Part shown: in pieces, positions 1-40,169 of the stretch | How the letters are laid out: every line of letters begins with the position of its first letter | How positions within the stretch are numbered: position 1 is the stretch's first letter | Virus record (IMG/VR): IMGVR_UViG_2693429774_000011 | DNA from: a virus | Lineage: Duplodnaviria; Heunggongvirae; Uroviricota; Caudoviricetes | Strand: one strand, 5' to 3' | Length of the DNA stretch: 40,169 nucleotides | The notes under the pieces: generated by a model | What the model was told of the DNA's origin: nothing | Seen by the model: the letters and a program-made list of their open reading frames with translations, nothing else | Databases searched by the model: none | Position numbers and translations under genes: made by a program

Positions 1-987
1 TCACTTATTAAAATGCCCCCAACGGAAATACATGTCACATGCCATCATAAAATCGTTATGCCAGAGGAATCGACAATAGAAAAAATAGTAAATTAAGCAC
101 GGTACATAGCAGAGTAAAAAATAGGCTTCAAACCAAATCCGCCATTCTACAAGCGTTGCCAATACCGACACCAGCGTAATCCACATCACTTCAATAACCA
201 GCAATATGAATAACCGAAGCCAAAGCGGCTTGGCAAAAAAGGTCGACAACGCATTTTCACTGGAGAAAAACAGATCGATTTCCTGCAAAAAAAGCCTGCC
301 CAGAAAAGCGTACCGCTTGGAGAAGCGCAGAAAAAACAGATTAATCGCCAACACTACGCCACAAAGAATGAGCAATGCAATTATCGATTTAAACGTTAAC
401 CACTGCCCCTCTGTCACAAAAGAATCACTGTTACGCAACGGGCTGATAGTAAGCAGGTTAACAACCGTTGAGATGCACACCGAAAGCAGCACATAGCGAG
501 TCAGACTTTTATATTTTACTTTTTTCGCTACTGAAATAGCGACCTGCTTGACATAACTGGTGCGGATCATCCGAAACAGCAGAAAGATGACCAACGGCCC
601 AAGTAACGAAATCAGGAACAGCGCATATAACGAGGGTAGAAGCTGGTATAGCCCCCAACTCATTGCACTCAACATGATTAACGACAGAAATCCTGCCACC
701 AGAGGTTGTGTAAGAAATAATTCTATTTTGTGGTTCTGCTTTTTCTTAAACCACGAAAAATCGATATTCTTCGTGACGCATTTATAAGCCCAGTACGCCT
801 TGAGATCAAAAATAAAATTATACAGCACCAGAGCCAGAATCCCACTAACTACACCAATATCCTCTGATGGAAAAGTAAACCCTGCATTCTTCCAATAAAA
901 GCCTATCAGAATAAGTCCAATAGCATAAATGTATATCAGATTTCGTTTATCCTGAAAGCGAATAAAAGTTAAATAATCAGGAATCAT
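1..987 (-). CDS. polytopic membrane protein, function unknown (AT-rich, probably horizontally acquired)
   Basis: 328-aa ORF with stop at window edge; about 10 hydrophobic segments; start overlaps stop of the upstream acyltransferase fragment. Confidence 0.6.
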
Positions 988-1327
988 TTGAATACCTTTG
1001 CATCACTAAATGCTTTACGACAATGCATAACTCGTTGCTGATCCACGCCAGCAAAATCATTTAACATATTCCCCAAATAGGGCTTATTACTTATTTCAAG
1101 GAAAGCTACCGGGGTTGGCATATTCAGAAATGTATCGAGAGATTCAGTCCATTTCACCGTATGAGTTAAGTGTAATGAGAGATTTTCTTTGATAATTGAC
1201 GGAGCGACCTCGCTTTTTGCTGTTACGTTCATCAGAACCTGATGCTCTGGCGAAGCGATATCCAGTCCGGCAAGATAATCGCGCATTGCCTGAACGCCGT
1301 CTTCCATCAAACGCGTGTGCCAGGCAC
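984..1327 (-). pseudogene. 5'-truncated acyltransferase gene (FabD-like malonyl-CoA:ACP transacylase, C-terminal fragment) cut by IS3
   Basis: translation carries AWHTRLM (catalytic His), VKWTESL and FLEISNKPYLGNM motifs resembling the FabD C-terminal half; frame runs into the IS3 left inverted repeat at 1328, so the N-terminal part is missing. Confidence 0.55.
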
Positions 1328-1366
1328 TGATCTTACCCAGCAATAGTGGACACGCGGCTAAGTGAG
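1328..1366. repeat. IS3 left terminal inverted repeat
   Basis: TGATCTTACCCAGCAATAGTGGACACGCGGCTAAGTGAG pairs with the reverse complement of 2547-2585. Confidence 0.75.
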
Positions 1367-1392
1367 TAAACTCTCAGTCAGAGGTGACTCAC

Positions 1393-1692
1393 ATGACAAA
1401 AACAGTATCAACCAGTAAAAAACCCCGTAAACAGCATTCGCCTGAATTTCGCAGTGAAGCCCTGAAGCTTGCTGAACGCATCGGTGTTACTGCCGCAGCC
1501 CGTGAACTCAGCCTGTATGAATCACAGCTCTACAACTGGCGCAGTAAACAGCAAAATCAGCAGACGTCTTCTGAACGTGAACTGGAGATGTCTACCGAGA
1601 TTGCACGTCTCAAACGCCAGCTGGCAGAACGGGATGAAGAGCTGGCTATCCTCCAAAAGGCCGCGACATACTTCGCGAAGCGCCTGAAATGA
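1393..1692 (+). CDS. insE: IS3 transposase OrfA (HTH DNA-binding subunit)
   Basis: 99 aa from ATG with GAGGTG RBS; [25 protein letters not shown]... is IS3 OrfA as recalled; the ORF-track GTG start at 1384 is probably spurious. Confidence 0.9.
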
Positions 1693-2555
1693 AGTATGTC
1701 TTTATTGAAAAACATCAGGCTGAGTTCAGCATCAAAGCAATGTGCCGCGTGCTCCGGGTGGCCCGCAGCGGCTGGTATACGTGGTGTCAGCGGCGGACAA
1801 GGATAAGCACGCGTCAGCAGTTCCGCCAACACTGCGACAGCGTTGTCCTCGCGGCTTTTACCCGGTCAAAACAGCGTTACGGTGCCCCACGCCTGACGGA
1901 TGAACTGCGTGCTCAGGGTTACCCCTTTAACGTAAAAACCGTGGCGGCAAGCCTGCGCCGTCAGGGACTGAGGGCAAAGGCCTCCCGGAAGTTCAGCCCG
2001 GTCAGCTACCGCGCACACGGCCTGCCTGTGTCAGAAAATCTGTTGGAGCAGGATTTTTACGCCAGTGGCCCGAACCAGAAGTGGGCAGGAGACATCACGT
2101 ACTTACGTACAGATGAAGGCTGGCTGTATCTGGCAGTGGTCATTGACCTGTGGTCACGTGCCGTTATTGGCTGGTCAATGTCGCCACGCATGACGGCGCA
2201 ACTGGCCTGCGATGCCCTGCAGATGGCGCTGTGGTGGCGTAAGAGGCCCCGGAACGTTATCGTTCACACGGACCGTGGAGGCCAGTACTGTTCAGCAGAT
2301 TATCAGGCGCAACTGAAGCGGCATAATCTGCGTGGAAGTATGAGCGCAAAAGGTTGCTGCTACGATAATGCCTGCGTGGAAAGCTTCTTTCATTCGCTGA
2401 AAGTGGAATGTATCCATGGAGAACACTTTATCAGCCGGGAAATAATGCGGGCAACGGTGTTTAATTATATCGAATGTGATTACAATCGGTGGCGGCGGCA
2501 CAGTTGGTGTGGCGGCCTCAGTCCGGAACAATTTGAAAACCAGAACCTCGCTTAG
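1689..2555 (+). CDS. insF: IS3 transposase OrfB (DDE catalytic subunit, expressed as OrfAB by -1 frameshift)
   Basis: 288 aa, integrase-core motifs, start overlaps orfA stop (ATGA). Confidence 0.9.
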
Positions 2556-2585
2556 GCCTGTGTCCATATTACGTGGGTAGGATCA
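2547..2585. repeat. IS3 right terminal inverted repeat
   Basis: CTCGCTTAGGCCTGTGTCCATATTACGTGGGTAGGATCA, imperfect reverse complement of the left end. Confidence 0.75.
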
Positions 2586-2800
2586 CAATGTCTAAAAGAA
2601 TAATGGTGACCGATAAGAAAACGACTGAATAACTGCAGATTTTCGCTCGAAACCTTCCTGTCAGATCCATAGCGAATCAAGTGCTGAATGTCACAGTATC
2701 GAACAGAAAACAGTGACGATCTAACCCTTCAAGAATATTCTACGATTGTTCTGTTTAGGAAAAGCAAGGCGGGAAGTCGGGAGATAAGTCATTGATAAAG

Positions 2801-2866
2801 TGGCGGAGAGAGGGGGATTTGCCCCCCCGGTAGAGTTGCCCCTACTCCGGTTTTCGAGACCGGTCC
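2801..2866 (-). other. prophage attachment-site remnant: 3' about 66 nt of a tRNA-Ser (serU-like), 5' half absent
   Basis: minus strand reads GGACCGGTCTCGAAAACCGGAGTAGGGGCAACTCTACCGGGGGGGCAAATCCCCCTCTCTCCGCCA, matching the anticodon-arm-to-CCA part of E. coli tRNA-Ser(CGA) as recalled, except T-loop TT to GG; truncated side faces the prophage. Confidence 0.65.
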
Positions 2867-2946
2867 AATCATCAAACGAAACATAAAATTAATTCACATT
2901 ATGAGGAAAAGTATCTTTTTTGTACTATGTAAATTCAAAGACTTAG

Positions 2947-4498
<1,552 letters not shown>

Positions 4499-4500
<2 letters not shown>

Positions 4501-4844
4501 GGTTTGAGAGAAGGTTCATTTGGGTTCAGAAATCTGGTTGCCTTCACAACGGCTGGAGTAACAAGCTGGACTGTTCCTGAAGAGTTGCGCAAAGGAAGAA
4601 AATGTTACGTCAAAGTTATTGGTGGCGGTGCGTCAGGAGGGATAGGTTCAACAACCGCTTCAGCCGTTACATGTGGCGGAGGAGGTGGTGGGGGCGGAGT
4701 TGCTGAGGGGCTGGTAGATTTAACTGGTATAAACAGTGTTTCGATTACGGTTGGTACCGGTGGTGCGCCTGTGTCTGGTATTTCTGTAAACGGTAAAAAT
4801 GGTGGCTCGAGCAGTTTCGGGACTTACATGTCAGCTTCCGGAGG
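4499..4844. repeat. inverted-repeat unit B, copy 1 (site right half + first 113 codons of the Gly-rich cassette)
   Basis: reverse complement recurs at 7164-7509 (mapping x to 12008-x); encoded 113 aa identical in both ORFs. Confidence 0.8.
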
Positions 4845-5140
4845 CTATAGCGGAGGCCAGCCTTCCGGAGGGTTAGGCGCAGTTGGTGTCGGGGGAACAA
4901 TTAATACATCGCTTGGGCCAGGTTCTCCAGGTTCCATTGCTTCTGCCGCATCGGGAGCTGGTAATGGTGGTTCTGGTGGTGGCCCCGGAGGAGCAGGTTC
5001 ATTCAGAGATACAGCTAACGGAAAAGCGGTATCAGCAGTTGGGCCTGGAGGTGGCGGAGCTGGATTATGTCCTAATTCATCAACGGGTCAGTCGGGTGCC
5101 GGAGCAGATGGCGCAGTTTATATTTACTGGTGAGGTTCAT

Positions 5141-5311
5141 ATGTGGGCAAGAATTGAAGAAAATAAAGTAGAAGAGATAACGGAAATTAATCCTGAAGGA
5201 AGATTCCATCCATCATTAATATGGAAAGAATGCCCTGCTGACACACAGCAGGGGGATTTATATATTGATGGTGAGTTTATTGCGCAGTCTCCGGCAGTTC
5301 AGGCCAGATAA
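5141..5311 (+). CDS. short ORF downstream of the Gly-rich cassette (possible small fibre chaperone)
   Basis: 56 aa, GAGGT RBS 4 nt after the cassette stop; 3' end overlaps the convergent tfa gene. Confidence 0.3.
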   Translation: MWARIEENKVEEITEINPEGRFHPSLIWKECPADTQQGDLYIDGEFIAQSPAVQAR

Positions 5312-5885
5312 CATCCGGCGCGGTGCTGGTATCTGTTGCCGTCACCGCGTCAATGTAATCCAACACCGTGTTAAGTCGGCTGGTTTCTGACTGCGTCAGA
5401 TTCCGTCCGGCCTGTAATTTCAGCTGAATCAGACTAATGGAAGCCATTGCAGTATCAATCAGTGACTGACGCTGTGCTTCTGCCGCGTCTACTGCGGCGC
5501 TATGCTGTGCCTCAGTATCGGTCACCCATTTCTCACCATCCCATTTATCGTATGGCGTTAATGGGGCGATAGTGGTTGTATTTTCGGGGTGATCACCCGG
5601 TGCTGTGATTTCTTTGGCATCTCCCGTTTCGGTGTTATAGACGATTTCACCGCGATGGTCTGGCACATATTCCCATGAATTTAAATCTACAGAACGGCAA
5701 ATTGTATAACCAGCCTTATATGTACCAGGAGCGTCTAAACAGGAATATGCTGGAATACCGACACCCACTGCAAGATATTCAGTTGATGCAGAAATATATT
5801 CCCGAGTTTCACCATCGTAGTTATAGACGGTAATATTCCCCGCCTTCGTGGCAATAAACTCGCTATTTAATACTGCGTTATCCAT
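5277..5885 (-). CDS. tail fibre assembly protein (Tfa / Mu U / P2 G-like chaperone)
   Basis: 202 aa, typical Tfa composition, immediately downstream of the fibre cassette with the RPRN-type C-terminus. Confidence 0.8.
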   Translation of the reverse strand: MDNAVLNSEFIATKAGNITVYNYDGETREYISASTEYLAVGVGIPAYSCLDAPGTYKAGYTICRSVDLNSWEYVPDHRGEIVYNTETGDAKEITAPGDHPENTTTIAPLTPYDKWDGEKWVTDTEAQHSAAVDAAEAQRQSLIDTAMASISLIQLKLQAGRNLTQSETSRLNTVLDYIDAVTATDTSTAPDVIWPELPETAQ

Positions 5886-6406
5886 TATGCAGCCCTTACG
5901 ATAAAGTTAAATGCAATATTTCGTGGACGGGTCTCACTCCCGCCAGTATTACCGATACTCCCTCGTGAATGAAGTGTCGGTGATGGGATCAGACTCCCTC
6001 CTGTATTTGTGGCATCAAGTCCCCGTCCTTGTGTGTATGTTTTTTTGAAAATCGTAGCCAGTTCCCATTCATCTTTTGTGTCGTAACCATCATTGGCAAC
6101 AACAATATGGCGGTGTTTTTCCAGCATCCCAGCCTGAAGGCTCAATAAAGCACGTCCAGCATCAATACCACGCCCGTCATCCCAGCCACGAATAAACTCA
6201 CCACGTAAATCTGGCAATTTATTTGTCGGGTAAGCCTTTGCCAGTTCCGGGTATTCTTCAGCAGAAAAAGCTGCTCCGTTGCATTTCAGCCAGCCTGTTG
6301 GCGGAGTGGCTGAAGGCCACGGAACAGGGACACCAACAGGTAATGCAGAGCCTTCTCCCAAACCAACGTTTAAGAAAATGCAGAGATTATGGCTAACTGG
6401 CATCAT
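5885..6406 (-). CDS. tail-fibre variable C-terminal cassette 2 (canonical fibre tip), currently silent
   Basis: ends ...GSETRPRNIAFNFIVRAA, the conserved fibre C-terminus of P2 H / Mu S type fibres; first 16 codons are read-through of site s2 and the invertase-B leader. Confidence 0.65.
   Translation of the reverse strand: MMPVSHNLCIFLNVGLGEGSALPVGVPVPWPSATPPTGWLKCNGAAFSAEEYPELAKAYPTNKLPDLRGEFIRGWDDGRGIDAGRALLSLQAGMLEKHRHIVVANDGYDTKDEWELATIFKKTYTQGRGLDATNTGGSLIPSPTLHSRGSIGNTGGSETRPRNIAFNFIVRAA
6353..6378 (+). promoter_or_regulatory. invertase crossover site s2
   Basis: TTCTCCCAAACC-AA-CGTTTAAGAAAA; same orientation as s3, inverted relative to s1. Confidence 0.7.
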
Positions 6407-7163
6407 CCCCGGTTTTTACTCAGGGGAATGCTCATGCTTATTGGCTATGTCCGCGTATCAACAAATAACCAGAATACGGAATTACAGCGTAATGCGCTGG
6501 AGTGTGCAGGATGTGAGCTGATTTTTGAAGACAAGATAAGCGGTACAAAGTCCGACAGACCAGGACTGAAAAAGCTGCTCAGGACATTATCGGCAGGTGA
6601 CACGCTGGTGGTCTGGAAACTGGACCGACTGGGGCGCAGTATGCGGCATCTTGTCGTGCTGGTGGAGGAGTTGCGCGAACGAGGCATCAACTTTCGTAGT
6701 CTGACGGATTCAATTGATACCAGTACCCCAATGGGGCGCTTTTTCTTTCATGTGATGGGTGCCCTGGCTGAAATGGAGCGTGAACTGATTGTTGAACGAA
6801 CAAAAGCTGGACTGGAAGCAACTCGCGCACAGGGACGAATTGGTGGACGTCGTCCCAAACTTACACCAGAACAATGGGCGCAGGCCGGGCGATTAATTGC
6901 ATCAGGCGTTCCTCGCCAAAAGGTGGCGATCATCTATGATGTTGGTATATCGACACTGTATAAGAAGTTTCCGGTCGGAGATAAATGAAACCGTAGCACG
7001 TCGTATGCAAGAAGATCGTGCTGCGGTTTATGCTTATCACTTAAAGACTCAAAAATTAGGTGAGTAACGGACCGGGGACATAGCTCCTTTTTTTCTTAAT
7101 TCATCTGGTATTTTTTTTCCAAGATAAAGATTTGCTATTTCAGGTGGGGCTTCTCGACCTTCA
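6365..7163. repeat. inverted-repeat unit A, copy 2
   Basis: reverse complement of 3702-4500. Confidence 0.8.
6434..6988 (+). CDS. serine DNA invertase, copy B (identical translation to copy A)
   Basis: 184 aa; GGGG RBS 7 nt upstream of the ATG. Confidence 0.9.
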   Translation: MLIGYVRVSTNNQNTELQRNALECAGCELIFEDKISGTKSDRPGLKKLLRTLSAGDTLVVWKLDRLGRSMRHLVVLVEELRERGINFRSLTDSIDTSTPMGRFFFHVMGALAEMERELIVERTKAGLEATRAQGRIGGRRPKLTPEQWAQAGRLIASGVPRQKVAIIYDVGISTLYKKFPVGDK

Positions 7164-7798
7164 CCTCCGGAAGCTGACATGTAAGTCCCGAAACTGCTCG
7201 AGCCACCATTTTTACCGTTTACAGAAATACCAGACACAGGCGCACCACCGGTACCAACCGTAATCGAAACACTGTTTATACCAGTTAAATCTACCAGCCC
7301 CTCAGCAACTCCGCCCCCACCACCTCCTCCGCCACATGTAACGGCTGAAGCGGTTGTTGAACCTATCCCTCCTGACGCACCGCCACCAATAACTTTGACG
7401 TAACATTTTCTTCCTTTGCGCAACTCTTCAGGAACAGTCCAGCTTGTTACTCCAGCCGTTGTGAAGGCAACCAGATTTCTGAACCCAAATGAACCTTCTC
7501 TCAAACCAAGGTTTTCGAGAGCCGTTTGCACAGTGCCATCCGATTTGATATCGCCAAACGGATTCTTGCGGCTTAACAGCAGCGCGCGAAGTGCGGTAAG
7601 TAACTGGTCGTGCCGCCCCTTCTCCAGGCTGGCACCGGATGCCTCCACCACGCTGCAAAGTTCCTCCTGCAACATGTCAAAGTAGTCATCATCCAGATCG
7701 GTGGCAGGCGTGCCGGTCTGGGGGTTACCACGGGTAAAACCGTTCTTACCCGCGCCGAACTTATCCTTCTGCGCGGTTTTCGTGTCTATACGATGCAT
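7049..7798 (-). CDS. tail fibre protein as currently assembled (constant N-terminus + Gly-rich block + 37-aa tail)
   Basis: 249 aa; N-terminal 98 aa constant part, then s3, then unit B, joined in frame at 7163/7164 to the tail ...[37 protein letters not shown]. Confidence 0.7.
7164..7509. repeat. inverted-repeat unit B, copy 2
   Basis: reverse complement of 4499-4844. Confidence 0.8.
7496..7521 (+). promoter_or_regulatory. invertase crossover site s3, at the constant/variable boundary of the fibre gene
   Basis: TTCTCTCAAACC-AA-GGTTTTCGAGAG, the best palindrome of the three; resembles hix/gix consensus ...GAAAACC-AA-GGTTTT... Confidence 0.75.
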
Positions 7799-7801
7799 GG
7801 A

Positions 7802-8386
7802 TTACTCCGGATATTTAAAAATTACGTAGGTATGCGACGGGCAGAGTTTGTTAAGCACACACTCGACAACGGTGTCACCCCAGATACGCAGTGCGGAATC
7901 ACAGGGATCGCCACATGTCATCCAGGTGGTGTTGGTGGTGGCTGGCATGTTGACCTGCCAGTAATACCGCCATTCCGGTGCATTCACCGCGTCAGTACAG
8001 GCCGATGAGCAGGTGAAAGTGCTTTTGTCGTATCGCGTGATGGTGGCATCTGGTCTGCCCAGGGCAGCAAGCTGTGCAAGATAAAAATCCTCGTTGATGC
8101 CGCCCGCCAGGTTAACCTTCGCATCCAGCCGTTGCTGACGCTGGCGAAGGGTCTGCGTTCCCGCCGGAATACATTCATCCGGCAGACCGCACAGACGCTC
8201 CCAGCGGTTTATCAGTTCAGTGGTGGTGCGCGGATCCAGCTCCCGCATCAGGGCATCCGCACGCTGATGAACACGGGTTAATGACGGTGCCGCACCGGCA
8301 ATCGCCGGATCGCTGGCTGACCACGCCGGACCGGGCGGCAACAGTGCCGATAACAGGCGGATGTAATCATCGTTTGTCACGTCCAT
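7802..8386 (-). CDS. baseplate / tail protein, Mu gp48 / YmfQ-like
   Basis: 194 aa directly upstream of the fibre gene in a Mu-type baseplate block. Confidence 0.7.
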
Positions 8387-9435
8387 GAAATCGTCCCCAG
8401 TACCGCCAGTTCGTTTTTCGCAATGGAGATATTGTCCACCGGTGCAAGCAACTGATGGCTGTATTCCCCGTTCGCACCGGAAATCGCCTCACTGATACGC
8501 GATACCTTGAGTTCTCCCTGCGGATAACCATCACGCAGCAGGAACGAACGCAACTCCGCGGTAATGGCAGCCCGTATTTCTGGTGTGTCCGGCGTCACGC
8601 GGATATGAAAATCCACCGTATGTGCCACCGGCCTGAATACATACAAATCAGAGCCTGCCACCGGGGCCAGTGGCCAGATATGTTGTCTTGCTGCCGTTTC
8701 CGTTGACTCTTCCGGAATGGGATTAATCAGGTCACTGCTGGCAATCATCACACCGACAGTTCCCGTTCCCATCCAGTGACGGTATGTCCATGCGCGGGTA
8801 ATGCCGGGCACTTCTTTAGCCCAGACGACATAGTCCCCGTCAGCCCCGCCCTGAGGCGTCCAGTAATACCGCTCAATGACGCGGGCGCGCCACGTTTCCA
8901 GCTCTTCAGTATCAAATCCACCTGTCAGGGTATCTGCCACGCCGGAAGACGGCAGACCATTAACCGGCGTGACCAGGATTAATGACGTACCGTCGTCAGC
9001 GTTACCGACCGCGCCTGCACTTGAGCAGGCGATCGGCACGCGCAGGACACCACCGGAGCTGGTTGCATCGGCAGTTGCCGTGTACTGAACCAGGTCATCG
9101 CGCTGAATAACACTCCCGGCGGTCACCTTCAGGCCATCGCTGACACCTTCCCAGCGCATATACCCGCTGGCAGCCGTGGCCCCCTTGCGCGGACACCGTT
9201 TCATCGCAGCATGTCGCGCCAGCCAGGACTCATCGCACAGGTCAGGCAGAATGTTCATTGCCAGATAATCGATGTACCCGTAAACCGTATGCAGCGCCGC
9301 CGCATACACCTTTGCCCGCACGTCTTCATCCATGCGCCGGAGCGTGTCGCTGACGTCCAGCCTGGCGAATAAATCGTTACGGAGCATACTGATATTTTCT
9401 GTCAGCGTCGGGCGCTGAAATTCACTGTCCGCCAT
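8377..9435 (-). CDS. baseplate J-like protein (Mu gp47 type)
   Basis: 352 aa, position and composition. Confidence 0.75.
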
Positions 9436-9850
9436 GCGTTATCGCACTCCACAGATCATCAAAAGAAATCATTACCGGTCCGTCACGACGCCAGAGAGTG
9501 ATACTATTACCCAGTTCATTAATCCCGGTGCGGCGGATATCCAGATCAATACGGGACACCACGCCGTCATCAATCATCCATTGCAGGCATTCGCGGATAT
9601 ACCCCCTTACCGTCTGCACCAGCTGATTGGTCAGTTTGCTGCGCTGAAGCAGCCACAGTCGGGAGCCGTAACGGTCATTCTGTACCGCAGGCCAGGTATC
9701 CCCCCACCATCCCATCGGGACGTCGGCGTTGTCATCAGGCTCCGCCCGCCGCCAGGTAAACAGGGAAATCACCACGGCGCGGGTCAGCGGATCCAGCGGT
9801 GCGCTGGCGCAGGTGCGTTTACCGTTCACCGTCAGCCACAGTTCCATCAT
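9422..9850 (-). CDS. baseplate wedge protein (Mu gp46 / GP46 family)
   Basis: 142 aa, gene order. Confidence 0.65.
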   Translation of the reverse strand: MMELWLTVNGKRTCASAPLDPLTRAVVISLFTWRRAEPDDNADVPMGWWGDTWPAVQNDRYGSRLWLLQRSKLTNQLVQTVRGYIRECLQWMIDDGVVSRIDLDIRRTGINELGNSITLWRRDGPVMISFDDLWSAITHGGQ

Positions 9851-10395
9851 GCCTCCATCGCTTTATCAGGTTTGTCGGTGTTACTGCCCTGACCGTTCTC
9901 TCTGTGACGATGCCCGTTATAGGCAAGCCGCATCGCTGACATGGTGGTGCCGCTGGAGTCGCACAGGTCTTTCACCTGTCCTGTCACTTCTAGGTCCATT
10001 TCAAAACGTGCTTTAGGTGAATTGCGAAACGTGATCGTTTTACCTGCACCGTCCACCACGATCCCCTCCCGGGTCAGCGTCACGGACTGCCCCTGATCGT
10101 CATAGACCGCCACCTCACCCGTCTGCAGCCCTTTCAGGCGGTAGCGCCGGTCCGACACCGTAACAACCACCGCATGAGAACGGTCGCCATCCGGAAACAA
10201 CACCACCGCTTCCGCACCGCTGTTTGCCCTTGCGGTAAAACCGTAGGGTTCAAGATGTTCAACCCCGGCTTTGGGTTCACCGGCAATCAGGGACACATCC
10301 ACGGTCTGACATTTCGTGGCGGCACTGATGCTTTTCACCACTGCCCGCCCAATAAGGCCGAGAAGTTGTCGCTGCATGGCTTCAATCGTCCTCAT
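9847..10395 (-). CDS. baseplate assembly protein V / spike (Mu gp45 type)
   Basis: 182 aa, gene order. Confidence 0.7.
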   Translation of the reverse strand: MRTIEAMQRQLLGLIGRAVVKSISAATKCQTVDVSLIAGEPKAGVEHLEPYGFTARANSGAEAVVLFPDGDRSHAVVVTVSDRRYRLKGLQTGEVAVYDDQGQSVTLTREGIVVDGAGKTITFRNSPKARFEMDLEVTGQVKDLCDSSGTTMSAMRLAYNGHRHRENGQGSNTDKPDKAMEA

Positions 10396-11474
10396 CAGAA
10401 CGGGTCCTCCTGTACTCTGGCTTTTTTCTTTTTCCGCGCGCCGGGGGCTTCGGGTTCAGGCAGATAAGCATCAGGTGGGCCGACACGGATTTCCGTCAGG
10501 GTGCCGTTCTGGTCCTGAGTAAACGTGACTTCCGAGACAAGCAGTTCGGTATTGTCGAAACCACAGACCGGATCGAAGACAATCACCCGCTGGTTGGGCT
10601 GCCACAGCGTACCGTTACCCTGTCGCCAGCCCTGAACCACATAGGTGGTTTCATCCGTCCGCGCCGCCCGTTGTCGGGCTTCAAAGTCCGCACGGGCAAT
10701 ACAGCCTGCCCCCGTAGCCTGCCCTGTCTGCCTGATATACATCGGACGGTAACGGGCAATAAATGCGTCCTCTGTGCGGGCCCGCAGCGCGGTGGTGGTG
10801 GCCTCACCGAAATCATCGTCGTTTCCGGCACGCTGCCCCGCCACCTGGTAAACAGAAAACCGCTCCCGGATACTCTTCTCCGTATCACAGGAAAGGATAT
10901 TTTCCCCAAGTACCAGCGCGGTATGTGCCCGCGTTGAGCCAATACCGCCAATCACCAGCCTGCCGTGCGGGTCGTCGTAAGCCAGTGCCTGCTGCTGACC
11001 GAGTATTTTGTTGATCACCTCAATCACCGTTTCGCCGTGATCAGGCTGGACATCAGGAATAACACCCGACGGCGCACTGTTGTTCACCACCTCAATGCCG
11101 AAAGGCGCAGCAAGCGCCTGCGCAATCTGTACCAGCGATCGTCCGTTAAACTGTGTCGGTTCGGCTGCACAGTCAATCAGGTCAGCGGTCAGACTGCGTC
11201 CGGCAATACCGGTGCTGACCGAACGGGCATCGTAACGAACGGGCGTCGCCTCCACCCAGCCGGTGATCACCAGCTCATCACCAATCAGCACCTCCACTTT
11301 TGAACCGTTTTTAATGCGCGGCTGAAGCGTGGTGATACCCTCATCTCCCGGCCACTGTCGGGTGATCTCCACACTGAAATCCCGCGCCAGCCGTTCAATA
11401 CCGGCACCGATGCGTACCGATGTCCAGCCATTCCACTCCCGGCCATTTACCCGTAGCGTGACATTGTCGTTCAT
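10395..11474 (-). CDS. baseplate hub, late-control-D-like protein (Mu gp44 / P2 gpD type)
   Basis: 359 aa, gene order. Confidence 0.7.
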   Translation of the reverse strand: MNDNVTLRVNGREWNGWTSVRIGAGIERLARDFSVEITRQWPGDEGITTLQPRIKNGSKVEVLIGDELVITGWVEATPVRYDARSVSTGIAGRSLTADLIDCAAEPTQFNGRSLVQIAQALAAPFGIEVVNNSAPSGVIPDVQPDHGETVIEVINKILGQQQALAYDDPHGRLVIGGIGSTRAHTALVLGENILSCDTEKSIRERFSVYQVAGQRAGNDDDFGEATTTALRARTEDAFIARYRPMYIRQTGQATGAGCIARADFEARQRAARTDETTYVVQGWRQGNGTLWQPNQRVIVFDPVCGFDNTELLVSEVTFTQDQNGTLTEIRVGPPDAYLPEPEAPGARKKKKARVQEDPF

Positions 11475-12805
11475 TGCACTGGCACCTTCAGAGGGATCAC
11501 CGGCACAAAGCCGGGATGCGTAATGGCATTACGCCGGATAATGTCCGCGTCACGCGCCGCGTTATCAAACCAGGTCGCCGCCAGCACCAGCGCGGGTAAA
11601 ACCTCATCCGGTGTGCGCTGAATGATCCGTGCAGACTGTTCAAGGCGCGTGTTGATATCCGCATTCAGATCTGCTTTCACCCGGCGCAGCGCCAGAAACA
11701 GCGCATCACTGGTTGTACGGGACAACTCCTTATCAATTGTCGTATTCAGTGTGTCGCGAATGTCAGTCAGTTCTTCCCACGTCGGCAGGTCAACCGTGTT
11801 TTTCACCGCCGGTGCATTGTTCAGTGCCGGATGCGTGACGGAAGGCCAGCCAGTGCTCTGCGCAGGTGTTGTTGCCTGCCCCACTGCGGAATTCTGCATC
11901 ACCGCGGAAGTTGTTGGCGCAGGCAATCGGGTGATGGCATACGCCGCTTCGCTGATTGCGGTCGTACGAAGGGTGCTGGCAACCACATTACGCTGCTGCG
12001 TAGCCGTGGCGGTAGTTTTACTGTCCGTTTTCCAGACGCCGCGCGGTTGCAGATCGCTGCCGAGGCTGACACCGGAAAGCGTTTTGATCATGGTGACCAG
12101 GTCGCTGGCGTTACCATAAAGGCGTTTCCCGGTACGCCACATTTTCTGCACCTGCTCAACGAAATTTTTGCCTGACGATGGCGGCGGCAGAAGTACCGAG
12201 ATATCCCCCTGCAACAGCCTGGCGGCATCCGATACGGCAGAATCCACCACTTTCATCGCATCAGAAACATACCCCAGCATTATGCTGGCATTACCGATAA
12301 CGTCGTTCTGCACGAAATCCGCCACACCATCGATACTGAAACCGCTGAAGCTGTCACTGATGCAGTCATCCAGTGCAGAACAGGATGACATCAGCGTCTG
12401 CGCCGTCGCCGCACCTGATGTGGGGTAAGAGAGTTCTCCTGCTTCGACAAACTTCAGGTCAAAGCGGACAATACGCCCTTCACTTTTCGATGTGCTGACC
12501 CGAACTTCCCCGTCAACACAGACTTTCAGCTCACCATATGTCGGGTGGACAAGCGTGCCGGGACCGGGTTTATTCAGCGCTTCAATCAGGCGATCGCGCT
12601 GGTCAAAGCAGTCATCTCCCACCACATAAGCTGTGATGGACGGGCGGAAAGTGACTTTTCCCAGATCTTCGGTATAGGGCTTGTCGCGGTTCGGGTATTC
12701 ATGTGTTTCCACACGGCGACCAGTTCCCGCACTTTCTTCTTCAACCTTAAACGGCACACCTCGAAATGACGCATCCTGAAGCCTGTCTTTCCACGTCATA
12801 TACAC
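11471..12805 (-). CDS. DNA circulation protein (Mu N / gp43 type)
   Basis: 444 aa, conserved N-terminal FRGVPF motif, follows the tape-measure gene. Confidence 0.7.
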   Translation of the reverse strand: MYMTWKDRLQDASFRGVPFKVEEESAGTGRRVETHEYPNRDKPYTEDLGKVTFRPSITAYVVGDDCFDQRDRLIEALNKPGPGTLVHPTYGELKVCVDGEVRVSTSKSEGRIVRFDLKFVEAGELSYPTSGAATAQTLMSSCSALDDCISDSFSGFSIDGVADFVQNDVIGNASIMLGYVSDAMKVVDSAVSDAARLLQGDISVLLPPPSSGKNFVEQVQKMWRTGKRLYGNASDLVTMIKTLSGVSLGSDLQPRGVWKTDSKTTATATQQRNVVASTLRTTAISEAAYAITRLPAPTTSAVMQNSAVGQATTPAQSTGWPSVTHPALNNAPAVKNTVDLPTWEELTDIRDTLNTTIDKELSRTTSDALFLALRRVKADLNADINTRLEQSARIIQRTPDEVLPALVLAATWFDNAARDADIIRRNAITHPGFVPVIPLKVPVQ

Positions 12806-12807
12806 TC

Positions 12808-12841
12808 CGAAAATAAAAAAGCCACCTATTAGAAGGTGGCC
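12808..12841 (-). terminator. intrinsic terminator after the tail-module moron
   Basis: GCCACC / GGTGGC stem with T-run on the minus strand (A-run on plus makes it potentially bidirectional). Confidence 0.6.
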
Positions 12842-12860
12842 TTGTAATGAATTTTATTAA

Positions 12861-13391
12861 TTAGCGAGTCAGAAACAACGAATCTTTATACTTTTGCTGT
12901 TGTTCATTTAAATACTTAGCTGTTTCATCGCTGGCAAATGGAAATATTACCGTATTTTTAGGCATGGTAATTTCTTTTTTGTCCAGCGTCAGAGTAAACA
13001 TAGGAACATACTGAGCAGAGTAACGCACCGCAGAAACGAGCTCTAGTTTAGACTCTTCAATAACACTTAAATTATCCAGGCTAACTTTCTCTTCATCTTT
13101 TTTCTTTGACGCATTTAAAGTTTTTATTACTTTATTTAATTTCTCCTGAAAATCCTCCTTAAAGTTTTCAGGATTGCCGTCGACAACAAGAATCTGTTCA
13201 CCCTGATTATCTGGAAAAATAATCTTTGCACTTATCAATTTATTTTCTTTATAAACATCACCAAGTTTTATGGCTCCTCCAGATAACTGAATAATATGTT
13301 CATCTTTAAAGGAGATGTTGCCAGAGATTATGAGAGATGAAAAAATAGCCGCTGCTCCAAGAATTACACTTGCTGTGATATAGCCTTTCAT
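12861..13391 (-). CDS. secreted or membrane-anchored protein, function unknown (moron inside the tail module)
   Basis: 176 aa, N-terminal signal-like hydrophobic segment, Lys-rich, AT-rich island; own promoter and terminator. Confidence 0.6.
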   Translation of the reverse strand: MKGYITASVILGAAAIFSSLIISGNISFKDEHIIQLSGGAIKLGDVYKENKLISAKIIFPDNQGEQILVVDGNPENFKEDFQEKLNKVIKTLNASKKKDEEKVSLDNLSVIEESKLELVSAVRYSAQYVPMFTLTLDKKEITMPKNTVIFPFASDETAKYLNEQQQKYKDSLFLTR

Positions 13392-13426
13392 TTTTCGCCT
13401 ATTAACATTTTTCTAAATGTGCATTA

Positions 13427-13454
13427 ATTCTATCACTCTATTTATGACTTACAA
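13427..13454 (-). promoter_or_regulatory. candidate promoter for the tail-module moron
   Basis: minus strand TTGTAA, 16-bp spacer, TAGAAT, about 35 bp upstream of the start. Confidence 0.4.
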
Positions 13455-13482
13455 CCAGCAATACATGTGAGGGGAATCCTGG

Positions 13483-15315
13483 CTACCAAAATCGGGTATA
13501 GCCAACATCGTGATTTATATCAATGCCACTGGAGCGTGTTTCCGTAACCCGCATACCTGGTGGCATATTTATAAATGATACCTTGATCTCACCATCAACT
13601 TTTGGCGCGGTAGCTTTATTAATCATGAAGGGATTCGAGCCTGTGGCATCGGAGGCGTTGTTTGCCTGAGCCGGATCCACCGCCGGATAAGGAGTGTATC
13701 CCCGTGCCGGTATTCCCGTCCCATAAGCATCATAAGCACCCGCGCCCCACTGCGCAGAGTTAATGGCATCGACCGTGTCACCGGAACTGTCGGTAAACCA
13801 CTCAATAATTGGCTTCAGCTTGTCCCACATATCCTGAAACCACTTAACAACCGGCCCCCAGTTATTGATCACCATCCCCATCGGCGACCAGGCAAAAACT
13901 TTCTTAAGGAGTTCCCAGCCAGCCTCAAAATAAGGACCAATGGTTTCCCAGAGCTTCTTGAAATAAGGTCCGACAACATCCCAGTTAGTGATAATTAATC
14001 CCGCAGCCAGGGCTATCGCCGTCGCAATCATGCCAATCGGCGTCATCGACATGATCCTGCTGACAATGCTGATGGCACTGCCCACGCCCATCAATCCCAG
14101 TTTCAGAATCGCAAGACCGGCAGCAAGCCCGACGACGCCGCGAATAACCCGGGGATTTTCATCCGCAAACTTCGTGAATTTTTCCCCCAACTCCCCCAGC
14201 CATTGCGTGATATTTTTGGCGTCACCAGAAAATGCGCCGCCAATAGCCGCAAGGCCGTTAGTTGCGGTCCCCGTCATTGCCTCCCACAGGTTGGACAGCG
14301 TACCAAGCTGTGCCTGAACACGTTTATTCAGGCTGGCCTGTTTATTCATCTTTTGCTGGATCTGATCGTAACCATCCTTTCCTTTATCGATCAGCGCATT
14401 GACCACCTGAAGGGTTTCGGCATCATCACCAAATATTGCCTTAAGTACACCTGTTCGCTTAACGTCGGTAAGTTTTCGCAGCTTTGCCAGTTGCTTAAAC
14501 ATGTTATCAAGACCGCCAAAACTTCCTTTGCCGTCAGTAAAATCGAGCTGTACCCCGAGTTTCTGACGGGCCATAACTTTATTGACGTCCCTGATTTTCT
14601 TAACGCTTAATCCGGACTGGATAACTTTTCGCAGGGCATTACCTGCCGACTCCCCGTTCATCCCCATCTGATCCATCATGACGCTGATGGGGGCAAGGCT
14701 CTGTGCAGCCTGAAGACCGTCCTTGTTCACCATCTTCAGAACAGAACTGGTTTTAGTGAAGAAGGACAACATGTTGGTATCGTCAACGCCCAGATAAAAC
14801 GCCTTCTGGATAGTGTCGAACAGCCCCATCATGTCTTCTGACGCCGTTCCGGTAGCATCCTGCATCTTTGCAGCAAACTCAGCAGCCGCTTCCGGTGTTT
14901 TTTTCAGTTGTACCGCAAGATAAGCTGTCGCTTTACCCACACCGCCAAGAATATTTTCTGCCGGGATCCCCTGACGCACCAGCATCTGCATCATGTTCTG
15001 GAAATCAGCCGTTGTACCGGGTAGCTGGTTACCCAGGCCAATAGCCAGTTTATTGATGTCCTGAAAGCTCTTTCCGACCTCGCCGTTCGCATCCATCATG
15101 GCGACTTTCAGCCCGGTGGCGGCGTTTTCCTGATCGGCATAAGATTTCAGGGAAAGCGTCAGACCCGCTGCCAGTCCGCCACCAAGCGCCAGCCCACCCT
15201 GTGATGCTTCTTCCGCCTGGCGTTTAAATCCCCGGATTTTCTTTTGCATTTTCGACAGCGCGGGAGAAAGTCTGTCGACACCGGTGATCAACGCCTTAAG
15301 CTCAAATTCAGCCAT
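13483..15315 (-). CDS. tail tape measure protein
   Basis: 610 aa, Ala/Gly-rich helical N-half with hydrophobic segments, follows the chaperone frameshift pair. Confidence 0.85.
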   Translation of the reverse strand: MAEFELKALITGVDRLSPALSKMQKKIRGFKRQAEEASQGGLALGGGLAAGLTLSLKSYADQENAATGLKVAMMDANGEVGKSFQDINKLAIGLGNQLPGTTADFQNMMQMLVRQGIPAENILGGVGKATAYLAVQLKKTPEAAAEFAAKMQDATGTASEDMMGLFDTIQKAFYLGVDDTNMLSFFTKTSSVLKMVNKDGLQAAQSLAPISVMMDQMGMNGESAGNALRKVIQSGLSVKKIRDVNKVMARQKLGVQLDFTDGKGSFGGLDNMFKQLAKLRKLTDVKRTGVLKAIFGDDAETLQVVNALIDKGKDGYDQIQQKMNKQASLNKRVQAQLGTLSNLWEAMTGTATNGLAAIGGAFSGDAKNITQWLGELGEKFTKFADENPRVIRGVVGLAAGLAILKLGLMGVGSAISIVSRIMSMTPIGMIATAIALAAGLIITNWDVVGPYFKKLWETIGPYFEAGWELLKKVFAWSPMGMVINNWGPVVKWFQDMWDKLKPIIEWFTDSSGDTVDAINSAQWGAGAYDAYGTGIPARGYTPYPAVDPAQANNASDATGSNPFMINKATAPKVDGEIKVSFINMPPGMRVTETRSSGIDINHDVGYTRFW

Positions 15316-15490
15316 GTGTGCGTTTCTCCTGCTCTATCCTGTTTGCCTGACTGACCAGCAAGGGAATTTCACTGATCGGCATATTCAGCAATTCGAAGGG
15401 ATTAATGCGCCAGTAACTGGCGCAGTCAAAGAAGCGATCAGTGAGGTATTCAGCCGTCAGGCCTGGAGGAAAAAACCGGCCACAAGCCAC
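15308..15490 (-). CDS. tail assembly chaperone frameshift extension (-1 frame)
   Basis: slippery heptamer T-TTT-TTC (plus-strand 15469-15475) three codons before the chaperone stop; -1 frame stays open to 15308, overlapping the tape-measure start. Confidence 0.55.
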   Translation of the reverse strand: MACGRFFPPGLTAEYLTDRFFDCASYWRINPFELLNMPISEIPLLVSQANRIEQEKRTHG

Positions 15491-15726
15491 GCCGCTGCAT
15501 TCAGGTCTGCCGGAGACATCTGGTCGACAGAGCTTTGCGGCACTTTCGCCAGCCGCACAATGTATTTCGACACCACATGCGCCAGAAGTCTGACGGACTC
15601 ATCCTGATTCATCTGGTAGGGATACCCCAGCTCGCGGACATCCTTCCCGGTGGGTTCATCAAACTCCAGTACGGAAAGTGTCTCACCATGAGCGATAATC
15701 GGTTTCTTTAACTCAAGCTCTTTCAT
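15457..15726 (-). CDS. tail assembly chaperone (short form)
   Basis: 89 aa between tail tube and tape measure. Confidence 0.7.
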   Translation of the reverse strand: MKELELKKPIIAHGETLSVLEFDEPTGKDVRELGYPYQMNQDESVRLLAHVVSKYIVRLAKVPQSSVDQMSPADLNAAAWLVAGFFLQA

Positions 15727-16082
15727 TACTGGTAATCCCCTTCTTCACCGTGGAACTCAAGATCAACCGTGCCTTCTTCGGCATTATGGTTCGCTTCGCC
15801 GTGCAGCCAGGAGGACGACAATACATAGACCTGACCGTTCGCCAGCTCGGCAGTGATGGTCATCTCATCAGACGAGGTGATTTTGCTCACCGGAAAATTC
15901 TTCGGCACCTTGAAGGTCCCTTTGACATAAGGCGCACGGTGAGTTTCCTTGCGGTCCACTGAACCGTCCAGGCCGATGATGTCATCATTGACCGTCCTGT
16001 TCATGGGCACCTCAATGCCGCCGGTCAGCGATAGCTGCTGACCGTCAATTTTGAAATAACAGGTTCCCCCGATACGGGCCAT
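15726..16082 (-). CDS. tail tube protein
   Basis: 118 aa directly downstream of the sheath gene. Confidence 0.8.
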   Translation of the reverse strand: MARIGGTCYFKIDGQQLSLTGGIEVPMNRTVNDDIIGLDGSVDRKETHRAPYVKGTFKVPKNFPVSKITSSDEMTITAELANGQVYVLSSSWLHGEANHNAEEGTVDLEFHGEEGDYQ

Positions 16083-17578
16083 TATGCAGACTCCTCTGAA
16101 TACTGAAGACGGAACTGGTTAACCACGGCAAAGACACGCAACTGGTTAACATAGTCAGGCGGGAACAGCGTGTTCAGGCGGTTCGGATCGCTGGCATCAC
16201 GCTCCACAACCAGGTACTGCTTAAACAGTTCGTAGTTTTCCACGATCCCCGCACGCTCAAGCTGACGGTAGGTTGCCAGCAGTTCCCCTTTGATCACCGC
16301 CGGTGTGACAATCGCCTGACCGGGACCAAAGCGGGTACCGTCGCTGGCAAGCTTGTGACGCCCGTACTTACTGGTAATGACGGATTTCAGTTTGCGCAGC
16401 ACATACGCGCTGGTATGCAGCGTCTCGCTGTCGAGGTAGCTGTTATCCGCAACACCGTAAGCGTTTTTCCTGTACGTGGTGACATCACGCTGAATGCGCA
16501 GCACCCCGCTTTCGACATACGCCGTTGCCACGCCATGAGATAGCAGGGTCTGTTGTTCGGTCATCGTGAACCGTTTCCCCTTCGGCGCAGGCAGCATCCC
16601 CACCAGCTCACCGGTCTGCGTGGGACGTGCCGGATCGTTGCGAATAAACACCGCTGCGCGGGCGGTACGGCTTGCCGCCAGCTCGTCGGCAGGCGTCTGG
16701 GTCTCTTTTTCGTATCCCGCCAGGGTAATGTGCTGCTGGTTAAACTGGTCACCTGCGGTCACCAGTTCTGACAGCGTGCCGATCTTTGCCGTATACACAT
16801 GACCATACAGCTGACGCGCATAGCTCCAGCGACCGCTGGTATCGTTCATCTCGGTCACCAGCGTGTTAACGGAGGCCGTGTCGTTGAACGGCAGGCCGAT
16901 ATAATCAAACGGCTCATCCGCCATTGCAGCCACCGCGCCGGTGAGAACAGGAGCGCCCGTTCCGGCGGTACCCGTCGCCACGGCAATCTGTACGCCCGCT
17001 GGCAGCACTTCGCCCCCACCAAAGCCGTAGTAATTGAGGCTGACAGGAATTTCATTCCCGCAAAGCCCCTTATGACGCGCGGTCAGTGTGACCACGCCTG
17101 CCGAAGATGAGGCAGTAAACGGCAGGGTCGGAACGGCATTGATGGCATCCTGGATACTGCTGGCAATCGTCGCAACGTTATCGCCGTTGGTCACCGGTGC
17201 CTGCACGCGGGTACGTCCCACATAAACATTCACCGTGCCGGTTTCGGTTGCCGCGCCGGTCACCGTCAGCGTAACCGTTGCCGCCGCGCCCGTGGATTCA
17301 GGAACGGCAATCACATACAGCTCGCCAAACGGGTCGGTCTGGCGATAAGCCTCAACCATACGCGCCAGCTGACTTCCCGCACCACAAATCTGGCGTGCAT
17401 AGTCTGCCGACGGCATCAGTACCAGACTGTTGGCAACAATCTCTGCACCGTTATTGGCATGACCAATCAGCAGCGATGCTCCGCTGTCCTGTGCAGTATT
17501 CGCCGCCTGATTATCCATTTCCGCATAAAACAGCGGAACCAGCGTATTCGACGGAATGGTGTTAAAGCTTATCGTCAT
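16082..17578 (-). CDS. contractile tail sheath protein
   Basis: 498 aa, gene order. Confidence 0.85.
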   Translation of the reverse strand: MTISFNTIPSNTLVPLFYAEMDNQAANTAQDSGASLLIGHANNGAEIVANSLVLMPSADYARQICGAGSQLARMVEAYRQTDPFGELYVIAVPESTGAAATVTLTVTGAATETGTVNVYVGRTRVQAPVTNGDNVATIASSIQDAINAVPTLPFTASSSAGVVTLTARHKGLCGNEIPVSLNYYGFGGGEVLPAGVQIAVATGTAGTGAPVLTGAVAAMADEPFDYIGLPFNDTASVNTLVTEMNDTSGRWSYARQLYGHVYTAKIGTLSELVTAGDQFNQQHITLAGYEKETQTPADELAASRTARAAVFIRNDPARPTQTGELVGMLPAPKGKRFTMTEQQTLLSHGVATAYVESGVLRIQRDVTTYRKNAYGVADNSYLDSETLHTSAYVLRKLKSVITSKYGRHKLASDGTRFGPGQAIVTPAVIKGELLATYRQLERAGIVENYELFKQYLVVERDASDPNRLNTLFPPDYVNQLRVFAVVNQFRLQYSEESA

Positions 17579-17732
17579 CGGTGTTCACCTTTTTATTCAC
17601 GCGCCGGATATCACCCGCTACTTCACGGCGCAGCCAGTAGTTGTTCTCGTCAACATTTCGCCCTTCGGCGGGCAAAAGGTCGCCGCGGGCAGGGTCAGGA
17701 ACTGACCGCCCTTTAACAGGTTTGACAAACAT
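17562..17732 (-). CDS. small hypothetical protein overlapping the sheath start
   Basis: 56 aa, GAGGA RBS, stop overlaps sheath codons 5-6; below the ORF-track size cut-off. Confidence 0.3.
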   Translation of the reverse strand: MFVKPVKGRSVPDPARGDLLPAEGRNVDENNYWLRREVAGDIRRVNKKVNTDDDKL

Positions 17733-17740
17733 GAGGATCC

Positions 17741-18301
17741 TCAGGAAGGAAGGGTTATTTCGGTGTGATGTTCGATATCGCCGTCAGGCCCGTTACCGGG
17801 CTCGAGATAATCAACATCAATCGCCAGCGTTTGCAGTTCATCCAGACTGTTCAGATCATCCTGCTGGCGGGTATCGTCTTCAGTCAGCTCGCTGATGACC
17901 GAAAAATCGAACTGATAAATCAGCTCATGACGATTCAGATCCAGCAGCGTGCCGCCGTCATAGGTAATCGGGTTACCGCACGCTTCCGGGTTCCAGCCCA
18001 GCAGGGCCTTAAAGAGCATCTGCCGGACATCGTCCACCACATCATACGAGGCAAACTGACCGCGCTCATCACGCCCGTTACTTAGTATGACAACCACGGA
18101 GAAGCCCTCTTTCAGCTCCTGCCAGTAGTCGGTCTGGCTTTTGTTTTCTCCCGGAGAGTCATCACCCGGTACCACATACGCCGCCGGGAGTCTCAGCTTT
18201 CCGACCTCCGGCAGATTTTTGAACTGTGCCGCGCCTGCCACCCGGTTTTCAAAATACGGGCAGCGGGCACGCAGCGCAGCAATAACAGGCGTCAGTTTCA
18301 T
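17741..18301 (-). CDS. tail-proximal neck / tail completion protein
   Basis: 186 aa between head-completion genes and sheath. Confidence 0.55.
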   Translation of the reverse strand: MKLTPVIAALRARCPYFENRVAGAAQFKNLPEVGKLRLPAAYVVPGDDSPGENKSQTDYWQELKEGFSVVVILSNGRDERGQFASYDVVDDVRQMLFKALLGWNPEACGNPITYDGGTLLDLNRHELIYQFDFSVISELTEDDTRQQDDLNSLDELQTLAIDVDYLEPGNGPDGDIEHHTEITLPS

Positions 18302-18804
18302 CTGTGTCGTCGCTCCGGCTTCAGTGATTTACGCAATTCCCGCGCCAGAAAATAGCGTGTCCAGCTGCGGTTCTTTTCAAGCGTTTCCACCATGAAGTTA
18401 TTACGTGGAGCCAGTCGCCAGCCGCTGCCACCGGATGCACCACGATGATGACTACGACGACGTTTTGCTCCTCCCCGGACACCAAAAAACAGAAATGCCG
18501 GATAGAAGTCACCAGAGATCATCCGGTTCCCCTTCCCGTTGCGCTGGTTAGGGGCAATGCGTGTCATAAAACCGGCTCGCTTTTTACTGGCTCTCGGCAC
18601 CATATAACCAATCGAACGAGCCAGGCGTCCGGTCTGATAACCGGGGTTTTCACCTGGTGCCGACCGCGCACGGCGCATCACCAGCCGACGGGCATCACGC
18701 ATATGACGCTGCCCAATCGTGACAAACGCCCGCCGGACACGGGCGCGGTTAAAGCGCATCTCGGCGGGCTGCTGAACATCAACGTGAAAAAAGGGAGTCG
18801 CCAT
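18298..18804 (-). CDS. virion morphogenesis / tail completion protein
   Basis: 168 aa, Arg-rich, position. Confidence 0.55.
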   Translation of the reverse strand: MATPFFHVDVQQPAEMRFNRARVRRAFVTIGQRHMRDARRLVMRRARSAPGENPGYQTGRLARSIGYMVPRASKKRAGFMTRIAPNQRNGKGNRMISGDFYPAFLFFGVRGGAKRRRSHHRGASGGSGWRLAPRNNFMVETLEKNRSWTRYFLARELRKSLKPERRHR

Positions 18805-19189
18805 TGCTGCCTCCGTGACTCTGCCTACATTCGCCCAGCTCCGTACACTCCAGCAGCAGAAAGCGCCGCGCCCCGTTCAGATCACGCTGACGTTTCACCC
18901 GGTACACACTGTCATCACAGACCACCTCATAATCAGCAGTGATCCCCCGGCGGTAACGAATGGTGATGTAATGGGTGATGGCGTCCCCGGTCTGCGCGGT
19001 TTCCTGCCAGGTGGTGGCACTGGTCTGGATAACCTTCGCCCATGTCCGGAACGTAACCGGGTATTGAGGCTCCACGCCAAAGTTATCCGCGGGCATATCC
19101 ACCCGCTGGCGGATCAGGACGCGTTTATTCAGTTCACCGGGGTCCGGCAGAATGTAGGTTGCGCTGGTCTGCGCCTGACGAATTTTCAT
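18779..19189 (-). CDS. head closure / head-tail adaptor protein
   Basis: 136 aa, position after the gp6-like connector. Confidence 0.55.
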   Translation of the reverse strand: MKIRQAQTSATYILPDPGELNKRVLIRQRVDMPADNFGVEPQYPVTFRTWAKVIQTSATTWQETAQTGDAITHYITIRYRRGITADYEVVCDDSVYRVKRQRDLNGARRFLLLECTELGECRQSHGGSNGDSLFSR

Positions 19190-19509
19190 TGCGGAAAGTA
19201 CCTGTACGGGCCGACAAGCCAGCCAAAACTCTGCGGCATGTCGAGTTTCTCCACTTCCGTAACCGACGAGCGGTTTTCGTAAAAATGGCTGATAAGCATC
19301 AGCATCCCCAGACGAATATCATCCGGCAGGTGCAGCCCGTCCGGATCGCTGTCCGGAATGGTTTCATCCGGTGCATAGAGCTTCCGGTTCAGATACGTTT
19401 CCGTCCGCTTTTGTGCCGCACAGGCCAGCAGTTGCAGATGGCGGTCATCAGCATCGAAATCCTCATCCAGCCGGAGTTGGGCTTTAATCTCTTCCATTGT
19501 CAGAAGCAT
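19186..19509 (-). CDS. gp6-like head-tail connector protein
   Basis: 107 aa with the characteristic N-terminal EEIKAQLRLD motif. Confidence 0.75.
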   Translation of the reverse strand: MLLTMEEIKAQLRLDEDFDADDRHLQLLACAAQKRTETYLNRKLYAPDETIPDSDPDGLHLPDDIRLGMLMLISHFYENRSSVTEVEKLDMPQSFGWLVGPYRYFPQ

Positions 19510-19511
19510 AC

Positions 19512-19712
19512 TCAGCCCTCTTTACTGGTCGTGGCTTTTTTCTCTTTTGCCGCTTTACTGCTTTTTGCACTGGTTCCGCGCTCTGCTAACCCGGCCTGAA
19601 GTGCAATCTCCTGCACCCGGGCAGGAAGCGCCCCGTCGTCATACTCACCGGCCCGAATGACCTCAACACGCATACCGTCCGGTGACCATTTCAGATCTTG
19701 TTTCAGGATCAT
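19512..19712 (-). CDS. small hypothetical head-module protein
   Basis: 66 aa with Lys/Ala-rich tail, tightly packed after the capsid gene. Confidence 0.45.
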   Translation of the reverse strand: MILKQDLKWSPDGMRVEVIRAGEYDDGALPARVQEIALQAGLAERGTSAKSSKAAKEKKATTSKEG

Positions 19713-19761
19713 GATTCTTCACCCGTCAGAACAGGGGGCGCGGTTCCGCGCCCCTGAGTGA

Positions 19762-20967
19762 TTACGCCGCTGCAATCTTCAGCAGTTTGATGGCCTGCGA
19801 ATCGACCAGCATCCCGCCGGTGCGCTTGGTGGTATAAAAACCGACAAACGGTTTATTGGTGTACGGGTCACGCAGAATGCGGGTGCCGATACGGTCAACG
19901 ATGGTGTAACCCCGTTTGAAGTTACCAAATGCAATGGCTTTCGCATCAGCGGCGATATCCGGCATCTGTTCGTTTTCAGCGATACCGTAACCCGCCAGAG
20001 AGGACGGCTGCCCCAGTTCCAGCCCCGGACGCCACAGATAGTTACCCTCGGTGTCTTTCAGCAGACGGATGGCAAACAGGCTGTTGTTGTTCATCATGAA
20101 CTTCGCGCCAGTGCGGTGTGCCTTACGCAGCGTGTAAATCAGTTTGATAATGGCGTCTGCGGTCACCGCGGTCGCTTCGCCGGATACAATATGCTGAAGT
20201 TTGCCGAACGCCCGGACCTTGTCGGTTTCATCAGTGGATTCATACGCCAGGAACCCTTTCGGCTTCTTGGTGCCATCGCCTGAGGTAAAGGCAATTTCTT
20301 CCTGTTCGGCAAATTCGGTTGCCAGCTCGCTGTTAATCCAGGCCTCCACGTTGAAGAAGGCATCGTCCAGCATTTTCTGGGTAGCCTGCGGGTTGCCGTA
20401 GATTTCCCCCATGAGAGGTTCAATCAGCTCCAGTCTGGAGGTGGCAGTCTGGGATCGCGTATCCGTTTCCCCCACCCATCCGGAAGCCGTACCGCCCAGA
20501 TTCACCAGTTTTTTGTAGTCGGAACCGCCAACGGTGATCACCGTGGCTTCCTGACGCATCACCACTTCATCTTTCAGCAGGTTAAGAATGTTGCGATCCA
20601 GTTCTTCCGGCACGGCGTAGCCACCGTCTTCATCGGTACCCACCTGCAATGCCTTACGCTCCAGATCGCGCAGACCGTCTTCACGGCCTTTACGTAGAAA
20701 GCCCACAAACGCCTCTTTATGCTCGGTGGCCAGTTTATTTTGCGCTCCACCTGCCGGACGTTTCAGCTCAAGCAGCTCTTTTTCAAGGTCGCTTTTGAGA
20801 TTTTCCAGCTCGCTGAGTTTCCCGTTCAGGGTTTCCACCTGCCCGGCAAGCTTGCCTTTTTCCTGCTCAATCGCATCCACGCGCTTGTCGTTCTTTGCTT
20901 TGAAGTCGTCAAACTTCTGCTGCAGCTCCTGCGCGACCTGTTCGACATCTTTAATATCAACCGCCAT
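19762..20967 (-). CDS. major capsid protein, HK97 fold
   Basis: 401 aa, N-terminal coiled-coil delta-domain-like region then capsid body; follows the prohead protease. Confidence 0.85.
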   Translation of the reverse strand: MAVDIKDVEQVAQELQQKFDDFKAKNDKRVDAIEQEKGKLAGQVETLNGKLSELENLKSDLEKELLELKRPAGGAQNKLATEHKEAFVGFLRKGREDGLRDLERKALQVGTDEDGGYAVPEELDRNILNLLKDEVVMRQEATVITVGGSDYKKLVNLGGTASGWVGETDTRSQTATSRLELIEPLMGEIYGNPQATQKMLDDAFFNVEAWINSELATEFAEQEEIAFTSGDGTKKPKGFLAYESTDETDKVRAFGKLQHIVSGEATAVTADAIIKLIYTLRKAHRTGAKFMMNNNSLFAIRLLKDTEGNYLWRPGLELGQPSSLAGYGIAENEQMPDIAADAKAIAFGNFKRGYTIVDRIGTRILRDPYTNKPFVGFYTTKRTGGMLVDSQAIKLLKIAAA

Positions 20968-20981
20968 CGTATTTCTCCTGA

Positions 20982-21668
20982 TTAGAAGTTCAGATTTTTC
21001 AGTGCATTCAGTGCAGAGCCCACATCCTCAGCGTCGCGCAGGGACAGTGCGCCATAGCCCCCGGCCATGAATGCTTTGGCCTGGGTACGGGAGAGTCCGA
21101 CATCACGCAGGACTCTTTCGATTTTTTTCTGTTCGGGGATTTCCCCGCGGGCCAGCGCGTTCTTGACGTCGCTGATCCGCGCCTCGTCGTTAGACGGAAA
21201 CGTCACCAGACTGACTTCCCAGAGGTCGATTTCTTTCAACAGAAAGGCTTCTTTGCTCCGGTCGTATTCCCAGTCTTTCAGGACGTACCCAATAGAAAGG
21301 CCGGTTAACGAACCGGCCTTCATGTGTGCATGTGCGCGTTTTGCGAGGGGATCATCATCAATGAGCAACCGCCCCCTGACGTAAAGCCCGACATCGTCTT
21401 CCTTCATTTCGGTGTAAACACCGATGGGTTCATCCATGCGGTGCTGCCAGAGCAGCGCAGGTAACGCTTTTCTGTCACTCCACGCCCGCAGGGAAGCAGC
21501 AAATGCCCCGGACATCACCACATCATCGTGGCTGTCCTTTACACCAAAGACGGAGCCATACCCTTCAAACTCACCGGAGTCACTGACAGATTTCAGACTC
21601 AGCGGTACATCAAGACGTTGTTTCGTCTGCATTGGCGTTATCCTTCTGCTTACCGGCTTTACTGCCAT
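20982..21668 (-). CDS. prohead protease (HK97 family)
   Basis: 228 aa between portal and capsid. Confidence 0.8.
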   Translation of the reverse strand: MAVKPVSRRITPMQTKQRLDVPLSLKSVSDSGEFEGYGSVFGVKDSHDDVVMSGAFAASLRAWSDRKALPALLWQHRMDEPIGVYTEMKEDDVGLYVRGRLLIDDDPLAKRAHAHMKAGSLTGLSIGYVLKDWEYDRSKEAFLLKEIDLWEVSLVTFPSNDEARISDVKNALARGEIPEQKKIERVLRDVGLSRTQAKAFMAGGYGALSLRDAEDVGSALNALKNLNF

Positions 21669-22851
21669 CGGAGGGTTTCGTGGTCATGTTCATCGGTGTG
21701 AGATAGACATCCCCACCGGGACGCGGATTCATATCTTCCAGGTCGCGGCAGTCATTGGGAGAGTAAATTCCCCAGTTAATCCCGGTGGCGTAGGCTTCAA
21801 AACGGGACTTCATATCCCCGCGCAGTAACGCCCCGGCGTTAAATTTGGCGTAATAAACGCCCTGCTTACTTTTTCGTACCAGTCCGGTGTTGATCCGCTG
21901 CTCAATGCGGGTCAGATACGGCACCAGTGAATAGTTGATAAATCCGAGCCCCAGCTCTTCGATATTGTTGAAGGTGGCGCGATCGGTGTTCTGCACCATG
22001 TGCAATGGCACACGGAACAGACGACAGATTTCTTCAAGCTGAAACTTGCGGGTTTCCAGGAACTGGCTGTCCTCGGCGTTCAGCGCCATCGACTTCCAGT
22101 CCAGCCCCATCTCAAGGATCATCGGGCGGTGAGCATTACCAAGCCCGGTGTGACGCTCCTCAAAATCTTTCTTCAGACGCTCATAAGCCTGATCCGACAG
22201 CGTCTGCTCTGTACGCAACACACCGGACGTCACCGCACCATTGCTGAACAGTCTGGCCCCGTGCTCTTCGGTCGCAGCTGCCAGCGATATTGCCTCGCGG
22301 GCATAGGCGATGGGATTCAGTCCCACCAGACCGTCCAGCGTCAGCGTGCGCACATGCCAGATATCTTCCTGGCTCAGTACATCCGTGGAGCCGTCCGGGA
22401 ATGTGACCTGGTAAACCGGTTCCCAGCTACTGTTAAGCTTCGGTACCACACAACCTGGGTCGACGGGCAGCAGTTCAGCCACTTCGCCAAATGCTTTCAC
22501 TTTGTAGGCGTAAAAGTTTCCCCGCAGGCACAGACAGGTGACCACCAGCTCCCAGAACTCCTGCGGCGTCATATAGCCATTGGGATGCGTGGAGATCAGC
22601 TTATGCAGACGTTCGCCGGTGGCTCTCTGTTTCAGGCTGCCGTTCAGGTGATACAGGTTGCAGGGCAACATCCCGACCGACTCCGCCAGCACCCTGACGC
22701 AGGAAAAAACCGCCGTCAGTCGCATGGCCCGCTGGCTGCTGATCTGCTTTCCGGTATAGGTGTCATATGACAGCCCGATAGCATCCGCCAGCTCTGCTGG
22801 CGTGGTCACCGGTGCGTCACTTTTTCGTTGAAATAATCCCGAAAAGAACAC
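21610..22851 (-). CDS. portal protein (HK97 family)
   Basis: 413 aa downstream of the large terminase. Confidence 0.85.
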   Translation of the reverse strand: MFFSGLFQRKSDAPVTTPAELADAIGLSYDTYTGKQISSQRAMRLTAVFSCVRVLAESVGMLPCNLYHLNGSLKQRATGERLHKLISTHPNGYMTPQEFWELVVTCLCLRGNFYAYKVKAFGEVAELLPVDPGCVVPKLNSSWEPVYQVTFPDGSTDVLSQEDIWHVRTLTLDGLVGLNPIAYAREAISLAAATEEHGARLFSNGAVTSGVLRTEQTLSDQAYERLKKDFEERHTGLGNAHRPMILEMGLDWKSMALNAEDSQFLETRKFQLEEICRLFRVPLHMVQNTDRATFNNIEELGLGFINYSLVPYLTRIEQRINTGLVRKSKQGVYYAKFNAGALLRGDMKSRFEAYATGINWGIYSPNDCRDLEDMNPRPGGDVYLTPMNMTTKPSDGSKAGKQKDNANADETTS

Positions 22852-23033
22852 TATTTACCTCCGCCGACAGACGGCTGTGTACGGTCGAGATATCGCGCCA
22901 CCAGCCACGACCAGAACAGGCACAGCGCCCCGGCAACAACAAACCCCGCCGGGGGATAAATCAGCCAGGCACCATACGCCAGCAAAAGCGCACCCAGCAC
23001 GCCCACCAGAGGCGCGAGAATCAGCATGATCAT
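22851..23033 (-). CDS. small two-helix membrane protein
   Basis: 60 aa, two hydrophobic helices; stop overlaps the portal ATG. Confidence 0.45.
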
Positions 23034-23044
23034 AATTACCTCAG

Positions 23045-24778
23045 TTAAAGCGAGCGGATCCCGTAGGACTCAATGTGATCAGACAGCGTGTCTTCTTTCT
23101 CGTACAGCATGGCTCTGCCAACCGCCATAATCAGCGCAACTGCACCATCAATTTTGTTTTCCGCCTGCTCCTTGACGGGCTTCACCACATCATCGTTACC
23201 CGGAATGGTTTTGCCGACCACGTTGCCGATACACCAGGTCATGATGGGATTGCCGTCATGATGAAAGCGCCCCGATTCAATCGCCGCTTCCAGCTCTTTC
23301 ATCGGATCGGACATGTTGGTGTAGTTCTGAATGATGGTGACGGGGTTCAGGTCTTCATCAGCAAGGTCATGTGACAGCCCGGTCGCCCCGAAGGGGTCGA
23401 TGGGTGACTCACTGACCGGGCTGATTTTGTTCGCCGCTTTGGCCTCTTCGAGGATGTAGCGATAATCCACCTCCGCACCATCGGTAACGGTCAGAACGCC
23501 CATTTCCACCCATTTCTGAAAGCGTTCGGCTGTCCGGCGATCTTCATTTTTCTCGACGCTGTACACCGTGTCATACGGTACCCAGAAACGCGGGGCCACA
23601 CTGTAGTAATGCGTTTTACCGTCAATCTCGCGGGTATAAAGTCGCGCCATGCTGTTCATATCCAGCTTACGCGCCAGGTCAAAGGCCAGAATGCACGGCT
23701 GCCCCTCGAACTGCTCAAGGGTCAGTGATTTATCCTCGCAGCTCTGCCAGCTCACCAGGTTGAAATACGCCGAACGCGCCGACACCCAGATATTGAGGTG
23801 TTTTGTTTTAAAGACGTTTGCCAGACGGGCGTTATTTTTCGCACGCTGCTGCTGACTTAACAAAAATTCGCGATAAACCGACACGCCAATATTTGGATTG
23901 GCTTTTTCCAGCACCTGCGGGTCGGTCCAGTCGTCACCTTCATCAACGGTATAGATGATCCCGAACAGTTCATCGTTTGGCACCGAGCCGTTGAGCATCT
24001 CGATGACTTCCCGCCGTTTGTCGTAGCACGGCCCCTCAATGTTGTACCCGGCGGTGGTAATGGCCCACATCAGTGGCTGGCGTCGCGCCCCCATCCCGGT
24101 AAGCATCGTGGTGTAAAGCGCATCTGTGGCGTGCTCGTGATATTCATCCACCACGGCACAGTGGGGTGATGAACCATCACCGGGGTTACCGATCAGCGGT
24201 TCAAACCGCGCACCATCCTCCGGACGGTTCATGTTTGAGGCGTTAACCTCAATCCCGAACGCTTCCGTCAGCATGGGTGTGCGTTTACACATCAGTCGTG
24301 CCGGACGAAAGACTTCCCACGCCTGTTTCTCCGTCGTGGCACCGGAATACACTTCCGCGCCGAACTCGTTATCACAGGCAAAACAATACAGGGCAACACC
24401 GGCAGAGATTGCCGATTTGCCGTTCTTACGGGGAATTTCGGTATACACCTCCCGGAAGCGGCGCAACCGGGTGCCTTTATTGACCCAGCCAAACGCACAG
24501 CAGATCACAAATAGCTGCCACGGCTCCAGCGTGATGGGCATCCGTTTAAATGCCCACTCACCCTTGGTGTGCGGCAACAGCTGAATAAATTTGGCGGCCC
24601 GTTCAGCCAGGTCCTTGTCGAAGCGGTAACGAAACGACTTACTTTTTTCCGCCATCAGGTCATCAAGATGGCGCTGGCAGGCCTGAATCACAAACTGGCA
24701 GGCAATAATCTTTCCGCGCACGACATCCCGGGCATACTGATTTGCAGCATTTACGTTGGGGTAAGATTTCCGGCTCAT
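23045..24778 (-). CDS. terminase large subunit
   Basis: 577 aa, ATPase and nuclease halves, upstream of portal. Confidence 0.9.
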
Positions 24779-25278
24779 GATTCGATAATTTTCAGAAACG
24801 GGTTAGTGGCTTTCTTCTTCCCCGCCAGGCCAATCAGACGCTGGCGGCTGCTGGGGTCGAGTCCGAGCATTGCCCCCGTACTGCTCATCTCGGACTCCTG
24901 TTCTTTTTTGGCGGTCAGCTCCGGATTTTTGACCATACCGCCCATTGCACCGGTGATGGTGTTGCCCTGTCTGGCAATATTTTTCACGGCACGTCGCCAG
25001 AACTCGTAGGCCACGCACCACCGCTCAAGCACCGCGAGGTCAGTCACGCACAGCAGGCCCTGACCGCAGAGTTCTTTGGTTGTCAGTTGCCACATGATCG
25101 TGGCGAGAGGGAGATCTTCTTCAGCGAACCACTCCGGTGGCTCAACACCTTTGATGGGCGTAAAAACAGGTTCATCTTTATTCAGGGCTCGCTTGCCGGG
25201 GTTTCCGGCCAGCGCCTTGCGCGCCGTTGGCTTGGGGCGACGCCCGGAACGCCCCGCCGTTCCAGCCATATGCGGCAC
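24775..25278 (-). CDS. terminase small subunit (P27-like)
   Basis: 167 aa, basic N-terminus, overlaps the large-subunit start. Confidence 0.8.
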
Positions 25279-25394
25279 TCCTGGTTAAATTTCATTTTTC
25301 GCGGGTATAAAAAAACGATGGGGCGGGCAGTCCGGAAGACGTCAGGTCACAGGGATTTGACCCGCCCCTCCCCTCTGGCAGTAGGAACTGGTTC

Positions 25395-25745
25395 TTACTT
25401 CAACCGTTCACGGGCCGTCTTCGCCTTATGACACGGCCAGCACAGGCTCTGCAGATTGCTGTCGGCATCAGTGCCGCCATGCGCTTTAGGGATGATGTGG
25501 TCAACGGTTTTCGCCTCGCGCACCACACCGGCACGCAAACACAACTGACACAGGCCTTTGTCACGCTTCAGTACACGCCCCCGGATAACATCCCATTTCG
25601 AACCATAACCGCGCTGGTGTCGGGACTGGCCTGGCTTGTATTGCTTCCAGCCTTTGCTTTTGTGGCTTTCGCAATAGCCTGACGGGTCAGTCGTGGTATG
25701 GCGGCAGCCGCGAACGCGGCAGGCTTTTGGGGTTCGTGGAGGCAT
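25395..25745 (-). CDS. HNH endonuclease (packaging-associated)
   Basis: 116 aa with CxxC...HxxxH...CxxCH zinc/HNH motifs, immediately upstream of the terminase genes. Confidence 0.8.
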   Translation of the reverse strand: MPPRTPKACRVRGCRHTTTDPSGYCESHKSKGWKQYKPGQSRHQRGYGSKWDVIRGRVLKRDKGLCQLCLRAGVVREAKTVDHIIPKAHGGTDADSNLQSLCWPCHKAKTARERLK

Positions 25746-25872
25746 CTATTATCCCTGTAGTTTTCGTTAAATATCTAACCATAACTGCAATCAAAAACCG
25801 CTTTAACACGGTTTGTTAAATAGACTTTTCAATCCAATGAACAAACGGCAAATAAATACCAATCGTTAATTT

Positions 25873-26328
25873 TCATTTGAATACAAACGGTTCTGAAAGA
25901 ATATTATGACAAATACATTTCGCCTGAATGCTATTATCTCTCATTCTAATATATTCTTTGTGGGCAACAGATAAAGAACGACAACCGCTGTTTACACTTG
26001 GGTATTTTTCCAACATATGCTCGCATATCAAAAAAGCATTATTAATAGCATTTAATTTATGGCTTAACTCTCGTAGCTCGGCTCTTTTTTCAATACGAAC
26101 ATTACGACTAAGAGATAAAGGTAGCTGTGATAATGCATTTGAATAATCAGCCACTGCCATTTTCAGAGCCATTTTGGCCTTCAGAGCCTCCTGTCGCCGC
26201 CAAACATTCATTGCCCAAAAACCTAATATAACAGTTAAAATTGAACCTAAAGCCGATACAACTGAACCTAAAGCCGATACAGCAGACCACTCTGTTCCCG
26301 AATGCCAGTTAAGTAACGTATGCCACAT
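25873..26328 (-). CDS. membrane-anchored protein, function unknown (AT-rich cargo)
   Basis: 151 aa from ATG with GGAGGT RBS; one N-terminal TM helix then a helical soluble domain. Confidence 0.55.
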   Translation of the reverse strand: MWHTLLNWHSGTEWSAVSALGSVVSALGSILTVILGFWAMNVWRRQEALKAKMALKMAVADYSNALSQLPLSLSRNVRIEKRAELRELSHKLNAINNAFLICEHMLEKYPSVNSGCRSLSVAHKEYIRMRDNSIQAKCICHNILSEPFVFK

Positions 26329-26661
26329 AATAACCTCCACTTAATGAAAAGGTTATTTTATCGTAACTAAGCACCACAGGCACTATCTAAAGATTAGATG
26401 CCCTACCAGTTGTACCATCGATAATCCGCACAAAAATGATACGTAATGAACCAACTGATAACTAACTCTGCTATGCACATTTTTAATCATCAACAAACGA
26501 TTTGTATTAACTTCCTCTCTCATACTAGCCCAAAAGGTTGGGCTAATAATTAATCACGATACATATTCTATGTGATGACATACTTTATGTAAGCTTTTAC
26601 ATTACACTATAGAAGCTGGAGCACCTAAACTTTATGCATCATATCTTTATAATAAATAACA

Positions 26662-26940
26662 TCACTCTGGATATTTATACTTTGAATGCAAAATAGCGCG
26701 CCGTGATTCAATATTTCTGATTCCGGTTTTATCAAAATTACATTGTCCTAACGCTGACAACAGAGCCACATTCAACTCCAGACTAGCACCATATGTCAGT
26801 GAACTGGGTATAATTGGAATCGGTGTTTCAGAAGTCAGGCTGGCTGGCAGTGGTGCCGCCGGAATGTTCACGTAAATTGTCCGCGTACTTCCGCAACCGG
26901 TCAGCAGCGGTAGCAGGCACAGGACGTGAAGCGCAATCAT
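26662..26940 (-). CDS. o-spanin (Rz1-like lipoprotein), start embedded in Rz
   Basis: +1 frame within and beyond Rz; lipobox LLTGC. Confidence 0.6.
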   Translation of the reverse strand: MIALHVLCLLPLLTGCGSTRTIYVNIPAAPLPASLTSETPIPIIPSSLTYGASLELNVALLSALGQCNFDKTGIRNIESRRAILHSKYKYPE

Positions 26941-27220
26941 CACTCGCAACAGCCACTTTGATATATTCCTGGGTTCTCTGTGACTCCAGTGCGATCTGCT
27001 GTTTTGCATGTTGATTCGCCTCCTGAATGATGTTCGTTATTGCCATAGTACGCAGAACATTCGCGGTGATAGCCTCAGTAGAATCAGCTCTCTGTTCCGC
27101 AGCGTCAGCACGCTTCTGCTCCTCCAGAAACTTTCCATGATAGTGATTCGCTGACCAGACAAGACCACCAGCAACACAAGCAATAAACGTTAAAATGAGC
27201 GCCCAATAACTCATCTTCAT
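26828..27220 (-). CDS. i-spanin (Rz-like)
   Basis: 130 aa, N-terminal TM helix then coiled-coil periplasmic domain, downstream of endolysin. Confidence 0.8.
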   Translation of the reverse strand: MKMSYWALILTFIACVAGGLVWSANHYHGKFLEEQKRADAAEQRADSTEAITANVLRTMAITNIIQEANQHAKQQIALESQRTQEYIKVAVASDDCASRPVPATAADRLRKYADNLREHSGGTTASQPDF

Positions 27221-27831
27221 ACCAGCAGCGCCGCCCGCGCCTTGTTGTATCGGACCTTACGATCCTCAATACCGTTCAGACCGCCGTTAATGATGCGCGT
27301 AACACGGTTAATATCGGCACCGTAGATCATGCAGCCTTTAGAGGTGTAGAACCATGCAGCTGAGCGCGCCGCCTGTAGCTCCTGTTCCAGTTGTTCAGGT
27401 GAAGTCACCAGATCTAACTTCAGCGCCGCACCACAGATGCGATAATTATGGAGGCCAGTGATTTGAATTAATCCTCTACCACGATATTTCCAGCCATCAC
27501 CGGGGGCTTTGTTACCCAGTCGGTTGCTATACACCAGATTGGCAATAGCATCCTGACGAGCTGCATGTCCGGATGTTCTGCCAAGGGCATCAGCCTGCTG
27601 CTGTGTGATCCTCTTTCCGAACGTCGCCACCAGCGCAGATGGTGTGTAGTTAAAATTTTCAACTACGGCGCTAAACCCCATCGACTCATGGCCTACCTGA
27701 GCGATAAACATTGCCTGATCCGCGGGTACTGTAATGCCGAATTCCTTCATCGCCGCATCAATGTGCGGAAACCAGCGCGCAGCCAGCCCGGCACTAATAC
27801 CAGCCGCCTTTTGAAATAATTGTTGGTTCAT
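27217..27831 (-). CDS. endolysin (glycoside hydrolase family 19-like)
   Basis: 204 aa, lysis-cassette position. Confidence 0.8.
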   Translation of the reverse strand: MNQQLFQKAAGISAGLAARWFPHIDAAMKEFGITVPADQAMFIAQVGHESMGFSAVVENFNYTPSALVATFGKRITQQQADALGRTSGHAARQDAIANLVYSNRLGNKAPGDGWKYRGRGLIQITGLHNYRICGAALKLDLVTSPEQLEQELQAARSAAWFYTSKGCMIYGADINRVTRIINGGLNGIEDRKVRYNKARAALLV

Positions 27832-28112
27832 TAGTGCCTCAGATGATCAACCAAACGTGCAACGTTGCCTCTGACGGCCACCAGCACGGAAAGAAAAATA
27901 GTATTCGCCACGATAATGAGCCATGAGGAGTGAGGATAAATCCCACAGAGATAGGCCAACGGAACAGCACTGTATGTAACAGTAATCAGCCAGGCTAAAC
28001 GTGAAACCCAAGGACGATGCCGCGAATCACCACGACGATAAAACATCAGAGTAATAACAACACAAGCACATAACAGCGCATTAATAGTTGCTGTCGGGTC
28101 ATTTAGCTCCAC
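27831..28112 (-). CDS. holin-like membrane protein (holin or antiholin)
   Basis: 93 aa, 2-3 TM helices, directly upstream of the endolysin. Confidence 0.6.
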   Translation of the reverse strand: MELNDPTATINALLCACVVITLMFYRRGDSRHRPWVSRLAWLITVTYSAVPLAYLCGIYPHSSWLIIVANTIFLSVLVAVRGNVARLVDHLRH

Positions 28113-28485
28113 CTGAACCTCCCCGGCGCGTTATGAGCGCCACCAGCGAGCCGATATCCTGATTATTCAGGAACGTCAGGATTTTAACGGCTAAAGCAGA
28201 GACGATTACGGCACCAATAGCATCCAGAGGTTTATCACTGTATCCGGTCAAGTTTGCCAGCTTGGAGCCAACCAACCCAGAGCAAAGGATCCCAGCAATA
28301 TATGACACGATAAAATATGCCAGTCGACGCGATGCACTCAGATCTGCTGCTGTTGCTATATAGAATACAGCCCCTGCAAATGCGCCAAATACAACGCCGT
28401 AATCAGTTCCGGTCAGCAGTCCATAAATACTAGCGCCCGTTAGGGCTCCACCAGCTAACCCTGTGCCGGAAATCGGATCGGACAT
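28099..28485 (-). CDS. holin-like membrane protein
   Basis: 128 aa from ATG with GAGGTG RBS; Gly/Ala-rich TM helices and charged C-terminus. Confidence 0.6.
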   Translation of the reverse strand: MSDPISGTGLAGGALTGASIYGLLTGTDYGVVFGAFAGAVFYIATAADLSASRRLAYFIVSYIAGILCSGLVGSKLANLTGYSDKPLDAIGAVIVSALAVKILTFLNNQDIGSLVALITRRGGSGGAK

Positions 28486-28593
28486 TAGCCACCTCTTATT
28501 GCAGTGAGTCCTCTCAGAAATAGAAATGAGAGGAATAAAAAAGGCCACCATTTGGCAGCCATAGAATTGATGTAATTATAACTAATTCATTAA

Positions 28594-29400
28594 CTATTTC
28601 TTAATGATGCTATTTAACATTTCTAATGCAAAAAGCAACATGGAGCTAATAAAATATAATATAACCGCACTGGCAATCGCTCCAATTATAGCCTGGACAC
28701 TCCAGTGAAAGTAATTTTTACCATTAATAACAAACTTAACACTAGGAAACAAAAAGTCGATAAGCTTAATTATTAATGGAATAGCAAAGCTCCATAAGTT
28801 CGAAAACAAAATAAAGATACAAATAAATGATAAAGCAAATGCACCATCGATTGATAGTTTTGGCGCCAGTTTTGAGGCTGTCCATAAGCTAAGCAAAAAG
28901 CCAACTGTCACACCTGAAATCTGGATACTTAACATAGTCCAAGCTGTTCTAAAAAATCTAAATTTATTTTTGCACTTGTTAAGTAAATCCTGAATCGTAA
29001 TCCATAACGAGTCAACCCACTCATTATCTTCCGATGCTACAATCATTGTGCTGCTATTTGAATTCCTCTCATCAATTCGTAGCTCCATCCAAGATCCATT
29101 CATCCTGTTAGACTGTCGACTTTGATAAGTTTCAATAGTAAAAATTATTTGATCAATCCTAGTGGCCTGTCTAAAGTATTTCACAAGCTCACCGATAGAA
29201 TCAACTTTATATCCCTTACCATCGAACAAAATAAAAAAAACACATTGAGCACAAACTTCCCTACTTTCCTTTTGAGCTTGCTCATTCATTTTAACGCAGC
29301 GTTCGACAATTGCCGTGCTTAAGCTAATCAAGCTATCTTCATTTATAGAAACACCTGAAATATTCTTGCTTCTGTAAAAATATGACACTTTCGATTCCAC
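28594..29400 (-). CDS. cargo protein: soluble N-terminal domain + C-terminal multi-TM domain, function unknown
   Basis: 268 aa, very AT-rich, between tR' and the holin genes; about 4 TM helices in the last 110 aa. Confidence 0.6.
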   Translation of the reverse strand: MESKVSYFYRSKNISGVSINEDSLISLSTAIVERCVKMNEQAQKESREVCAQCVFFILFDGKGYKVDSIGELVKYFRQATRIDQIIFTIETYQSRQSNRMNGSWMELRIDERNSNSSTMIVASEDNEWVDSLWITIQDLLNKCKNKFRFFRTAWTMLSIQISGVTVGFLLSLWTASKLAPKLSIDGAFALSFICIFILFSNLWSFAIPLIIKLIDFLFPSVKFVINGKNYFHWSVQAIIGAIASAVILYFISSMLLFALEMLNSIIKK

Positions 29401-29597
29401 TCCGCACCAGTCTCGATTTAGCGCAGGTTAACATAACCACTTCATTGGTAGAAGAAAAGAACTCTTCTTGTCAGAAAGCTACTGTGATATCCCTAAACCT
29501 GCAGATGATACAGAACAAAATTTAAGCATCAATTGTAGGCGATTTTAAATTCACTTTACAGTTTAGGCTGCCAATTGGCAGCCGATTGAAGCAGAAA

Positions 29598-29867
29598 TCA
29601 ATGAGTGCTCATCGATGAATTTTTTTCAGCGCCAATCTCACTCAAAAAAGCAAAACCTTTTGACGTTATCTCATTAGCAATCAATCCACCTTCGGCAGAT
29701 TTGCTTCGTATAACATCGATAAAACCTATATCAGCAAGATCTGAAATAGCAAAATTAACCTCTTTTGCTGAGAGATGAGGTAATGATGCAGCCTGAATTC
29801 TAGAATCCTTTGGCTGCAATTCATTCACTCGACGTAGTATTTCAAGATGGATAGAGGTCAGTTTCAT
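29598..29867 (-). CDS. small cargo protein, function unknown
   Basis: 89 aa, AT-rich, first ORF after the tR'-like terminator. Confidence 0.5.
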   Translation of the reverse strand: MKLTSIHLEILRRVNELQPKDSRIQAASLPHLSAKEVNFAISDLADIGFIDVIRSKSAEGGLIANEITSKGFAFLSEIGAEKNSSMSTH

Positions 29868-29950
29868 AATGTTCTCCTGTTTTTAATGTTGTTTTACAGA
29901 AAACATTATAACACATTGATTTTGATGTAGATTGAATAGAAAAAAACCAT

Positions 29951-29976
29951 AAAAAAACCTCGCAATAGCGAGGTCG
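29951..29976 (-). terminator. intrinsic terminator downstream of Q (tR'-like)
   Basis: minus strand CCTCGC-TATT-GCGAGG followed by 7 T, about 110 bp downstream of the Q stop. Confidence 0.6.
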
Positions 29977-30081
29977 TAAAAATCGTTCAACGATAGATAC
30001 ACAAGCCCCATCGTTGAGAAAATCTTATCCATATTTTTTGAGAAACACAAGCATTATGTCGTTATCTTCGGCGAAAATCGC

Positions 30082-30834
30082 TTATCTCGTCACCCTTCTC
30101 AATTGTGCTTCAGCGTAAGCTTCCTCCTGCCAGCACTTTGTAACCAGTTTATCAATGACATCTGCATATCCTTTGTACCACTGATAATCCGTCAGGTCTG
30201 GTACCAGCTTCTGGACATGAAGCCGCGCCAGTGTGGTTGGTAAACGGCTAAACCGGTTTCCATTGCAACGCCCACAAATCTTATAAACAGGCGTGCCATG
30301 AAGCCGGGTTCTTTTTTCATCCAGGACAATACCTTTACCCTTACACCCTCTGCACGCTGTGCTGACTTCTCCCTTACCATGACAATGCTGACATAGTTCC
30401 TTCACCCACTCTTCCTTGATAACAGACTCCCCGCTTCTGGAGTGTTTCACCACTTCGCGCAATACATTATGAAATCCAGTACCAGCACAATGCTCACAGC
30501 GAGCCTTACTTGCCGCAGACCTAGAATAATCAGCAAAGGCAAAATTCACAAGGTAAGGAATGATCTGTAGCCGGGTTTCTTCACTCAATTTGTTCAATGT
30601 CGGGTTATCCAGTGCCATCGCGTAATTGAGCAGACCTTCAATCGCAAACTGAGGATCCTGAACACCAACTTTTGCCAGGAATAAGGCAAACCCAAGCGGT
30701 GCTTTCGACTGCACCATCCCCTGCGCAGCCATCACATCTGTAATTGTTAAACCACCCGAGCCTGTCGCCGGTGCGTCATCACTCAATTTTGGAGATTTTG
30801 GGGAGTAATATTTTGGTAAGGCTTCAAGGTTCAT
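30082..30834 (-). CDS. late-gene antitermination protein Q-like (zinc-binding)
   Basis: 250 aa from ATG with GGAGAA RBS; CxxC zinc motifs; sits between nin-like genes and a terminator / lysis cassette. Confidence 0.6.
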   Translation of the reverse strand: MNLEALPKYYSPKSPKLSDDAPATGSGGLTITDVMAAQGMVQSKAPLGFALFLAKVGVQDPQFAIEGLLNYAMALDNPTLNKLSEETRLQIIPYLVNFAFADYSRSAASKARCEHCAGTGFHNVLREVVKHSRSGESVIKEEWVKELCQHCHGKGEVSTACRGCKGKGIVLDEKRTRLHGTPVYKICGRCNGNRFSRLPTTLARLHVQKLVPDLTDYQWYKGYADVIDKLVTKCWQEEAYAEAQLRRVTR

Positions 30835-30847
30835 GCTCGTTCTCCAC

Positions 30848-31843
30848 TTACGCCAGTACGCCAATTGCCAGCGCACGATCGATAAAACGAAATATCAGCT
30901 CCAGCTGGGAGCCATACTTCTCTTCAAATGCCACGGTATCCGCATGCAGCTCGTCGTGATGCTTTCTGCACAAAGGCAACACAAAGAGGTCATGCGCTTT
31001 TGTACCCATCCCACCCTGACCGTGGCCTATCAAGTGGTGGGGATCATCAGCAGGCTTTCCACAACATGCACACGGCTGTGTCTTAACCCAGCGCGTGTAC
31101 TTTTCATTAACCCAGCGGCGACGTTTTGGGCGTAACATAAAAGACTCCGGCGACTCCGGATCCACTTTCAGCGTCAGCACCTTTTTCGCCTTATCCTGGA
31201 TGATGCTGGTGGCAGGAACCGAAGGCACAAGGTCACTTTCCCGGGTGACAGACGGCACAACAGGCTTTGGTAATCTCAGTGCCTTACGGGCTGCACTTTC
31301 CGGTAAGGCATCCGCCAGGTCATTACGAATCAGCCACCAGCACAGTTCCGGCATTGTCACAACGTGACTATCATCAAAACCGAGATCCCGACGCACAACA
31401 GACAACACCCAGCGGGCACAGTTATCCGTTGCCATTGATTCCAGCCGTTCCGTGAACTGATCGCGCAGCTGGTTATCACAGTGCCAGCACAGACGGATTG
31501 CGCCCGGAGCGTGTCGCATTGTGGTCATGTTCTCGCTATGCCAGTCGGAATGAGGCCACTGGCAGCCTTTTTCACGAAGTAACCAGCTTTCAAGACATTC
31601 CACGCCACCAGCACGACGGATCACTGCCTCATTGCGGAACACGGCCCGAACAGCAGGATCATCCGCCAGCGGTTGTGATGCCGCGGGAACGGCACCACTG
31701 GCGAAAGATGAATAACGTTCCGGCTCAGGCTCCAGCAGTACACGCCCCTGCATAAACAGGGGCATCAGCTCTGAACCTGGTCTGAACAATACGATCCCCA
31801 TACGCGGGGCTATTTCAGGGGTCAGTAGTGCTCTCACGGTCAC
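30848..31843 (-). CDS. DUF968 / YdfU-like protein with HNH-like C-terminus
   Basis: 331 aa, C-terminal CACCGKP...HHLIGHG...CRKHHDELH. Confidence 0.6.
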   Translation of the reverse strand: MTVRALLTPEIAPRMGIVLFRPGSELMPLFMQGRVLLEPEPERYSSFASGAVPAASQPLADDPAVRAVFRNEAVIRRAGGVECLESWLLREKGCQWPHSDWHSENMTTMRHAPGAIRLCWHCDNQLRDQFTERLESMATDNCARWVLSVVRRDLGFDDSHVVTMPELCWWLIRNDLADALPESAARKALRLPKPVVPSVTRESDLVPSVPATSIIQDKAKKVLTLKVDPESPESFMLRPKRRRWVNEKYTRWVKTQPCACCGKPADDPHHLIGHGQGGMGTKAHDLFVLPLCRKHHDELHADTVAFEEKYGSQLELIFRFIDRALAIGVLA

Positions 31844-31844
31844 C

Positions 31845-32687
31845 TCAATGAACGGTATCGAGCAACTTTAACAGCTCAGGGAATCGGGATTCGAAGAAAT
31901 GCGGCTGCGTCTCACGCGGATTTGCGGGACTGGTGATGTTCTTGCCGAACATGCAGCCTTTCGCCGTCAGCGACCAGAATTTTTTGATGTTGTTAATCGC
32001 GGTACGGCTGTATCGTTCGCGCTGCTCGACGATCCCCAGCTTCGCCATCTGGTGATATGCCTGATTAGCCGTAAGGCGGATACCATACTGTTTCAGCAGT
32101 GCACTCAGCGACAGTGTCGGGCGGCTTGAGCCATCAGGCGCGTCAGCAGGAGCATCAATGGCATAGCGCGGTGCCAGATTCGGTAAGCCAACAGCCTCCT
32201 GGAGTTTCTGACAGGCCCCAAGCACTGAAGAGTTAGACAGGTTTAACTCCCTGCGCATAAAGTCCAGCAGAATCACTCCAGCCTGCATCTTGTCAGCAGC
32301 CTGCCCGGATAATTTTTCCGGTACGCTGGTTACCATATCGAAAGTACGGATCACCTTCAGATGGAATGACGGGCTGATCCACATTGCATAGGCATACACC
32401 AGTTCCTTGCAGACATAAGTTCCCCGTTCATTTCCCCCATGAATCACACTCACCGGGTCAACACCCAAATTCTGGGTGTTGGTCAATTCATGAACAAGTT
32501 CAACAGTTTGTTGGCTGGAAAGAAACTTTCCTGGCTCCTTGGTTCTGGCATTTGCACCAGATGCTACTGCTGCGCGATGCAGATCGTTCAGGCTGTAACG
32601 CCCATAAGCATCACGACGAACTTCAATACCATCAATGACCATCAGATTATTCATACTTCGTTTCTCCTTTTGCTCAGGCGTCTGCAC
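31845..32687 (-). CDS. KilA-N domain protein (antirepressor-like)
   Basis: 280 aa with an N-terminal KilA-N-like region. Confidence 0.55.
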   Translation of the reverse strand: MQTPEQKEKRSMNNLMVIDGIEVRRDAYGRYSLNDLHRAAVASGANARTKEPGKFLSSQQTVELVHELTNTQNLGVDPVSVIHGGNERGTYVCKELVYAYAMWISPSFHLKVIRTFDMVTSVPEKLSGQAADKMQAGVILLDFMRRELNLSNSSVLGACQKLQEAVGLPNLAPRYAIDAPADAPDGSSRPTLSLSALLKQYGIRLTANQAYHQMAKLGIVEQRERYSRTAINNIKKFWSLTAKGCMFGKNITSPANPRETQPHFFESRFPELLKLLDTVH

Positions 32688-33063
32688 CCGCCGTTTTCTC
32701 GTACTTACTGATAGTGATCTCGACCTTCCCTTCCGGGATAACCGGTCCCCACTCCACCAGCATTCTTTTCACCTGGCTGTCGTCTTCCCACACACCCGCG
32801 TGGGTCAGAACGTCAAACAGCGCCTTGTTATAGTTGTCCAGATCGCGGATCCTGTTATCCGGAGGAAACAACACAATCTCTACTGAAGCAGGTGCCGACG
32901 TTGGTTTCGGCAGACGACGTAACTGCTCAACTATTGCTGCGCACGCCGCGCTCTGGAATTTTCGCCCCGCCGCGCTTATCAGGCTCTTACCAGCAAACGC
33001 CCCTTTGTTGGGGTGTCGCCAGTACGTGTTCACGCTGGGCGGAAAAGGCAGGATCAGCTTCAT
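32674..33063 (-). CDS. rusA: Holliday junction resolvase RusA
   Basis: 129 aa, N-terminal LPFPPSVN and central DxDN motifs typical of RusA. Confidence 0.8.
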   Translation of the reverse strand: MKLILPFPPSVNTYWRHPNKGAFAGKSLISAAGRKFQSAACAAIVEQLRRLPKPTSAPASVEIVLFPPDNRIRDLDNYNKALFDVLTHAGVWEDDSQVKRMLVEWGPVIPEGKVEITISKYEKTAGADA

Positions 33064-33419
33064 ACTTTCAGGCCCCTCTCATGTAACCAGTGGGTTGCAC
33101 GCAGCCTTGCGTTTTCCTCACCGGCAAGCAGTGAGCGGATAATCCCGACCGCCTCGCTGTCGTCGTCCTTCACCGCGGTATGAAGCGTGATGCCCCGGGC
33201 CACGCCACGCTTTATCGTGATGACGCCTTTTTTCTCCAGTGCGCGAAGATGCTCCACCGCTGCATTCACTGAACGGTATCCCAGCATGGTTGCCACCTCC
33301 TGATTGGTTGGCGGGAAGCCACGTTCTTTCTGATAAGAAATCAGCATATCCAGCACCTGCTGCTGACACTGAGTTAACGTCGTCATTAAGCCCCCACGTA
33401 ATTCCCTGACAGATACCAT
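33060..33419 (-). CDS. LexA-type DNA-binding-domain protein lacking the peptidase domain
   Basis: LTQCQQQVLDMLISYQKERGFPPTNQEVATMLGYRSVNAAVEHLRALEKKGVI matches the LexA N-terminal winged-HTH pattern; no S24 peptidase domain. Confidence 0.6.
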   Translation of the reverse strand: MVSVRELRGGLMTTLTQCQQQVLDMLISYQKERGFPPTNQEVATMLGYRSVNAAVEHLRALEKKGVITIKRGVARGITLHTAVKDDDSEAVGIIRSLLAGEENARLRATHWLHERGLKV

Positions 33420-33880
33420 TCATCACCCGATACAGCGCGCTTGCTGCTTTTCCGTAAGCACCGCTCTCGACGCGCCAGAAAGTTGTTTCGTTCTGGCTGG
33501 GAGTGACTTTCACGGAATGCCGCCATCCACACCGTTGCAGCACGACGGTATAAGCCCCTGGACTCCAGCTCTTCAGCCTGGCGGGTCAGGCACAAAATCA
33601 CCCGGGGATCGTTAGTGCCGACATAGAAATTGCGCACAGGTCTGGTTTCACGAACAGATTGTGGTTCCGGCTCCTGCGCTCTCTCAGTCAGGCGCGGGAA
33701 ATGTCTGCGTGTATCTCCTTCACAACGGTGAGCCACACGCCCACTCTGACGTAACTTGCTTGCTGACTGCAGAACGCGCTGCCGTGAGTAACCAGCAAAA
33801 GCATCTGCAATGTCTCCGGAAGTACAGCCCGGATGGGCTTCAATGAATTTCTGAACGTCATTCAAAAGACTCATGATCAC
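33386..33880 (-). CDS. PerC-family regulator-like protein
   Basis: 164 aa with LESRGLYRRAATVW, the signature I associate with PerC. Confidence 0.5.
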   Translation of the reverse strand: MIMSLLNDVQKFIEAHPGCTSGDIADAFAGYSRQRVLQSASKLRQSGRVAHRCEGDTRRHFPRLTERAQEPEPQSVRETRPVRNFYVGTNDPRVILCLTRQAEELESRGLYRRAATVWMAAFRESHSQPERNNFLARRERCLRKSSKRAVSGDEWYLSGNYVGA

Positions 33881-34818
33881 CCCCTGAATCCTGCCGGGAT
33901 CTGGCTGTAGTCCACGTTGTCGTAACTGGCTTTGAAGTACGGGTCTTCACGTTTTTCTGTGTGCGTGCTGACGGACGGCGATAAGCGCAGGGAAAGCTCA
34001 TCCCATTTTTCCCGCAACTTCGACGGGCTGAGCACGTTACGGCACCAGAACGGATCGCGGCTGACGCGGCTGTACATCTCGCAGATTTGTTTGTGAGTAC
34101 GACCATCCTGCACACACATCAGGCGAATTTCGTTTGCCCATGCTGTCCAGTTCGGTTCTTTGGGACGAACCACCTCGCCGTCACATTCGGCGGCCTGCTC
34201 GTACAGGGCAATGATTTTTTTCCAGAGCCACTGTGCGCAGGTCAAATCATCCTGCGTTCCCCACTGGCGCTTTTTAGGGCTGAATACAACCGCATCAGGA
34301 TGGCGAGTTAAAAAATCCTGTTCAGCCGTCTGCGTGTCCGGTTGCGAAGCGTCCGGACGAGAAGGTTTTTTATCTGACGGATCATGTTTTGATTTTACTG
34401 ACGGATCCCCGCCAGATTCTGACGGGTGAAAACCCGCTTTTTTGCCAGATTTCGACGCATCAAATTTTGACGGGTCAGATTTTGATGCGTCAGATTTTGA
34501 CGGGTCAGAATCTGACAGTTGAGAAAATGCCGCTGCCTGAAGCTTCGCAACGTTAAGCTGATAAACATTCGACGCATTGCGGTTACCCTGGCGACGCGCC
34601 TTACGCGTTAACCAGCCTTCTGCTTCCAGCCGTGCGATAGCCGTTCTGACGGTACTCATCCCCGCGCCAATCTGGCGGGCAATGGTTTCAATTGATGGCC
34701 AGCACACACCTTCGTCATTACTGAAATCAGCCAAGCGGGCCATAATTGCCACGCTGGATAATTTCATGCCTGACGCTGCGCAACCATCCCATACATAGCC
34801 GGTTAATTTAGTGCTCAT
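33877..34818 (-). CDS. replication initiation protein (O-like, N-terminal winged HTH) with internal iterons
   Basis: 313 aa, GAGGT RBS; tandem SKSD-type repeats in the middle coincide with the DNA iterons. Confidence 0.65.
   Translation of the reverse strand: MSTKLTGYVWDGCAASGMKLSSVAIMARLADFSNDEGVCWPSIETIARQIGAGMSTVRTAIARLEAEGWLTRKARRQGNRNASNVYQLNVAKLQAAAFSQLSDSDPSKSDASKSDPSKFDASKSGKKAGFHPSESGGDPSVKSKHDPSDKKPSRPDASQPDTQTAEQDFLTRHPDAVVFSPKKRQWGTQDDLTCAQWLWKKIIALYEQAAECDGEVVRPKEPNWTAWANEIRLMCVQDGRTHKQICEMYSRVSRDPFWCRNVLSPSKLREKWDELSLRLSPSVSTHTEKREDPYFKASYDNVDYSQIPAGFRG
34370..34518. repeat. iteron array (about 8 imperfect 15-bp units, AGATTTTGACGGGTC-like) inside the replication gene: candidate origin
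   Basis: direct tandem repeats visible at 34462-34506 and degenerate copies on both sides. Confidence 0.6.
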
Positions 34819-34827
34819 GACCGACCT

Positions 34828-35166
34828 CTATTTCCCTGAATTTACGACGAAACTGTTCGAGCGGGCTGAAGCACTCATGCTCATAGCCTTCACGGAGGTA
34901 GATAACCCGTTGTGTTTCCGGCTCCCAACGAATGACTCTGACGGGCACTCCGTAGTGATCTTTGAACCAGCGGTTAACTTGTCGCAAAGGACTGCCTCCT
35001 TCTGCCGGTTGAAATCCCCCACAGCCCACTCTGCAAAGCTGTGGGTTACAATTTCCCTGTCACCTGGTACATTCACTGCATAGCAATACTCCACCTTCGC
35101 TTTTCCACCCGGTACAGGAAGCGCAATAAGTTGCGAGCGACGGTAGTGTGTTGTTAAACTGTTCAT
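34828..35166 (-). CDS. hypothetical early protein
   Basis: 112 aa, GGAGA RBS, ATG overlaps the CII-like stop (ATGA), stop 10 nt before the O-like start. Confidence 0.45.
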
Positions 35167-35726
35167 GCGTTAGTTTCTCCACAGTCACGACACGCCACGG
35201 CGCCCGGAGCTGCACACTCGCGGGCGTCATTACTTTCTGAAATGCAAAAAATTTTGTAGACCAGTGCTGCATGCTCCTGCAGCTTCGAAATTGAGAGGTA
35301 CAACTCGTCGTTAATTGCTGTCTTCTCATGCGGTTCCACTACACCGTCTTCAATTGCTGAACGAATCTGTTTTGAATAACTGCCGATCTGTTCAATGACC
35401 TCCAGCAGGCGTTGGTTGATATCGGCGTTGTCCACATCCTCGACGTCAGGAAGAGACACAAAGACGCCATTTGCAGACTGCGCCACAGCATCAGCAATGA
35501 AGTGAGTGCCACCAGCACGCTGTAAAACCATTGCCCATCCCAGCGGGAAAATCTGATCGCCATCTGCACGAAGGCGGTTGAATAAAGCGTTTTCTGTTAC
35601 ATCGAGCCAGTCAGCCGCTTCAGCGTAACCACCCGGCAACGCCGCGATAGTTTTTCTGACAGCTTTCACGTACCACTCAGGCTGTTTTTCTATTTTCCAG
35701 TGATGCTTACCCACGATTAGCCTCAT
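35163..35726 (-). CDS. CII-like early regulatory protein (tentative)
   Basis: 187 aa immediately downstream of cro. Confidence 0.4.
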
Positions 35727-35757
35727 CGTTCTGTGGTTAAAAATTGAAAGTGTTCTG

Positions 35758-35958
35758 CTAATCTTTCGGATAGATATCCGGTCTTAAGTCAGATTTCGTA
35801 ATTGCACCTGACGTGCATTGCTCAAGTTTTTTAGCCAGCACAAAACTGGCTTTTTTATAGCCATTGAAAACCAGCCGTAAGTAGCCAGGTGTTGAGCCAA
35901 CTTTTCCGGCCAACTCGCCCTGCTGTTCTTTGGTTAAAGAGTCCCAATACGCTTTCAT
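35758..35958 (-). CDS. Cro-like HTH repressor
   Basis: 66 aa from MKAYWDSLTKEQQGELAGKVGSTPGYL..., GGAGGT RBS 9 nt upstream, divergent from cI; the longer ORF-track N-terminus is rejected. Confidence 0.7.
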   Translation of the reverse strand: MKAYWDSLTKEQQGELAGKVGSTPGYLRLVFNGYKKASFVLAKKLEQCTSGAITKSDLRPDIYPKD

Positions 35959-35963
35959 ACAAT

Positions 35964-36033
35964 ATGTACCTCCGGTGTACATATTACATGATTGAAATGA
36001 ACCTTCAAGATACTTGTACCTTAACGGTACAAG
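35964..36033. promoter_or_regulatory. operator / divergent promoter region between cro and cI
   Basis: palindromes ATGTACC-N5-GGTACAT (35964-35982) and CTTGTACC-TTAA-CGGTACAAG (36013-36033); minus-strand TTGAAG-16-TAATAT promoter toward cro. Confidence 0.55.
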
Positions 36034-36042
36034 GGTTTTAAT
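36014..36042 (+). promoter_or_regulatory. PRM-like promoter giving a leaderless cI transcript
   Basis: TTGTAC, 17-bp spacer, TTTAAT; predicted start at or next to the A of the cI ATG (36049). Confidence 0.4.
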
Positions 36043-36048
36043 TTCGTT

Positions 36049-36723
36049 ATGAAAACAATCCATGACATCCGGCGGTCTAACGCCAGAAAACTGAGAGATG
36101 GTGTTGGCGGGAATTCTTCCTTTGCCACTATGATTGATCGCGAGCCAACCCAGACCAGCAGGTTTATGGGAGATGGTGCTACTAAAAATATCGGTGACAG
36201 CATGGCACGACACATCGAAAAATGTTTCGACCTGCCTGTCGGATGGCTCGATCAAGAACACCAGACAACGAACATCACAAAAAAACCTGATGTTTCAATC
36301 ACTAATAAACAAATCACATTAGTCCCTGTCATATCATGGGTACAGGCCGGAGCATGGAAAGAAGTTGGATATTCTGAGGTTGATTTGAGCACAGCAGAAA
36401 CGTATCCCTGCCCTGTACCCTGTGGGGAAATGACTTATATCTTGCGGGTGATAGGTGATTCAATGATTGATGAGTACCGCCCGGGAGACATGATTTTTGT
36501 CGATCCTGAAGTACCTGCCTGCCACGGTGACGACGTTATTGCATTGATGCACGATACAGGTGAAACCACCTTCAAAAGGTTGATAGAAGATGGGACACAG
36601 CGTTATCTCAAAGCGTTAAACCCAAACTGGCCTGAGCCTTACATTAAGATCAACGGTAATTGCTCTATAATTGGTACAGTGATTTTCTCAGGAAAACCAA
36701 GAAGATACAAAATCAAAGCCTAA
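36049..36723 (+). CDS. CI-type prophage repressor (HTH + S24 LexA-like autopeptidase domain)
   Basis: 224 aa, C-terminal GDSMIDEYRPGD and KRL motifs of S24 peptidases. Confidence 0.85.
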   Translation: MKTIHDIRRSNARKLRDGVGGNSSFATMIDREPTQTSRFMGDGATKNIGDSMARHIEKCFDLPVGWLDQEHQTTNITKKPDVSITNKQITLVPVISWVQAGAWKEVGYSEVDLSTAETYPCPVPCGEMTYILRVIGDSMIDEYRPGDMIFVDPEVPACHGDDVIALMHDTGETTFKRLIEDGTQRYLKALNPNWPEPYIKINGNCSIIGTVIFSGKPRRYKIKA

Positions 36724-36735
36724 TCAATGTTTATG

Positions 36736-36758
36736 AACCTGCTTCGGCAGGTTTTTTT
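36736..36758 (+). terminator. intrinsic terminator after cI
   Basis: AACCTGC-TTCG-GCAGGTT followed by 7 T. Confidence 0.7.
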
Positions 36759-36762
36759 ATAC

Positions 36763-36790
36763 TTGACAATGTACCTTTGAGATACATAAT
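36763..36790 (+). promoter_or_regulatory. PL-like early promoter with operator-like palindrome in the spacer
   Basis: TTGACA, 16-bp spacer, CATAAT; ATGTACC...ATACAT inverted repeat (36769-36787) between the hexamers. Confidence 0.6.
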
Positions 36791-36916
36791 GTACCCAAGC
36801 GAAACAACAAACAGGCAGGACGCCCACGAAGTAGCCGCCTGGGGCATATGAAGTCCAGGATGATTCGTTGAGTCATGTTGTGCCACTAGGCACTCATGTT
36901 AAAGCAGGTGTATGAA

Positions 36917-37192
36917 ATGAAAGTCCAGATTTTAAACAATAACTGTGAAGTCGTTTGGTCATACGACATAGCCGCCCCTGTAGATCAGAGCGGCGATAGC
37001 TGGACCAATGGGAAACATCAGATTATGGCTGGAGTTGTGTTCTCTTTACGCCGTGCTTTGGAACAGGCTGAAGTATTTCCATCAGACCCTGAATGGAAAT
37101 GGCCTTTTTCTATTTGTCCAAATTCGGAGAGCACATTTCAGAAAATTGGTCAGAAAGCCGCACTCGAAGAGCATCAGCCAACTGTTTCCTGA
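36917..37192 (+). CDS. hypothetical protein, first gene of the PL-like operon
   Basis: 91 aa from the third in-frame ATG (AGGTG RBS); not Arg-rich, so not an obvious N-like antiterminator. Confidence 0.4.
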   Translation: MKVQILNNNCEVVWSYDIAAPVDQSGDSWTNGKHQIMAGVVFSLRRALEQAEVFPSDPEWKWPFSICPNSESTFQKIGQKAALEEHQPTVS

Positions 37193-37355
37193 TTTTTTCA
37201 GGTAACTCGTCGGCATCGCAGAAACAACAACGCTCGATCATGTTGAAAGCCGATTCGTAGAACTGTTTCTGCTGAGTGTCGCTGAGACAGGAAAAGAGCG
37301 ACGTTACGATGATTTTATTAATTGCATTATCAAGTTCTTTTTCATCAAAAGTCAT
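37110..37355 (-). CDS. hypothetical acidic protein, convergent with and overlapping the previous ORF
   Basis: 81 aa, AAGGA RBS; overlaps the plus-strand ORF by 83 bp. Confidence 0.35.
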   Translation of the reverse strand: MTFDEKELDNAINKIIVTSLFSCLSDTQQKQFYESAFNMIERCCFCDADELPEKIRKQLADALRVRLSDQFSEMCSPNLDK

Positions 37356-37792
37356 TTGATTTTCCTTTTATGTATACGGGCTTAAAAGGATACCACCGAG
37401 CCTGAAGTGGTGAAAAGACAGGCACATAACAGCTAAGTATTTTCAACCAAAGAGAATCCTTAGCGTTGTGGTGAATGCGGCTCAGCGCACGCGGGTTAAG
37501 GTTGAGGCTGACAGTCGACCTTCTGTGGATACCCACCCGTCTGGTGTGCAACCTTCGCCAGGCACCGGGAGGCACCCGGCACCACAACTTTATGCTGTGT
37601 GTAGTCCTGGCGGTACCAGTTTGTACCCTTGCTTCCGGCTGGTACCGTCCTTTTTACAAAACAGAGAAGAGCATCACCGGACGACGGGCTCATAACCCAA
37701 TCCATCCGGGCGGCTGCCACCGCAGGTGTTCTTCTCTGTTTTGTGGAGAAACTAATCGGCCTTGCAGGGTCGATATGATGAGGAGCAGCAAA
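37356..37792 (+). other. GC-rich noncoding region with nested inverted repeats (possible structured RNA / terminator)
   Basis: no credible ORF on either strand; CGGTACCAG / CTGGTACCG stem (37611-37647) followed by TCCTTTTT; AACAGAGAAGA / TCTTCTCTGTT long-range pairing (37660-37670 with 37730-37740). Confidence 0.4.
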
Positions 37793-38155
37793 ATGGCTAG
37801 CGAACGCAGTACTGATGTGCAGGCATTTATCGGGGAGCTGGACGGCGGCGTATTTGAAACCAAAATCGGCGCAGTTCTCAGTGAAGTCGCTTCCGGTGTG
37901 ATGAACACGAAAACCAAAGGTAAGGTCTCACTCAACCTGGAAATCGAACCATTTGATGAGAACCGTGTGGAAATCAAACACAAACTCTCATATGTTCGCC
38001 CGACTAACCGCGGGAAAATTTCCGAAGAAGACACCACCGAAACGCCGATGTATGTCAATCGCGGTGGTCGCCTGACTATTCTGCAGGAAGACCAGGGACA
38101 GTTACTGACTCTTGCCGGTGAACCTGACGGAAAACTCCGCGCAGCAGGTCGTTAA
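37793..38155 (+). CDS. yfdP: YfdP-like protein
   Basis: 120 aa from MASERSTDVQ...; length and neighbours match the CPS-53 yfdP-yfdQ-yfdR-yfdS block as recalled. Confidence 0.55.
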   Translation: MASERSTDVQAFIGELDGGVFETKIGAVLSEVASGVMNTKTKGKVSLNLEIEPFDENRVEIKHKLSYVRPTNRGKISEEDTTETPMYVNRGGRLTILQEDQGQLLTLAGEPDGKLRAAGR

Positions 38156-38220
38156 TATCGTTTTTAATTAACTGATTATTTATCTCATCACTGAATATCT
38201 TTATATAGTGAGGACTTATT

Positions 38221-39045
38221 ATGTCTCAGAACTTAGACGCAACCGCAATTAATCAAATCCATGCCCTTATTTCTGCTCAGAGTGTTAATGAAATTATCAG
38301 TAAGATTGGTGCCGATGCTGTGGCATTGCCTGAGAATTTCCGCATTCATGATCTGGAAAAATTTAATTTAAATCGCTTCCGTTTCCGTGGTGCGCTTTCC
38401 ACTGCCAGCATCGATGACTTTACCCGTTATTCTAAAGATCTTGCAGATGAAGGCACCCGCTGCTTTATCGATGCTGATAATATGCGTGCCGTCAGTGTGC
38501 TTAACCTGGGTACTATTGATGAACCAGGTCACGCAGATAACACCGCCACACTCAAACTGAAAAAGACAGCACCGTTCTCTGCTCTGTTGTCTGTTAACGG
38601 CGAGCGTAACTCCCAGAAGTCACTGGCAGAATGGATTGAAGACTGGGCCGACTATCTTGTGGGCTTTGATGCTAATGGTGACGCTATTCAGGCAACAAAA
38701 GCGGCTGCGGCTGTCCGTAAAATCACGATTGAAGCAAACCATACCGCTGATTTTGAAGATAATGACTTCAGCGGCAAACGCTCCCTGATGGAGTCTGTCG
38801 AAGCGAAGACCAAAGACATTATGCCAGTGGCATTTGAATTTAAATGCGTTCCGTTTGAAGGTCTGAAAGAACGTCCGTTTAAATTACGCCTCAGTATTAT
38901 CACTGGCGATCGTCCTGTACTGGTTCTGCGCATTATTCAGCTGGAGGCGGTGCAGGAAGAAATGGCTAACGAATTTCGTGATCTGCTTGTTGAGAAATTC
39001 AAGGACAGCAAAGTAGAAACCTTTATTGGTACTTTCACCGCCTGA
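38221..39045 (+). CDS. yfdQ: YfdQ-like protein (DUF2303)
   Basis: 274 aa, same length as E. coli YfdQ as recalled; gene order. Confidence 0.6.
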
Positions 39046-39172
39046 TTTCATTACTGCAAATGCCCCTGCGGGGACATTTATGGAAACGTAATTTACTCAA
39101 TAATCGCCGGATGGTGAGGGATTCTTTTTACCAGAATTCAGCGCGGTGCAGCGCATATACGTGGAGAACAAA

Positions 39173-39709
39173 ATGTCATTTATTAAAACTTTTTCCGGGA
39201 AGCATTTTTATTATGACAGGATAAATAAAGACGACATCGATATTAACGATATCGCGGTTTCCCTTTCAAATATCTGTCGCTTTGCCGGTCATCTTTCGCA
39301 CTTCTACAGCGTCGCCCAACATGCGGTTCTTTGCAGCCAGCTGGTGCCGCAGGAATTTGCTTTTGAAGCGTTAATGCATGATGCAACAGAAGCGTATTGC
39401 CAGGACATTCCCGCACCACTGAAACGCCTTCTTCCTGACTATAAACAAATGGAAGAAAAAATAGACGCCGTAATCCGTGAGAAATACGGGTTACCCCCGG
39501 TTATGAGTACGCCCGTGAAATATGCCGATCTCATCATGCTGGCAACCGAACGCCGCGATCTCGGGCTTGATGATGGCTCTTTCTGGCCTGTACTGGAAGG
39601 TATCCCGGCAACAGAGATGTTCAACGTGATTCCACTGGCACCGGGCCATGCCTACGGGATGTTTATGGAACGCTTTAACGAGTTATCGGAGTTACGCAAA
39701 TGCGCATGA
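39173..39709 (+). CDS. yfdR: HD-domain phosphohydrolase, YfdR-like (5'-deoxynucleotidase family)
   Basis: 178 aa from ATG with GGAGAA RBS; HD-type His/Asp motifs. Confidence 0.7.
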   Translation: MSFIKTFSGKHFYYDRINKDDIDINDIAVSLSNICRFAGHLSHFYSVAQHAVLCSQLVPQEFAFEALMHDATEAYCQDIPAPLKRLLPDYKQMEEKIDAVIREKYGLPPVMSTPVKYADLIMLATERRDLGLDDGSFWPVLEGIPATEMFNVIPLAPGHAYGMFMERFNELSELRKCA

Positions 39710-40062
39710 ATGTTTTCGAAATGGAAGGGTTTCTTCGTGGGAGATGTGTACCGCGAGATCTGAAAGTAAATGAAACAGATGCTGAATACCTGGTGCGTAA
39801 ATTCGATGCGCTTGAAGCTAAATGTGCAGCACAGGAAAACAAAGTAATACCAGTGTCAACTGAACTGCCACCAGCAAATGAAAGTGTTTTGTTATTCGAT
39901 GCTAACGGAGAAGGCTGGCTAATTGGCTGGCGTTCTCTCTGGTACACCTGGGGACAAAAAGAAACCGGAGAATGGCAGTGGACATTTCAGGTCGGGGACC
40001 TTGAAAACGTCAATATCACTCACTGGGCAGTAATGCCAAAAGCACCGGAGGCTGGAGCATAA
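39700..40062 (+). CDS. yfdS: YfdS-like protein
   Basis: 120 aa, Trp-rich C-terminus, overlaps the yfdR-like stop. Confidence 0.55.
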   Translation: MRMNVFEMEGFLRGRCVPRDLKVNETDAEYLVRKFDALEAKCAAQENKVIPVSTELPPANESVLLFDANGEGWLIGWRSLWYTWGQKETGEWQWTFQVGDLENVNITHWAVMPKAPEAGA

Positions 40063-40133
40063 TGACCACTTTTACCGACAAAGAACTGATTAAAGAAATT
40101 AAAGTGAACCGCCCCGGGAATCCTGGAGACTAA
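40062..40133 (+). CDS. micro-ORF (23 aa)
   Basis: ATG overlaps the previous stop; MTTFTDKELIKEIKVNRPGNPGD. Confidence 0.2.
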   Translation: MTTFTDKELIKEIKVNRPGNPGD

Positions 40134-40158
40134 ACTTCCTGAGAAAGAGGTAAACAGG

Positions 40159-40169
40159 ATGACTAAAAA
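40159..40169 (+). CDS. 5' end of the next gene, truncated by the window edge
   Basis: AGAGG RBS then ATGACTAAAAA at the edge. Confidence 0.3.

What the first reader, a model, noticed from the sequence alone, without database searches (positions are those of the whole stretch)
12808..13454. Self-contained moron (promoter, signal-peptide protein, terminator) inserted between tape-measure and DNA-circulation genes
A 176-aa Lys-rich protein with an N-terminal signal-like segment sits in a strongly AT-rich island inside the otherwise GC-rich tail operon, with a candidate promoter (TTGTAA-16-TAGAAT) and a hairpin terminator. That is the classic moron architecture, so it is likely expressed from the prophage. 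An exported product suggests a surface or periplasmic function (superinfection exclusion, host-envelope or virulence-related).
Basis: partly seen in the sequence, partly recalled or inferred. Interest (0 to 1): 0.45.

Follow-up and report, generated by a model that had tools for sequence, protein, structure and literature searches.

The report
Membrane-protein moron in prophage tail operon
A small AT-rich gene cassette for a membrane-anchored periplasmic protein of unknown function sits at a swappable slot in the tail operon of an E. coli prophage; it is a typical phage "moron", most likely a host-protecting extra rather than part of the virus particle.

Summary
A 176-aa ORF (12861-13391, minus strand) lies in a 677-nt island of 34% GC, between the tape-measure gene (13483-15315) and the Mu-gp43-type DNA-circulation gene (start 12799). 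It has an extended -10 promoter-like site and a -15.6 kcal/mol hairpin plus U-run.

The element is a prophage of the SfV / e14 type that carries a Q antiterminator. Phages SfV, SfII, SfI and 689R6 have the same junction without the gene. About half of roughly 1,100 E. coli genomes with this junction are also empty. The rest carry one of at least five unrelated cassettes: this gene (178 genomes), a signal-peptide protein, a lipoprotein, a membrane-anchored OB-fold protein on the opposite strand, and a PH-domain protein.

The protein belongs to an unnamed family with no Pfam, NCBIfam or PADLOC match. It is predicted to have an N-terminal transmembrane anchor rather than a lipobox, followed by an α/β domain (pLDDT 91). 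No solved structure matches closely. Orthologues at 33-59% identity occupy the same slot in prophage-type tail modules of Leclercia pneumoniae and unnamed contigs (family members are recorded from Leclercia, Lelliottia and Lonsdalea), and one lies next to DNA-circulation and hub-like ORFs in Edwardsiella. Distant relatives are stand-alone chromosomal genes.

So it is an accessory gene, not a tail component. Superinfection exclusion, as for HK97 gp15, is the most likely function, but it is untested.

The parts
12806..13482 (-). AT-rich island (677 nt, 34% GC) that fills the junction between the tape-measure and DNA-circulation genes. This is the exchangeable cassette.
   Evidence: Composition. 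Alignment with empty-site phages and with SKA5 shows that similarity is lost at the TMP stop codon and returns at the T-run of the terminator. No flanking direct repeats or target-site duplication were found.
13427..13454 (-). Candidate sigma-70 promoter: -35 TTGTAA (13454-13449), 16-nt spacer, extended -10 TGaTAGAAT (13435-13427).
   Evidence: The -10 element ends 35 nt upstream of the ATG. Every orthologue has some promoter-like element 20-72 nt upstream of its ATG, for example TTGTCA-16-TATAAT in L091, but the sequences cannot be aligned. Not tested experimentally, and not above chance as a class.
13396..13400 (-). Weak Shine-Dalgarno sequence (AGGCG); the AGG ends 6 nt before the ATG.
   Evidence: Read directly from the sequence.
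12861..13391 (-). Coding sequence for the 176-aa protein (the protein annotated as WP_000679479.1 in strain S51, a 'hypothetical protein' of the same length at the same junction). It belongs to an unnamed family.
   Evidence: No Pfam, NCBIfam or PADLOC match; phrog_5485 has unknown function. 77 clusters in an exhaustive HMM search. dN/dS 0.08.
13323..13388 (-). Codons 2-23: N-terminal hydrophobic helix, predicted to be a signal-anchor transmembrane segment.
   Evidence: AlphaFold2 predicts a helix over residues 2-23. The uncharged stretch is 22 residues and the mean Kyte-Doolittle score over 19 residues is 2.1. The family median is 20 residues. P0090 and P0096 carry long N-terminal extensions in front of the segment.
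12864..13322 (-). Codons 24-176: predicted periplasmic α/β domain (six β-strands and two long helices).
12818..12843 (-). Intrinsic-terminator hairpin (10 bp, 6-nt loop) followed by a U-run. It lies directly upstream of the ribosome-binding site of the DNA-circulation gene.
   Evidence: -15.6 kcal/mol, z = -5.2. Rfam gives only sub-threshold leader/terminator-like matches.
13483..15315 (-). Upstream neighbour: tail tape-measure protein (610 aa).
   Evidence: PF10145, E = 1.1e-26.
11471..12799 (-). Downstream neighbour: DNA-circulation protein (Mu gp43 / N type).
   Evidence: PF07157, E = 3.8e-34. ATG start at 12799 corresponds to the 1329-nt gene annotated at this junction in other E. coli records.
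30082..30876 (-). Q-type antiterminator of the same prophage. It would explain how late transcription can pass the terminator that sits inside the tail operon.
   Evidence: PF03589, E = 4.5e-53. Read-through itself is inferred from what is known of lambda Q.

Best explanation
The region is an exchangeable one-gene accessory cassette (a moron) in a hot-spot of SfV / e14-type prophages, between the tape-measure gene and the DNA-circulation gene.

**What it encodes.** A bitopic inner-membrane protein: a short cytoplasmic N-terminus, one transmembrane anchor, and a periplasmic α/β domain of about 150 residues. It belongs to an undescribed family.

**How it most likely works.**
1. In the lysogen the gene is transcribed from its own weak promoter.
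2. Transcription stops at the hairpin in front of the DNA-circulation gene, so the baseplate genes stay silent.
3. During lytic growth, Q-modified RNA polymerase reads through the terminator.
4. From the periplasmic face of the inner membrane, the protein interferes with genome delivery by incoming phages. This is superinfection exclusion, as shown for the unrelated HK97 gp15 moron that sits next to the HK97 tape-measure gene.

**Shown by computation:** cassette status, dispensability for the tail, the membrane-anchor prediction, the family and the predicted fold.

**Inferred:** expression in the lysogen, Q read-through and the exclusion function.

**Confidence by part:** about 0.9 that it is an accessory cassette; about 0.75 for the inner-membrane / periplasmic topology; about 0.35-0.4 for superinfection exclusion.
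For: **Presence/absence at an otherwise conserved junction**
- SfV, SfII, SfI and 689R6 have only 60 nt there; SKA5 has an unrelated gene.
- Among 1,102 E. coli records with this junction, 29 of 60 evenly spaced rows are empty.
- The other rows show cassettes A-E.

**Genome counts among 5,426 complete E. coli genomes** (gene anywhere in the genome)
- A, this gene: 178.
- B, a signal-peptide protein: 85.
- D, a lipoprotein: 55.
- E, an OB-fold protein: 72.
- C, a PH-domain protein: 28.

**Signs that the slot holds autonomous, envelope-directed genes**
- Four of the five cassette products carry an export or membrane signal.
- Cassette E is antisense to the tail operon, so it must have its own promoter.

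**Signs that this gene is functional and long resident**
- Low GC also marks the Leclercia-type (L004) and Lonsdalea-type (L103) orthologous loci that were profiled.
- Orthologues at 33-59% identity keep the same slot in 77 of 81 loci and in L004-L011 and L103.
- They diverge faster than the sheath, tube, hub and DNA-circulation proteins: 53-55% against 68-87% identity.
- They are under purifying selection, dN/dS 0.08.
- A decayed prophage remnant keeps the gene intact between truncated TMP and DNA-circulation pseudogenes.
- Distant homologues are stand-alone chromosomal genes: beside an IS3-type transposase and a CbtA/CbeA island in Pectobacterium, and among MFS transporters elsewhere.

**Topology:**

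**Transcription signals:** a Q antiterminator in the window; terminator; promoter-like elements upstream of every orthologue.

**Precedent:** the HK97 gp15 moron next to the TMP gene encodes an inner-membrane superinfection-exclusion protein whose specificity maps to the phage tail (PMC3594210). Its cassette has the same layout, including a hairpin plus T-run directly before the next tail gene.
Against: - No expression data exist. The promoter is a 9-of-12 consensus match in AT-rich DNA, where such matches are expected by chance.
- AT-rich foreign DNA in E. coli is often silenced by H-NS (general knowledge).
- There is no similarity to any known exclusion or defence protein: PADLOC gives nothing and gp15 gives E = 17.
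- The fold has no informative solved relative.
- The gene is on the same strand as the late operon, so it would also be made late in infection. Its role could lie there.
- Stand-alone chromosomal homologues next to transporters fit a general envelope function at least as well as a phage-related one.
- No isolated phage in the phage collection carries the gene. That cassette-A prophages produce virions is therefore assumed, not shown.
Confidence: 0.4

Rival explanations
1. A lysogenic-conversion factor unrelated to phage defence. On this reading the protein is an envelope protein that improves host fitness, for example stress, serum or bile resistance, adhesion or transport modulation, in the manner of lambda Bor / Iss or Lom.
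For: - Same cassette and topology evidence as the best explanation.
- Related prophages carry iss, a Bor-type moron.
- Distant homologues are ordinary chromosomal genes beside MFS transporters or in genomic islands, which suggests a cell-autonomous envelope role.
- The gene is retained in a decayed prophage remnant.
Against: - No similarity to Bor, Iss, Lom or any named envelope family.
- No association with host source was seen: carriers come from humans, livestock, wildlife and the environment.
- The position next to the tape-measure gene and the HK97 gp15 precedent favour a phage-entry role, though only weakly.
Confidence: 0.25
2. A late-expressed phage accessory protein that acts during the lytic cycle. 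It would be made from the Q-dependent late transcript together with the tail genes. It might mask receptors or alter the envelope of the dying cell so that progeny are not lost on debris (as T5 Llp does), or it might help the phage's own periplasmic steps.
For: - It is on the same strand as the late operon and inside it, and a Q antiterminator is present.
- The promoter evidence is weak.
- It has been resident in the same slot across genera.
Against: - It is dispensable in SfV, SfII, SfI, SKA5 and 689R6.
- One alternative cassette is antisense to the operon.
- Homologues exist outside prophages.
- An intact copy survives in a remnant that can no longer make tails.
Confidence: 0.12
3. A genuine structural or assembly component of the Mu-type contractile tail, for example a tape-measure chaperone or a baseplate accessory protein.
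For: It lies between two tail genes, and 77 of 81 loci carrying it show the same order.
Against: - It is absent from tail modules at 96-97% DNA identity in the phages SfV, SfII, SfI and 689R6, and is replaced by unrelated genes in others.
- About half of the E. coli junctions are empty.
- Its N-terminal membrane anchor would send it out of the cytoplasm where tails assemble.
- It has deviant GC.
- It has stand-alone homologues.
Confidence: 0.02

Closest known systems
HK97 gene 15 moron (gp15 superinfection-exclusion protein; Juhala et al. 2000; Cumby et al. 2012, reviewed in PMC3594210)
   Same: - A single small gene is inserted in the tail operon directly beside the tape-measure gene.
- Its composition differs from that of its neighbours.
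- It has its own putative terminator, a hairpin plus T-run placed immediately before the ribosome-binding site of the next tail gene (searches compared).
- Its product has an N-terminal transmembrane segment (one search compared).
- The host phage is lambdoid, and in the window the prophage has a Q-type antiterminator.
   Different: - gp15 is 62 aa and lies upstream of the TMP gene, in a siphovirus tail operon. This protein is 176 aa with a folded domain of about 150 residues, and lies downstream of the TMP gene, in a Mu-type myovirus tail operon.
- There is no sequence similarity (E = 17).
- gp15's expression and exclusion activity are experimental facts. Here both are inferred.
Prophage accessory or defence hot-spots with exchangeable cargo (for example the P2 and P4 hot-spots, PMC13586616; lambdoid moron sites such as bor/iss and lom)
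   Same: Fixed boundaries in conserved genes; empty and occupied states; several unrelated cargos at one site; low GC.
   Different: - The cargos here are single small genes. Four of the five encode exported or membrane-anchored proteins, and none matches a catalogued defence system.
- I found no description of this TMP / DNA-circulation site in the searchable literature. Subscription papers were not searchable.
Membrane or periplasm-located exclusion proteins of other phages (P22 SieA, T4 Imm and Sp, T5 Llp, Cor, Ltp of TP-J34)
   Same: Prophage- or phage-encoded, targeted to the envelope, and in several cases acting on the injection step or on the tape-measure protein (PMC3594210; PMC10883804 and PMC3952083 abstracts).
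   Different: No detectable homology: Pfam, NCBIfam, PADLOC and the PDB sequence search all give nothing. It is not a lipoprotein. Its activity is untested.
'Lipoprotein' A0A2H4P829 of Pseudomonas phage ventosus (predicted structure in BFVD)
   Same: The only significant structural match: Foldseek E = 1.3e-6, probability 1.00, TM-score 0.53/0.63 over about 150 columns. It is also phage-encoded and directed to the envelope.
   Different: 11% identity; anchored by a lipid rather than a transmembrane helix; uncharacterised itself, so it adds nothing about function.

Membership tests
Moron (as defined by Juhala et al. 2000 and Cumby et al. 2012, PMC3594210) | Extra DNA between two genes that are adjacent in related phages | tested here: met
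   SfV, SfII, SfI and 689R6 have TMP and DNA-circulation genes separated by 60 nt, against 677 nt here. About half of the E. coli junctions are empty.
Moron | Nucleotide composition different from the surrounding genes | tested here: met
   34% GC against 52-63% in the tail genes to the left and 45-58% in the tape-measure gene. The two orthologous loci profiled (L004, L103) show the same drop.
Moron | Own terminator | tested here: met
   Hairpin at 12818-12843 plus a U-run, -15.6 kcal/mol, z = -5.2. Caveat: the empty junction also has a hairpin plus U-run, with a different stem.
Moron | Own promoter | tested here: inconclusive
   TTGTAA-16-TGaTAGAAT lies 35 nt upstream of the ATG. Promoter-like elements occur in every orthologue. 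Such matches are expected by chance in this AT-rich DNA. The antisense cassette E shows that the slot can host autonomous units.
Moron | Expressed from the repressed prophage | not testable with these tools
   Needs RNA-seq, 5' RACE or a reporter fusion in a lysogen.
HK97 gp15 / YebO-type exclusion proteins | Sequence homology to gp15 | tested here: not met
   BLASTP E = 17; 62 aa against 176 aa.
HK97 gp15 / YebO-type exclusion proteins | Blocks genome entry of superinfecting phage | not testable with these tools
   Needs plating-efficiency, adsorption and DNA-entry assays.
Bacterial lipoprotein (Cor, Llp, Bor, Ltp-type phage lipoproteins) | Lipobox with an invariant Cys after the signal sequence | tested here: not met
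   The protein has no cysteine.
Sec-exported protein with a cleavable signal peptide | Short hydrophobic core (about 7-15 residues) followed by a signal-peptidase I site | tested here: inconclusive
   The hydrophobic or uncharged stretch is 22 residues (family median 20). It is predicted as a continuous helix over residues 2-23. P0090 and P0096 have it internal, after 45-117 residues. These points favour an uncleaved anchor. A small-residue site (IIS/G) is present and UniRef labels one orthologue 'Secreted protein'. No dedicated predictor was available.
Mu-type tail structural or assembly proteins | Conserved presence in related functional tails | tested here: not met
   Absent from SfV, SfII, SfI, SKA5 and 689R6. 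Stand-alone homologues exist outside prophages.
Catalogued anti-phage defence systems (PADLOC-DB 2.0) | Match to a defence-protein profile | tested here: not met
   No hit at E <= 1 for this protein, and none for the four alternative cassette products.

The most novel reading that the evidence does not exclude
The protein may be the first member of a new family of inner-membrane-anchored periplasmic superinfection-exclusion proteins. On the same reading, the junction between the tape-measure and DNA-circulation genes of SfV / e14-type prophages would be a dedicated, previously undescribed slot. There, single envelope-targeted anti-phage genes (at least five unrelated kinds in E. coli) would be swapped by recombination between the end of the TMP gene and the terminator T-run.
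Probability: 0.3. Interest if true: 0.6.

Novelty: new member of a known kind. Interest (0 to 1): 0.4.

Why it matters
- **Prevalence.** About 20% of complete E. coli genomes (1,094 of 5,426) carry this prophage junction, and roughly half of those hold a cassette there.
- **Candidates for experiments.** The survey gives a short, concrete list of five small genes, four of them envelope-directed, at one defined site. These are natural candidates for prophage-encoded superinfection exclusion or lysogenic conversion.
- **An unnamed family.** The most common cassette defines a protein family with no Pfam model, a confident predicted fold and no close solved relative.
- **If exclusion is shown.** It would add a new mechanism class acting at the injection step, and a marker for predicting phage susceptibility of clinical and veterinary E. 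coli.
- **If not.** It remains an ordinary, well-delimited moron.

Tried and rejected
- **Family libraries.** Pfam, NCBIfam and PADLOC gave no hit for the protein. Pfam gave no consistent hit for 53 family members. PHROGs gave only unknown-function families, plus a chance-level 'endonuclease' hit at E = 0.014 that I do not credit.
- **Solved structures by sequence.** Nothing below E = 0.3.
- **AFDB Foldseek.** Unavailable.
- **tblastn against 50,697 phage records.** No match.
- **Finding loci of distant relatives.** The broad alignment had no conserved stretch to search with. Two single distant proteins found nothing in IMG/VR. Three metagenomic relatives sat on contigs too short to interpret.
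- **Transposon-type insertion.** Rejected: no flanking direct repeats or terminal inverted repeats.
- **RNA element in the island.** Rejected: only sub-threshold terminator-like Rfam matches.
- **Literature.** Searches for the protein accession, for this hot-spot and for SfV-like accessory genes found nothing specific. The SfIV and SfII papers describe morons elsewhere in those genomes, not at this junction.
Full report
**1.

- The minus strand carries an ATG-initiated ORF at 13391-12861 (176 aa).
- GC in 200-nt windows falls to 0.30-0.37 between 12800 and 13499. It is 0.52-0.63 in the tail genes to the left and 0.45-0.58 in the tape-measure gene to the right.
- The interval from the stop codon of the upstream gene to the ATG of the downstream gene is 677 nt at 34% GC.
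It also recovers the hairpin at 12843-12818 followed by UUUUUUAUUUU.
- The hairpin folds at -15.6 kcal/mol, z = -5.2 against shuffles.
- The promoter is weaker evidence. The 2.5-kb region has 4 promoter-like sites against 3.5 expected by chance.
13483-15315 is PF10145 (tape measure). 11471-12805 is PF07157 (DNA-circulation N-terminus). Further on lie the Mu gp44-type hub, the tube and the sheath.

**2. What the element is**

- The window is an E. coli prophage of the SfV / e14 type, with an HK97-like head and a Mu-like contractile tail.
- In the window I confirmed:
  - a Q antiterminator (30082-30876, PF03589, E = 4.5e-53);
  - an S24 repressor;
  - a holin;
  - a GH19 endolysin;
  - a Pin-type invertase.
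- The protein has the same length and lies at the same junction as WP_000679479.1 of strain S51, which is annotated only as 'hypothetical protein'.

**3. It is extra DNA at a polymorphic junction**

- The phages SfV, SfII, SfI and vB_EcoM-689R6 match the flanking tape-measure and DNA-circulation genes at 96-97% identity. They lack about 620 nt in between.
- Their junction is 60 nt long and contains only a short hairpin plus T-run and the ribosome-binding site.
- Phage SKA5 has an unrelated AT-rich gene of similar size in the same place.
- In an alignment, similarity ends at the tape-measure stop codon. It resumes at the T-run of the terminator, just before CGGAGT-N5-ATG of the DNA-circulation gene.
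- No direct repeats flank the island. The cassette therefore looks exchanged by recombination in the conserved flanks, not transposed.

**4. The junction is a hot-spot**

The empty SfII junction used as a query finds 1,102 E. coli records (1,094 of 5,426 complete genomes). Of 60 rows spaced evenly down the ranking, 29 are empty. The others carry inserts of several sizes.

| Cassette | Product | Strand | Genomes of 5,426 |
|---|---|---|---|
| A | This 176-aa protein | Same as tail operon | 178 |
| B | 164-aa protein with a typical cleavable signal peptide (as in SKA5) | Same | 85 |
| C | 125-aa bacterial PH-domain protein (PF08000) | Same | 28 |
| D | 225-aa lipoprotein (LLGGC lipobox) | Same | 55 |
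| E | 148-aa membrane-anchored OB-fold protein (PF12869) | Opposite | 72 |

- The counts are for the gene anywhere in the genome.
- 179 of the 180 records with cassette A are at least 99% identical to the window.
- Four of the five products are directed to the envelope.
- Cassette E cannot be expressed from the late operon, so it must be autonomous.
- None of the five matches a catalogued defence protein.
- Every same-strand state, including the empty one, has a stable hairpin plus U-run in front of the DNA-circulation gene, each with a different stem sequence.
- The terminator therefore travels with each cassette. A hairpin at this position is also a constant feature of the junction.

**5. 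The protein**

*No named family*
- No Pfam, NCBIfam, PADLOC or PDB-sequence match.
- PHROGs places it in phrog_5485, unknown function.
- The word-indexed search found only near-identical E. coli copies and a group at 52-59% identity, some of them named as Leclercia or Lelliottia proteins.
- The exhaustive profile search found 77 clusters at 50% identity. Nearly all are 165-200 aa.
- Named members come from Mangrovibacter, Lonsdalea and Pectobacterium, all annotated 'hypothetical'.
- None of 53 members has a consistent Pfam hit.

*N-terminal segment*
- Across the family the N-terminus is an uncharged segment with a median of 20 residues, preceded by one or two basic residues.
- Two members (P0090, P0096) have this segment after 45-117 N-terminal residues. 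That is incompatible with a cleaved N-terminal signal peptide.
- There is no cysteine, so no lipobox.

*Predicted structure*
- With the 53-sequence alignment, AlphaFold2 gives pLDDT 90.9 and pTM 0.75.
- The model has a helix at 2-23 and strands at 33-36, 39-42, 46-58 and 67-72.
- These are followed by a helix at 74-93, strands at 114-126 and 132-143, and a helix at 149-171.
- The one significant match in the viral structure library is an uncharacterised 'Lipoprotein' of Pseudomonas phage ventosus (E = 1.3e-6).
- My reading is a bitopic inner-membrane protein with a periplasmic α/β domain. This topology is predicted, not shown.

**6. Evolutionary behaviour**

In Edwardsiella anguillarum (41%) the gene lies next to DNA-circulation and hub-like ORFs on a 4-kb contig.
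- In the L103 (Lonsdalea-type) locus, two further small ORFs follow it.
- In 77 of 81 fetched loci the order is TMP, cassette A, DNA-circulation gene. Three of the four exceptions are contig ends; the fourth has an insertion of an IS200-like transposase ORF.
- Against the Leclercia-type loci the protein is 53-55% identical. The DNA-circulation, hub, tube and sheath proteins are 68-87% identical. The tape measure is 36-77%.
- The gene is thus an old resident that evolves faster than its structural neighbours.
- Synonymous sites are saturated between genera. The one unsaturated pair gives dN/dS = 0.08.
- A decayed prophage in strain CFSAN061772 keeps the gene intact between truncated tape-measure and DNA-circulation pseudogenes.
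- More distant relatives are not in prophages. The Pectobacterium versatile homologue (30% identity) lies beside an IS3-type transposase, in one strain next to a CbtA/CbeA island. Another (26%) lies among MFS transporter genes.
- These facts exclude a tail-structural role and indicate a self-sufficient function at the cell envelope.

**7. Mechanism**

*Shown by computation*
- Cassette status.
- Dispensability for related tails.
- The membrane anchor and the folded extracytoplasmic domain.
- The terminator.
- Presence of Q.

*Inferred*
- Each orthologue has some promoter-like element 20-72 nt upstream of its ATG. Examples are TTGTCA-16-TATAAT in L091 and TGnTATAAT in Edwardsiella. The sequences do not align, and the DNA is AT-rich.
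- The likely logic is that of the original morons. In the lysogen a weak constitutive promoter drives the gene, and the hairpin stops transcription before the baseplate genes. During lytic growth Q-modified polymerase ignores the terminator. This rests on established lambda Q biology.

*Most likely function*
- I consider superinfection exclusion at the injection step the most likely function.
- The best-characterised parallel is HK97 gp15. It is a moron beside the tape-measure gene whose inner-membrane product blocks genome entry with specificity determined by the tail (PMC3594210).
- The HK97 cassette has the same layout, down to the hairpin plus T-run directly before the next tail gene.
- gp15 is only 62 aa and shows no sequence similarity. 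This is an analogy, not membership.

*Rivals*
- An envelope fitness or virulence factor of the Bor / Iss kind.
- A late-acting accessory function.

**8. Novelty and verdict**

- The kind of element, a tail-operon moron encoding a membrane protein, has been known since HK97.
- Not described in any literature I could search:
  - this particular protein family;
  - the multi-cargo hot-spot between the tape-measure and DNA-circulation genes of SfV-type prophages.
- I rate it a new member of a known kind, with moderate interest (0.4). It is a clean, testable candidate rather than a surprise.

Noticed in passing
Junction equivalent to window 12806-13482; loci L096, L097, L098, L100 (E. coli) and L001 (phage SKA5): The same junction carries at least four other unrelated single-gene cassettes in E. 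coli: a signal-peptide protein, a bPH_1 PH-domain protein, a 225-aa lipoprotein and an antisense membrane-anchored tRNA_anti-like OB-fold protein. None matches PADLOC.
   Followed up: partly
L099 (E. coli CFSAN061772), locus 606-2398: A decayed prophage remnant keeps the 176-aa gene intact (one conservative substitution) between a truncated tape-measure pseudogene and a truncated DNA-circulation pseudogene. A DNA cytosine methyltransferase gene lies next to it.
   Followed up: no
L069 6560-7250 (IMG/VR contig); also hit H16: An ORF resembling an IS200-type transposase lies between the cassette and the DNA-circulation gene in one prophage. In another genome an IS5-family transposase is annotated within the matched region. 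Both would uncouple the downstream baseplate genes.
   Followed up: no
L103 6637-7330 (Logan contig carrying the Lonsdalea-type family member): Here the family member is followed by two more small ORFs before the DNA-circulation gene: a 119-aa Cys-rich protein and an 83-aa protein with a C-terminal hydrophobic segment. The slot can therefore hold multi-gene cargo.
   Followed up: no
window 13405-13420 (minus strand): A perfect 6-bp inverted repeat, ACATTT-AGAA-AAATGT, lies between the candidate -10 element and the Shine-Dalgarno sequence, about where transcription would start. It could be an operator or a small 5' hairpin, or chance in AT-rich DNA.
   Followed up: no
window 28594-29400 and 25873-26340 (minus strand): Two ORFs without any Pfam match (268 aa and 155 aa) occupy classic lambdoid moron positions: between Q and the holin, and between the lysis genes and the HNH/terminase genes. 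In strain S51 a DUF3800 gene lies between Q and the holin, and iss lies between the lysis genes and the HNH/terminase genes.
   Followed up: no
window 3877-4476 (minus strand) and neighbouring ORFs 4459-6988: A Pin/Gin-type serine invertase (PF00239 plus HTH_7) lies next to oppositely oriented ORFs. In strain S51, to which this stretch is 94-99.9% identical, these are annotated as a tail-fibre fragment and tail-fibre assembly genes, which suggests an invertible host-range segment as in Mu and e14.
   Followed up: no
window 1689-2555 and 2992-3816 (plus strand): An IS3-family transposase (rve domains) and a LEM-3-like GIY-YIG nuclease-domain protein lie at the tail-fibre end of the prophage, outside the conserved structural module.
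   Followed up: no

Follow-up and report, generated by a model that had tools for sequence, protein, structure and literature searches.

The window analyzed here, the whole stretch of 40,169 nucleotides, is an HK97-like lambdoid Escherichia coli prophage read on the minus strand. In that direction, an antiterminator gene is followed by the genes for two holins, a GH19 endolysin and LysB/LysC-type spanins, then by a gene for a protein of 151 amino acids (aa), and then by the genes for an HNH endonuclease, a P27-type small terminase, the large terminase, portal, protease and capsid; the RefSeq gene calls likewise place the HNH endonuclease and terminase genes immediately downstream of the 151-aa gene. 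The latter (25873..26328, minus strand) was delimited as an open reading frame (ORF) from its ATG, with a family match and selection on codons as described below; the ORF predicted mechanically starts at a GTG at 26340 and comprises 155 aa. The identical 151-aa product is represented in RefSeq as WP_032300356.1, 'hypothetical protein'. A Shine-Dalgarno (SD) sequence, GGAGG (26334..26338, minus strand), is located 5 nt before the ATG, which bears out the strong ribosome-binding site noted in the original prediction. Codon alignments with relatives from 14 loci yielded a median pairwise dN/dS of 0.16 (77 pairs, with dS of about 1 to 2.6, so that synonymous sites are near saturation), and because of this low ratio, the alignments indicate that the ORF is a real gene under purifying selection and not a chance ORF.

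The segment between the Rz1/LysC spanin gene and the start codon of the HNH endonuclease gene (25746..26707, minus strand) is variable, as delineated by alignments with sister prophages, the E. coli prophages whose spanin and HNH/terminase genes are the same. In one form of these prophages, the slot is empty, with only 26 nt between the Rz1 stop codon and the HNH start codon; in others, it is occupied by a GrlR-family regulator, by an S1 peptidase, by a pair of antisense hypothetical genes, or by the 151-aa gene. When an E. coli prophage with the empty site (L048) is aligned, no similarity remains between 26707 and 25759, and with other relatives, similarity resumes at 25745, past the cargo slot. 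The 151-aa gene is present in 27 of the 5426 complete E. coli genomes, whereas a 1.9-kb flanking query (spanin and/or HNH sequence) matches 1294 genomes. In the loci of distant relatives, DNA similarity stops within 2 nt of the stop codon of the gene. The base composition is deviant as well, with 37.7% GC in the ORF, 32.7% in the upstream spacer and 30.7% in the downstream spacer compared to 50.6% in the whole window, so the AT-rich setting that had been noted for this gene is real. With its presence or absence between collinear backbone genes (an empty site and four alternative contents) and its deviant composition, the 151-aa gene is single-gene accessory cargo, a moron, at the spanin/HNH-terminase junction of a lambda-like prophage, and the cargo position between lysis and packaging genes proposed originally is supported by the empty or differently filled slots of the sister prophages.

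The morons of HK97 and HK022, which Juhala and colleagues are said to have described in 2000, are reportedly promoter-gene-terminator units inserted between backbone genes. The 151-aa gene is a new member of this class and shares with the HK97 and HK022 cases the presence or absence at a precise backbone junction, the deviant base composition, the single-gene content, a terminator downstream in most relatives, and a conserved -10-like box upstream, a putative promoter; an SD-sequestering hairpin, such as the one described below, falls outside the classical moron description. HK97 gp15 is a small inner-membrane protein, with no known sequence relation to the 151-aa protein, and is encoded in the tail region, whereas the 151-aa gene lies at the lysis/packaging junction. 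The analogy with lambda bor that had been drawn for this locus holds for position only: bor (and Iss), found between Rz and nu1, occupies the same genomic slot. The bor gene, however, runs against the direction of the late operon, and its product is a lipoprotein of the outer membrane, whereas the 151-aa gene is co-directional with the late genes and its product is predicted to be a bitopic inner-membrane protein with the N-terminus outside and the C-terminus inside (N-out/C-in). The 151-aa protein has no signal peptide, no lipobox and no N-terminal K/R, and shows no Pfam or NCBIfam match.

Upstream of the gene, the region 26329-26661 is non-coding. The only sizeable ORF in it, 26383-26523, was discarded as a gene candidate because it contains a frameshift or a stop codon in the closest relatives and is not conserved. 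The roughly 320 bp of AT-rich noncoding DNA reported for this place are therefore noncoding indeed, but they are not a feature of the family, as comparison with relatives shows that the AT-rich spacer (26403..26661) occurs only in the E. coli lineage. A small hairpin is located in the spacer at 26526-26545 and a palindrome at 26587-26602, and an Rfam search with the spacer returned nothing above threshold (sub-threshold PhotoRC-II, E = 0.43). Downstream of the gene, 59 nt after the stop codon, there is a weak terminator-like hairpin, AAACCGT/GCGGTTT followed by TTGATTG (25788..25814, minus strand), which fails a stricter terminator criterion. Among the relatives, a canonical intrinsic terminator is located within 150 nt downstream of the gene in 33 of 49 contexts; in an independent subset, the ratio is 6 of 15 against a background of 8.9% (p = 0.001).

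The only family matched by the 151-aa protein is phrog_6169 of PHROGs v4, annotated as 'unknown function' (full-length HMM, residues 8-151, E = 1.1e-58), which is matched by all 59 aligned relatives as well. This is a small and rare phage family; a set of 1.84 billion proteins contains 22 clusters of it at 90% identity and 69 representatives at 50%. A scan of genome representatives added a single locus. Pfam, NCBIfam and PADLOC searches with the query and the 59 relatives gave no informative match, only sub-threshold noise (DUF4190 over the transmembrane region and Rad50 at E = 0.1). For the 151-aa protein, a sequence profile search against the PDB yielded nothing below E = 0.15, and fold searches produced no informative match. 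A tblastn search with the window protein as query found no match in 50,697 phage records, and distant family members used as queries match only CobraSix and Salmonella phage 118970_sal3 among the phage records. Literature searches by accession or PHROG identifier retrieved nothing on the protein or on phrog_6169. The homology and structure searches suggested along with the original prediction, which had recognized no homolog, thus lead to phrog_6169 alone, and membership in this family, for which no function, structure or regulation has been described, names the gene and explains nothing.

More distant relatives, 45-65% identical, are found in Enterobacter, Hafnia and Salmonella and in metagenomic viral contigs. 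In every context examined, the gene is found in the late operon, co-directional with the late genes. Its usual place is that of the first gene after the spanins, with a gap of sometimes merely 25-80 nt; in one group of relatives, which includes the sewage isolate phage CobraSix, it is located between TerL and portal. The neighboring lysis cassettes, rather than being of one constant type, are of at least four: Phage_holin_8 plus 3_7 with GH19; lambda-type holin with GH104 or GH24; Phage_holin_2_1 with lysozyme; and Phage_holin_3_1 with GH108. The adjacent packaging modules are HNH plus P27-TerS, Nu1-like plus GpA, or ParB_N plus TAGT plus Terminase_2. Such free combination with at least four types of lysis cassette and three of terminase makes it unlikely that the 151-aa protein has a dedicated partner in lysis or packaging. 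Two diverged paralogs are present in some phages (L038 and L067), each with its own box and hairpin of the kind described below.

The prediction of a single N-terminal transmembrane (TM) helix and a helical soluble domain is supported by hydropathy and structure modeling, respectively. Residues 14-42 (26203..26289, minus strand) are hydrophobic, with values of up to 2.1 in a 19-residue Kyte-Doolittle window, and form a single TM helix rich in small residues (SAVSALGSVVSALGS). In the window protein, there is no K/R before this helix, and RR..K.K..K follows it. Across the family, K and R average 4.1 in the C-terminal flank and 0.4 in the N-terminal one, and the C-terminal flank is the richer one in 57 of the 59 members. 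Given this distribution of charge around the TM helix, the topology prediction that had been called for assigns the 151-aa protein as a bitopic inner-membrane protein, N-out/C-in, whose short, uncharged N-terminal segment would lie outside. The AlphaFold2 model (mean pLDDT 81.6, with low confidence at residues 1-30) is all-helical, with helices at residues 12-68, 75-80, 82-102, 110-127 and 134-145, the first of which extends from the membrane into a four-helix bundle. A bundle of about 105 residues is accordingly modeled on the cytoplasmic side, and a conserved juxtamembrane helix (W-R/K-x-Q-E-x-L-K-x-K) would hold it at the cytoplasmic face of the membrane. Conservation in the family is concentrated in three places, namely, the small-residue face of the TM helix, this juxtamembrane helix and a C-terminal FVF motif; the soluble bundle diverges to about 20% identity with the juxtamembrane motif retained. 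The divergence of the soluble domain and the paired paralogs are hints of diversification. A candidate zinc site (C102, C116, H123 and C140) is kept in the close subfamily and was rejected, the cysteines not being conserved family-wide. We regard it as very likely that the locus carries a moron cassette and that the encoded product is an N-out/C-in membrane protein from an uncharacterized family.

The part of the upstream region that is constant across the family consists of approximately the last 35 nt before the ATG (26328), where a TAnAAT box is followed by a hairpin and then by the start codon. In the window, the box is TAAAAT (26355..26360, minus strand), a candidate -10 element by its conservation and by its position abutting the hairpin (26332..26354, minus strand). 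The latter is formed by a 5' arm, AACCTTTTC (26354-26346, minus strand), and a 3' arm, GTGGAGGTT (26340-26332, minus strand), with the loop ATTAA between them on the same strand; in the consensus, the 5' arm AACCTCC pairs with the Shine-Dalgarno arm GGAGGTT. No other upstream block is as conserved as the box (90% pairwise identity compared to 44% in the adjacent spacer), which 0-1 nt separate from the 5' arm; in 37 distinct relatives, its two T never vary, each of the three A reaches at least 90% conservation and the third position is unconstrained. This pattern mirrors the constraint on a sigma-70 -10 element, in which T-12, A-11 and T-7 are fixed. The candidate promoter of the window has a poor -35 element (GTGCCT, 3/6) and was not flagged by a consensus scan, in which promoter-like sites were no more numerous in the window than in shuffled sequence.

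The SD zone is paired in 45 of the 49 distinct 5' regions. The leader of the window folded on its own is no outlier (rank 7 of 41 among the genes of the window), so the case for the hairpin is built on comparative data. In a structure-blind MAFFT alignment of 37 distinct regions, with 500 shuffles and slid hairpins as controls, 79% of the cells are paired compared to 71% in the shuffles, none of the 500 reaching 79%; there are 39 double-sided changes compared to 23 (again 0 of 500); and the covariation score is 0.329, with 0.216 in the shuffles and 0.11-0.145 in the slid controls. Outside the SD core, where the clearest switches are located, pairs alternate between A-U and C-G (13 and 11 sequences) and between C-G and A-U (13 and 11), respectively; these compensatory changes fall mainly between two clades and so represent few independent events. 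Pairing of the SD with an upstream complement, maintained by selection, is what these comparisons reveal, and the hairpin is probably a translational control element that has been selected as such. An RNA thermometer is possible, too, through the U-rich 5' arm of the window, which forms U-G pairs with the SD. The conserved TAnAAT box together with the SD-pairing hairpin, traveling with the gene, is new here.

Just upstream of the cassette, most relatives from outside E. coli carry a dyad element of about 41 nt, GGCATTACAG-CAGGCATTCACTGAGTGCCTG-TGATAATGC. No intact copy was found within the window, where comparison with the dyad, present in many lambdoid phages at the junction of lysis and packaging genes, identified a restructured remnant, GGCA-TCTAATCTTTAGATA-GTGCC (26379..26402, minus strand). 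The element holds an extended -10-like motif, TG-n-GATAAT. Exact matches to its 21-nt core were detected in more than 120 IMG/VR contigs, a lower bound, and close copies (35-46 nt, 86-100% identity) in phi80, mEp390, ZF40, ST64B and many Klebsiella phage records. Among the matches listed, the flanks are unrelated on both sides across 108 distinct contexts and the orientation is always that of the late operon; of the 121 sites listed, 75 have a lysis homolog upstream on the same strand (at least 2 kb of upstream sequence is available for 80 of the 121), and 68 have a packaging homolog downstream (enough downstream sequence is available for 76 of the 121). The dyad precedes at least 25 unrelated clusters of small ORFs, among them lipoproteins and phrog_6169 genes as well as the HNH gene. 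No Rfam family corresponds to the element, and a literature search by its sequence found nothing. Readings as a sigma-54, CRP, LexA or Fur site were compared by eye, and none fits well. The dyad may serve as a portable promoter/operator, as a hairpin for RNA processing or as a linker in recombination.

The arrangement of box and hairpin suggests how the two transcripts that may cover the gene could differ in translation. A late, Q-antiterminated transcript reading through from the lysis genes would carry both arms of the hairpin, and its ribosome-binding site would be masked. A short transcript from the TAnAAT box, starting about 7 nt after the box and hence inside the 5' arm, would lose most of that arm and would be translatable, so that the protein would be made mainly in the lysogen. 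We put forward this discrimination by a promoter inside the hairpin tentatively, as the likeliest logic of the arrangement and still a minority expectation. One observation speaks against masking: the relatives with an intact upstream dyad have the TG-n-GATAAT extended -10-like site, from which hairpin-containing transcripts would arise.

Translational discrimination by a promoter within a hairpin is said to have been described for the T4 e (lysozyme) gene by McPheeters in 1986, with the same logic reportedly applying to soc and I-TevI, and the 'fold-back inhibition' of IS10 is attributed to Davis, Simons and Kleckner (1985). As in all these cases, an upstream complement here pairs with the SD and the predicted start lies inside the 5' arm, both being deduced from sequence. 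The polarity, however, would be opposite to that in T4, as for the 151-aa gene it is the late read-through transcript that would stay silent, and the T4 cases involve a T4 late promoter, whereas the 151-aa cassette contains a sigma-70-type box.

Lysogen-specific expression, if it occurs, would favor a role that benefits the lysogen, and among such roles, interference with superinfecting phages is the commonest one for an inner-membrane protein that faces the cytoplasm. The likeliest role of the 151-aa protein would then be to protect the lysogen by acting at the cytoplasmic face of the inner membrane against superinfecting phages, whose genome entry or early development it would disturb. An example of such a function is SieA of P22, an inner-membrane protein of about 160 aa that is expressed from the prophage, contains a conserved cytoplasmic motif and blocks DNA delivery; SieA has three predicted TM segments and its gene is located in the immI region (PMC10883804). 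The architecture of the 151-aa protein differs from that of SieA in that it has one TM segment instead of three. Against exclusion, no PADLOC defense model resembles the protein (no family was assigned to the query, and the 59 members give scattered single-member matches at E of 0.002 or higher), and no similarity to known exclusion proteins was detected. The sewage isolate CobraSix, in which a relative is encoded between the TerL and portal genes, may also count against the proposal. An exclusion or defense function is conceivable, and we would not bet on it. For the proposal as a whole, that is, a moron cassette with masked late translation that encodes a lysogen-expressed membrane protein, probably involved in phage exclusion, we consider the chances to be slightly below even.

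A lysogen-expressed protein of this kind could also be a conversion factor apart from phage exclusion, one that modulates envelope stress, transport, division or signaling of the host. This appears unlikely, as the data support no particular host target, there is no conserved partner gene, and the family is confined to the late regions of phages in every context examined.

Somewhat less likely still is a role in lysis timing, in which the protein would act as an accessory, such as a holin modulator or an antiholin-like factor on the cytoplasmic face, needed in low late amounts, and the hairpin would merely limit late translation. The gene usually follows the spanins directly and reads in the direction of the late operon, which is compatible with such a role, as are the short gaps, which leave no room for a separate upstream region, and the small-residue face of the TM helix in a membrane protein, which suits helix-helix packing. 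A specific holin partner is nonetheless unlikely because the family assorts freely with holin/endolysin cassettes of at least four unrelated kinds, and most phages with these cassettes lack it. Furthermore, one group of family genes is located away from the lysis genes, the terminators directly after the gene fit an autonomous unit, and no lysis family in Pfam or PHROGs is matched by the 151-aa protein, although the neighboring genes match theirs strongly. An assignment to a known lysis or packaging accessory family, the outcome that would have argued against a cargo gene of the kind predicted, was accordingly not obtained. The T4 antiholins RI and RIII and the i-spanins resemble the protein in being small, in having one N-terminal hydrophobic segment and in being encoded beside lysis genes. 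RI and the i-spanins, however, are N-in/C-out with periplasmic domains, opposite to the topology predicted from charge bias for 57 of the 59 phrog_6169 members; neither the antiholins nor the i-spanins are matched as families, and the loci of the family already encode complete spanin pairs.

The family could be functional and the window allele a decaying copy. This allele contains a perfect tandem duplication of 21 bp (26242..26281, 1.9 copies, detected with TRF), which adds 7 residues to the TM helix and is absent from the relatives of 144-145 aa, the size of most of them; it also carries the substitutions P9H, W10S and V13E at otherwise conserved positions. The duplication and the substitutions may impair the allele, and decay would fit the perfection, hence recency, of the duplication, the invariance or near invariance of the three positions in close relatives, the rarity of the allele (3 of 5426 E. 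coli genomes), the degraded state of the upstream dyad and TG-n-GATAAT site in the window and the low model confidence at residues 1-30. The reading frame, SD, hairpin and TAAAAT box are, however, all intact; the duplication amounts to exactly one heptad, so that the small-residue face keeps its register; and elsewhere in the protein, identity with the common allele is about 98%. On balance, we regard decay as improbable. The position immediately upstream of the HNH endonuclease and terminase genes might indicate that the protein assists DNA packaging or the HNH-terminase system, a reading that we can practically dismiss given that the family occurs with three unrelated terminase systems, that the same HNH/terminase genes in other prophages mostly come without the 151-aa gene, and that a packaging factor would not be expected to have a membrane anchor.

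A bolder extension of the moron and masking proposal is that the lysis/packaging junction is an organized site of cargo expression. The dyad would then be a portable promoter, possibly operator-controlled, or a recombination linker that serves the interchangeable cargo genes of many enterobacterial lambdoid phages, and the phrog_6169 cassette, with its -10 box set within the SD-masking hairpin, would supply a second layer, by which the protein would be translated only from the transcript of the prophage state and would be silent on the late transcript; the protein itself would represent a new class of exclusion factors, single-pass and facing the cytoplasm. We consider this extension speculative and unlikely to hold in full. 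The dyad element may explain why cargo gathers at the lysis/packaging junction.

Morons are where temperate phages keep genes that change the host, and most of these genes are unannotated. The cassette described here is small and experimentally tractable: its boundaries are clear, prophages with the empty site provide a natural control, and allelic variants exist in nature, one of them with the 7-residue duplication in the TM helix. If the masking model is true, a gene that is co-directional with the late operon can still be lysogen-specific, and if the protein does exclude phages, it would bring a new, single-pass architecture to the inner-membrane exclusion systems.

In some phages the phrog_6169 family is represented by two diverged paralogues, either adjacent or about 2 kb apart. 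Such pairs are found at L038 (3412-3897 and 3998-4429) and L067 (about 842 and 3001), two loci of related phages, and each of these paralogues is preceded by its own TAnAAT box, a candidate -10 element, and its own hairpin pairing with the Shine-Dalgarno sequence. Salmonella phage 118970_sal3 (KU927493.2) has an apparently interrupted copy of the family gene, which is annotated as a pair of short ORFs (L047:5001-5554); this 77 kb record, in which attR is annotated within the packaging region, contains a second family match near its end. About 2.3 kb upstream of its family gene, a related viral contig, L069, encodes the Hfq-binding sRNA isrI (585-681, plus strand), whose match to Rfam RF01392 scores 55.9 bits, exceeding the gathering score.

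The family gene of the window itself contains a perfect 21-bp tandem duplication within the codons of the TM helix (26242-26281), which adds exactly one heptad, SAVSALG, to this helix. The duplication allele is rare, being represented in 3 of the 5426 complete E. coli genomes and in two viral contigs.

The E. coli-specific spacer, the AT-rich non-coding DNA upstream of the family gene, includes two small palindromes on the minus strand, TAGCCCAA-CCTT-TTGGGCTA (26526-26545) and ATGTAA-AAGC-TTACAT (26587-26602). The first of these shows a compensatory change, from C-G to T-A, in one relative (L010), and neither palindrome is followed by a U-run.

A discrete element with dyad symmetry, GGCATTACAG-CAGGCATTCACTGAGTGCCTG-TGATAATGC, about 41 nt in length, recurs where the lysis and packaging genes meet in many enterobacterial lambdoid phages; a remnant of this element is present in the window (26379-26402, minus strand). 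Copies were identified in L069 (2925-2965), L029 (4925-4965), phi80 (L082; JX871397, 44302-44337), L083, L084, L085, and L086-L165, and more than 120 viral contigs contain the element. Among the matches listed, its orientation is identical throughout, and the flanking DNA is unrelated on either side. At least 25 unrelated clusters of cargo ORFs have the element upstream, and it encompasses an extended -10-like motif, TG-n-GATAAT. Searches of Rfam and of the literature yielded no matching family or description.

A second AT-rich ORF (33-37% GC; 28594-29400, minus strand) separates the Q-type antiterminator from the holins and is probably another moron. Its 268-aa product contains several C-terminal hydrophobic segments and matches phrog_30208 (E = 8.5e-162), which is annotated as 'unknown function'; no match was detected in Pfam, NCBIfam or PADLOC.

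In four sister prophages, those of E. coli CUVET16-321, GCEC19, EH08-18-36 and TW10828 (L048-L051), the Rz1-HNH slot is either vacant or occupied by the gene for a GrlR-family regulator, the gene for an S1 family peptidase, or a pair of hypothetical genes in antisense orientation. A terminator-like hairpin is located 3' of both the GrlR gene and the S1 peptidase gene, and the SD-masking hairpin is absent from these two cargo genes. The variable segment starts inside the final ~45 nt of the Rz1/LysC reading frame (26662-26707 in the window, minus strand), so that the outer-membrane spanin has a C-terminal tail that differs among prophages with different cargo.

What the first reader, a model, noticed from the sequence alone, without database searches (positions are those of the whole stretch)
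28594..29867. AT-rich two-gene cargo cassette between Q/tR' and the lysis genes
Directly downstream of the Q-like gene and a tR'-like terminator, where lambdoid phages carry late-expressed cargo (stx, bor-like genes), are an 89-aa soluble protein and a 268-aa protein with a soluble N-domain and a C-terminal block of about 4 TM helices. A perfect 18-bp palindrome GGCTGCCAATTGGCAGCC (29566-29583) lies between them. Both are much more AT-rich than the flanking phage genes and match nothing I can name. A soluble-sensor plus membrane-effector layout is typical of abortive-infection or exclusion modules, but that is inference only.
Basis: inference. Interest (0 to 1): 0.55.

Follow-up and report, generated by a model that had tools for sequence, protein, structure and literature searches.

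The report
Two stacked prophage cargo genes
Between the late-gene switch (Q) and the lysis genes of an E. coli prophage sit two unrelated, separately mobile cargo genes: a small DNA-binding-type protein, and a membrane protein from an unnamed family that elsewhere travels as an integron gene cassette and whose function, possibly protection against other phages, is untested.

Summary
Both ORFs, the 18-bp palindrome, the AT-richness (35.9% vs 50.6% GC) and the position after Q and a tR'-like terminator are all there.

The "sensor plus effector" reading is not supported, because the genes are independent modules.
- Homologues of the 89-aa protein (a minimal MarR/DUF2513-like winged helix) sit alone in the same Q–holin slot in Citrobacter and Klebsiella phages. 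They carry a conserved extended -10 promoter and their own terminator.
- The membrane protein (true start GTG 29388, 264 aa) belongs to an unannotated family of about 230 clusters at 50% identity.
- In other phages it follows a methyltransferase instead. In environmental bacteria it is a solitary, low-GC integron cassette, with GTTATGC upstream, the stop codon inside GCATAAC, and attC-like repeats downstream.
- The phage copies keep the 5' core. Homology between phage variants starts exactly there (window 29437).

The palindrome is a copy of the slot's terminator hairpin that has lost its T-run, so it is not an operator. In this phage the two modules probably form one lysogen-expressed transcript that stops before the holin gene.

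No homology or fold match gives a function. Anti-phage exclusion is the best guess, at about 0.35–0.4.

The parts
30082..30876 (-). Q antiterminator gene. The RefSeq start gives 30834-30082. It forms the upstream border of the cargo slot.
   Evidence: Pfam PF03589 Antiterm, E = 4.5e-53. RefSeq annotates it as 'antitermination protein'.
30020..30060 (-). Candidate late promoter pR' region (TTGTGT-17 nt-TAAGAT, 30050-30022). Assigned by inference only.
   Evidence: The sequence and spacing are conserved in the HeN100 prophage, which carries different cargo. It is too weak for the consensus promoter scan.
29949..29975 (-). tR'-like intrinsic terminator: an 8-bp stem followed by a T-run.
   Evidence: Terminator scan. 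Folds at -13.7 kcal/mol, z = -4.95. A terminator sits at the equivalent position in L011, L027, L025 and L002.
29905..29935 (-). Conserved promoter block of the 89-aa module: TCAATCTACATCAAAATCAATGTGTTATAAT, with an extended -10 (TG 29913-29912, TATAAT 29910-29905).
   Evidence: 30 of 32 bases are identical between the E. coli and Citrobacter modules. The coding regions are only about 55% identical at the amino-acid level (dS 1.1-1.5), and the flanks diverge. The Klebsiella versions have TGGTAAAAT at the same place.
29598..29867 (-). 89-aa minimal winged-helix (MarR/DUF2513-like) protein. RBS AGGAG at 29878-29874.
   Evidence: phrog_32916, E = 3e-61. DUF2513 E = 2.4e-4, below the Pfam cut-off; 16 of 19 family members hit it weakly. 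The family profile matches MarR structures 3f3x (E = 9e-4) and ST1710 (E = 2e-3) over the wHTH core. dN/dS 0.22-0.29.
29566..29583 (-). Perfect 18-bp palindrome. It is a copy of the slot's terminator hairpin that lacks the T-run, and it marks the module joint. It probably allows read-through.
   Evidence: 15 of 18 bases match the hairpin at 28560-28543 (D3/I2). The same hairpin GGCTGCC-AWWT-GGYGGCC with a T-run follows the solitary 79-aa gene in Citrobacter phages, and follows the membrane-protein gene in L002-4 and L034-36. Here it is followed by TAAACTG.
29431..29437 (-). GTTATGT: an integron-cassette 5' core-site relic, and the left boundary of the membrane-protein module.
   Evidence: Identity to L002, L034 and L048 jumps from 2-6 of 20 to 15-19 of 20 exactly at this heptamer. 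GTTATGC lies 29-58 nt upstream of the start in cassette-borne relatives.
28594..29388 (-). It has an N-terminal alpha/beta domain of about 145 aa and 3-4 C-terminal TM helices.
   Evidence: RefSeq WP_001459463, 'membrane domain protein' or hypothetical. The start is supported by alignment. AF2 model. Family of 230 representative clusters, nearly all about 260 aa. No Pfam, PADLOC or PDB-sequence match for 73 members. dN/dS 0.15.
28537..28560 (-). Intrinsic terminator (GGCTGCCAAATGGTGGCC plus T6) that closes the cargo unit before the holin gene.
   Evidence: Terminator scan. Folds at -11.4 kcal/mol. Conserved in L002-4 and L034-36. Homology with the HeN100 prophage resumes directly after it.
28099..28485 (-). 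First holin gene (Phage_holin_8), the downstream border of the slot.
   Evidence: Pfam PF16931, E = 1.5e-34, matching residues 23-145 of the long ORF. RefSeq start.

Best explanation
The segment is two independently mobile, single-gene accessory modules stacked in the variable cargo slot between Q/tR' and the holin gene of an E. coli lambdoid prophage.

Module 1 is a classical moron. It has a conserved extended -10 promoter, a minimal winged-helix protein of 89 aa, and a terminator hairpin.

Module 2 encodes a 264-aa protein with a cytoplasmic alpha/beta domain and 3-4 TM helices.
- Its family is otherwise carried as a solitary, low-GC integron gene cassette in environmental bacteria.
- The phage copy keeps the cassette's 5' core (GTTATGT) but has lost the attC.
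- It ends at the slot's terminator.

Where the modules were joined, the first terminator lost its T-run. That left the perfect palindrome.

Inferred expression:
- In the lysogen, the module-1 promoter transcribes both genes and stops at 28560-28537, which keeps the holin gene silent.
- After induction, Q-modified polymerase from pR' reads through everything.

Inferred function:
- Because the membrane protein moves as a single gene, whatever it does is self-contained.
- The most likely function (about 0.35-0.4) is membrane-level protection of the lysogen against other phages. In that reading the cytoplasmic domain acts as the trigger and the TM helices as the effector.
- The 89-aa protein is most likely a DNA-binding regulator with a separate role.
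For: Shown by sequence comparison:
- The slot is variable between otherwise homologous prophages.
- 79-aa homologues stand alone between three Q families and several holin families in Citrobacter and Klebsiella phages.
- The promoter block is 30 of 32 identical where synonymous sites are saturated.
- The terminator hairpin is shared by both modules, and the palindrome is its T-less copy.
- Membrane-protein homologues sit next to the holin gene with other upstream partners.
- The family has 230 clusters at 50% identity, all with one architecture.
- Integron signatures among 24 metagenome loci: GCATAAC overlaps the stop codon in 11, and GTTATGC lies within 80 nt upstream of the start in 9. attC-like R''-L''...L'-R' repeats end in GTTRRRY.
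- Several genome loci show the same signatures. One has a Pfam 'integron cassette protein' as neighbour, and co-oriented small ORFs flank the gene.
- The gene's GC is below that of its locus in 13 of 14 and 21 of 24 loci.
- Homology between phage variants begins exactly at GTTATG.

Background for the defence guess:
- About a third of unknown-function cassettes in mobile integrons were found to confer phage resistance. About a third of those proteins have TM helices (Kieffer et al., bioRxiv 10.1101/2024.07.02.601719).
- Integron components have been reported in phage genomes (PMC9892861).
- One distant homologue lies beside GmrSD_N/HEPN genes and a TumE-containing pair. Others lie beside SocA_Panacea or Gp49/HTH_37 toxin-antitoxin pairs.
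Against: - No expression data. Both promoters and the read-through of the T-less hairpin are sequence inference.
- No integron integrase was found in the flanks held.
- No attC is visible 3' of the phage copy.
- There is no functional evidence for defence. No PADLOC model matches, including the candidate PDC families.
- Most neighbours of distant homologues are housekeeping genes or unknowns. The apparent defence hits were cross-matches to ABC-F ATPases and a helicase.
- The enterobacterial phage clade has replaced residues that are about 82-93% conserved in the family: D11 to S, R58 to L, R84 to Q. Its N-domain may therefore work differently or be degenerate.
- In E. coli the two genes are always together, so a lineage-specific functional link cannot be excluded.
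Confidence: 0.6

Rival explanations
1. An obligate two-gene anti-phage system. The 89-aa protein would sense or regulate, and the membrane protein would kill or exclude.
For: - The genes are adjacent and on the same strand. They are probably co-transcribed, because the hairpin between them lacks a T-run.
- They are always together in the 41 E. coli genomes that carry either.
- One distant homologue of the membrane protein (L008) has a small MarR-like wHTH gene directly upstream.
Against: - Every diverged homologue of either gene lacks the other.
- The E. coli co-occurrence is a single lineage at 99% identity or more.
- The L008 wHTH is unrelated to the 89-aa family (hhalign probability 2%). 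It follows a TumE-family gene, with which it may instead be paired.
- The membrane protein spreads as a single-gene integron cassette.
Confidence: 0.1
2. A lysis accessory of the phage itself, such as an antiholin or lysis-timing regulator. It would be expressed only late from pR' together with the holins.
For: - In three different phage backgrounds the gene lies immediately upstream of the first holin gene: Phage_holin_8 or Phage_holin_2_1.
- It is a multi-TM protein inside the Q-dependent late transcription unit.
Against: - An intrinsic terminator separates it from the holin gene.
- Closely related prophages with the same holins lack it.
- Most of the family is in non-phage, integron-type contexts in bacteria with no lysis genes nearby.
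- It has no similarity to any Pfam or PHROG lysis family.
Confidence: 0.1
3. Cargo with a function unrelated to defence, such as transport or stress tolerance, or effectively neutral hitch-hiking DNA that H-NS silences in E. coli.
For: - No defence-model hit and no consistent defence-island context.
- Most integron cassettes have unknown, diverse functions.
- At 34% GC it is a typical H-NS target (established knowledge).
- The phage clade has lost conserved N-domain residues.
Against: - Purifying selection at dN/dS 0.15 between phage variants argues against neutrality.
- The TM motifs are retained: Q160, S200-N201-x-W203, P219, F223.
- It recurs in a phage cargo slot and next to toxin-antitoxin or defence genes in some loci.
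Confidence: 0.3

Closest known systems
Phage morons (Hendrix/Juhala definition; for example lambda bor and lom, HK97 gp15, and stx in the Q–S interval of lambdoid phages)
   Same: - Extra genes lie between genes that are adjacent in relatives.
- The composition is atypical.
- The unit has its own promoter-like element and its own terminator.
- It occupies the same Q-to-holin slot that carries stx and other cargo.
   Different: - Two unrelated morons are fused into one probable transcription unit by loss of the first terminator's T-run.
- Neither product resembles a characterised moron protein.
Integron gene cassettes of unknown function, including the phage-resistance cassettes (BRiCs) of Kieffer et al. 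2025, the sedentary-integron defence cassettes of Darracq et al. 2025, and integron parts in phage genomes (Qi et al. 2023, PMC9892861)
   Same: - Relatives of the 264-aa gene show the cassette anatomy: a 5' GTTATGC core, the stop codon inside the inverse core GCATAAC, attC-like repeats, and co-oriented small ORFs.
- It is a single self-contained gene, and many validated resistance cassettes also encode TM proteins.
   Different: - The copy in this window is not in an integron. It keeps only the 5' core and ends in a rho-independent terminator.
- No sequence link to any named BRiC could be made. A motif search of the preprint's supplement found nothing.
- Function is untested.
Single-protein membrane-acting phage exclusion or abortive-infection factors (T4 Imm, P22 SieA, HK97 gp15, lambda RexB, lactococcal AbiZ, and the TM effectors of CBASS, retron and Pycsar systems)
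   Same: It is prophage-borne and probably expressed in the lysogen. Its layout is a cytoplasmic domain plus a few TM helices.
   Different: - No sequence or fold similarity to any of them.
- No partner signalling enzyme.
- No phenotype is known.
MarR-type winged-helix proteins and Pfam DUF2513 (structure: B. subtilis YjcQ, 2hgc)
   Same: The 89-aa family aligns to the wHTH core of MarR structures (E about 1e-3). 16 of 19 members hit DUF2513 weakly.
   Different: - It is about 80 aa and lacks the MarR dimerisation helices.
- All Pfam scores are below the curated cut-off.
- DNA binding has not been shown.

Membership tests
Phage moron | Inserted between genes that are adjacent, or differently filled, in close relatives | tested here: met
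   HeN100 has the same Q end, candidate pR' region, tR' position and holin gene but an unrelated 85-aa ORF. The homology breakpoints lie after tR' and after the terminator at 28543.
Phage moron | Own promoter and own terminator | tested here: inconclusive
   The extended -10 block is conserved 30 of 32, and a terminator hairpin with T-run is present. Both are sequence-level only; no transcript data.
Phage moron | Nucleotide composition unlike the surrounding phage genes | tested here: met
   35.9% GC against 50.6%.
Integron gene cassette | ORF bounded by a 5' core (G|TTRRRY) and a 3' attC (R''-L''...L'-R') | tested here: not met
   In the window only the 5' GTTATGT (29437-29431) is present; no RYYYAAC or attC follows the stop codon. 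Relatives do meet this feature: L013, L016, L055, L058, L062, L063, L069 and L072.
Integron gene cassette | Integron integrase or attI nearby, or a cluster of attC sites | tested here: inconclusive
   No Phage_integrase hit among the neighbour families listed (the top 25 per call). Co-oriented small ORFs and a PF21648 'integron cassette protein' neighbour suggest attC clusters. IntegronFinder was not available.
Two-gene defence system (sensor plus effector) | Both genes co-occur across diverged homologues | tested here: not met
   No co-occurrence outside the single E. coli lineage at 99% identity or more.
Known anti-phage defence families (PADLOC-DB 2.0) | Significant match to a defence protein model | tested here: not met
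   No hit for either window protein at E <= 1. Two noise-level hits among 73 family members. Newer DefenseFinder models could not be searched.
Anti-phage defence (functional) | Reduces phage plating or burst when expressed | not testable with these tools
   Needs phage challenge assays.
MarR / DUF2513 winged helix | Profile match above the curated threshold | tested here: inconclusive
   DUF2513 scores 21.8 bits against a cut-off of 29.6. 16 of 19 members hit weakly. MarR structures match at E = 9e-4 to 2e-3. The single-sequence AF2 model is unusable, pLDDT 54.
Holin, antiholin or lysis accessory | Homology to a lysis family, or restriction to lysis cassettes | tested here: not met
   No Pfam or PHROG lysis family matches. 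Most of the family is outside phages.
Q-dependent late-operon cargo | Lies downstream of pR'/tR' and upstream of the lysis genes on the same strand | tested here: met
   Gene order and strand and the terminator at 29975-29956. Q-dependence of expression was not testable.

The most novel reading that the evidence does not exclude
The 264-aa protein is the founding member of an undescribed, single-protein, membrane-acting anti-phage defence family. It shuttles between integron cassette arrays and the Q–holin cargo slot of lambdoid prophages. Phages would have captured it at an integron-type core site and wired it to a resident moron promoter by eroding a terminator.
Probability: 0.3. Interest if true: 0.6.

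Novelty: new member of a known kind. Interest (0 to 1): 0.42.

Why it matters
If the membrane protein has an anti-phage or other adaptive function, it names a protein family of about 230 clusters that no database currently annotates. That family is found in both integron cassettes and prophages.

The locus also gives a concrete, base-resolved example of two things:
- How a promoterless integron cassette can be captured by a phage.
- How it can be made expressible: the junction lies at the core site, and the upstream terminator has lost its T-run.

The locus also shows that gene adjacency inside a phage cargo slot is poor evidence for a functional gene pair.

Tried and rejected
**Homology searches for the membrane protein all came back empty**
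- Pfam, NCBIfam and PADLOC on the window protein.
- Pfam and PADLOC on 73 family members.
- Family profile against PDB sequences.
- PHROGs gives only unknown-function families.

**Structure**
- The AF2 model is good for the N-domain only.
- No Foldseek match against PDB or BFVD has E <= 0.001. Weak CYTH-like hits have probability 0.1-0.75. I treat these as uninformative.
- afdb50 was not available.

**The palindrome as an operator for the wHTH protein: rejected**
- The same hairpin, imperfect and followed by a T-run, is the terminator of both modules in other phages.
- The Klebsiella versions use a different hairpin.

**Defence-island context for distant homologues: rejected**
- The AriA, GajA, PtuA and Cas3 hits are cross-matches to ABC-F ATPases and a helicase.

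**Other dead ends**
- The wHTH gene upstream of the L008 homologue is not related to the 89-aa family.
- Rfam and tRNA scans of the region found nothing above threshold.
- DNA and protein searches of isolated phage genomes found no copy of the membrane-protein gene.

**Literature**
- No paper mentions WP_001459463, WP_000779379 or DUF2513.
- Neither accession is in the DefensePredictor supplements.
- Family motifs are absent from the BRiC preprint supplement.
- Brenes & Laub 2025 could not be read.
- A covariance model for attC was not built, because the alignment's central part was too variable.

Full report
**1. What is there**

The window is an E. coli lambdoid prophage. The region is 100% identical to E. 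coli F9792 (NZ_CP024273). All genes discussed are on the - strand, in this order:
- KilA-N, DUF968, then Q (PF03589, 30876-30082).
- A candidate pR' region, then a tR'-like terminator (29975-29956).
- The 89-aa ORF (29867-29598).
- The palindrome (29583-29566).
- The membrane-protein ORF (29400 or 29388 to 28594).
- A second terminator (28560-28543 plus T6).
- Phage_holin_8, Phage_holin_3_7, a GH19 endolysin and Rz/Rz1.

The cargo is 35.9% GC against 50.6% for the window.

One correction applies. The membrane protein most likely starts at GTG 29388, giving 264 aa.
- This is the RefSeq call.
- It aligns with the ATG of a 52%-identical homologue.
- The N-terminus is conserved across the family and forms part of the folded domain.

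Both genes are real. dN/dS is 0.15 for the membrane protein and 0.22-0.29 for the 89-aa gene.

**2. The 89-aa gene is an autonomous moron found alone elsewhere**

A first word-indexed search found only near-identical copies. tblastn against isolated phages then found 37-39% identical 79-aa proteins in two Klebsiella phages. A profile search added Citrobacter homologues at 54-58% identity.

In every context read, the gene stands alone about 150-200 bp after a Q gene and about 85-170 bp before a holin gene.
- The Q genes belong to three different families: PF03589 here, PF06323, and a DUF1133/Q-like family.
- The holin genes belong to several families.
- No membrane-protein gene is present in any of these loci.

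The block TCAATCTACRTCAAAATCAATRTGTTATAAT, with its extended -10, is 30 of 32 identical between the E. coli and Citrobacter modules.
- Synonymous sites in the coding region are saturated (dS 1.1-1.5), and the flanking sequence is unalignable.
- The Klebsiella versions have TGGTAAAAT in the same place.
- Each version is followed by a terminator hairpin.

That combination of promoter, gene and terminator, placed after tR', is the textbook moron layout.

The protein is a minimal winged helix.
- The family profile matches the wHTH core of MarR structures at E about 1e-3.
- 16 of 19 members hit DUF2513 weakly.
- Nothing passes a curated threshold, and the single-sequence AF2 model is unusable.

**3. 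The membrane protein belongs to a sizeable unannotated family that moves as a single gene**

The word-indexed search found nine clusters. A full profile search found 230 representatives at 50% clustering, and 127 of them have E <= 1e-30. Almost all are about 260 aa and match end to end.

In enterobacterial prophages the gene again lies directly upstream of the holin gene, but with other upstream neighbours. These are an N6/N4 methyltransferase, sometimes with a 200-226-aa unknown, or a methyltransferase remnant.

In genomes and metagenomes of Methylobacter, Gallionella, Thiobacillus, Methyloversatilis, Nitrospira, Bacteroidota and others, it is a solitary gene with no conserved partner.

Its GC content is below that of its locus in 13 of 14 and 21 of 24 loci, by up to 22 points.

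**4. It is an integron cassette in those bacteria**

Evidence from the 24 metagenome loci:
- The stop codon lies inside GCATAAC in 11 (14 with a looser pattern).
- The exact inverse, GTTATGC, lies within 80 nt upstream of the start in 9 (13 with a looser pattern).
- The sequence after the stop has the attC layout. Examples:
  - L055: GCATAAC-ccgacgttctagcgggac...gcccctcaacttaac-GTTAGGT
  - L072: GCATAAC...GTTAGGC
  - L069: GCATAAC...GTTGAAC

Several genome loci show the same signatures, and an alignment of nine such 3' flanks shows the shared layout.

The inverse core at the 3' end pairs with the "own" core at the 5' end. This is what the integron model predicts for a cassette that has been excised and re-inserted.

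In a Gallionella contig the upstream neighbour is a Pfam "integron cassette protein". The gene sits in a run of small co-oriented ORFs there, and similar runs occur in the metagenome loci.

No integron integrase was seen in the flanks held. These may therefore be attC clusters that lack an integrase, or the integrase may lie further away.

**5. How the two modules were joined in this phage**

The window and the 78%-identical phage variants (L002, L034, L048) are unrelated upstream of the gene, at 2-6 identities per 20 nt. They become 75-95% identical exactly at GTTATG (window 29437). The phage copies thus keep the cassette's 5' boundary. No attC remains at the 3' end.

The hairpin GGCTGCC-AWWT-GGYGGCC followed by a T-run occurs in three settings:
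- as the terminator after the solitary 79-aa gene in Citrobacter;
- as the terminator after the membrane-protein gene in all enterobacterial phage copies;
- in this window also between the two genes, as a perfect palindrome followed by TAAACTG instead of a T-run.

The palindrome is therefore the old module-1 terminator without its T-run. It is not an operator.

Inferred consequence:
- The (normally promoterless) cassette gene is transcribed from the module-1 promoter in the lysogen.
- The downstream terminator protects the cell from holin expression.
- Q-modified polymerase overrides both hairpins after induction.

A second conserved box, TGnTAAYCT, overlaps the core relic. It could also act as a weak promoter.

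**6. Function**

Nothing identifies the biochemical activity.
- The family conserves polar residues inside the hydrophobic helices: Q160, S200-N201-x-W203, and an FPN motif at 218-223.
- It also conserves a charged set in the N-domain: D11, R58, D60, E83/R84, D110.
- The enterobacterial phage clade has replaced D11, R58 and R84.

Arguments for a self-contained accessory trait:
- The gene spreads as a single cassette.
- It sits in a phage cargo slot.
- It is probably expressed in the lysogen.
- It is found beside GmrSD_N/HEPN genes and a TumE-containing pair in one locus, and beside SocA_Panacea or Gp49/HTH_37 toxin-antitoxin pairs in others.

Published screens report that about a third of unknown-function integron cassettes confer phage resistance. 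About a third of those proteins have TM helices. I therefore rate phage exclusion or abortive infection as the single most likely function, at about 0.35-0.4.

Arguments against the defence reading:
- No defence-model hit.
- Mostly housekeeping or unknown neighbours.

A lysis-accessory role is unlikely. A terminator separates the gene from the holin gene, related phages with the same holins lack it, and most family members are not in phages.

**7. Verdict**

"Cargo cassette" is right. "Two-gene sensor–effector system" is not supported. The palindrome is explained.

The locus is an ordinary kind of thing, a moron slot, filled with two uncharacterised genes. One of them links integron cassettes and prophages at base resolution and is a reasonable candidate for a new single-gene defence. 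Integron parts in phage genomes have been reported before (PMC9892861), so the route itself is not new.

Noticed in passing
window 25873-26340 (-), within the AT-rich stretch 25750-26800: A second low-GC region (32-40%) lies between Rz/Rz1 and the HNH/terminase genes. It holds a 155-aa ORF (RefSeq aa, hypothetical) with an N-terminal hydrophobic helix. It looks like another cargo slot.
   Followed up: no
window 28510-28533 (-): The inverted repeat CCTCTCA-N10-TGAGAGG lies just upstream of the holin_8 ribosome-binding site. It is conserved in phages with different cargo (L002, L011, L026, L034) and could be an RNA element controlling holin translation.
   Followed up: no
L002 3003-4941; L034 1925-3806; L006 2541-3614: In Citrobacter and other enterobacterial prophages the same slot holds a 200-226-aa protein with no Pfam hit and an N6/N4 DNA methyltransferase directly upstream of the membrane-protein gene. 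L005 and L007 keep only a methyltransferase remnant.
   Followed up: partly
L034 about 3890-4000 (protein P0003): The 231-aa form, which is also the length of the phrog_30208 model, arises from an in-frame stop upstream of Met38. It is an N-terminally truncated variant or a pseudogene.
   Followed up: partly
window 28594-29388 (protein residues 11, 58, 84 in 268-aa numbering): The enterobacterial phage clade has S, L and Q where 82-93% of the family has D, R and R. The TM motifs are kept. The N-domain may have changed function.
   Followed up: partly
protein P0086: A 2105-aa protein matches profile positions 136-180 (the juxtamembrane and TM1 region) in 24 separate stretches. It is either a repetitive protein or a low-complexity artefact.
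   Followed up: no
L008 2204-4814: A 39%-identical homologue lies next to a GmrSD_N protein, a HEPN protein and a TumE plus MarR-like pair. This is the only clear defence-island context seen.
   Followed up: partly
window 28486-28551 (-): The mechanical 150-aa holin ORF starts inside the terminator hairpin. The Pfam match (residues 23-145) and RefSeq place the real start at 28485.
   Followed up: yes
L025 4238-4300 and L026 4172-4235, compared with L011 1825-1850: The hairpin AACCTCGCTTCGGCGGGGTTTTT is tR' (upstream of the cargo) in E. coli HeN100. In two Klebsiella phages it is the terminator downstream of the 79-aa gene. Terminator hairpins seem to be the recombination joints of this slot.
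   Followed up: partly

Follow-up and report, generated by a model that had tools for sequence, protein, structure and literature searches.

The small gene at the centre of this analysis, encoded on the minus strand of a lambdoid prophage, raises the question of what a LexA-type DNA-binding domain could do after the loss of the autopeptidase domain. An earlier note on this locus proposed that the gene product could occupy SOS boxes without being cleavable by RecA*, thereby acting as a non-inducible repressor of host or phage SOS-controlled promoters. We examined this proposal in the whole stretch of 40,169 nucleotides that was analysed (the window), a lambdoid E. coli prophage of the SfII/SfV-like type, and in related loci of other genomes and phages.

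The gene and its place in the prophage

The gene and its neighbours in the window are as follows.

36049-36723, plus strand: prophage immunity repressor, YmfK-like, with a complete Peptidase_S24 domain (PF00717, E 1.5e-26; RefSeq ymfK 'LexA family protein')
35163-35726, minus strand: cII-like gene (PF06892)
between the cII-like and O-like genes, minus strand: small DUF4222 ORF
33877-34818, minus strand: O-like initiator
33386-33880, minus strand: PerC/YfdN-like regulator, the translationally coupled upstream gene (PF06069, E 1.8e-9; phrog_1324; RefSeq yfdN)
33387-33419, minus strand: eleven extra 5' codons of the 119-aa ORF, which are the 3' end of the PerC-like gene read out of frame and probably outside the protein
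33060-33386, minus strand: LexA DNA-binding-domain-only gene, 108 aa and stop (ORF, TAATG overlap, RefSeq 327 bp, PHROG 362, pN/pS 0.06)
32674-33063, minus strand: RusA Holliday-junction resolvase, translationally coupled downstream through ATGA (PF05866, E 2e-14; phrog_34)
31845-32687, minus strand: KilA-N
30848-31843, minus strand: DUF968
30082-30876, minus strand: Q antiterminator (PF03589)

The ORF list gives a minus-strand ORF of 119 aa at 33060-33419, which the earlier note had taken as the gene. This ORF is present, but its 5' end is 33 nt too long, and we moved the start to 33386. The TAA stop codon of the PerC-like gene shares bases with the ATG at 33386 (TAATG), and GGGGG, a run resembling a Shine-Dalgarno sequence, is located 5' of this ATG. 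The matches of Pfam, PHROG 362, and TIGR00498 all start at ORF residue 12, and the RefSeq counterpart of the window gene, WP_000210170.1 ('LexA family transcriptional regulator'), has 327 bp and 108 aa. Moreover, in phages with dam inserted at the junction of the PerC-like and LexA-like genes (L045), it is dam instead that the same MVSVKELRGGLM prefix precedes. These observations assign the LexA-like gene to 33060-33386. Met12 of the ORF is almost certainly the real start, giving a protein of 108 residues, and codons 1-11 of the 119-aa ORF are most likely untranslated. The window gene is 100% identical in DNA to annotated RefSeq genes.

The order of the genes on the minus strand is cII-like, DUF4222 ORF, O-like, PerC-like, LexA-like, RusA, KilA-N, DUF968, and Q, with overlapping stops and starts between most genes of the operon. 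Because of its place in this rightward early operon of overlapping genes, the LexA-like gene is a delayed-early gene, and the timing of its operon is ultimately controlled by the S24-type immunity repressor, which is presumably cleavable by RecA*. A promoter scan, which is a weak test, detected no internal promoter to express the LexA-like gene in the lysogen. Membership in an anti-phage defence system was considered and rejected, as the matches of PADLOC defence models to the gene and its neighbours were marginal and partial (E 3.6e-4 or weaker, save one neighbour at 2e-5).

DNA-binding domain, missing peptidase, and C-terminal tail

The earlier note had recognised the N-terminal winged helix-turn-helix (HTH) pattern of LexA. 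Profile searches, in which an unrelated HTH family was the possible alternative, placed the protein in the LexA-type family PF01726 (LexA_DNA_bind), matched over its entire length (ORF residues 12-76 on profile positions 1-65 of 65; E 3.7e-19; 68.7 bits, cutoff 23.7). The phrog_362 profile was also matched in full length (ORF residues 12-119, profile positions 1-106 of 106, E 1.5e-59, 199.8 bits). By sequence, the closest solved structures are that of the DNA-binding domain of E. coli LexA (1lea, E 6.9e-16) and those of the full-length repressor. The AF2 monomer model (mean pLDDT 80, pTM 0.54) could be superimposed on the LexA-DNA complex 3jso (3jso_B) with an r.m.s.d. of 1.3 Å over 68 residues of 50% identity (Foldseek). 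The window protein has the same winged HTH as E. coli LexA (1lea, 3jso, 1jhf, 1jhh) and is, as judged from these comparisons, a genuine LexA-type winged HTH, in agreement with the first reading.

A Pfam search found no Peptidase_S24 (PF00717) match in the LexA-like protein, which ends at residue 108. The lexA equivalog profile TIGR00498 was aligned only over positions 1-91 of its 203 positions, with 70.3 bits below the cutoff of 110.95. No remainder of a peptidase follows downstream, because the RusA gene overlaps the stop codon of the LexA-like gene as ATGA. The statement that the product stops before any S24 domain thus stands. Since the whole S24 domain is absent, including the region of Ser119/Lys156, the protein is unable to self-cleave as LexA does, as had been suggested. 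The N-terminal domain of LexA comprises residues 1-84, and the non-cleavable Ind- variants of LexA include G85D and S119A; the window protein should likewise be insensitive to RecA*. By the standards of the TIGR00498 family, the protein falls outside LexA proper, as it lacks the S24 domain, scores below the curated cutoff, and has no upstream SOS boxes in the window.

The 108-residue protein consists of the following parts.

33183-33386, minus strand: winged HTH, residues 1-68 (PF01726, AF2, Foldseek 3jso_B), with H1 at 6-22, H2 at 28-35, H3 at 40-52, and a beta-hairpin wing at 56-68
33231-33272, minus strand: recognition helix, residues 39-52 (SVNAAVEHLRALEK), from the alignment to E. coli LexA
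33156-33182, minus strand: acidic flexible linker, residues 69-77 (HTAVKDDDS), pLDDT < 50 at residues 71-75
33063-33155, minus strand: C-terminal two-helix hairpin (EAVGIIRSLLAGEENARLRATHWLHERGLKV), a putative dimerisation module in place of S24 (AF2, family conservation)

Residues 1-68 are ~50% identical to E. coli LexA in an alignment that is gap-free through residue 68. The DNA-contact residues in helix III of LexA are S39, N41, A42, E44, and E45 (PMC3091678). When these contacts were checked in the alignment, four of the five were found to be identical in the window protein (S39, N41, A42, and E45), and E44V is the only contact change. The recognition helices of the window protein and E. 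coli LexA are close (RSVNAAVEHLRAL versus RSPNAAEEHLKAL), and the wing and turn residues K53, G54, R64, G65, and I66 of LexA are kept. Besides E44V, the window protein differs from E. coli LexA by the replacement of P40 by Val (P40V), at a position which we take to belong to the LexA408 altered-specificity triple mutant. It also differs in being phage-encoded, in its location in a delayed-early operon, and in having no SOS boxes preceding it in the window.

Whereas E. coli LexA carries the S24 peptidase/dimerisation domain with the catalytic Ser/Lys, the window protein has the two-helix tail instead. This tail has no Pfam match and is modelled by AF2 as two helices at residues 74-87 and 93-103 with pLDDT of ~87. 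Its pattern, EA..h.R.L.A....AR..A..(W/F)L...G, is kept down to 40% identity in the family alignments, and the length of the linker differs among family members. The conserved tail went unmentioned in the earlier note. We infer that the tail might dimerise the LexA-like protein. In the TIGR00498 and PDB alignments, 'LLAGEE' of the tail is aligned with the cleavage region 'VAAGEP' of LexA, placing A88-G89 opposite A84-G85 of LexA. Close relatives carry K or N instead of G89 and distant ones R, D, C, or E, there is no protease domain in cis, and AF2 predicts a helix at 'LLAGEE', not the strand and loop of LexA.

SOS boxes and recognition helices in the window and among relatives

If the protein bound LexA-type operators, where could they be? 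No exact CTGT-N8-ACAG is present in the 40-kb window, and the CTG-N10-CAG sites of the window have at most 12 of 20 consensus matches, most of the best being within listed ORFs. We also scored the window with an approximate position weight matrix (PWM) for SOS boxes, made from ~21 such boxes of E. coli. The best window score was 9.9 bits, compared with 12.7-27.3 bits for the training boxes and a mean shuffled maximum of 11.9 bits. With the immunity operator at 35955-35991 set aside, CTGT/ACAG inverted repeats with spacings of 0-20 were not obviously in excess in the window. When inverted repeats of any kind were sought in the operon and the non-coding regions, only the immunity operators at 35955-35991 were clear, and the stretch between Q and the late genes yielded no candidate palindrome. 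The suggested repression of phage SOS-controlled promoters is inapplicable to this prophage, as the search of the 40-kb window for SOS boxes came back empty. Because the window lacks an SOS box, the LexA-type targets, if any, would be outside this prophage.

The gene itself is widespread. Of 5426 complete E. coli genomes, 2264 carry the 360-bp stretch at ≥90% identity, nearly always on the chromosome, and the gene is also found in phages SfII, SfIV, SfV (orf42), mEp460, cdtI, and Stx2c/Stx2a, among others. PHROG 362, WP_000210170.1, orf42 of SfV, and the genes of SfII, SfIV, mEp460, cdtI, and Stx2c belong to the same family as the window gene without difference. We compared 48 distinct alleles from 81 loci and obtained pS of 0.087 and pN of 0.005. 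The resulting pN/pS of 0.06 indicates that the LexA-like gene is under strong purifying selection and is not a chance ORF. A related-locus search with the family alignment retrieved near-identical E. coli prophages only, and distant members were queried singly. Homologues with the same architecture and 106-135 aa in length reach down to ~40% identity and include other genera.

The gene is already annotated and catalogued, and the idea was anticipated: PHROG 362 is labelled 'transcriptional repressor', and Pham 237 with pfam01726 has been catalogued in 15 Stx phages (PMC8136144). The PHROG 362 and RefSeq annotations are based on homology only. Our literature search on the E. coli protein returned catalogue or annotation mentions only, and neither binding data nor a functional test was found.

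The family is tied to the SOS response by the genomic context of a clade retrieved with P0138 (the Klebsiella-type clade). This clade comprises 28 viral loci and the isolated Klebsiella phage Kp4865-4, with homologues that are 41-63% identical. Of these 28 loci, 27 have a perfect SOS box no further than 1.6 kb upstream of the homologue, against a calculated chance expectation of ~0.02 for such a box in 1.6 kb, and the nearest box is 435-687 bp upstream in 25 loci. The box TACTGTTTATTTATACAGTA of the dinI promoter of Kp4865-4, for example, scored 27.2 bits with the approximate PWM; TACTGTATTTATGAACAGTG is another phage box. The boxes of this clade overlap a TTGAC(C/A)-17-TATACT promoter heading an operon in the order of a DinI-like or RecA-like gene, phrog_1813, the LexA-DBD-only gene, phrog_1212, and DUF968. 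The DinI-like gene (PF06183, E 8e-22) is found in 18 loci, and L117 and L118 have in its place a RecA homologue preceded by tandem boxes. A UmuD-like ORF (phrog_3469) is located just upstream in 8 loci, and a separate SOS box directly precedes this ORF in at least 5 of the 8 (L106, L109, L112, L116, and L126). By acting on RecA filaments, DinI modulates how the SOS response is induced and shut off (PMC10907235). Because the canonical SOS-box promoter heads an operon shared with dinI- or recA-like genes, the homologue of this clade is predicted to be an SOS-induced gene within an SOS-modulating cassette.

None of dinI, phrog_1813, and the umuD-like gene is present in the window. E. coli-type loci encoding the protein of the window also have strong SOS boxes, which lie inside a cI-like repressor gene in 24 loci, over codons 3-9 of a DNA methyltransferase in 24 loci, and between rusA and kilA-N in 5 loci; the modules bearing these boxes are likewise missing from the window. 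Two other candidates from the Klebsiella-type clade were discarded. A 185-bp 'intergenic' operator region downstream of the homologue is actually a small conserved ORF, phrog_1212. A split LexA, in which a small upstream ORF would supply the S24 fragment, was also rejected: phrog_1813 has no Pfam match, the UmuD-like ORF, when inspected by eye, appears to lack the catalytic motif SGxSM, and neither is in the window.

The recognition helix is nearly invariant close to the window protein and variable further away. In the clade of the window protein (≥80% identity), the only variants of RSVNAAVEHLR are A42S or H46Q/N, and this helix is shared by the very different phage backbones of SfV-like phages, mEp460, Stx2c, and cdtI. 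Such constancy across differing backbones is in keeping with a target that stays the same, for example the host. Among more distant relatives, loci L093-L101 and L121-L125 have SSPNAAAEHLK, which is very close to RSPNAAEEHLK of LexA, and several deep branches carry the helix SSPNAAAEHLKAL, which is nearer to that of LexA than is the helix of the window protein. Loci L102-L116, however, have SSPNAVALHLR (E45L and A43V) despite a canonical upstream SOS box, and P0086 from Citrobacter, which is 65% identical, has RSVNTIAGHLR, in which NTIAGH replaces NAAVEH. Overall, relatives carry L, G, I, or D in place of E45, T or G in place of A42, and Y in place of N41. To judge by these replacements, some branches of the family have changed their binding specificity. 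As some relatives have changed E45 or A42, one 'host SOS box' target for every family member is unlikely.

Possible roles of a peptidase-less LexA

We consider an uncleavable LexA surrogate to be the best-supported reading of these data, yet unproven, with a phage-specific regulator as its main rival. According to this reading, to which we assign a probability of roughly 0.45, the protein would be a dimeric, RecA-insensitive operator-binding protein of the LexA type that is made after induction and re-occupies LexA-type sites in trans. The delayed-early phage product, derived from LexA and insensitive to RecA*, would dimerise by its two-helix tail and bind LexA-type operators composed of CTGT half-sites (CTGT-N8-ACAG). 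It would be present only after prophage induction or infection. When induction is triggered by the SOS response, host LexA would already be cleaved at that time and the SOS boxes vacant, so that the protein could re-occupy them and RecA* would be unable to remove it. The host SOS regulon and the LexA-controlled genes of co-resident elements would thereby be damped during lytic growth. Action in trans is assumed because no SOS box is present in the prophage itself. We counted in favour of this reading the domain identity and the lack of S24, the kept contact and wing residues, the invariant helix, the still more LexA-like helix of several deep branches, the position and coupling in the operon, the S24-type repressor, the SOS cassette of relatives, and the purifying selection. 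Counted against it were the AF2 model, which is of a monomer and leaves dimerisation by the tail a proposal, P40V and E44V, the sub-clade with E45L/A43V, the helix of P0086, the lack of both an SOS box and the cassette in the window, and the precedent of gp6 from phage GIL01.

Prophage DinI-like proteins, PsiB of conjugative plasmids, and GIL01 gp7 are SOS modulators of mobile elements which act on RecA filaments or on the LexA protein. The outcome would be the same for an uncleavable LexA surrogate, namely, host SOS damped or reshaped. Unlike these modulators, which act on proteins, the window protein would act at operator DNA, and in the Klebsiella-type clade, a DinI-like gene is co-transcribed with the LexA-DBD-only homologue.

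GIL01 gp6 (ORF6, 66 aa), from a Bacillus tectivirus, is the only characterised phage LexA-DBD-only protein. This truncated LexA homologue activates the late promoter P3 at GaCACA..TGTGaC, which is a non-LexA palindrome (PMC6182141); activators of this type bind at a site that overlaps the -35 element. The window protein resembles gp6 as a phage-encoded LexA-type DNA-binding domain without peptidase that belongs to early lytic development. However, BLASTP of the window protein against GIL01 gp6 (L128) gave no significant alignment, gp6 stops directly after the wing without any tail, and its recognition helix, VSHKTAHRYLMQLE, is quite unlike that of the window protein. For these reasons, the two are probably analogous, independent LexA truncations from different host lineages.

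The precedent of gp6 at P3 nevertheless lends weight to the main rival, in which a captured LexA domain was re-tuned to a phage or module site and now serves as a transcription factor peculiar to the phage, with a non-SOS target. Such a factor, an activator or a repressor, may time the expression of Q or the late genes, of the nin region, or of morons. The variation of E45, A42, and N41 among relatives would be expected from re-tuning, P40V and E44V of the window protein point in the same direction, and the place upstream of DUF968 and Q is kept across clades. We regard this explanation as rather unlikely, though: apart from the immunity operator, the operon and the non-coding parts of the window contain no standout palindrome or CTGT-type inverted repeat that could serve as its site, the helix is constant in mosaic phages which share only the PerC-(dam)-lexA-like-rusA module, and the four key contact residues of LexA are kept. 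Much less probable is a modulator that binds proteins, in which the tail would dock on RecA*, host LexA, UmuD, or the prophage S24 repressor and tune cleavage. The alignments running through LexA residues 70-91, with Ala-Gly 88-89 opposite A84-G85, could be read in this way, as could the operons that relatives share with RecA-filament binders (DinI-like, RecA-like) near inactive UmuD-like genes. The variable G89 and the AF2 helices in place of the LexA strand and loop argue against it, and so does the strongly conserved surface of the winged HTH, which indicates DNA binding.

The location of the gene between RusA and the O-like initiator with its iteron-like repeats (15 bp x 4.3, 34446-34509), connected by overlapping stops and starts, would also suit an accessory factor of replication or recombination, which binds near the origin or works with RusA and stands in for the P/DnaC-type partner that the O-like initiator lacks. 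RusA is indeed the next gene after the homologue in several clades, but no RusA adjoins it in the Klebsiella-type clade, the PerC-lexA-like-rusA module accompanies differing replication genes, and the protein bears no resemblance to a helicase loader in any of its parts; we hold this role to be quite improbable, a shade more so than protein docking. Finally, the LexA homology ends shortly past the region of the cleavage site, as it might in a functionless, decaying remnant of a captured lexA. The pN/pS of 0.06 over 48 alleles, the length of ~106-108 aa and the tail kept to 40% identity in other genera, and the translational coupling on both sides contradict decay, and the selection and conservation data effectively refute it, leaving this explanation a negligible chance.

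If the protein is a phage-specific regulator instead of an uncleavable LexA surrogate, it would be an ordinary small transcription factor of the nin region. The uncleavable LexA surrogate leads to a wider, still tentative proposal, which we would call possible: a widespread, RecA-proof protein re-closes the vacated SOS boxes after induction, serving as an anti-SOS factor at the level of operators and as a factor of competition between prophages, and in Klebsiella-type phages it forms part of an SOS-induced dinI/recA/lexA-DBD feedback cassette. If true, the host SOS programme would be turned off together with the LexA-controlled genes of rivals, such as antirepressors of other prophages, colicins, and SOS-induced toxins or defences. 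The carriers would be prophages of ~40% of complete E. coli genomes in addition to Stx2c, SfII, and SfV phages. It would also imply that the LexA DNA-binding domain can be reused with a minimal helical dimeriser replacing the peptidase domain. Provided that SOS boxes are occupied, many prophages of E. coli and Shigella and Stx prophages would carry an operator-side switch by which the SOS response is ended or reshaped, with possible effects on Stx phage induction, on the cross-induction of co-resident prophages, on the release of colicins, and, under DNA-damaging antibiotics, on SOS mutagenesis.

SOS boxes at the E. coli-type loci

Among the loci that encode the same LexA-like protein as the window, SOS boxes occur in three settings.

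SOS boxes at E. coli-type loci
L002:3045-3060, L003:1548-1563 and about 22 more E. coli-type loci: inside the cI-like repressor gene
L003:11002-11017 and 23 other loci, plus L094:10555 of the distant clade: over codons 3-9 of the methyltransferase gene
L045:6767-6782, also L020, L058, L062 and L066: between rusA and kilA-N

The first is a perfect 20-bp palindromic box, TACTGTTTTTACATACAGTA, located in the protein-coding part (..NTVCKNSI..) of the gene for a 230-aa cI-like repressor, whose immunity type is unlike that of the window. The second, the strong box TACTGTAAAAATAAACAGTG, spans codons 3-9 of a DNA methyltransferase gene (MKNTVKINSV..., about 350 aa) downstream of Q, and this position suggests that the phage DNA methyltransferase is under LexA control. 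The third, TACTGTATTTATGAACAGTG, is just downstream of the LexA-like gene, where a 150-bp gap separates rusA from the KilA-N gene; this box is absent in the window, where rusA and the KilA-N gene overlap.

Other elements of the window

The neighbour of the LexA-like gene, at 33386-33880 on the minus strand, is PerC/YfdN-like, with a PerC/ANR-like C-terminal region and an N-terminal part weakly resembling wHTH regulators of the MarR/BilQ type. Many phages have a dam methylase between these two genes, inserted at precisely the TAATG junction. The O-like replication gene contains 4.3 copies of a 15-bp unit (CAGATTTTGACGGGT) at 34446-34509, which encode the repetitive DPSKSDASKSDPSKFDASKS stretch of its product and are probably origin iterons.

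29597-29975, minus strand: low-GC, moron-like insert between Q and the lysis genes

This insert carries a hairpin resembling a terminator (29975-29956) and a promoter-like stretch with TATAAT, followed by an 89-aa ORF with a weak match to DUF2513 (E 2.4e-4). The -10 element and the ribosome-binding site flank a CTGT-N15-ACAG repeat.

An SOS-box-controlled operon in distant relatives

The viral loci of the distant Klebsiella-type clade (L093-L119 and L126) and Klebsiella phage Kp4865-4 (L127) share a conserved operon under SOS-box control, in which a perfect LexA box over the promoter is followed by a dinI-like gene (PF06183), phrog_1813, the LexA-DBD-only gene, phrog_1212 (about 66 aa) and DUF968.

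Features of the distant loci
L105:5322-6527: SOS-box operon, example
L127:2304-3506: SOS-box operon in Kp4865-4
L117:4538-5683 and L118:4538-5683: RecA homologue behind two SOS boxes
L106:4881-5248, also L109, L112, L113, L115, L116, L119 and L126: UmuD-like ORF (phrog_3469)

Many database proteins matched in the homologue search (P0132, P0133, P0149, P0152, P0153, P0156, P0159 and others) have two tandem LexA-type DNA-binding domains per chain, and may be single-chain 'pseudo-dimers' that lack a peptidase domain.

The UmuD-like ORF encodes 109 aa with the N-terminal sequence GFPSPAKDYAE and has its own perfect upstream SOS box in at least five of its loci (L106, L109, L112, L116 and L126). 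Because inspection by eye indicated that the SGxSM catalytic serine motif is apparently missing, the product may be an inactive UmuD'-like protein. L117 and L118 have a phage-encoded RecA homologue (361 aa) behind two canonical SOS boxes that lie side by side; phrog_1813 and then the LexA-DBD-only gene come downstream. We know of no earlier description of the SOS-box-controlled operon with the dinI-like gene, which looks like a phage-borne SOS-modulation cassette.

Follow-up and report, generated by a model that had tools for sequence, protein, structure and literature searches.

Positions 34360-34518 of the window (the whole stretch of DNA analyzed, 40,169 bp) are likely to be the vegetative replication origin of an SfIV-like prophage, lying in the linker-coding part of the prophage's own initiator gene. 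The whole window is an SfIV/SfII-like lambdoid prophage, and comparison with relatives and known systems suggests that this origin is very probably built like that of lambda, although its DNA-binding domain and its repeats differ from the lambda ones. It is an element of the expected kind, previously unannotated in a very common prophage family. The initiator family is very abundant: at E <= 1e-5 it comprises 2,374 database clusters, of which some represent thousands of sequences. It is found in SfII and SfIV, phages that convert the serotype of Shigella, and in numerous prophages of Escherichia, Klebsiella and Salmonella; most of its members are named just "helix-turn-helix domain-containing protein" in the databases. 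The literature on SfIV, on Stx-phage replication types and on replication modules contained no published origin for this initiator family, the SfIV genome paper mentions no origin, and the GenBank records examined carry no origin annotation. The proteins of the Eru1-3 replication types of Stx phages are different ones (PMC8044961).

The initiator encoded in the window is 99% identical to SfIV gp41, annotated as "primosomal protein / replication protein" (megablast against SfIV, SfII and others), and matches PHROG 391, "replication initiation O-like", with an E value of 9e-136. From N- to C-terminus it consists of a winged-helix HTH_36 domain, a linker predicted to be disordered, a C-domain resembling that of lambda O and a DnaT-like tail (Table 1). 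The N-domain matches PF13730 (HTH_36; E 4e-11), and the AF2 model shows helices and a wing across residues 3-98. Fold searches with this model returned nothing beyond generic winged helices of the MarR/ArsR/DnaD kind, every match having E > 1e-3, which is consistent with a DNA-binding domain and does not identify an origin-binding family. The HTH_36 domain is the presumed origin-recognition domain. Residues 102-161 are modeled with pLDDT < 50, followed by a confident domain spanning residues 162-280, within which aa 166-277 align with lambda O at 39% identity (E 1e-17 by tblastn, 8e-26 by BLASTP). The gene had been called O-like in the first-pass annotation, and this description applies to the C-terminal half of the protein, homologous to lambda O, but not to the N-domain, which is HTH_36 and not Phage_rep_O: a Pfam search with the window initiator gave no match to Phage_rep_O (PF04492) at E <= 0.01.

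Table 1. Features of the initiator gene and of the candidate origin within it, in window coordinates.
Feature	Coordinates	Strand	Basis
Replication initiator gene, 313 aa	33877..34818	-	ORF list, megablast, PHROG 391
N-terminal winged-helix DNA-binding domain, aa 1-98, Pfam HTH_36	34525..34818	-	PF13730, AF2 model
Linker, aa 99-165, predicted disordered; holds all DNA elements listed here	34324..34524	-	pLDDT
C-terminal domain, aa 166-277, homologous to the lambda O C-terminal domain	33988..34323	-	tblastn, BLASTP, AF2
C-terminal peptide SQIPAGFRG*, DnaT-like	33880..33906	-	8/9 positions identical to the E. coli DnaT C-terminus SQIPPGFRG*
Five tandem dyad sites, 15-bp spacing, candidate initiator-binding sites (iterons)	34444..34516		Repeat and pattern searches
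Sixth dyad, gene strand GTCAGAATCTGGC	34411..34423		Pattern search; inside conserved block
Conserved block, gene strand TTT(C/G)ACCCGTCAGAATCTGGnGGGGATCCGTCAGTAAAaTCAAAAcaTGATCC(A/G)TCAGATAAAAAA	34360..34431		Alignment of 64 unique sequences
GATC site 1 (Dam site)	34404..34407		77/77 distinct relatives
GATC site 2, 24 bp from site 1	34380..34383		69/77 relatives
A+T-rich tract, 70% A+T, candidate DNA-unwinding element, two CCGTCAG half-sites	34360..34399		Stability scan
Mosaic junction zone	34340..34376		Megablast match ranges, protein comparison

Five tandem 15-bp units span 34444-34518, each containing one 13-bp dyad, GTCARAATCTGAC, at 34504-34516, 34489-34501, 34474-34486, 34459-34471 and 34444-34456. 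A repeat search recovered five in-register copies (34446-34520), and Tandem Repeats Finder reported a period of 15 with 4.3 copies and 81% matches over 34446-34509, or alternatively a period of 30. On the gene strand the consensus of the tandem dyads is GTCA(G/A)AATCTGAC, and across the family, sampled here as about 80 relatives (~77 distinct genes) from many Enterobacterales genera, the consensus of the 15-bp unit is TCT GAC SCR TCA AAA. The sixth dyad lies 33 bp from the fifth, and its core, CAGAATCTG, is retained in nearly all relatives. The dyad pattern RTCRRAWTYTGRY has 6 sites, all in 34411-34516, and 0 elsewhere in the window, compared with a chance expectation of 0.25 for the window and a maximum of 3 in 100 shuffles. 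An alternative dyad centered on the variable codon (TGACnnGTCA) was dropped, since in the family logo the conserved 12-13-mer spans the A-run and the variable triplet is the spacer. The half-sites of each dyad are 7-8 bp apart center to center and the units 15 bp apart, a geometry unusual for winged-helix dimers. The first-pass annotation had described about eight tandem copies of a 15-bp unit over 34370-34518; the repeat is real, lies inside the initiator gene and is in frame with an S-K-S-D-type peptide repeat, but its tandem part has five units, and the sixth dyad falls in a separate conserved block.

The rest of that interval, 34370-34443, is a distinct, highly conserved block in which the sixth dyad is accompanied by two CCGTCAG half-sites, a pair of GATC sites and an A+T-rich tract. 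Synonymous sites over 34360-34431 are almost invariant between genera among the 64 unique sequences aligned. In the window alone the number of GATC sites is not significant (2 observed versus 2.2 expected given the Asp-Pro dipeptides); only their positional conservation across the family is informative. The A+T-rich element, which had been anticipated next to the repeats, was found directly downstream of them: by nearest-neighbor stability scanning, 34360-34399 is the least stable 30-40 bp of the initiator gene, belongs to the least stable 4-5% of the whole window and the least stable 1% of 33000-36000, and coincides with a family-wide A+T peak of 65-68%. The tract is modest, and weaker than that of lambda. 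Its resemblance by eye to the oriC 13-mer consensus, a DnaA box or an IHF box was too weak to be retained. In many relatives a Dam-type methylase gene is located directly downstream of the initiator gene; neither SfIV nor the window carries a phage gene of this type.

Judged from sequence comparison, the repeats are specific to the N-terminal DNA-binding domain and co-inherited with it as one module. The two most divergent N-domains of the sample (L083 and L085) lack the dyad motif and have TTGACCCCTCAA dyads in its place, while the block with the GATC sites, the element conserved most strongly of all, is retained in both, and may for this reason be recognised by a host factor and not by the initiator. 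In mEp460 an unrelated N-domain sits on the same C-module with five 23-bp repeats of its own, and, conversely, the N-domain and array of the window co-occur on O-type, Phg_2220_C-type and other C-domains. The seam of this mosaic is visible in the window itself, where the N-domain and array module common to phiNP ends at ~34340 and the C-terminal module common to mEp460 starts at ~34376. Comparison of the repeat number among phages with a 100% identical N-domain, as had been suggested for this array, yielded 5 to 8 dyads, in 15-bp steps.

The likeness to ori-lambda extends to several aspects of the arrangement. In both systems the repeats lie in the linker-coding middle of the initiator gene, between the DNA-binding domain and the homologous C-domain: the lambda iterons correspond to O codons 117-145, straight after the PF04492 domain and ahead of the C-domain, and in the window the six dyads occupy codons 101-136, within the pLDDT < 50 region, followed by the A+T block up to codon 152. 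Dyad-symmetric repeats precede the A+T-rich tract in the gene direction, which is also the order of iterons and tract in lambda (PMC7466680), and repeat number varies among relatives, as it does between lambda, with 4 iterons, and Stx phages, with 6 (PMC7466680). The N-domain and its repeats likewise form a single exchangeable specificity module. All comparative tests that were run are consistent with an array of initiator-binding repeats and an unwinding element arranged as in ori-lambda. The proposal that the array mirrors ori-lambda inside gene O is therefore upheld by its location in the disordered linker, at the lambda-iteron position relative to the homologous C-domain, and its reading as a likely replication origin gains support from synonymous constraint, co-variation with the N-domain, position and the A+T tract. 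On the other hand, lambda O carries PF04492 (E 6e-36) where the window initiator carries HTH_36; 13-bp dyads at a strict 15-bp phasing stand in place of 18-19-bp iterons at a spacing of 20-24 bp; the A+T tract is weaker than the lambda one and includes two GATC sites that are invariant; and the initiator gene is not followed by a P gene and ends in a DnaT-like peptide.

Modular designs with their own repeats inside an O-type gene are also those of phi80 gene 15, P22 gene 18 and phages 21 and 82. The phi80 protein has only the C-domain in common with the window initiator (35% identity), and both the N-domain family and the repeat sequence of the window differ from those of the phi80, P22, 21 and 82 types. 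A winged-helix initiator, direct repeats and an adjacent A+T-rich element are found together in theta-replicating plasmids (Rep_3/RepA/pi type) and in P1 oriR, and both P1 oriR and oriC have GATC sites in the region that unwinds. However, plasmid iterons are usually ~17-22 bp long, about two helical turns apart and outside the rep gene, whereas the dyads of the window are within the gene, and a Pfam search detected no sequence relationship of the window initiator to Rep_3.

From these observations we infer how the origin would operate. The N-terminal winged-helix domain, probably as dimers, would bind the six 13-bp dyads, and the five phased at 15 bp, together with the sixth beside the A+T tract, would make a nucleoprotein complex that destabilises the adjacent 40-bp A+T-rich tract with its two GATC sites, where Dam or SeqA might also play a role. 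The lambda-O-like C-domain and the DnaT-like peptide would then recruit the host DnaB helicase machinery, and transcription of the initiator gene, of the rightward-operon type, would cross the origin, as in lambda.

A flexible, low-complexity S-K-S-D linker arising by replication slippage, in DNA that itself has no function, would also produce a region predicted to be disordered, an in-frame repeat whose unit length is a multiple of three, and a copy number that shifts by whole 5-aa units, but this explanation is hardly credible in view of codon choice. Synonymous positions of the linker are nearly invariant across genera where those of the N-domain are close to saturated, and the fraction of major codons is 0.90 (median 1.0) in the linker block versus 0.52 in the adjoining N-domain (Mann-Whitney p = 4e-7, indicative only because the relatives are not independent). 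In the tandem units of the relatives, AAA and AAG encode Lys at a ratio of 227:1 and TCA encodes Ser in 273/325 units, and the Asp codon of Asp-Pro switches completely with DNA context: it is GAC in 65/65 cases in the tandem units and GAT in 146/146 in the block, with a mixture of the two elsewhere. The core CARAWTYTG has 349 occurrences in 21.8 kb of linker sequence, compared with 2 in the remaining 55 kb of these genes. When the 54-aa linker was back-translated with local codon usage, the average was 0.11 dyads and none of 20,000 trials exceeded 3, far below the 6 observed, so the peptide repeat does not account for the DNA repeat; moreover, amino acids vary (P/A/G/T/R, K/E/N/D) where the DNA dyad stays. 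The codon comparisons thus indicate that DNA-level selection is superimposed on the coding sequence.

Synonymous constraint by itself cannot separate an origin from another DNA- or RNA-level signal. An array of mRNA hairpins acting on translation or stability, an antisense RNA or an overlapping reading frame would be in line with palindromic units able to pair, with a terminator-like hairpin on the antisense strand at 34423-34436 and with repeat-derived ORFs in other frames, yet such a signal is very unlikely: conservation is of the primary sequence and not of base pairs maintained by compensatory changes, the antisense hairpin lacks conservation among relatives and was discarded, the alternative-frame ORFs are repeat artefacts without a family match, a promoter scan found no sigma-70-like site in or near the array, and the change of the motif with the DNA-binding domain is not predicted by an RNA signal. 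The only Rfam match in a scan of 33000-36200 was to a miRNA family (mir-5880) below threshold, 30.7 bits versus a gathering score of 97, and was rejected as caused by the palindromes. The sites could instead be regulatory, serving autoregulation, handcuffing copy-number control or a transcription roadblock, with the true origin elsewhere. Initiators of the iteron type often exert control through the same sites, as in iteron plasmids, and unwinding is here something we infer; however, the sites lie deep within the gene and not at a promoter, repeats and A+T tract have the position and order of ori-lambda, and the 40-kb window holds no further copy of the motif to act as the real origin, all of which make a purely regulatory role unlikely. 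It is possible, although doubtful, that the GATC block is a host-factor site (SeqA/Dam or other) and the essential core, the 15-bp dyads being accessory. Its persistence in L083 and L085 despite the replaced dyads, the conservation of the GATC sites and of their GAT codons, and the methylase genes downstream of many relatives speak for this; the absence of a phage methylase from SfIV and the window speaks against it, host-factor binding is putative, and the idea refines the origin model without competing with it.

Locating the origin at 34360-34518 gives the initiator family a concrete annotation and defines sites for studies of binding, incompatibility and phage replication. As the dyads can be destroyed by synonymous recoding while the protein is unchanged, they offer a clean experimental handle. 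The general picture does not change, the textbook lambda arrangement being extended to another family of DNA-binding domains.

Of all these elements, only the DnaT-like tail might offer new insight into host biology. The C-terminal nonapeptides of the initiator and of E. coli DnaT are nearly identical and both at the extreme C-terminus, but the likeness is confined to the last 9 residues of the initiator, and searches of Pfam and NCBIfam gave no match to a DnaT family or domain. Reviews of the field do not assign the DnaT tail an established function (PMC5778457, PMC13220808). Within the sample, this tail never occurs together with a downstream DnaC/lambda-P homologue, and no tail-bearing relative is followed by a homologue of DnaC or lambda P; in the window the next gene encodes a PerC-like regulator, and there is no phage P, DnaC or DnaB gene, the helicase loader being absent. 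The tail may be a peptide that recruits a host factor. A bolder reading, which taken as a whole we consider rather improbable, is a loader-less variant of lambda in which the initiator would retain the O-type C-domain while the DnaT-like peptide would replace P by plugging into the host DnaB-DnaC restart loading, and in which firing would be gated by the two invariant GATC sites in the unwinding element; if this were true, the tail would hint at the role of the unstudied DnaT C-terminus in E. coli. The nonapeptide also explains the annotations as "primosomal protein I", and the last 76 nt of the initiator gene recur, at 98.7%, in initiator genes that are unrelated in other respects (megablast).

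The window is a lambdoid prophage, sharing 98-99% identity over the initiator gene with Shigella phages SfIV and SfII and several Escherichia phages. The initiator protein belongs to PHROG 391 ("replication initiation O-like", E 9e-136), and its GenBank names are "replication protein", "primosomal protein" or "DNA replication protein O". Its N-terminal 98 residues constitute a winged-helix domain, matching Pfam HTH_36 at E 4e-11 and, more weakly, GntR, MarR and DnaD_N; AF2 models them as a helix-turn-helix plus wing, and a fold search with this model returned only generic MarR/ArsR/DnaD types, every match having E > 1e-3. The PerC-like gene that follows overlaps the initiator stop codon by 4 nt (33877-33880), suggesting translational coupling; its start in the ORF list is GTG, with an ATG two codons downstream.

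Features of the initiator gene and its surroundings
Feature	Position	Strand	Remarks
cI-like repressor gene	36049-36723		Upstream of initiator gene
CII-family regulator gene	35163-35726		Upstream of initiator gene
Small gene of unknown function			Upstream of initiator gene
Initiator gene, 313 aa	33877-34818	minus	ORF list
Five dyads, 15-bp spacing	34504-34516, 34489-34501, 34474-34486, 34459-34471, 34444-34456		Pattern RTCRRAWTYTGRY
Sixth dyad	34411-34423		Pattern RTCRRAWTYTGRY
GATC site 1	34404-34407		Fixed position, 77/77 relatives
GATC site 2	34380-34383		24 bp downstream of site 1, 69/77 relatives
C-terminal tail SQIPAGFRG*, last 9 codons	33880-33906	minus	E. coli DnaT match
PerC-like regulator gene	33386-33880		Follows initiator gene, start overlapping initiator stop

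Tandem Repeats Finder reported one array at 34446-34509, read either with period 15 (4.3 copies, 81% matches) or with period 30 (2.1 copies, 88%), and a repeat search found five in-register copies at 34446-34520 with weaker matches at 34375 and 34398. On the gene strand the units read in frame as TCT GAC CCG TCA AAA and variants, encoding S-D-P/A-S-K, and what stays constant from unit to unit is a 13-bp dyad, GTCA(G/A)A-A-TCTGAC. Sites were counted with the degenerate pattern RTCRRAWTYTGRY, which occurs six times against 0.25 expected by chance (highest count in 100 shuffles, 3) and nowhere else in the 40,169-bp window. The first-pass annotation had described about eight tandem 15-bp copies at 34370-34518; the array is real and was correctly placed, but a more apt description is five tandem units and one separate block. 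The stretch 34370-34443 has no tandem copies; found there instead are the sixth dyad, an A+T-rich tract, and two each of CCGTCAG half-sites and GATC sites. A terminator-like hairpin (34423-34436; CGGGTGAAAACCCG then CTTTTTTG) separates the fifth dyad from the sixth on the plus strand, antisense to the gene, and is not conserved in the Klebsiella, Citrobacter and Yersinia relatives. A perfect 21-bp tandem duplication (TGAACCTAAAGCCGATACAAC, 1.9 copies, TRF score 80) is found at 26242-26281, distant from the initiator array.

When the same 54-residue linker was back-translated 20,000 times with the codon usage of neighboring genes, the mean was 0.11 dyads and the maximum 3, versus 6 observed. 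A pattern scan taking one genome per species yielded 80 loci encoding relatives of the N-domain (61-100% identity), nearly all from Enterobacterales of many genera with a few under other names, e.g. Pseudomonas lundensis, and in all 80 the linker after the N-domain bears repeats. Codons were compared in columns with a conserved amino acid, the N-domain of the same molecules serving as internal control. The commonest codon accounted for a mean share of 0.52 in the N-domain (58 columns), where synonymous sites are close to randomized, versus a mean of 0.90 and a median of 1.0 in a 20-codon linker block (13 columns; Mann-Whitney p = 4e-7, p-values being indicative only because the sequences are related). 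Within the block TTT, GAA, GAT, TCA, GTA, TCA and GAT were used at 100% and TCT at 97%. The tandem-unit consensus, TCT GAC SCR TCA AAA (325 units, 73 distinct arrays), has Lys as AAA 227 times versus AAG once and the second Ser as TCA in 273/325, while its middle codon is free to vary (A, P, G, T or R). Asp in Asp-Pro dipeptides is GAC in 65/65 cases in the units and GAT in 146/146 in the block, with mixed usage elsewhere in the genes (25 GAT, 78 GAC); Asp codon choice here is set entirely by the DNA context, TCTGAC being needed in the units and GATC being created in the block. Linkers from 84 distinct genes (21.8 kb) hold 349 copies of the 9-bp core CARAWTYTG, versus two in the other 55 kb of those genes. 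Together these data reveal selection acting directly on the nucleotide sequence.

The N-domain and the array travel as a single module, being joined to a lambda-O-type C-domain in the window and Klebsiella phage 1 LV-2017, to a Phg_2220_C domain (PF09524) in Citrobacter phage phiNP and Yersinia phage YeP3, and to yet other C-terminal regions elsewhere. As far as window position 34376, phage mEp460 shares the C-terminal module of the window (96% identical DNA); its N-terminal half is unrelated, and its linker has its own five 23-bp and three 12-bp repeats. L083 and L085, which diverge most within the N-domain family (62-65% identity), lack the CARAWTYTG core, and TTGACCCCTCAA/TTGAGGGGTCAA dyads stand in its place. 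Such a change of repeat with the binding domain would be predicted of initiator-binding sites. Repeat number, which the first-pass annotation had proposed comparing across related prophages, does vary: 80 viral contigs with a 100% identical N-domain carry 5, 6, 7 or 8 dyads, corresponding to proteins of 308, 313, 318 and 323 aa, six being by far the commonest, and tandem units range from 1 to 10 across genera (mode 4-5).

Several observations concern individual loci. The segment 34340-34376 encodes K-K-P-S-(C/R)-P-x-A-S-Q-P-D, common to the N-domain/array module (phiNP) and the C-terminal module (mEp460), and looks like a recombination joint where initiator halves are exchanged. The mEp460_4F5 initiator (L005 3034-3167, 2995-3030) joins an unrelated N-terminal half with no Pfam match to the shared C-terminal module and has five to six 23-bp and three 12-bp linker repeats; its array is probably another unannotated origin type. 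The initiator frame ends early, within the linker, in an IMG/VR contig (L100, 145 aa) and in Rouxiella badensis (L052, 142 aa), possibly through A-run frameshifts or prophage decay. In E. coli ECDA1023 (L059) the match ends at residue 79 and the frame runs on into unrelated sequence (456 codons in total), this prophage being rearranged or disrupted. The same dyads with an enterobacterial-type initiator occur under the names Elizabethkingia phage EKP1 (L004), Vagococcus sp. (L013), Chryseobacterium sp. (L037) and Martelella alba (L042), labels that may reflect contamination or mislabeled hosts rather than real host range.

Homology to lambda O covers residues 166-277, which correspond to its C-terminal domain (39% identity; tblastn E 1e-17, BLASTP E 8e-26), the only domain in common: Phage_rep_O (PF04492), the N-terminal domain that defines the lambda O family, was tested in the window protein and is absent. 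The earlier designation "O-like" thus holds for the C-domain and fails for the HTH_36 N-domain, and since Phage_rep_O and a P partner are both missing the protein falls short of full membership in the lambda O family. In the lambda record four iterons (nt 39034-39118, O codons 117-145) directly follow the PF04492 domain (residues 22-115), about 25 codons ahead of the homologous C-domain; in the window the dyads span codons 101-136, the conserved block extending to codon 152, about 14 codons ahead of the C-domain, and the whole array falls inside a segment predicted to be disordered (structure model, pLDDT < 50, residues 102-161). Origins of lambdoid phages sit midway along gene O, with iterons and then an A+T-rich tract (PMC7466680), and the window has the same order. 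The adjacent A+T-rich element anticipated by analogy with lambda was found directly downstream from the dyads in the gene direction, at 34360-34399 (70-73% A+T). No other 30-40 bp of the gene are less stable, and the element ranks in the top 4-5% of window positions and the top 1% of 33000-36000. On average 77 relatives peak at 65-68% A+T at the matching place, with G+C-rich shoulders. The tract of lambda is stronger than that of the window. Lambda has four iterons and Stx phages six (PMC7466680), so that iteron number differs between relatives there as dyad number does here.

That the linker is conserved purely for its protein, the DNA having no role of its own, is contradicted by the synonymous-site data and is extremely improbable. 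An RNA-level signal is unlikely, as sequence is kept and not pairing, the motif tracks a DNA-binding domain, no promoter-like site was found in or near the array, and the single Rfam match fell far below threshold. That the sites serve regulation and initiation happens elsewhere would be improbable too, given that the motif has no second copy in the 40 kb and the region is organized like ori-lambda. The proposal that the array mirrors ori-lambda and is the likely origin is instead supported by its placement in the linker, the order of repeats and A+T-rich tract, the homologous C-domain, the synonymous constraint and the motif tracking the N-domain. We consider it highly probable that this segment is the phage replication origin and, with slightly less assurance, that the dyads serve as binding sites for the N-domain. 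By analogy this segment would work like ori-lambda: it is a predicted lambda-type origin inside the initiator gene, distinct in its recognition domain and its repeats. Candidate variant features are the invariant pair of GATC sites and, in a loader-less module, the DnaT-like tail. Our literature search found no paper describing the origin of the SfIV-like initiator family, the SfIV genome paper mentioning only a "replication module". An origin within a lambdoid phage initiator is an expected result, but locating it means that a very abundant prophage replicon can be annotated precisely and in a testable way.

Two GATC sites in the window alone are unsurprising because its Asp-Pro dipeptides would yield 2.2 by chance; across the family, however, the Asp codon choice at these positions is absolute. 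A Dam-type methylase gene directly follows the initiator gene in several relatives, and none does in the window or SfIV. The GATC block is kept in L083 and L085 despite their replaced dyads, and its reader may therefore be a host factor rather than the initiator.

Lambda O binds P through its C-domain. No P, DnaC or DnaB gene was found in the replication module of the window or SfIV. The last nine codons of the initiator agree at 8/9 positions with SQIPPGFRG*, the very end of E. coli DnaT, and this accounts for the "primosomal protein I" annotations; the initiator as a DnaT homolog was rejected, the likeness being limited to these nine residues. Over its last 76 nt the gene shares 98.7% identity with the ends of initiator genes to which it is otherwise unrelated (from cdtI, Stx2c and other phages), and phiNP-type proteins, with a different C-domain, end in the same tail. 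According to a 2017 review, direct recruitment of DnaB or DnaB/DnaC by DnaT was unknown (PMC5778457), and a 2026 review adds nothing about the DnaT tail (PMC13220808). We hypothesize that the tail stands in for the loader partner; that it recruits host helicase-loading factors is less likely than not. Among 82 relatives, a DnaC/lambda-P homolog lies within 2.5 kb downstream of 0/32 tail-bearing versus 12/50 tail-less genes (Fisher p = 0.0025, relatedness not corrected for), and L083 and L085, with an O-type C-domain and no tail, do have a lambda-P homolog.

Follow-up and report, generated by a model that had tools for sequence, protein, structure and literature searches.

The DNA analysed here (the window, 40,169 nucleotides) is that of phage SfV and has 99.5% identity to U82619; the SfV sequence has been publicly available since 2002. 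The repressor gene cI is followed by a terminator, a promoter with two operators, a conserved leader, and two small convergent genes that overlap at their 3' ends, arranged as follows:

36735–36760, plus strand: intrinsic terminator of the cI transcript, with an 8 bp GC-rich stem and a T-run (GAACCTGCTTCGGCAGGTTT-TTTTAT)
36763–36790, plus strand: PL-type sigma-70 promoter; −35 TTGACA (36763–36768), 16 nt spacer, −10 CATAAT (36785–36790); 11/12 matches
36770–36786, no strand assigned: operator OL1 (TGTACCTTTGAGATACA), within the promoter spacer; 1 mismatch to TGTACC-N5-GGTACA
36790–36806, no strand assigned: operator OL2 (TGTACCCAAGCGAAACA), spanning the probable transcription start; 2 mismatches
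36806–36867, plus strand: conserved leader of ~60 nt with the hairpin CCUGG (36838–36842)/CCAGG (36855–36859)
36917–37192, plus strand: orf33, 91 aa, PHROG 3195 (full-length profile match, E = 3.8e-69), first gene of the early-left operon
37110–37192, no strand assigned: 3'–3' ORF overlap of 83 nt; the conserved cores of both proteins share ~44 nt (37128–37171)
37110–37355, minus strand: convergent acidic gene, 81 aa, pI 4.6, PHROG 3311 (full-length profile match, E = 1.2e-55), predicted three-helix bundle
37363–37367, minus strand: Shine-Dalgarno AAGGA of the minus-strand gene, 7 nt before its ATG
37387–37423, minus strand: near-invariant element upstream of the minus-strand gene, GCCTGTCTTTTC-ACCAC-loop-GTGGT-ATCCT, with a 5 bp hairpin and an extended −10-like sequence, TGGTATCCT

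The early-left promoter and its leader

The cI gene stops at 36723, directly before the hairpin at 36735–36760 that is annotated in U82619 as a putative rho-independent terminator. The promoter that follows is the sole site on either strand of the window with at least 11 of 12 consensus matches. Block-shuffled sequences contain a mean of 0.67 such sites, with at least one in 47% of shuffles, so a single site is unremarkable by chance and the weight of the PL assignment rests on position and operators rather than on the match. The 17 bp dyad TGTACC-N5-GGTACA is present twice at the promoter, with 20 bp from start to start, and three times in the cI–cro intergenic region (at 35965, 35998, and 36015, with 1, 3, and 0 mismatches, respectively); no site with 0–1 mismatch occurs in the rest of the window. 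Prophages that share this immunity type have invariant half-sites and a variable 5 bp centre, the pattern expected for an operator.

The first-pass annotation had proposed a near-consensus, PL-like promoter right after the cI terminator with an operator-like palindrome in its spacer, and these assignments hold: the palindrome is a one-mismatch copy of the dyad found between cI and cro, and the promoter lies beyond the 3' end of cI on the same strand as yfdP…xis-int, with two OL copies of that dyad. The arrangement supports identification as a PL/OL-type early-left promoter of a lambdoid phage, with putative repression by CI and transcription probably starting near 36797.

Near-identical copies of the leader lie behind six promoter/operator types in E. 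coli and behind others in Salmonella, Klebsiella, and Yersinia. Compensatory changes at two positions of its stem (G-C/U-A/C-G) make this the single hairpin with covariation support; folding of single sequences gives nothing remarkable for the leader or, on either strand, the right-hand element (z −0.7 to −1.4), and the leader has no Rfam match. SfII retains the leader together with only the first 21 codons of orf33, and in Yersinia the leader is found downstream of the gene pair, ~500 nt further down, such that the order of the elements is not fixed.

The HK022 put RNA (PMC9378689) serves as a comparison for the leader only. Like put, the leader is a conserved RNA of ~60 nt just downstream of PL and upstream of a terminator-like structure, and is common to phages of different immunity. 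Unlike put, it has one covarying hairpin and a shifted position in Yersinia, and it shares no sequence similarity, the HK022 PL–nun region having only chance matches of 8–12 nt to the leader and the right-hand element. Neither in sequence nor in structure does the leader resemble putL or putR.

Two convergent protein genes and their overlap

Downstream of PL lie the leader, orf33, and sequence antisense to the whole minus-strand gene, leading towards an STnc100-like RNA and yfdP-yfdQ-yfdR…xis-int. No terminator is found on the plus strand from orf33 up to 37609, and transcripts from PL must therefore cross the minus-strand gene; a terminator-like hairpin is present at 37609–37655, ahead of the rest of the operon. 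The STnc100 match at 37443–37658 spans the full model length but scores 39.5 bits, below the gathering score of 47 (E = 3.4e-6), and the element is at best a diverged STnc100 relative.

Annotators have tended to record one ORF of the pair, orf33 alone in the SfV record and by PGAP, and the minus-strand ORF alone in phage 720R4 and in Klebsiella and Yersinia genomes. In the GenBank entry for SfV, the start of orf33 is placed at 36896 (98 aa). All of the diverged homologues and a homology breakpoint in phage 720R4 favour the ATG at 36917 (91 aa), the start used in the first-pass annotation. That annotation also described the 83 bp overlap of the 91- and 81-residue ORFs, found at 37110–37192, and an acidic convergent ORF with its own ribosome binding site, borne out by the pI of 4.6 and the AAGGA at 37363–37367.

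Evidence that both ORFs are protein-coding comes largely from their non-overlapping parts, which account for 70% of orf33 and 66% of the minus-strand ORF. Among five diverged sequences, each ORF's own frame has no stops and a dN/dS of ~0–0.26 in these parts, and all other frames contain 5–33 stops; for orf33 alone the figures are 0 stops and 0–0.26, with 9–24 stops in the other frames. In both ORFs dS is saturated and dN is ~0.2. The variation in each frame is concentrated at its own third positions (for orf33, 23/65, 14/64, and 44/64 variable sites at codon positions 1, 2, and 3), and the third-position bias flips from the plus to the minus frame at the boundary, with substitutions inside the overlap tracking the minus frame. 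The N-terminal ~70 residues of orf33 are clearly under selection, and the last ~20 are encoded inside the minus-strand gene. The 439 nt module has no indels among the five sequences, and both proteins are recognisable at 25–65% identity across nine lineages. Polymorphism within E. coli in the orf33-only part (12 non-synonymous and 5 synonymous changes) appears near neutral, but divergence is very small and the IMG/VR loci were selected for identity in the minus-strand ORF, which biases the counts, and we give them little weight.

Judged by these substitution patterns, each ORF is a true protein gene maintained by purifying selection. The first-pass annotation had left open a spurious ORF or a real sense/antisense pair; the first possibility falls and the convergent pair stands, with both frames conserved in the diverged homologues and present together in every lineage, and conservation of only one frame not seen. 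Both protein families are annotated as function unknown, and scans of the two proteins and their distant relatives against Pfam, PADLOC, and NCBIfam, as well as profile searches of PDB sequences with both proteins, returned only noise. The AlphaFold2 model of orf33 is poor (pLDDT 46).

The overlap ranges from 74 to 281 nt in the nine lineages. Against a synonymous-recoding null, its length is that expected by chance given the minus-strand protein (P 0.2–0.78). The overlap length is therefore not itself selected and gives no independent support for antisense regulation. The frame of orf33 reaches the minus-strand gene without meeting a stop, and we read the overlap as a consequence of tight packing rather than as a selected dual-coding segment. 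The antisense RNA relation between the two genes would follow from the gene layout.

Upstream of the minus-strand gene, GAAGGAAA is kept 7–9 nt before the ATG in 9 of 10 lineages, and the element at 37387–37423 varies in only 7 of 38 columns, compared with ~42% in coding parts. All E. coli, Salmonella, and Klebsiella lineages have this element; in Yersinia and in lineage L105 it is diverged yet recognisable. SfII has the element, which includes TGGTAWCYT, and the Shine-Dalgarno, with the element at the same distance before an unrelated minus-strand ORF. These patterns suggest a candidate promoter or 5' end for the minus-strand gene. A consensus sigma-70 scan lists no promoter upstream of the gene and lists the element's hairpin as terminator-like on the minus strand; the candidate −10 (TATCCT, preceded by TG) is paired with a poor −35, and a promoter role does not account for the element's conserved hairpin. 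In the sole transcript dataset tried, the start-site supplements for S. flexneri M90T, the promoter and protein strings found no match.

Distribution and relationship to known loci

The pair recurs in the convergent, 3'-overlapping arrangement in all nine lineages, always beside a prophage repressor and with differing flanking genes, in Escherichia/Shigella, Salmonella, Klebsiella, and Yersinia as well as more distant metagenomic lineages. Homologues of orf33 down to 42–50% identity all adjoin a prophage repressor. The pair is present in 425–550 of 5426 complete E. coli genomes, and both ORFs are intact in 20/20 haplotypes. SfII and SfIV have other minus-strand genes in the same slot, and a ClpX-type zinc finger is encoded beside orf33 in 14 of 76 E. 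coli loci and is fused to orf33 in one lineage, L106. The diverged loci were obtained from exact-protein look-ups and a third scan of viral contigs; the first viral-contig scan yielded 80 near-identical E. coli loci, uninformative on divergence, and neither the genome-contig scan with the minus-strand protein nor a contig scan with its Salmonella version gave confirmed loci.

The layout resembles that of lambda (PL-nutL-N, convergent with sieB) and of the Rac prophage (racR-ydaG-ydaF, convergent with sieB), in that the repressor gene is followed by an early-left promoter under repressor control, a conserved RNA element, and a small first gene, which runs straight into an accessory gene of opposite orientation that is antisense to the PL transcript. 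A gene that faces and adjoins the first gene in the PL operon, as sieB does in lambda and Rac, is also present here. However, N and sieB of lambda simply abut and ydaF and sieB of Rac overlap by 4 nt, whereas the SfV-type pairs overlap by 74–281 nt, as compared with 0–4 nt, and unlike N and sieB, orf33 and the minus-strand gene are strictly co-inherited. The minus-strand product is a soluble, acidic, helical protein of 81 aa, and the lambda sieB product is annotated as 184 aa (555 nt). Neither protein of the pair has sequence or fold similarity to N or SieB, nor a Pfam or PHROG match to SieB. The translations of ydaG and ydaF, read by eye as possible orf33 homologues, have no resemblance to it, and the analogy to Rac is thus positional only. 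To read the pair as an exclusion locus would be a conjecture from positional analogy to sieB alone. In P22, Ranade and Poteete reportedly described in 1993 a sieB/esc locus with sas antisense RNA.

Antisense controls with 3' overlaps are familiar in lambdoid phages, as with lambda OOP RNA and cII, paQ and Q, and P22 sar and ant. As in these systems, duplex formation and polymerase collision would be expected to allow only one of the convergent SfV transcripts to be expressed at a time, an expectation drawn from gene layout. They differ in that both strands encode conserved proteins and the length of the overlap has no sign of selection.

Possible roles of the gene pair

We favour a reading in which the locus is the early-left control point of SfV joined to a conserved two-gene cassette, whose proteins would be made in opposite states and are likely an effector and its antagonist, with antisense silencing from PL; we give this a probability of about 0.5. 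In a lysogen, CI would shut PL, leaving only the minus-strand gene expressible, probably from the extended −10-like element ~30 nt upstream of its Shine-Dalgarno. Its transcript meets no good terminator before orf33, the leader, and PL, and would also damp leaky PL expression. Upon induction or infection, the strong PL would read through the minus-strand gene and make orf33, silencing the opposing gene by polymerase collision and RNA duplex formation. Given that the two genes are never found apart, their products most likely work on one process, one as effector and the other as antagonist, in the manner of SieB and Esc/sas in P22; neither protein resembles a characterised family, such that the effector/antagonist idea is guilt by position and co-inheritance only.

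A possible but less probable explanation is that the two genes have no functional relation and simply sit tightly side by side in a mosaic 'moron' slot, the minus-strand gene being a lysogenic-conversion gene and orf33 an ordinary early gene, with no regulatory role for the overlap or the antisense relation. The chance-expected length of the overlap is in keeping with this, as are the different cassettes that occupy the slot in SfII and SfIV and the separate association of orf33 with the ClpX-type zinc finger, through neighbouring genes or the L106 fusion. However, unrelated mosaic neighbours would be expected to separate, and in nine diverged lineages the genes are together in the same arrangement with different flanks; PL transcripts must moreover cross the minus-strand gene regardless.

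A bolder version of the favoured reading, which we hold to be doubtful, is an undescribed two-protein lambdoid module in which a lysogen exclusion effector is paired with an early-lytic antagonist, or a toxin with an antidote, under a convergent-transcription switch driven by PL. A ClpX-type zinc finger, fused to orf33 or encoded beside it in some lineages, would tie this half of the module to ClpX-dependent proteolysis.

A toxin–antitoxin pair serving prophage stabilisation or abortive infection, either type I-like with a 3'-overlapping antisense RNA or composed of toxin and antidote proteins, is improbable. The par (fst-RNAII) and txpA/ratA type I loci have convergent 3' overlaps, and the SfV locus resembles them in being convergent, in overlapping by tens of nucleotides, and in residing in a prophage; strict co-inheritance, a small acidic partner, and a slot known for exclusion genes also fit. 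It departs from them in lacking a small hydrophobic toxin, the maximum Kyte-Doolittle means over 19 residues being 0.89 for orf33 and 0.80 for the minus-strand ORF, with no hydrophobic or membrane segment in either. Moreover, the antisense partner is not a non-coding RNA but a conserved protein gene under purifying selection, and the defining type I features are absent. Those of type II are likewise absent, the genes being convergent rather than a co-directional, autoregulated operon, with no toxin, antitoxin, or defence family matches above noise in Pfam, PADLOC, or NCBIfam. The toxin–antitoxin arrangement raised in the first-pass annotation is thus not sustained, with neither type I nor type II features, no hydrophobic segment, and no family matches (Pfam, PADLOC, NCBIfam, PDB).

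It is very unlikely that orf33 encodes an N-like antiterminator with the leader as its nut site, even though the order of PL, conserved RNA element, first gene, and convergent gene is lambda-like and the terminator-like hairpin at 37609–37655 before the rest of the operon makes some form of antitermination plausible. Its product has only two arginines among 91 residues, at positions 45–46, none near the N-terminus and no arginine-rich motif, in agreement with the earlier remark that the first ORF is not arginine-rich and probably not N-like. By direct reading, the boxA-like GCTCTTTA is absent from 36797–36916. The leader also follows many promoters with a differing first gene, persists in SfII where orf33 is lost after codon 21, and lies downstream of orf33 in Yersinia.

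That only one ORF is a gene and the other a chance open frame on the opposite strand is almost certainly wrong, for although records usually list one ORF, and open frames opposite genes are common (the plus frame opposite the minus-strand gene being stop-poor), only the own frames are stop-free in the five sequences, with saturated dS and dN of ~0.2, the third-position bias switches strand at the boundary, and both proteins are traceable at 25–65% identity through nine lineages.

The PL promoter with its operators is textbook lambdoid biology. What is new is that two 'hypothetical' ORFs treated by annotators as alternatives are both conserved genes, forming an obligate convergent pair at the slot where lambda, P22, and Rac keep the sieB exclusion gene; the pair is carried by about a tenth of complete E. 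coli genomes and also by prophages of Salmonella, Klebsiella, and Yersinia. Were the two genes merely packed neighbours, the finding would be ordinary. Recognition of both would correct a systematic under-annotation in which one member is dropped from almost every record. If the two-protein module is real, an unrecognised system for defence or self-immunity would occupy the classical sieB position in ~8–10% of complete E. coli genomes, and if a lysogen/lytic switch between exclusion and self-immunity operates here, a small and common system would be added to the repressor-adjacent defence repertoire.

The early-left promoter and its operators

The segment 36700-37800 is 99.5% identical over its full length to Shigella flexneri phage SfV (U82619.2). 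After cI the SfV record lists a putative terminator, 'orf33', a second putative terminator, and then the early-left genes orf32 to orf28, xis and int; cro and the CII-like genes lie on the opposite strand at the left side of the locus. The place of orf33 and its convergent partner in this gene order is therefore that of PL in a lambdoid phage. The locus comprises:

35965-36031, three operator copies (at 35965, 35998 and 36015) between cI and cro
36049-36723, plus strand, cI (SfV record U82619.2)
36735-36760, plus strand, cI terminator, a GC-rich 8-bp hairpin followed by a T-run
36763-36790, plus strand, PL promoter TTGACA-16-CATAAT, directly past the terminator
36770-36786, in the promoter spacer, putative OL1, palindrome TGTACCTTTGAGATACA with one mismatch to the dyad TGTACC-N5-GGTACA
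36790-36806, putative OL2, a second dyad copy 20 bp beyond OL1
36806-36867, conserved leader of about 60 nt just downstream of PL
36917-37192, plus strand, orf33, 91 aa with 2 Arg
37110-37355, minus strand, convergent ORF ('minus gene'), 81 aa, pI 4.6
37387-37423, right-hand element GATACCACCGAGCCTGAAGTGGTGAAAAGACAGGC, 37 nt, 7 of 38 columns variable

The near-consensus promoter with an operator-like palindrome in its spacer, reported right after the cI terminator by the first-pass annotation, is present. It is the sole site in the 40-kb window with at least 11 of 12 consensus matches, although chance alone would yield a site of this quality about half the time, so the match by itself is weak proof, and the spacer palindrome carries more weight. 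The copies between cI and cro, the best of which is a perfect dyad (TGTACCTTAACGGTACA), define the SfV operator consensus, and a dyad scan found no further sites with one mismatch or fewer elsewhere in the window. In other prophages of the same immunity type variation is confined to the five bases at the centre, the half-sites being constant. We take the dyads at 36770 and 36790 to be the OL1 and OL2 operators of PL; promoter and operators are of the standard kind.

Coding evidence and the overlap

The ORFs are as first described, with a 91-aa product that is not Arg-rich overlapping by 83 nt an acidic 81-aa ORF with its own ribosome binding site (AAGGA, 7 nt ahead of the ATG). In GenBank the SfV orf33 starts at 36896, giving 98 aa, seven codons more than from 36917; MKVQIL opens all diverged homologues, and homology to phage 720R4 begins at 36915, a recombination breakpoint, so we regard 36917 as the real start. 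Annotations conflict: orf33 alone is called in SfV, whose record lacks the minus gene, and by PGAP, and the minus ORF alone is called in phage 720R4 and several Klebsiella and Yersinia genomes. Each ORF matches a PHROG of its own, both listed as function-unknown. True diverged orthologues of orf33 share 63–67% identity (protein search), and those of the minus ORF in Klebsiella, Salmonella and Yersinia 56–64% (profile search); most remaining 'divergent' protein matches are copies with a frameshift, a truncation or an internal deletion.

Coding potential was assessed in aligned DNA of the 439-nt module carrying both ORFs from five sequences (SfV, and loci L004, L006, L091 and L092), which align with no indels.

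Coding test of the non-overlapping regions (variable sites at own-frame third positions versus the other two)
orf33 only: own-frame stops 0; other five frames 9–24 stops; dN about 0.2; dS 0.7 to saturated; dN/dS 0–0.26; variable sites 44/64 vs 23/65 and 14/64
minus ORF only: own-frame stops 0; other five frames 5–33 stops; dN about 0.2; dS above 1.4 or saturated; dN/dS 0–0.15; variable sites 41/54 vs 18/55 and 12/54

By these measures both ORFs are protein genes. The first-pass annotation had also considered that one ORF might be spurious, and had proposed comparing conservation and dN/dS in each frame; both frames are conserved, which argues for a real pair, and a spurious ORF is refuted by the lack of own-frame stops, the low dN/dS and the own-frame third-position bias in each.

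The overlap itself varies from 74 to 281 nt across lineages, and the plus-ORF tail is highly variable, with products of 91 to 162 aa even among close Enterobacterales lineages. When each minus gene was recoded synonymously 5000 times, the plus frame was open as far as observed in 20–78% of recodings. Conserved parts of both proteins coincide over 44 nt (37128-37171), where substitutions track the minus frame, with 9 of 15 falling on its third position, and overall variability is no lower than elsewhere. The single difference between the window and SfV inside the overlap leaves the minus protein identical and changes one orf33 residue, which fits minus-frame constraint there. The first 65–70 orf33 residues are thus clearly under selection, and the final 20 or so probably represent read-in that is tolerated. 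From the recoding null and the minus-frame substitutions we therefore read the overlap as packing, a consequence of having no room between the genes, and not as a dual-coding segment kept by selection.

Because a terminator scan found no plus-strand terminator before 37609, any transcript from PL has to traverse the minus gene in full, and this read-through does not depend on the ORF overlap. Further downstream, 37443-37658 (plus strand) matches Rfam STnc100 over the full length of the model but below threshold (39.5 bits, gathering score 47, E = 3.4e-6). The match ends with a 13-bp hairpin and CUUUUU (37609-37655, z −3.6), a terminator that PL transcripts would meet ahead of yfdP. The STnc100-like RNA could be a 3′-end-derived sRNA of the orf33 transcript; STnc100 and PasD have been treated as related prophage sRNAs (bioRxiv 10.64898/2026.05.13.724894). 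Just ahead of yfdP is a very stable 25-bp stem (37651-37748, plus strand, −51 kcal/mol, z −6.9) whose 5′ arm contains the U-tract of the preceding terminator, so that the two compete and may constitute a switch.

The pair and its flanking elements

None of the lineages examined lacks either gene, and in each the two are convergent and overlap. The set covers SfV with some 80 loci from E. coli or IMG/VR, Salmonella (L004), Klebsiella and other Rac-like prophages (L006, L091, L092, L101, L103), Yersinia enterocolitica (L098), and three remote relatives (L105, L106, L107) retrieved via orf33 alone, in which the minus partner is recognisable at roughly 25–45% identity. A prophage repressor immediately adjoins the pair in all of them, and the downstream genes vary (kilR/gam, recE or yfdP). 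The module occurs in 425–550 of 5426 complete E. coli genomes; in the E. coli sample it is preceded by six promoter/operator types, and both ORFs are intact in 20 of 20 haplotypes. We put at about 90% the probability that both genes are real and form an obligate convergent pair at PL.

In two E. coli strains (NZ_CP081762.1 and NZ_CP061754.1; hits H41 and H52) the match to the 439-nt module is split into two parts spanning 1067 bp, which suggests an insertion of about 630 bp within the pair.

The slot beside the repressor is mosaic. SfII (L097 1480-1974) retains the leader and the first 21 orf33 codons, then a stop, followed by another convergent small-ORF pair with a 39-nt overlap, its plus-strand member having 68 aa and the other being the annotated SfII_36, 63 aa long but listed with 77 aa because of an upstream GTG start. 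SfIV (L003 2615-3850) has two other annotated minus-strand genes that partly overlap one another, with a hairpin and T-run on their strand just before the leader and a boxA-like GCTCTTTAACAA beside it. In the Salmonella prophage (L004 2552-3706) the repressor is separated from the leader/orf33 pair by the gene of a 384-aa HSDR_N-domain protein, which lies where rexAB would be and probably acts in defence.

The leader is nearly identical behind many unrelated PL promoters: E. coli alone supplies at least six promoter/operator types unrelated to one another, and Salmonella, Klebsiella and Yersinia add more. The CCUGG/CCAGG hairpin within it (36838-36859) shows compensatory changes at two positions. 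The leader has no Rfam match and no likeness to HK022 put, and may act in cis as a nut- or put-like RNA. In Y. enterocolitica (L098, about 2850-3490) it lies downstream of the pair instead of between promoter and orf33, so the order is not fixed and the cassette can sit on either side.

The right-hand element is conserved far above the flanking genes and reads ...CTTTTC-ACCAC-loop-GTGGT-ATCCT on the minus strand, with GAAGGAAA and the minus-gene ATG about 25–30 nt beyond. TGGTAWCYT, the stem and the Shine-Dalgarno are retained in 9 of 10 lineages, and all three stand at equal distance upstream of the unrelated minus ORF of SfII. Given this conservation and fixed spacing, we regard the element as the leading candidate to supply the minus gene with its promoter (extended −10) and 5′ end. 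A consensus promoter scan called no promoter at the element and listed its hairpin as terminator-like on the minus strand; the conserved 5-bp hairpin is unaccounted for by a promoter role.

Possible roles of the pair

The same positional order is found in lambda (OL/PL, nutL, N, then opposite-strand sieB abutting N with zero gap) and in K-12 Rac (racR, ydaG, ydaF, then convergent sieB overlapping ydaF by 4 nt). The minus gene thus occupies the place of sieB, and orf33 corresponds in position to N or ydaF; no sequence similarity to these counterpart proteins was found.

Neither protein has a family, defence-system, solved-structure or fold match, or a hydrophobic segment; the minus protein is confidently predicted to be a three-helix bundle. 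The sole functional lead is a ClpX-type zinc finger. L106 (101-664) carries a fusion of the orf33 domain with a C4 finger of this type (PF06689; 30.3 bits, gathering score 27). A separate 67-aa ClpX-type zinc-finger gene stands between leader and orf33 in 14 of 76 E. coli loci (L019 3448-3651; 41.4 bits). These arrangements hint that orf33 works with ClpX-like recognition.

From the observed anatomy we infer a three-step mechanism. In the lysogen CI would occupy OL1 and OL2, and transcription would come from the minus gene only. Upon induction PL would fire through the leader and make orf33, and its transcript, antisense over the minus gene, would shut that gene off. Since the two proteins are never found apart, they may be lysogen-state and lytic-state partners acting on one process, to which P22 SieB with Esc/sas is the closest analogy. 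We propose such an expression switch tentatively, at somewhat less than even odds, and an exclusion or self-immunity function is unlikely. That the two are unrelated neighbours, tightly packed, is plausible, although their strict co-inheritance argues against it. An N-like antiterminator, which the first-pass annotation had thought improbable for orf33, is opposed by the lack of an arginine-rich motif and by the persistence of the leader where orf33 is absent, and the pair lacks the defining features of a toxin-antitoxin system.

Unless some phenotype comes to light, the pair is of moderate to low significance; it joins the convergent accessory genes at PL as a new, common and uncharacterised member of that class.

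Follow-up and report, generated by a model that had tools for sequence, protein, structure and literature searches.

The interval between positions 37356 and 37792 of the window (the whole 40,169-nt stretch of phage DNA that was analysed) is without a credible gene, and it folds far better than shuffled sequence. Three conserved RNA modules stand on its + strand in tandem, at 37463–37744: a structured core related to the STnc100/PasD RNAs, a DicF-like tail with an intrinsic terminator, and a three-way-junction RNA (Table 1). From sequence comparison, we lean towards reading this cluster as a putative small RNA (sRNA) locus, active upon induction, in the PL operon of an SfV-type prophage, a counterpart of the dicF-containing untranslated region of the Qin dicBF operon, and we hold this reading to be somewhat more probable than its negation. 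The 3′ ends of the sRNA, its Hfq binding, its targets and its function we infer by analogy. An earlier sequence-only reading of the interval had put forward three candidates, an antitermination element, a regulatory sRNA or the remnant of a deleted gene; the second gains support from homology, namely from the STnc100 match, the scores on a family model, the Hfq-bound relatives and the alignment of the tail with DicF.

The + strand is that of the early-left (PL) operon, and the region, 100% identical to that of Shigella phage SfV, lies between cI/PL and orf32 (yfdP). The PL-like promoter is located downstream of the cI terminator, which like cI itself has an annotation in SfV, and transcripts crossing the RNA cluster probably start from this promoter. 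The gene order of repressor, RNA and early genes is shared with e14, ST64B and phiES15. The interval had been described as GC-rich, devoid of credible ORFs and bounded downstream by the yfdP-like gene, and all of this held: the GC fraction is 0.53–0.57 over 37400–37800 against 0.37–0.46 in both flanks, all ORFs within 37356–37792 are short and lack a Pfam family, and yfdP, the first protein gene downstream of the RNA cluster, begins exactly at 37793. The 5′ 90 nt (37356–37442) are mostly the upstream region of an antisense ORF, whose start abuts 37356 and which has a good Shine-Dalgarno sequence (AAGGAAAATCAAATG); this ORF is missing from the annotations of both SfV and the ECONIH4 genome. The small hairpin at 37392–37423 is about 95% identical in Klebsiella phages, precedes differing downstream modules in the IMG/VR loci L139, L192, L193, L199, L209, L229 and L232, and was flagged as a weak terminator in the minus-strand scan. 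At the opposite end, the site of the short hairpin ahead of yfdP is occupied in other variants by different, still self-complementary sequences, such as GGCGGUGGCAGCCGCC and CCGCCCCUACGGGGGC. Two possible links to K-12 were tried and rejected: upstream of yfdP in CPS-53 the RNA cluster is deleted and the shared part is the ribosome-binding site only, and for IpeX/DLP12 no match was found.

Table 1. Features of the early-left region around the RNA cluster (positions in the window; paired segments are joined by "with").
Feature	Position	Strand	Remarks
PL-like promoter	36763–36790	+	TTGACA-16-CATAAT; 11 of 12 positions matched (promoter scan)
Antisense 81-aa ORF	37110–37355	-	full-length phrog_3311 match, E 1.2e-55
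Small conserved hairpin	37392–37423	+ as listed; either strand possible	possible pseudoknot ACCAC/GUGGU and GCCUG/CAGGC
STnc100/PasD-like structured core	37463–37588	+	sub-threshold full-length Rfam STnc100 match
Core P1	37465–37473 with 37580–37588	+	closing helix
Core AAU linker	37474–37476	+	
Core P2	~37477–37492	+	hairpin
Core helix a/a′	37498–37504 with 37549–37555	+	
Core helix b/b′	37539–37546 with 37556–37563	+	
Core P5	37565–37579	+	loop AGGCA
DicF-like tail	37589–37657	+	single-stranded stretch, then intrinsic terminator
Conserved single-stranded stretch	37589–37608	+	UUUAUGCUGUGUGUAGUCCU
Intrinsic terminator	stem 37609–37619 with 37639–37649; U-run 37651–37655	+	
Three-way-junction RNA	37656–37744	+	fold, covariation
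Junction stem, 20 bp	37656–37675 with 37725–37744	+	encloses 49 nt
Junction arm	37677–37681 with 37705–37709	+	cap GGG-CUCAUAA-CCC (37686–37698)
Junction variable hairpin	37710–37723	+	
Short hairpin	37755–37774	+	AUCGGCCU-UGCA-GGGUCGAU; in the minimum-free-energy fold; immediately 5′ of the yfdP ribosome-binding site
yfdP-like gene	37793–38155	+	phrog_204 match, E 2.5e-49; yfdP in the ECONIH4 annotation

A covariance-model search, which the sequence-only reading had proposed as a check, returned nothing at the curated Rfam thresholds, and a permissive Rfam search brought up STnc100 and DicF. The core aligns with the whole STnc100 model (RF02076, model positions 1–206 of 206) with an E-value of 1.1e-6 when 1.6 kb is searched and of 2.7e-5 for the entire 40-kb stretch; its score of 39.5 bits is below the gathering score of 47, so that the element is unannotated everywhere. 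The stretch of the RNA cluster matches 2785 of the 5426 complete E. coli genomes, with at least 80% of it covered in 1814, and in every record examined its RefSeq label was hypothetical protein, frameshifted pseudogene or YmfH, never RNA. On the family model built in this study (R1) the core reaches 78.7 bits, a value obtained partly by construction, as its sequence was in the R1 seed; the relatives outside the seed scored 94.7 (phage 933W), 60.6 (K-12 e14) and 60.9 bits (K-12 Qin).

Segment 37459–37660, which spans the core and the tail, folds at -80.3 kcal/mol compared to -70.8 ± 4.2 for shuffled sequence (z -2.25). In a model-fitted alignment of 75 distinct sequences, this core included, the nested helices are 95.6% paired, with double changes at 15 of the 23 pairs, compared to 44–54% pairing in slid controls. 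P1, P2, b/b′ and P5 covary, and the same helices were recovered by RNAalifold independently of the family model. Relatives of both the core and the junction were searched among sequences collected by exact motifs, and the invariance of the 20-nt core motif in the first set is partly an artefact, the sequences having been collected by that very motif. In homologous prophages compensatory changes support the helices, and in the core such changes affect the closing helix, the two hairpins and the pseudoknot over about 50 sequence clusters. The G-U pairs of the helices point to the + strand, as they would turn into A-C mismatches on the opposite one.

The order of the inner helices, a-b-a′-b′, is that of an H-type pseudoknot, of which a/a′ is missing from the printed Rfam structure line of STnc100. 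As both MAFFT and model-fitted alignments lost the a/b register, the pseudoknot was tested in each sequence separately against dinucleotide shuffles. This core scored 36 compared to 5.8 ± 10.4 in its shuffles, and the pseudoknot reached significance in 40 of the 51 cluster representatives (mean 27.3 versus 3.9 shuffled), in which the crossing helices a/a′ and b/b′ occupy the same positions with unrelated sequences. In the closest relatives both the pseudoknot and P5 covary; the P5 stem variants CCUGG/CCAGG and GGUGG/CCACC retain the AGGCA loop, and in the divergent members (Qin, L163 and mEp460) the P5 stem is variable and its loop constant. A pseudoknot is unusual for an Hfq-dependent sRNA, which suggests an extra activity.

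The core has in common with STnc100 the closing helix, the 5′ hairpin, the b/b′ and P5 hairpins, the terminal intrinsic terminator and a prophage-borne location in Enterobacteriaceae. The hallmark motifs UGGUGAAU and CACCGGGAGGCACCCGGCACCA of STnc100, of PasD1/PasD2 from EPEC and of EcOnc27/sRNA103 from O157:H7 are also present in it. PasD has been tied to STnc100 through structure (bioRxiv 10.64898/2026.05.13.724894), PasD1 and PasD2 were detected by Northern blotting, their stability being Hfq-dependent (PMC8550237), and EcOnc27, which is overlapped by STnc100, is Hfq-bound (PMC12711010). In contrast, typical STnc100 members occupy the late/moron region between stx or Q and the lysis genes (the 933W copy follows stxB), while the present core comes after the repressor in the early-left operon. 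Typical members also have their own sigma-70 promoter, TTGAC...TAnnnT, whose end is about 7 nt 5′ of UGGUG; it is absent here, and neither the promoter scan nor the comparison with family members revealed a good promoter directly upstream of the core. Furthermore, P2 is divergent (GCGGCUCAGCGCACGC) and the 3′ tail is DicF-like.

The terminator-like hairpin of the sequence-only reading proved genuine and slightly longer than the 9 bp given there, with 11 bp including one G-U pair, a 19-nt loop and CC-UUUUU downstream; its efficiency may be limited by the long loop and only five U. That reading had overlooked the three separate modules, its terminator being the 3′ end of one of them. Against the Rfam DicF model (RF00039) the tail scores 15.7 bits, below the threshold of 48, with an E-value of 3 across all 4227 families, and the intermediates L198 and L186 reach 29 bits. 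Local pairwise alignment with K-12 DicF covers DicF nt 4–59, comprising the seed and the 5′ half of the hairpin: CUGUGUGUAGUCCUGGCGGUACCAGUUU of the tail aligns with CUG-GUGACGU-UUGGCGGUAUCAGUUU of DicF and a U-run follows the hairpin in both, whereas the seed and the hairpin loop differ. In ST64B the terminator stem is compensated (GUCGGCGUC/GACGCCGAC), and in phiES15 the seed is kept and the terminator is different. DicF acts on xylR through its 5′ end and on ftsZ through sequences close to its 3′ end (PMC5069750); given these target regions and the differing seed, the same targets cannot be assumed for the tail. With RNAduplex the tail paired with ftsZ (-80 to +45) at -19.9 kcal/mol, no better than shuffles; genuine DicF, the positive control, also failed this crude test, which therefore speaks neither for nor against such pairing.

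The likeness to Qin extends to the surroundings. In both Qin dicBF and the present locus the DicF or DicF-like element belongs to an untranslated stretch of an operon running leftward from a cI/DicA-type repressor, and an STnc100-like core adjoins it; the module order differs, with the core preceding the DicF-like element here and following DicF in Qin, between dicF and dicB. Directly 3′ of the terminator both have a long helix, which is the 20-bp junction stem here and the 15-bp P1 of the STnc100-like RNA in Qin. A 72-nt form of DicF with a 3′ end made by RNase III has been reported (PMC5069750). Counted from the annotated dicF start, this end corresponds to about position 2954 of L237, inside the 15-bp P1 helix (2949–2963 with 3074–3088) of the STnc100-like RNA after dicF. 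No DicF was found in phage genome databases (PMC5069750), whereas the DicF-like copy described here is in a functional phage.

The third module begins at the foot of the tail. The long-range pairing noticed by the sequence-only reading is real, although its extent was underestimated, with 20 bp enclosing 49 nt in place of 11 bp enclosing about 60 nt; the enclosed nucleotides form two more hairpins, which makes the structure a three-way junction. Segment 37650–37800 folds at -63.4 kcal/mol versus -40.9 ± 3.8 for shuffled sequence (z -5.9), with none of 200 shuffles as good, and 59 distinct variants are 96.2% paired, with double changes at 11 pairs, against 41–50% in slid controls. The junction occurs in prophages across Enterobacterales and matched no Rfam family in either the curated or the permissive search. 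Its arm carries 14 nt (37685–37698, CGGGCUCAUAACCC) identical at 14 of 14 positions to metZ nt 29–42, the sole match of at least 11 nt in the window; they comprise the three G-C pairs and the 7-nt loop with the CAU anticodon of the E. coli initiator tRNA. The acceptor, D and T arms of that tRNA (metZ/W/V) are absent around these nucleotides, and the anticodon-like hairpin instead caps an arm on the 20-bp stalk. Most variants retain the CUCAU loop, also when the loci were chosen by another part of the junction; covariation is also seen in the anticodon-like stem, which is GUG/CAC in L239 and L254, and some variants alter loop positions 37–38 (CUCAUUC, CUCAUUA). A cis partner of the CUCAU loop near the yfdP start was considered and rejected, as it was not conserved between variants when compared by eye. 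Judged by its sequence and covariation, the junction is a previously undescribed RNA element with an exact initiator-tRNA anticodon hairpin.

An important question is whether the region encodes, or once encoded, a protein. K-12 annotates YmfH (103 aa) on the homologous e14 stretch, PGAP labels the present copy a frameshifted hypothetical protein, and PHROG matches exist on both strands (phrog_33599, E 1e-15; phrog_3651, E 8e-50). A decayed protein gene, either a frameshifted + strand homologue of ymfH or a minus-strand ORF of the phrog_3651 type, is nonetheless scarcely credible to us. PHROGs derive from predicted ORFs, so that a conserved RNA region yields such families, and there is no Pfam family match. 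Single-nucleotide indels among this copy, e14 and ST64B break the ymfH frame, the junction is 90–115 nt long and in 51 of 141 variants differs from the commonest length of 90 nt by no multiple of 3, and stops close all frames of both strands in some variants; as the search for stop-free frames is a weak test on a GC-rich stretch of 90 nt, the length classes and these all-frame-closed variants alone were used. Moreover, the substitutions are compensatory for the helices, the open frame of e14 is due to mutations that break P5, and in phage cdtI the minus-strand ORF overlaps yfdP antisense by 189 nt. K-12 YmfH is thus most likely not a protein, and in view of the same indels, length differences and RNA-compensatory variation the suggested remnant of a deleted gene finds no support. 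Another possibility is a cis-acting leader that controls how much PL transcription passes the terminator to reach yfdP, xis and int, with the core as a put-type RNA or riboswitch aptamer and the terminator as its expression platform, an explanation which we consider unlikely. The arrangement speaks for it, as a structured domain, a 20-nt linker and a terminator follow each other ahead of the early genes, always immediately 5′ of the first of them, and the lack of an N-like protein or nut site calls for another route past the terminator. It also resembles HK022 put and lambda nut in being an RNA element in the early-operon leader of a lambdoid phage without an obvious N protein. However, the fold of the core is far larger and different, and the put sites of HK022 are paired downstream of PL and PR, whereas neither Rfam nor the family model detected a second copy of the core in the 40 kb, PR operon included. 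No boxA (YGCUCUUWA) is present on the + strand of 37356–37792, its counts over the 40 kb being equal to chance, and the first PL ORF (orf33) has neither an arginine-rich N-like N-terminus nor a Pfam family; with a single copy, no boxA above chance and no N-like motif, the put- or nut-like antiterminator of the sequence-only reading finds no support. The possible anti-terminator pairing of b′ (CGCCAGG, 37556–37562) with CCUGGCG (37606–37612) at the terminator foot is absent in ST64B and phiES15, and this riboswitch-like pairing was treated as chance. Besides, elsewhere in the family the RNAs are encoded by free-standing genes that have a promoter and a terminator of their own, some in tandem arrays of 3–5, and are Hfq-bound sRNAs (PMC8550237; PMC12711010), and the Qin core sits after the dicF terminator, not before it.

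Descent from a tRNA was also weighed. The core would then be a cloverleaf, with P1 as the acceptor stem, P2 as the D arm, the pseudoknot replacing the anticodon arm and P5 as the T arm; the core and the initiator-anticodon arm would jointly serve as an RNase P/RNase E processing signal or as a decoy for tRNA-binding proteins. In other phages the same GUUGUGG...CCACAAC frame, located 5′ of the same DicF-like tail, encloses sequences that exceed the Rfam tRNA threshold of 29 bits (43.9, 40 and 29.5 bits), with a 64–68-nt insert in each anticodon arm. The P5 stem of the core is identical to the T-arm stem of L198 (CCGGG/CCCGG, then CGCCACAAC), the P2 of the closest relatives starts with a D-arm-like GCUCAG, and the identity of the junction arm to the metZ anticodon stem-loop points the same way. 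Yet the 5-nt P5 loop (AGGCA) is no T-loop, the CCA at the core end is base-paired, and the shared frame may come from cassette exchange among mosaic phages and not from common descent. ARAGORN found no tRNA or tmRNA in the 40-kb stretch or in 16 related loci, and the Rfam tRNA model (RF00005) had no match here at E up to 10. We regard this tRNA-mimic reading as distinctly unlikely. With a probability that we consider low indeed, the junction might be a new class of phage RNA which mimics the initiator-tRNA anticodon stem-loop to engage a loop-recognising factor, the leader being an array of tRNA-derived modules including the STnc100 core. In Shigella and Salmonella, which are the hosts of SfV and ST64B, VapC-type toxins cut tRNA-fMet between A38 and C39. 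Candidate roles of such a mimic would be to act as a decoy for a VapC-type toxin or to be bound as a ligand by the 30S P-site, IF3 or MetRS.

Under the favoured reading as an sRNA locus, loss of the repressor would allow transcription from PL through orf33 into the RNA cluster, where a part of it would halt at the terminator. Cleavage at or just past the P1 base would leave a stable RNA of about 70–190 nt, whose terminator hairpin and U-tail may bind Hfq, while its unpaired stretch (UUGCUGUGUGUAGUC) would pair in trans with host or phage mRNAs, as in DicF, PasD and EcOnc27. The read-through RNA would be cut in the 20-bp stem just after the U-run, probably by RNase III, a cut which would both trim the sRNA and free the yfdP-to-int mRNA. 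The folded core may act as a nuclease-resistant scaffold or a protein-binding domain; a conserved pseudoknotted core and a tRNA-like arm exceed the needs of a base-pairing sRNA, which hints at another activity.

Overall, DicF and STnc100/PasD, which have been studied separately so far, turn out to be neighbours in the untranslated regions of early operons, K-12 Qin included, and the 72-nt form of DicF made by RNase III gains a structural explanation. A pseudoknot covarying over about 50 clusters is added to the STnc100 family, and the junction, widespread, strongly covarying and absent from Rfam, is a concrete object for phage–host RNA biology.

The gap at 37356–37792, upstream of the yfdP-like gene, had been described as GC-rich and free of credible ORFs, and so it proved: its GC content is above that of the flanks, and its ORFs are short, none with a Pfam family. 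All 437 bases are identical in Shigella phage SfV (U82619.2) and in a prophage of E. coli ECONIH4. In the SfV annotation, the window's + strand carries cI (36049–36723), a terminator, orf33, orf32 to orf28, xis and int, a run that corresponds to the operon transcribed leftward early on. The −35 and −10 regions of the near-consensus early-left (PL)-like promoter are spanned by a direct repeat of AATGTACC (36765–36797, caATGTACCtttgagatacatAATGTACCc), and the repeats may be operator half-sites. The antisense ORF (phrog_3311 full-length match, E 1e-55; strong ribosome-binding site) shares 83 nt with the 3′ end of orf33 and is annotated neither in SfV nor in the ECONIH4 genome; at the equivalent position in e14, the antisense gene is another one, ymfI. 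As this ORF abuts at 37355, the first ~90 nt of the gap are its upstream region. They include a compact conserved element (ACCAC..GCCUG..GUGGU..CAGGC, 37392–37423) with ~95% identity in Klebsiella phages, which may form an H-type pseudoknot. In some IMG/VR loci (e.g., L193), it lies immediately 5′ of the DicF-like tail, the STnc100-like core being absent from between the two.

Features of the RNA cluster and its surroundings (window coordinates unless a related locus is named by its L-number)
Feature	Position	Strand or setting	Basis or detail
Near-consensus promoter	36763–36790	+; downstream of cI terminator	TTGACA-16-CATAAT; promoter scan
Antisense ORF, 81 aa	37110–37355	−	phrog_3311 match
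STnc100/PasD-family core	37463–37588	+	Permissive Rfam search, family model, covariation
Helix a/a′	37498–37504 with 37549–37555	+	AAGGUUG with CAACCUU; window pairing
Helix b/b′	37539–37546 with 37556–37563	+	GUCUGGUG with CGCCAGGC; window pairing
DicF-like tail	37589–37657	+	Conserved stretch and intrinsic terminator
Three-way junction	37656–37744	+	20-bp stem (37656–37675 with 37725–37744) and two hairpins
yfdP start	37793	+	First protein gene past the RNA cluster
Structured element in K-12 Qin	L237 about 2750–2870	Just upstream of dicF	Framed by GGUUGUGG...CUGCAAC; unannotated in MG1655
STnc100-like core in K-12 Qin	L237 2949–3088	Between dicF and dicB, just before dicB	60.9 bits; unannotated in MG1655
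tRNA-like sequences	L204 1077–1203; L186 1800–1925; L198 4364–4488	Early-left leader of related phages	64–68-nt insert replacing the anticodon arm
ymfH in K-12 e14	L128 5070–5381		Covers an RNA-cluster copy that looks decayed

No Rfam family matched the window at curated thresholds. The covariance-model search suggested by the sequence-only reading gave, under permissive settings, a full-length STnc100 match at 37443–37658 (+) with 39.5 bits (E 1e-6), below the threshold of 47. Two weak CssrB matches of equal score (24.5 bits) were also seen at 3840–3899 (−) and 6966–7025 (+), their opposite strands suggesting an inverted repeat pair ~3 kb apart. Relatives of the core were gathered from IMG/VR by a 20-nt core motif, whose apparent invariance is partly an artefact of this sampling. 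They amounted to 112 distinct sequences, which fell into 51 clusters when grouped at 80% identity. Compensatory changes accompanied every helix that RNAalifold recovered: the closing helix P1, the 5′ hairpin P2, and the hairpins b/b′ and P5. The covariance model built from these sequences scored 94.7 bits in 933W, 60.6 in e14 and 60.9 in Qin, all three being outside its seed. In the model-fitted alignment of 75 distinct core sequences, 95.6% of cells were paired, with double changes in 15 of 23 pairs, versus 44–54% paired when the partners were slid by 1–3 columns. Divergent members have other P5 stems (CCUGG/CCAGG in Qin, GGUGG/CCACC in L163 and L186) around a constant AGGCA loop. The G-U pairs in the helices assign the core to the + strand.

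Helix a/a′ crosses b/b′ in the order a-b-a′-b′, and the core thus contains an H-type pseudoknot. When two crossing helices were sought under fixed positional rules in each cluster representative, the mean score was 27.3 versus 3.9 in dinucleotide shuffles treated alike, with p ≤ 0.05 in 40 of the 51 representatives. Helix a always starts 18–22 nt past the AAU linker, and the helix sequences are unrelated among clusters (e.g., AGACUGACAAA/UUUGUCAGUCU, CAGUUAA/UUAACUG, GAGCCA/UGGCUU). Single-sequence folding places helix a in a local pairing instead of a/a′; in ST64B and phiES15, a/a′ is compensated (AAGGCUG/CAGCCUU), the local pairing uncompensated.

Members of the STnc100/PasD family are documented as RNAs. 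RIL-seq in EPEC revealed PasD1 and PasD2, which Northern blotting confirmed and whose stability depends on Hfq (PMC8550237); PasD and STnc100 have been structurally linked and a common origin suggested (Zhu, Shabalina and Storz, bioRxiv 10.64898/2026.05.13.724894). In O157:H7, the STnc100 locus predicted downstream of stx2B and the Hfq-bound EcOnc27/sRNA103 overlap (PMC12711010), and outer-membrane vesicles were found to contain STnc100 RNA (PMC12370729). The typical member comes with a promoter and a terminator of its own and lies in the late region; tandem arrays of 3–5 copies ~250 nt apart can also occur, as in IMG/VR contigs L068 (4373–5466), L014 (2319–3357), L023 and L031. In contrast, the window copy lies in the early-left operon, lacks a convincing promoter and has a distinct P2. 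Its subtype also occurs downstream of the repressor in e14, ST64B and phiES15.

Between the core and the terminator, UUGCUGUGUGUAGUCYU is kept in SfV, ST64B, phiNP and phiES15, in the last although the terminator differs; in ST64B the terminator stem is compensated. The proposed terminator-like hairpin is real (37609–37619 with 37639–37649, 19-nt loop, U-run 37651–37655). The Rfam DicF model scored a weak 15.7 bits in the window and 29 bits in loci with the same module, and direct alignment with K-12 DicF extends across the seed and on through the hairpin's 5′ half. The ‘long untranslated region’ of the K-12 Qin dicBF operon (PMC5069750) contains, in order, the GGUUGUGG...CUGCAAC-framed element, dicF and an STnc100-like core. 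A 72-nt DicF form is reported to have a 3′ end made by RNase III (PMC5069750). Measured from the start annotated for dicF, this end falls at about 2954 of L237, which would place it, by coordinates, within P1 of the Qin core, a 15-bp helix (2949–2963 with 3074–3088). In ST64B (L004), an isrK match above the Rfam threshold (64.3 bits) lies at 19–95 (−), inside or adjoining gene sb41.

The long-range pairing reported 3′ of the terminator exists, its size being 20 rather than 11 bp, and encloses two hairpins. This junction matched no Rfam family; its segment has a fold z-score of −5.9. IMG/VR scans with the most conserved arm and, separately, with the 3′ strand yielded well over 100 loci; when species-representative genomes were scanned, many genera of Enterobacterales proved to carry it. 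Among 59 distinct variants, 96.2% of the structure was paired, with double changes in 11 pairs (slid controls, 41–50%). In the comparative fold check suggested earlier, compensatory changes support the helices of core and junction alike. The third hairpin is of variable length, 14 to about 40 nt. An intrinsic terminator invariably precedes the junction; after it come a short hairpin, itself covarying, and the first early gene.

A role in cis, as attenuator or antiterminator, is unlikely overall. The proposed put- or nut-like antiterminator is not supported: the window has a single copy of the core (no second one by Rfam or our own family model), and searches showed neither boxA nor an N-like protein. 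Slightly less probable still is a tRNA mimic with a processing or decoy role. One arm of the junction is tipped by GGG-CUCAUAA-CCC, and 37685–37698, the window's only metZ match of at least 11 nt, is identical to metZ nt 29–42, the initiator-tRNA anticodon stem-loop. Among 142 loci chosen by the 3′ strand alone, the loop was CUCAUAA in 110, CUCAUUC in 15 and CUCAUUA in 5; in L239 and L254 its stem is compensated (GUG/CAC). Upstream of the DicF-like tail, different bodies stand between GUUGUGG and CCACAAC strands depending on the phage: the STnc100-like core, divergent cores (mEp460, L163), the Qin-type element, or sequences passing the Rfam tRNA threshold (L204, 43.9 bits; L186, 40; L198, 29.5). 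ARAGORN called no tRNA in these three; the L204 insert contains GGUUCAUAACCC. As a lead, the shared frame points either to a tRNA ancestry for the core or to cassettes swapped at a conserved acceptor-like helix. In L229, 92 nt terminating in CCACCA (1039–1130, −) match the tmRNA model at both its ends, in the acceptor and the T arm; they may represent a duplicate of the 3′ end of ssrA, located at the attachment site of a prophage.

A pseudogene is very improbable, and the deleted-gene remnant of the sequence-only reading is not supported, given the 1-nt indels among relatives and junction lengths off multiples of three. The window, e14 and ST64B differ mutually by 1-nt indels; junctions fall in length classes of 90–115 nt, 51 of 141 variants departing from the commonest 90 nt by other than a multiple of three, and some are closed in all six frames. 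On these grounds a protein gene was rejected. In K-12 the e14 homologue carries the annotation YmfH, and the window copy is frameshifted according to PGAP; the e14 copy looks decayed because of a P5-loop deletion and a broken P5 pair, and YmfH is probably not a protein. PHROG matches on both strands are explained by ORF calls laid over a conserved RNA region. Minus-strand ORFs gp36, gp37 and orf40 lie over a divergent STnc100-like core or terminator-junction module in mEp460 (L129 2849–2995) and cdtI (L130 2919–3374), and are probably spurious; the minus-strand ORF of cdtI runs antisense to yfdP and overlaps it.

The feature is real, with its anatomy, conservation and homologies demonstrated, and kinship with the STnc100/PasD and DicF families favors the regulatory sRNA among the candidates first proposed. 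PL transcripts would either end at the terminator or continue past it; the RNA freed by processing would bind Hfq and act in trans through its conserved unpaired stretch, and RNase III would cleave the 20-bp stem of the read-through RNA. The cluster, whose function is putative, adds a novel variant, not annotated so far, to the known families of prophage sRNAs and couples it to an undescribed conserved RNA junction.
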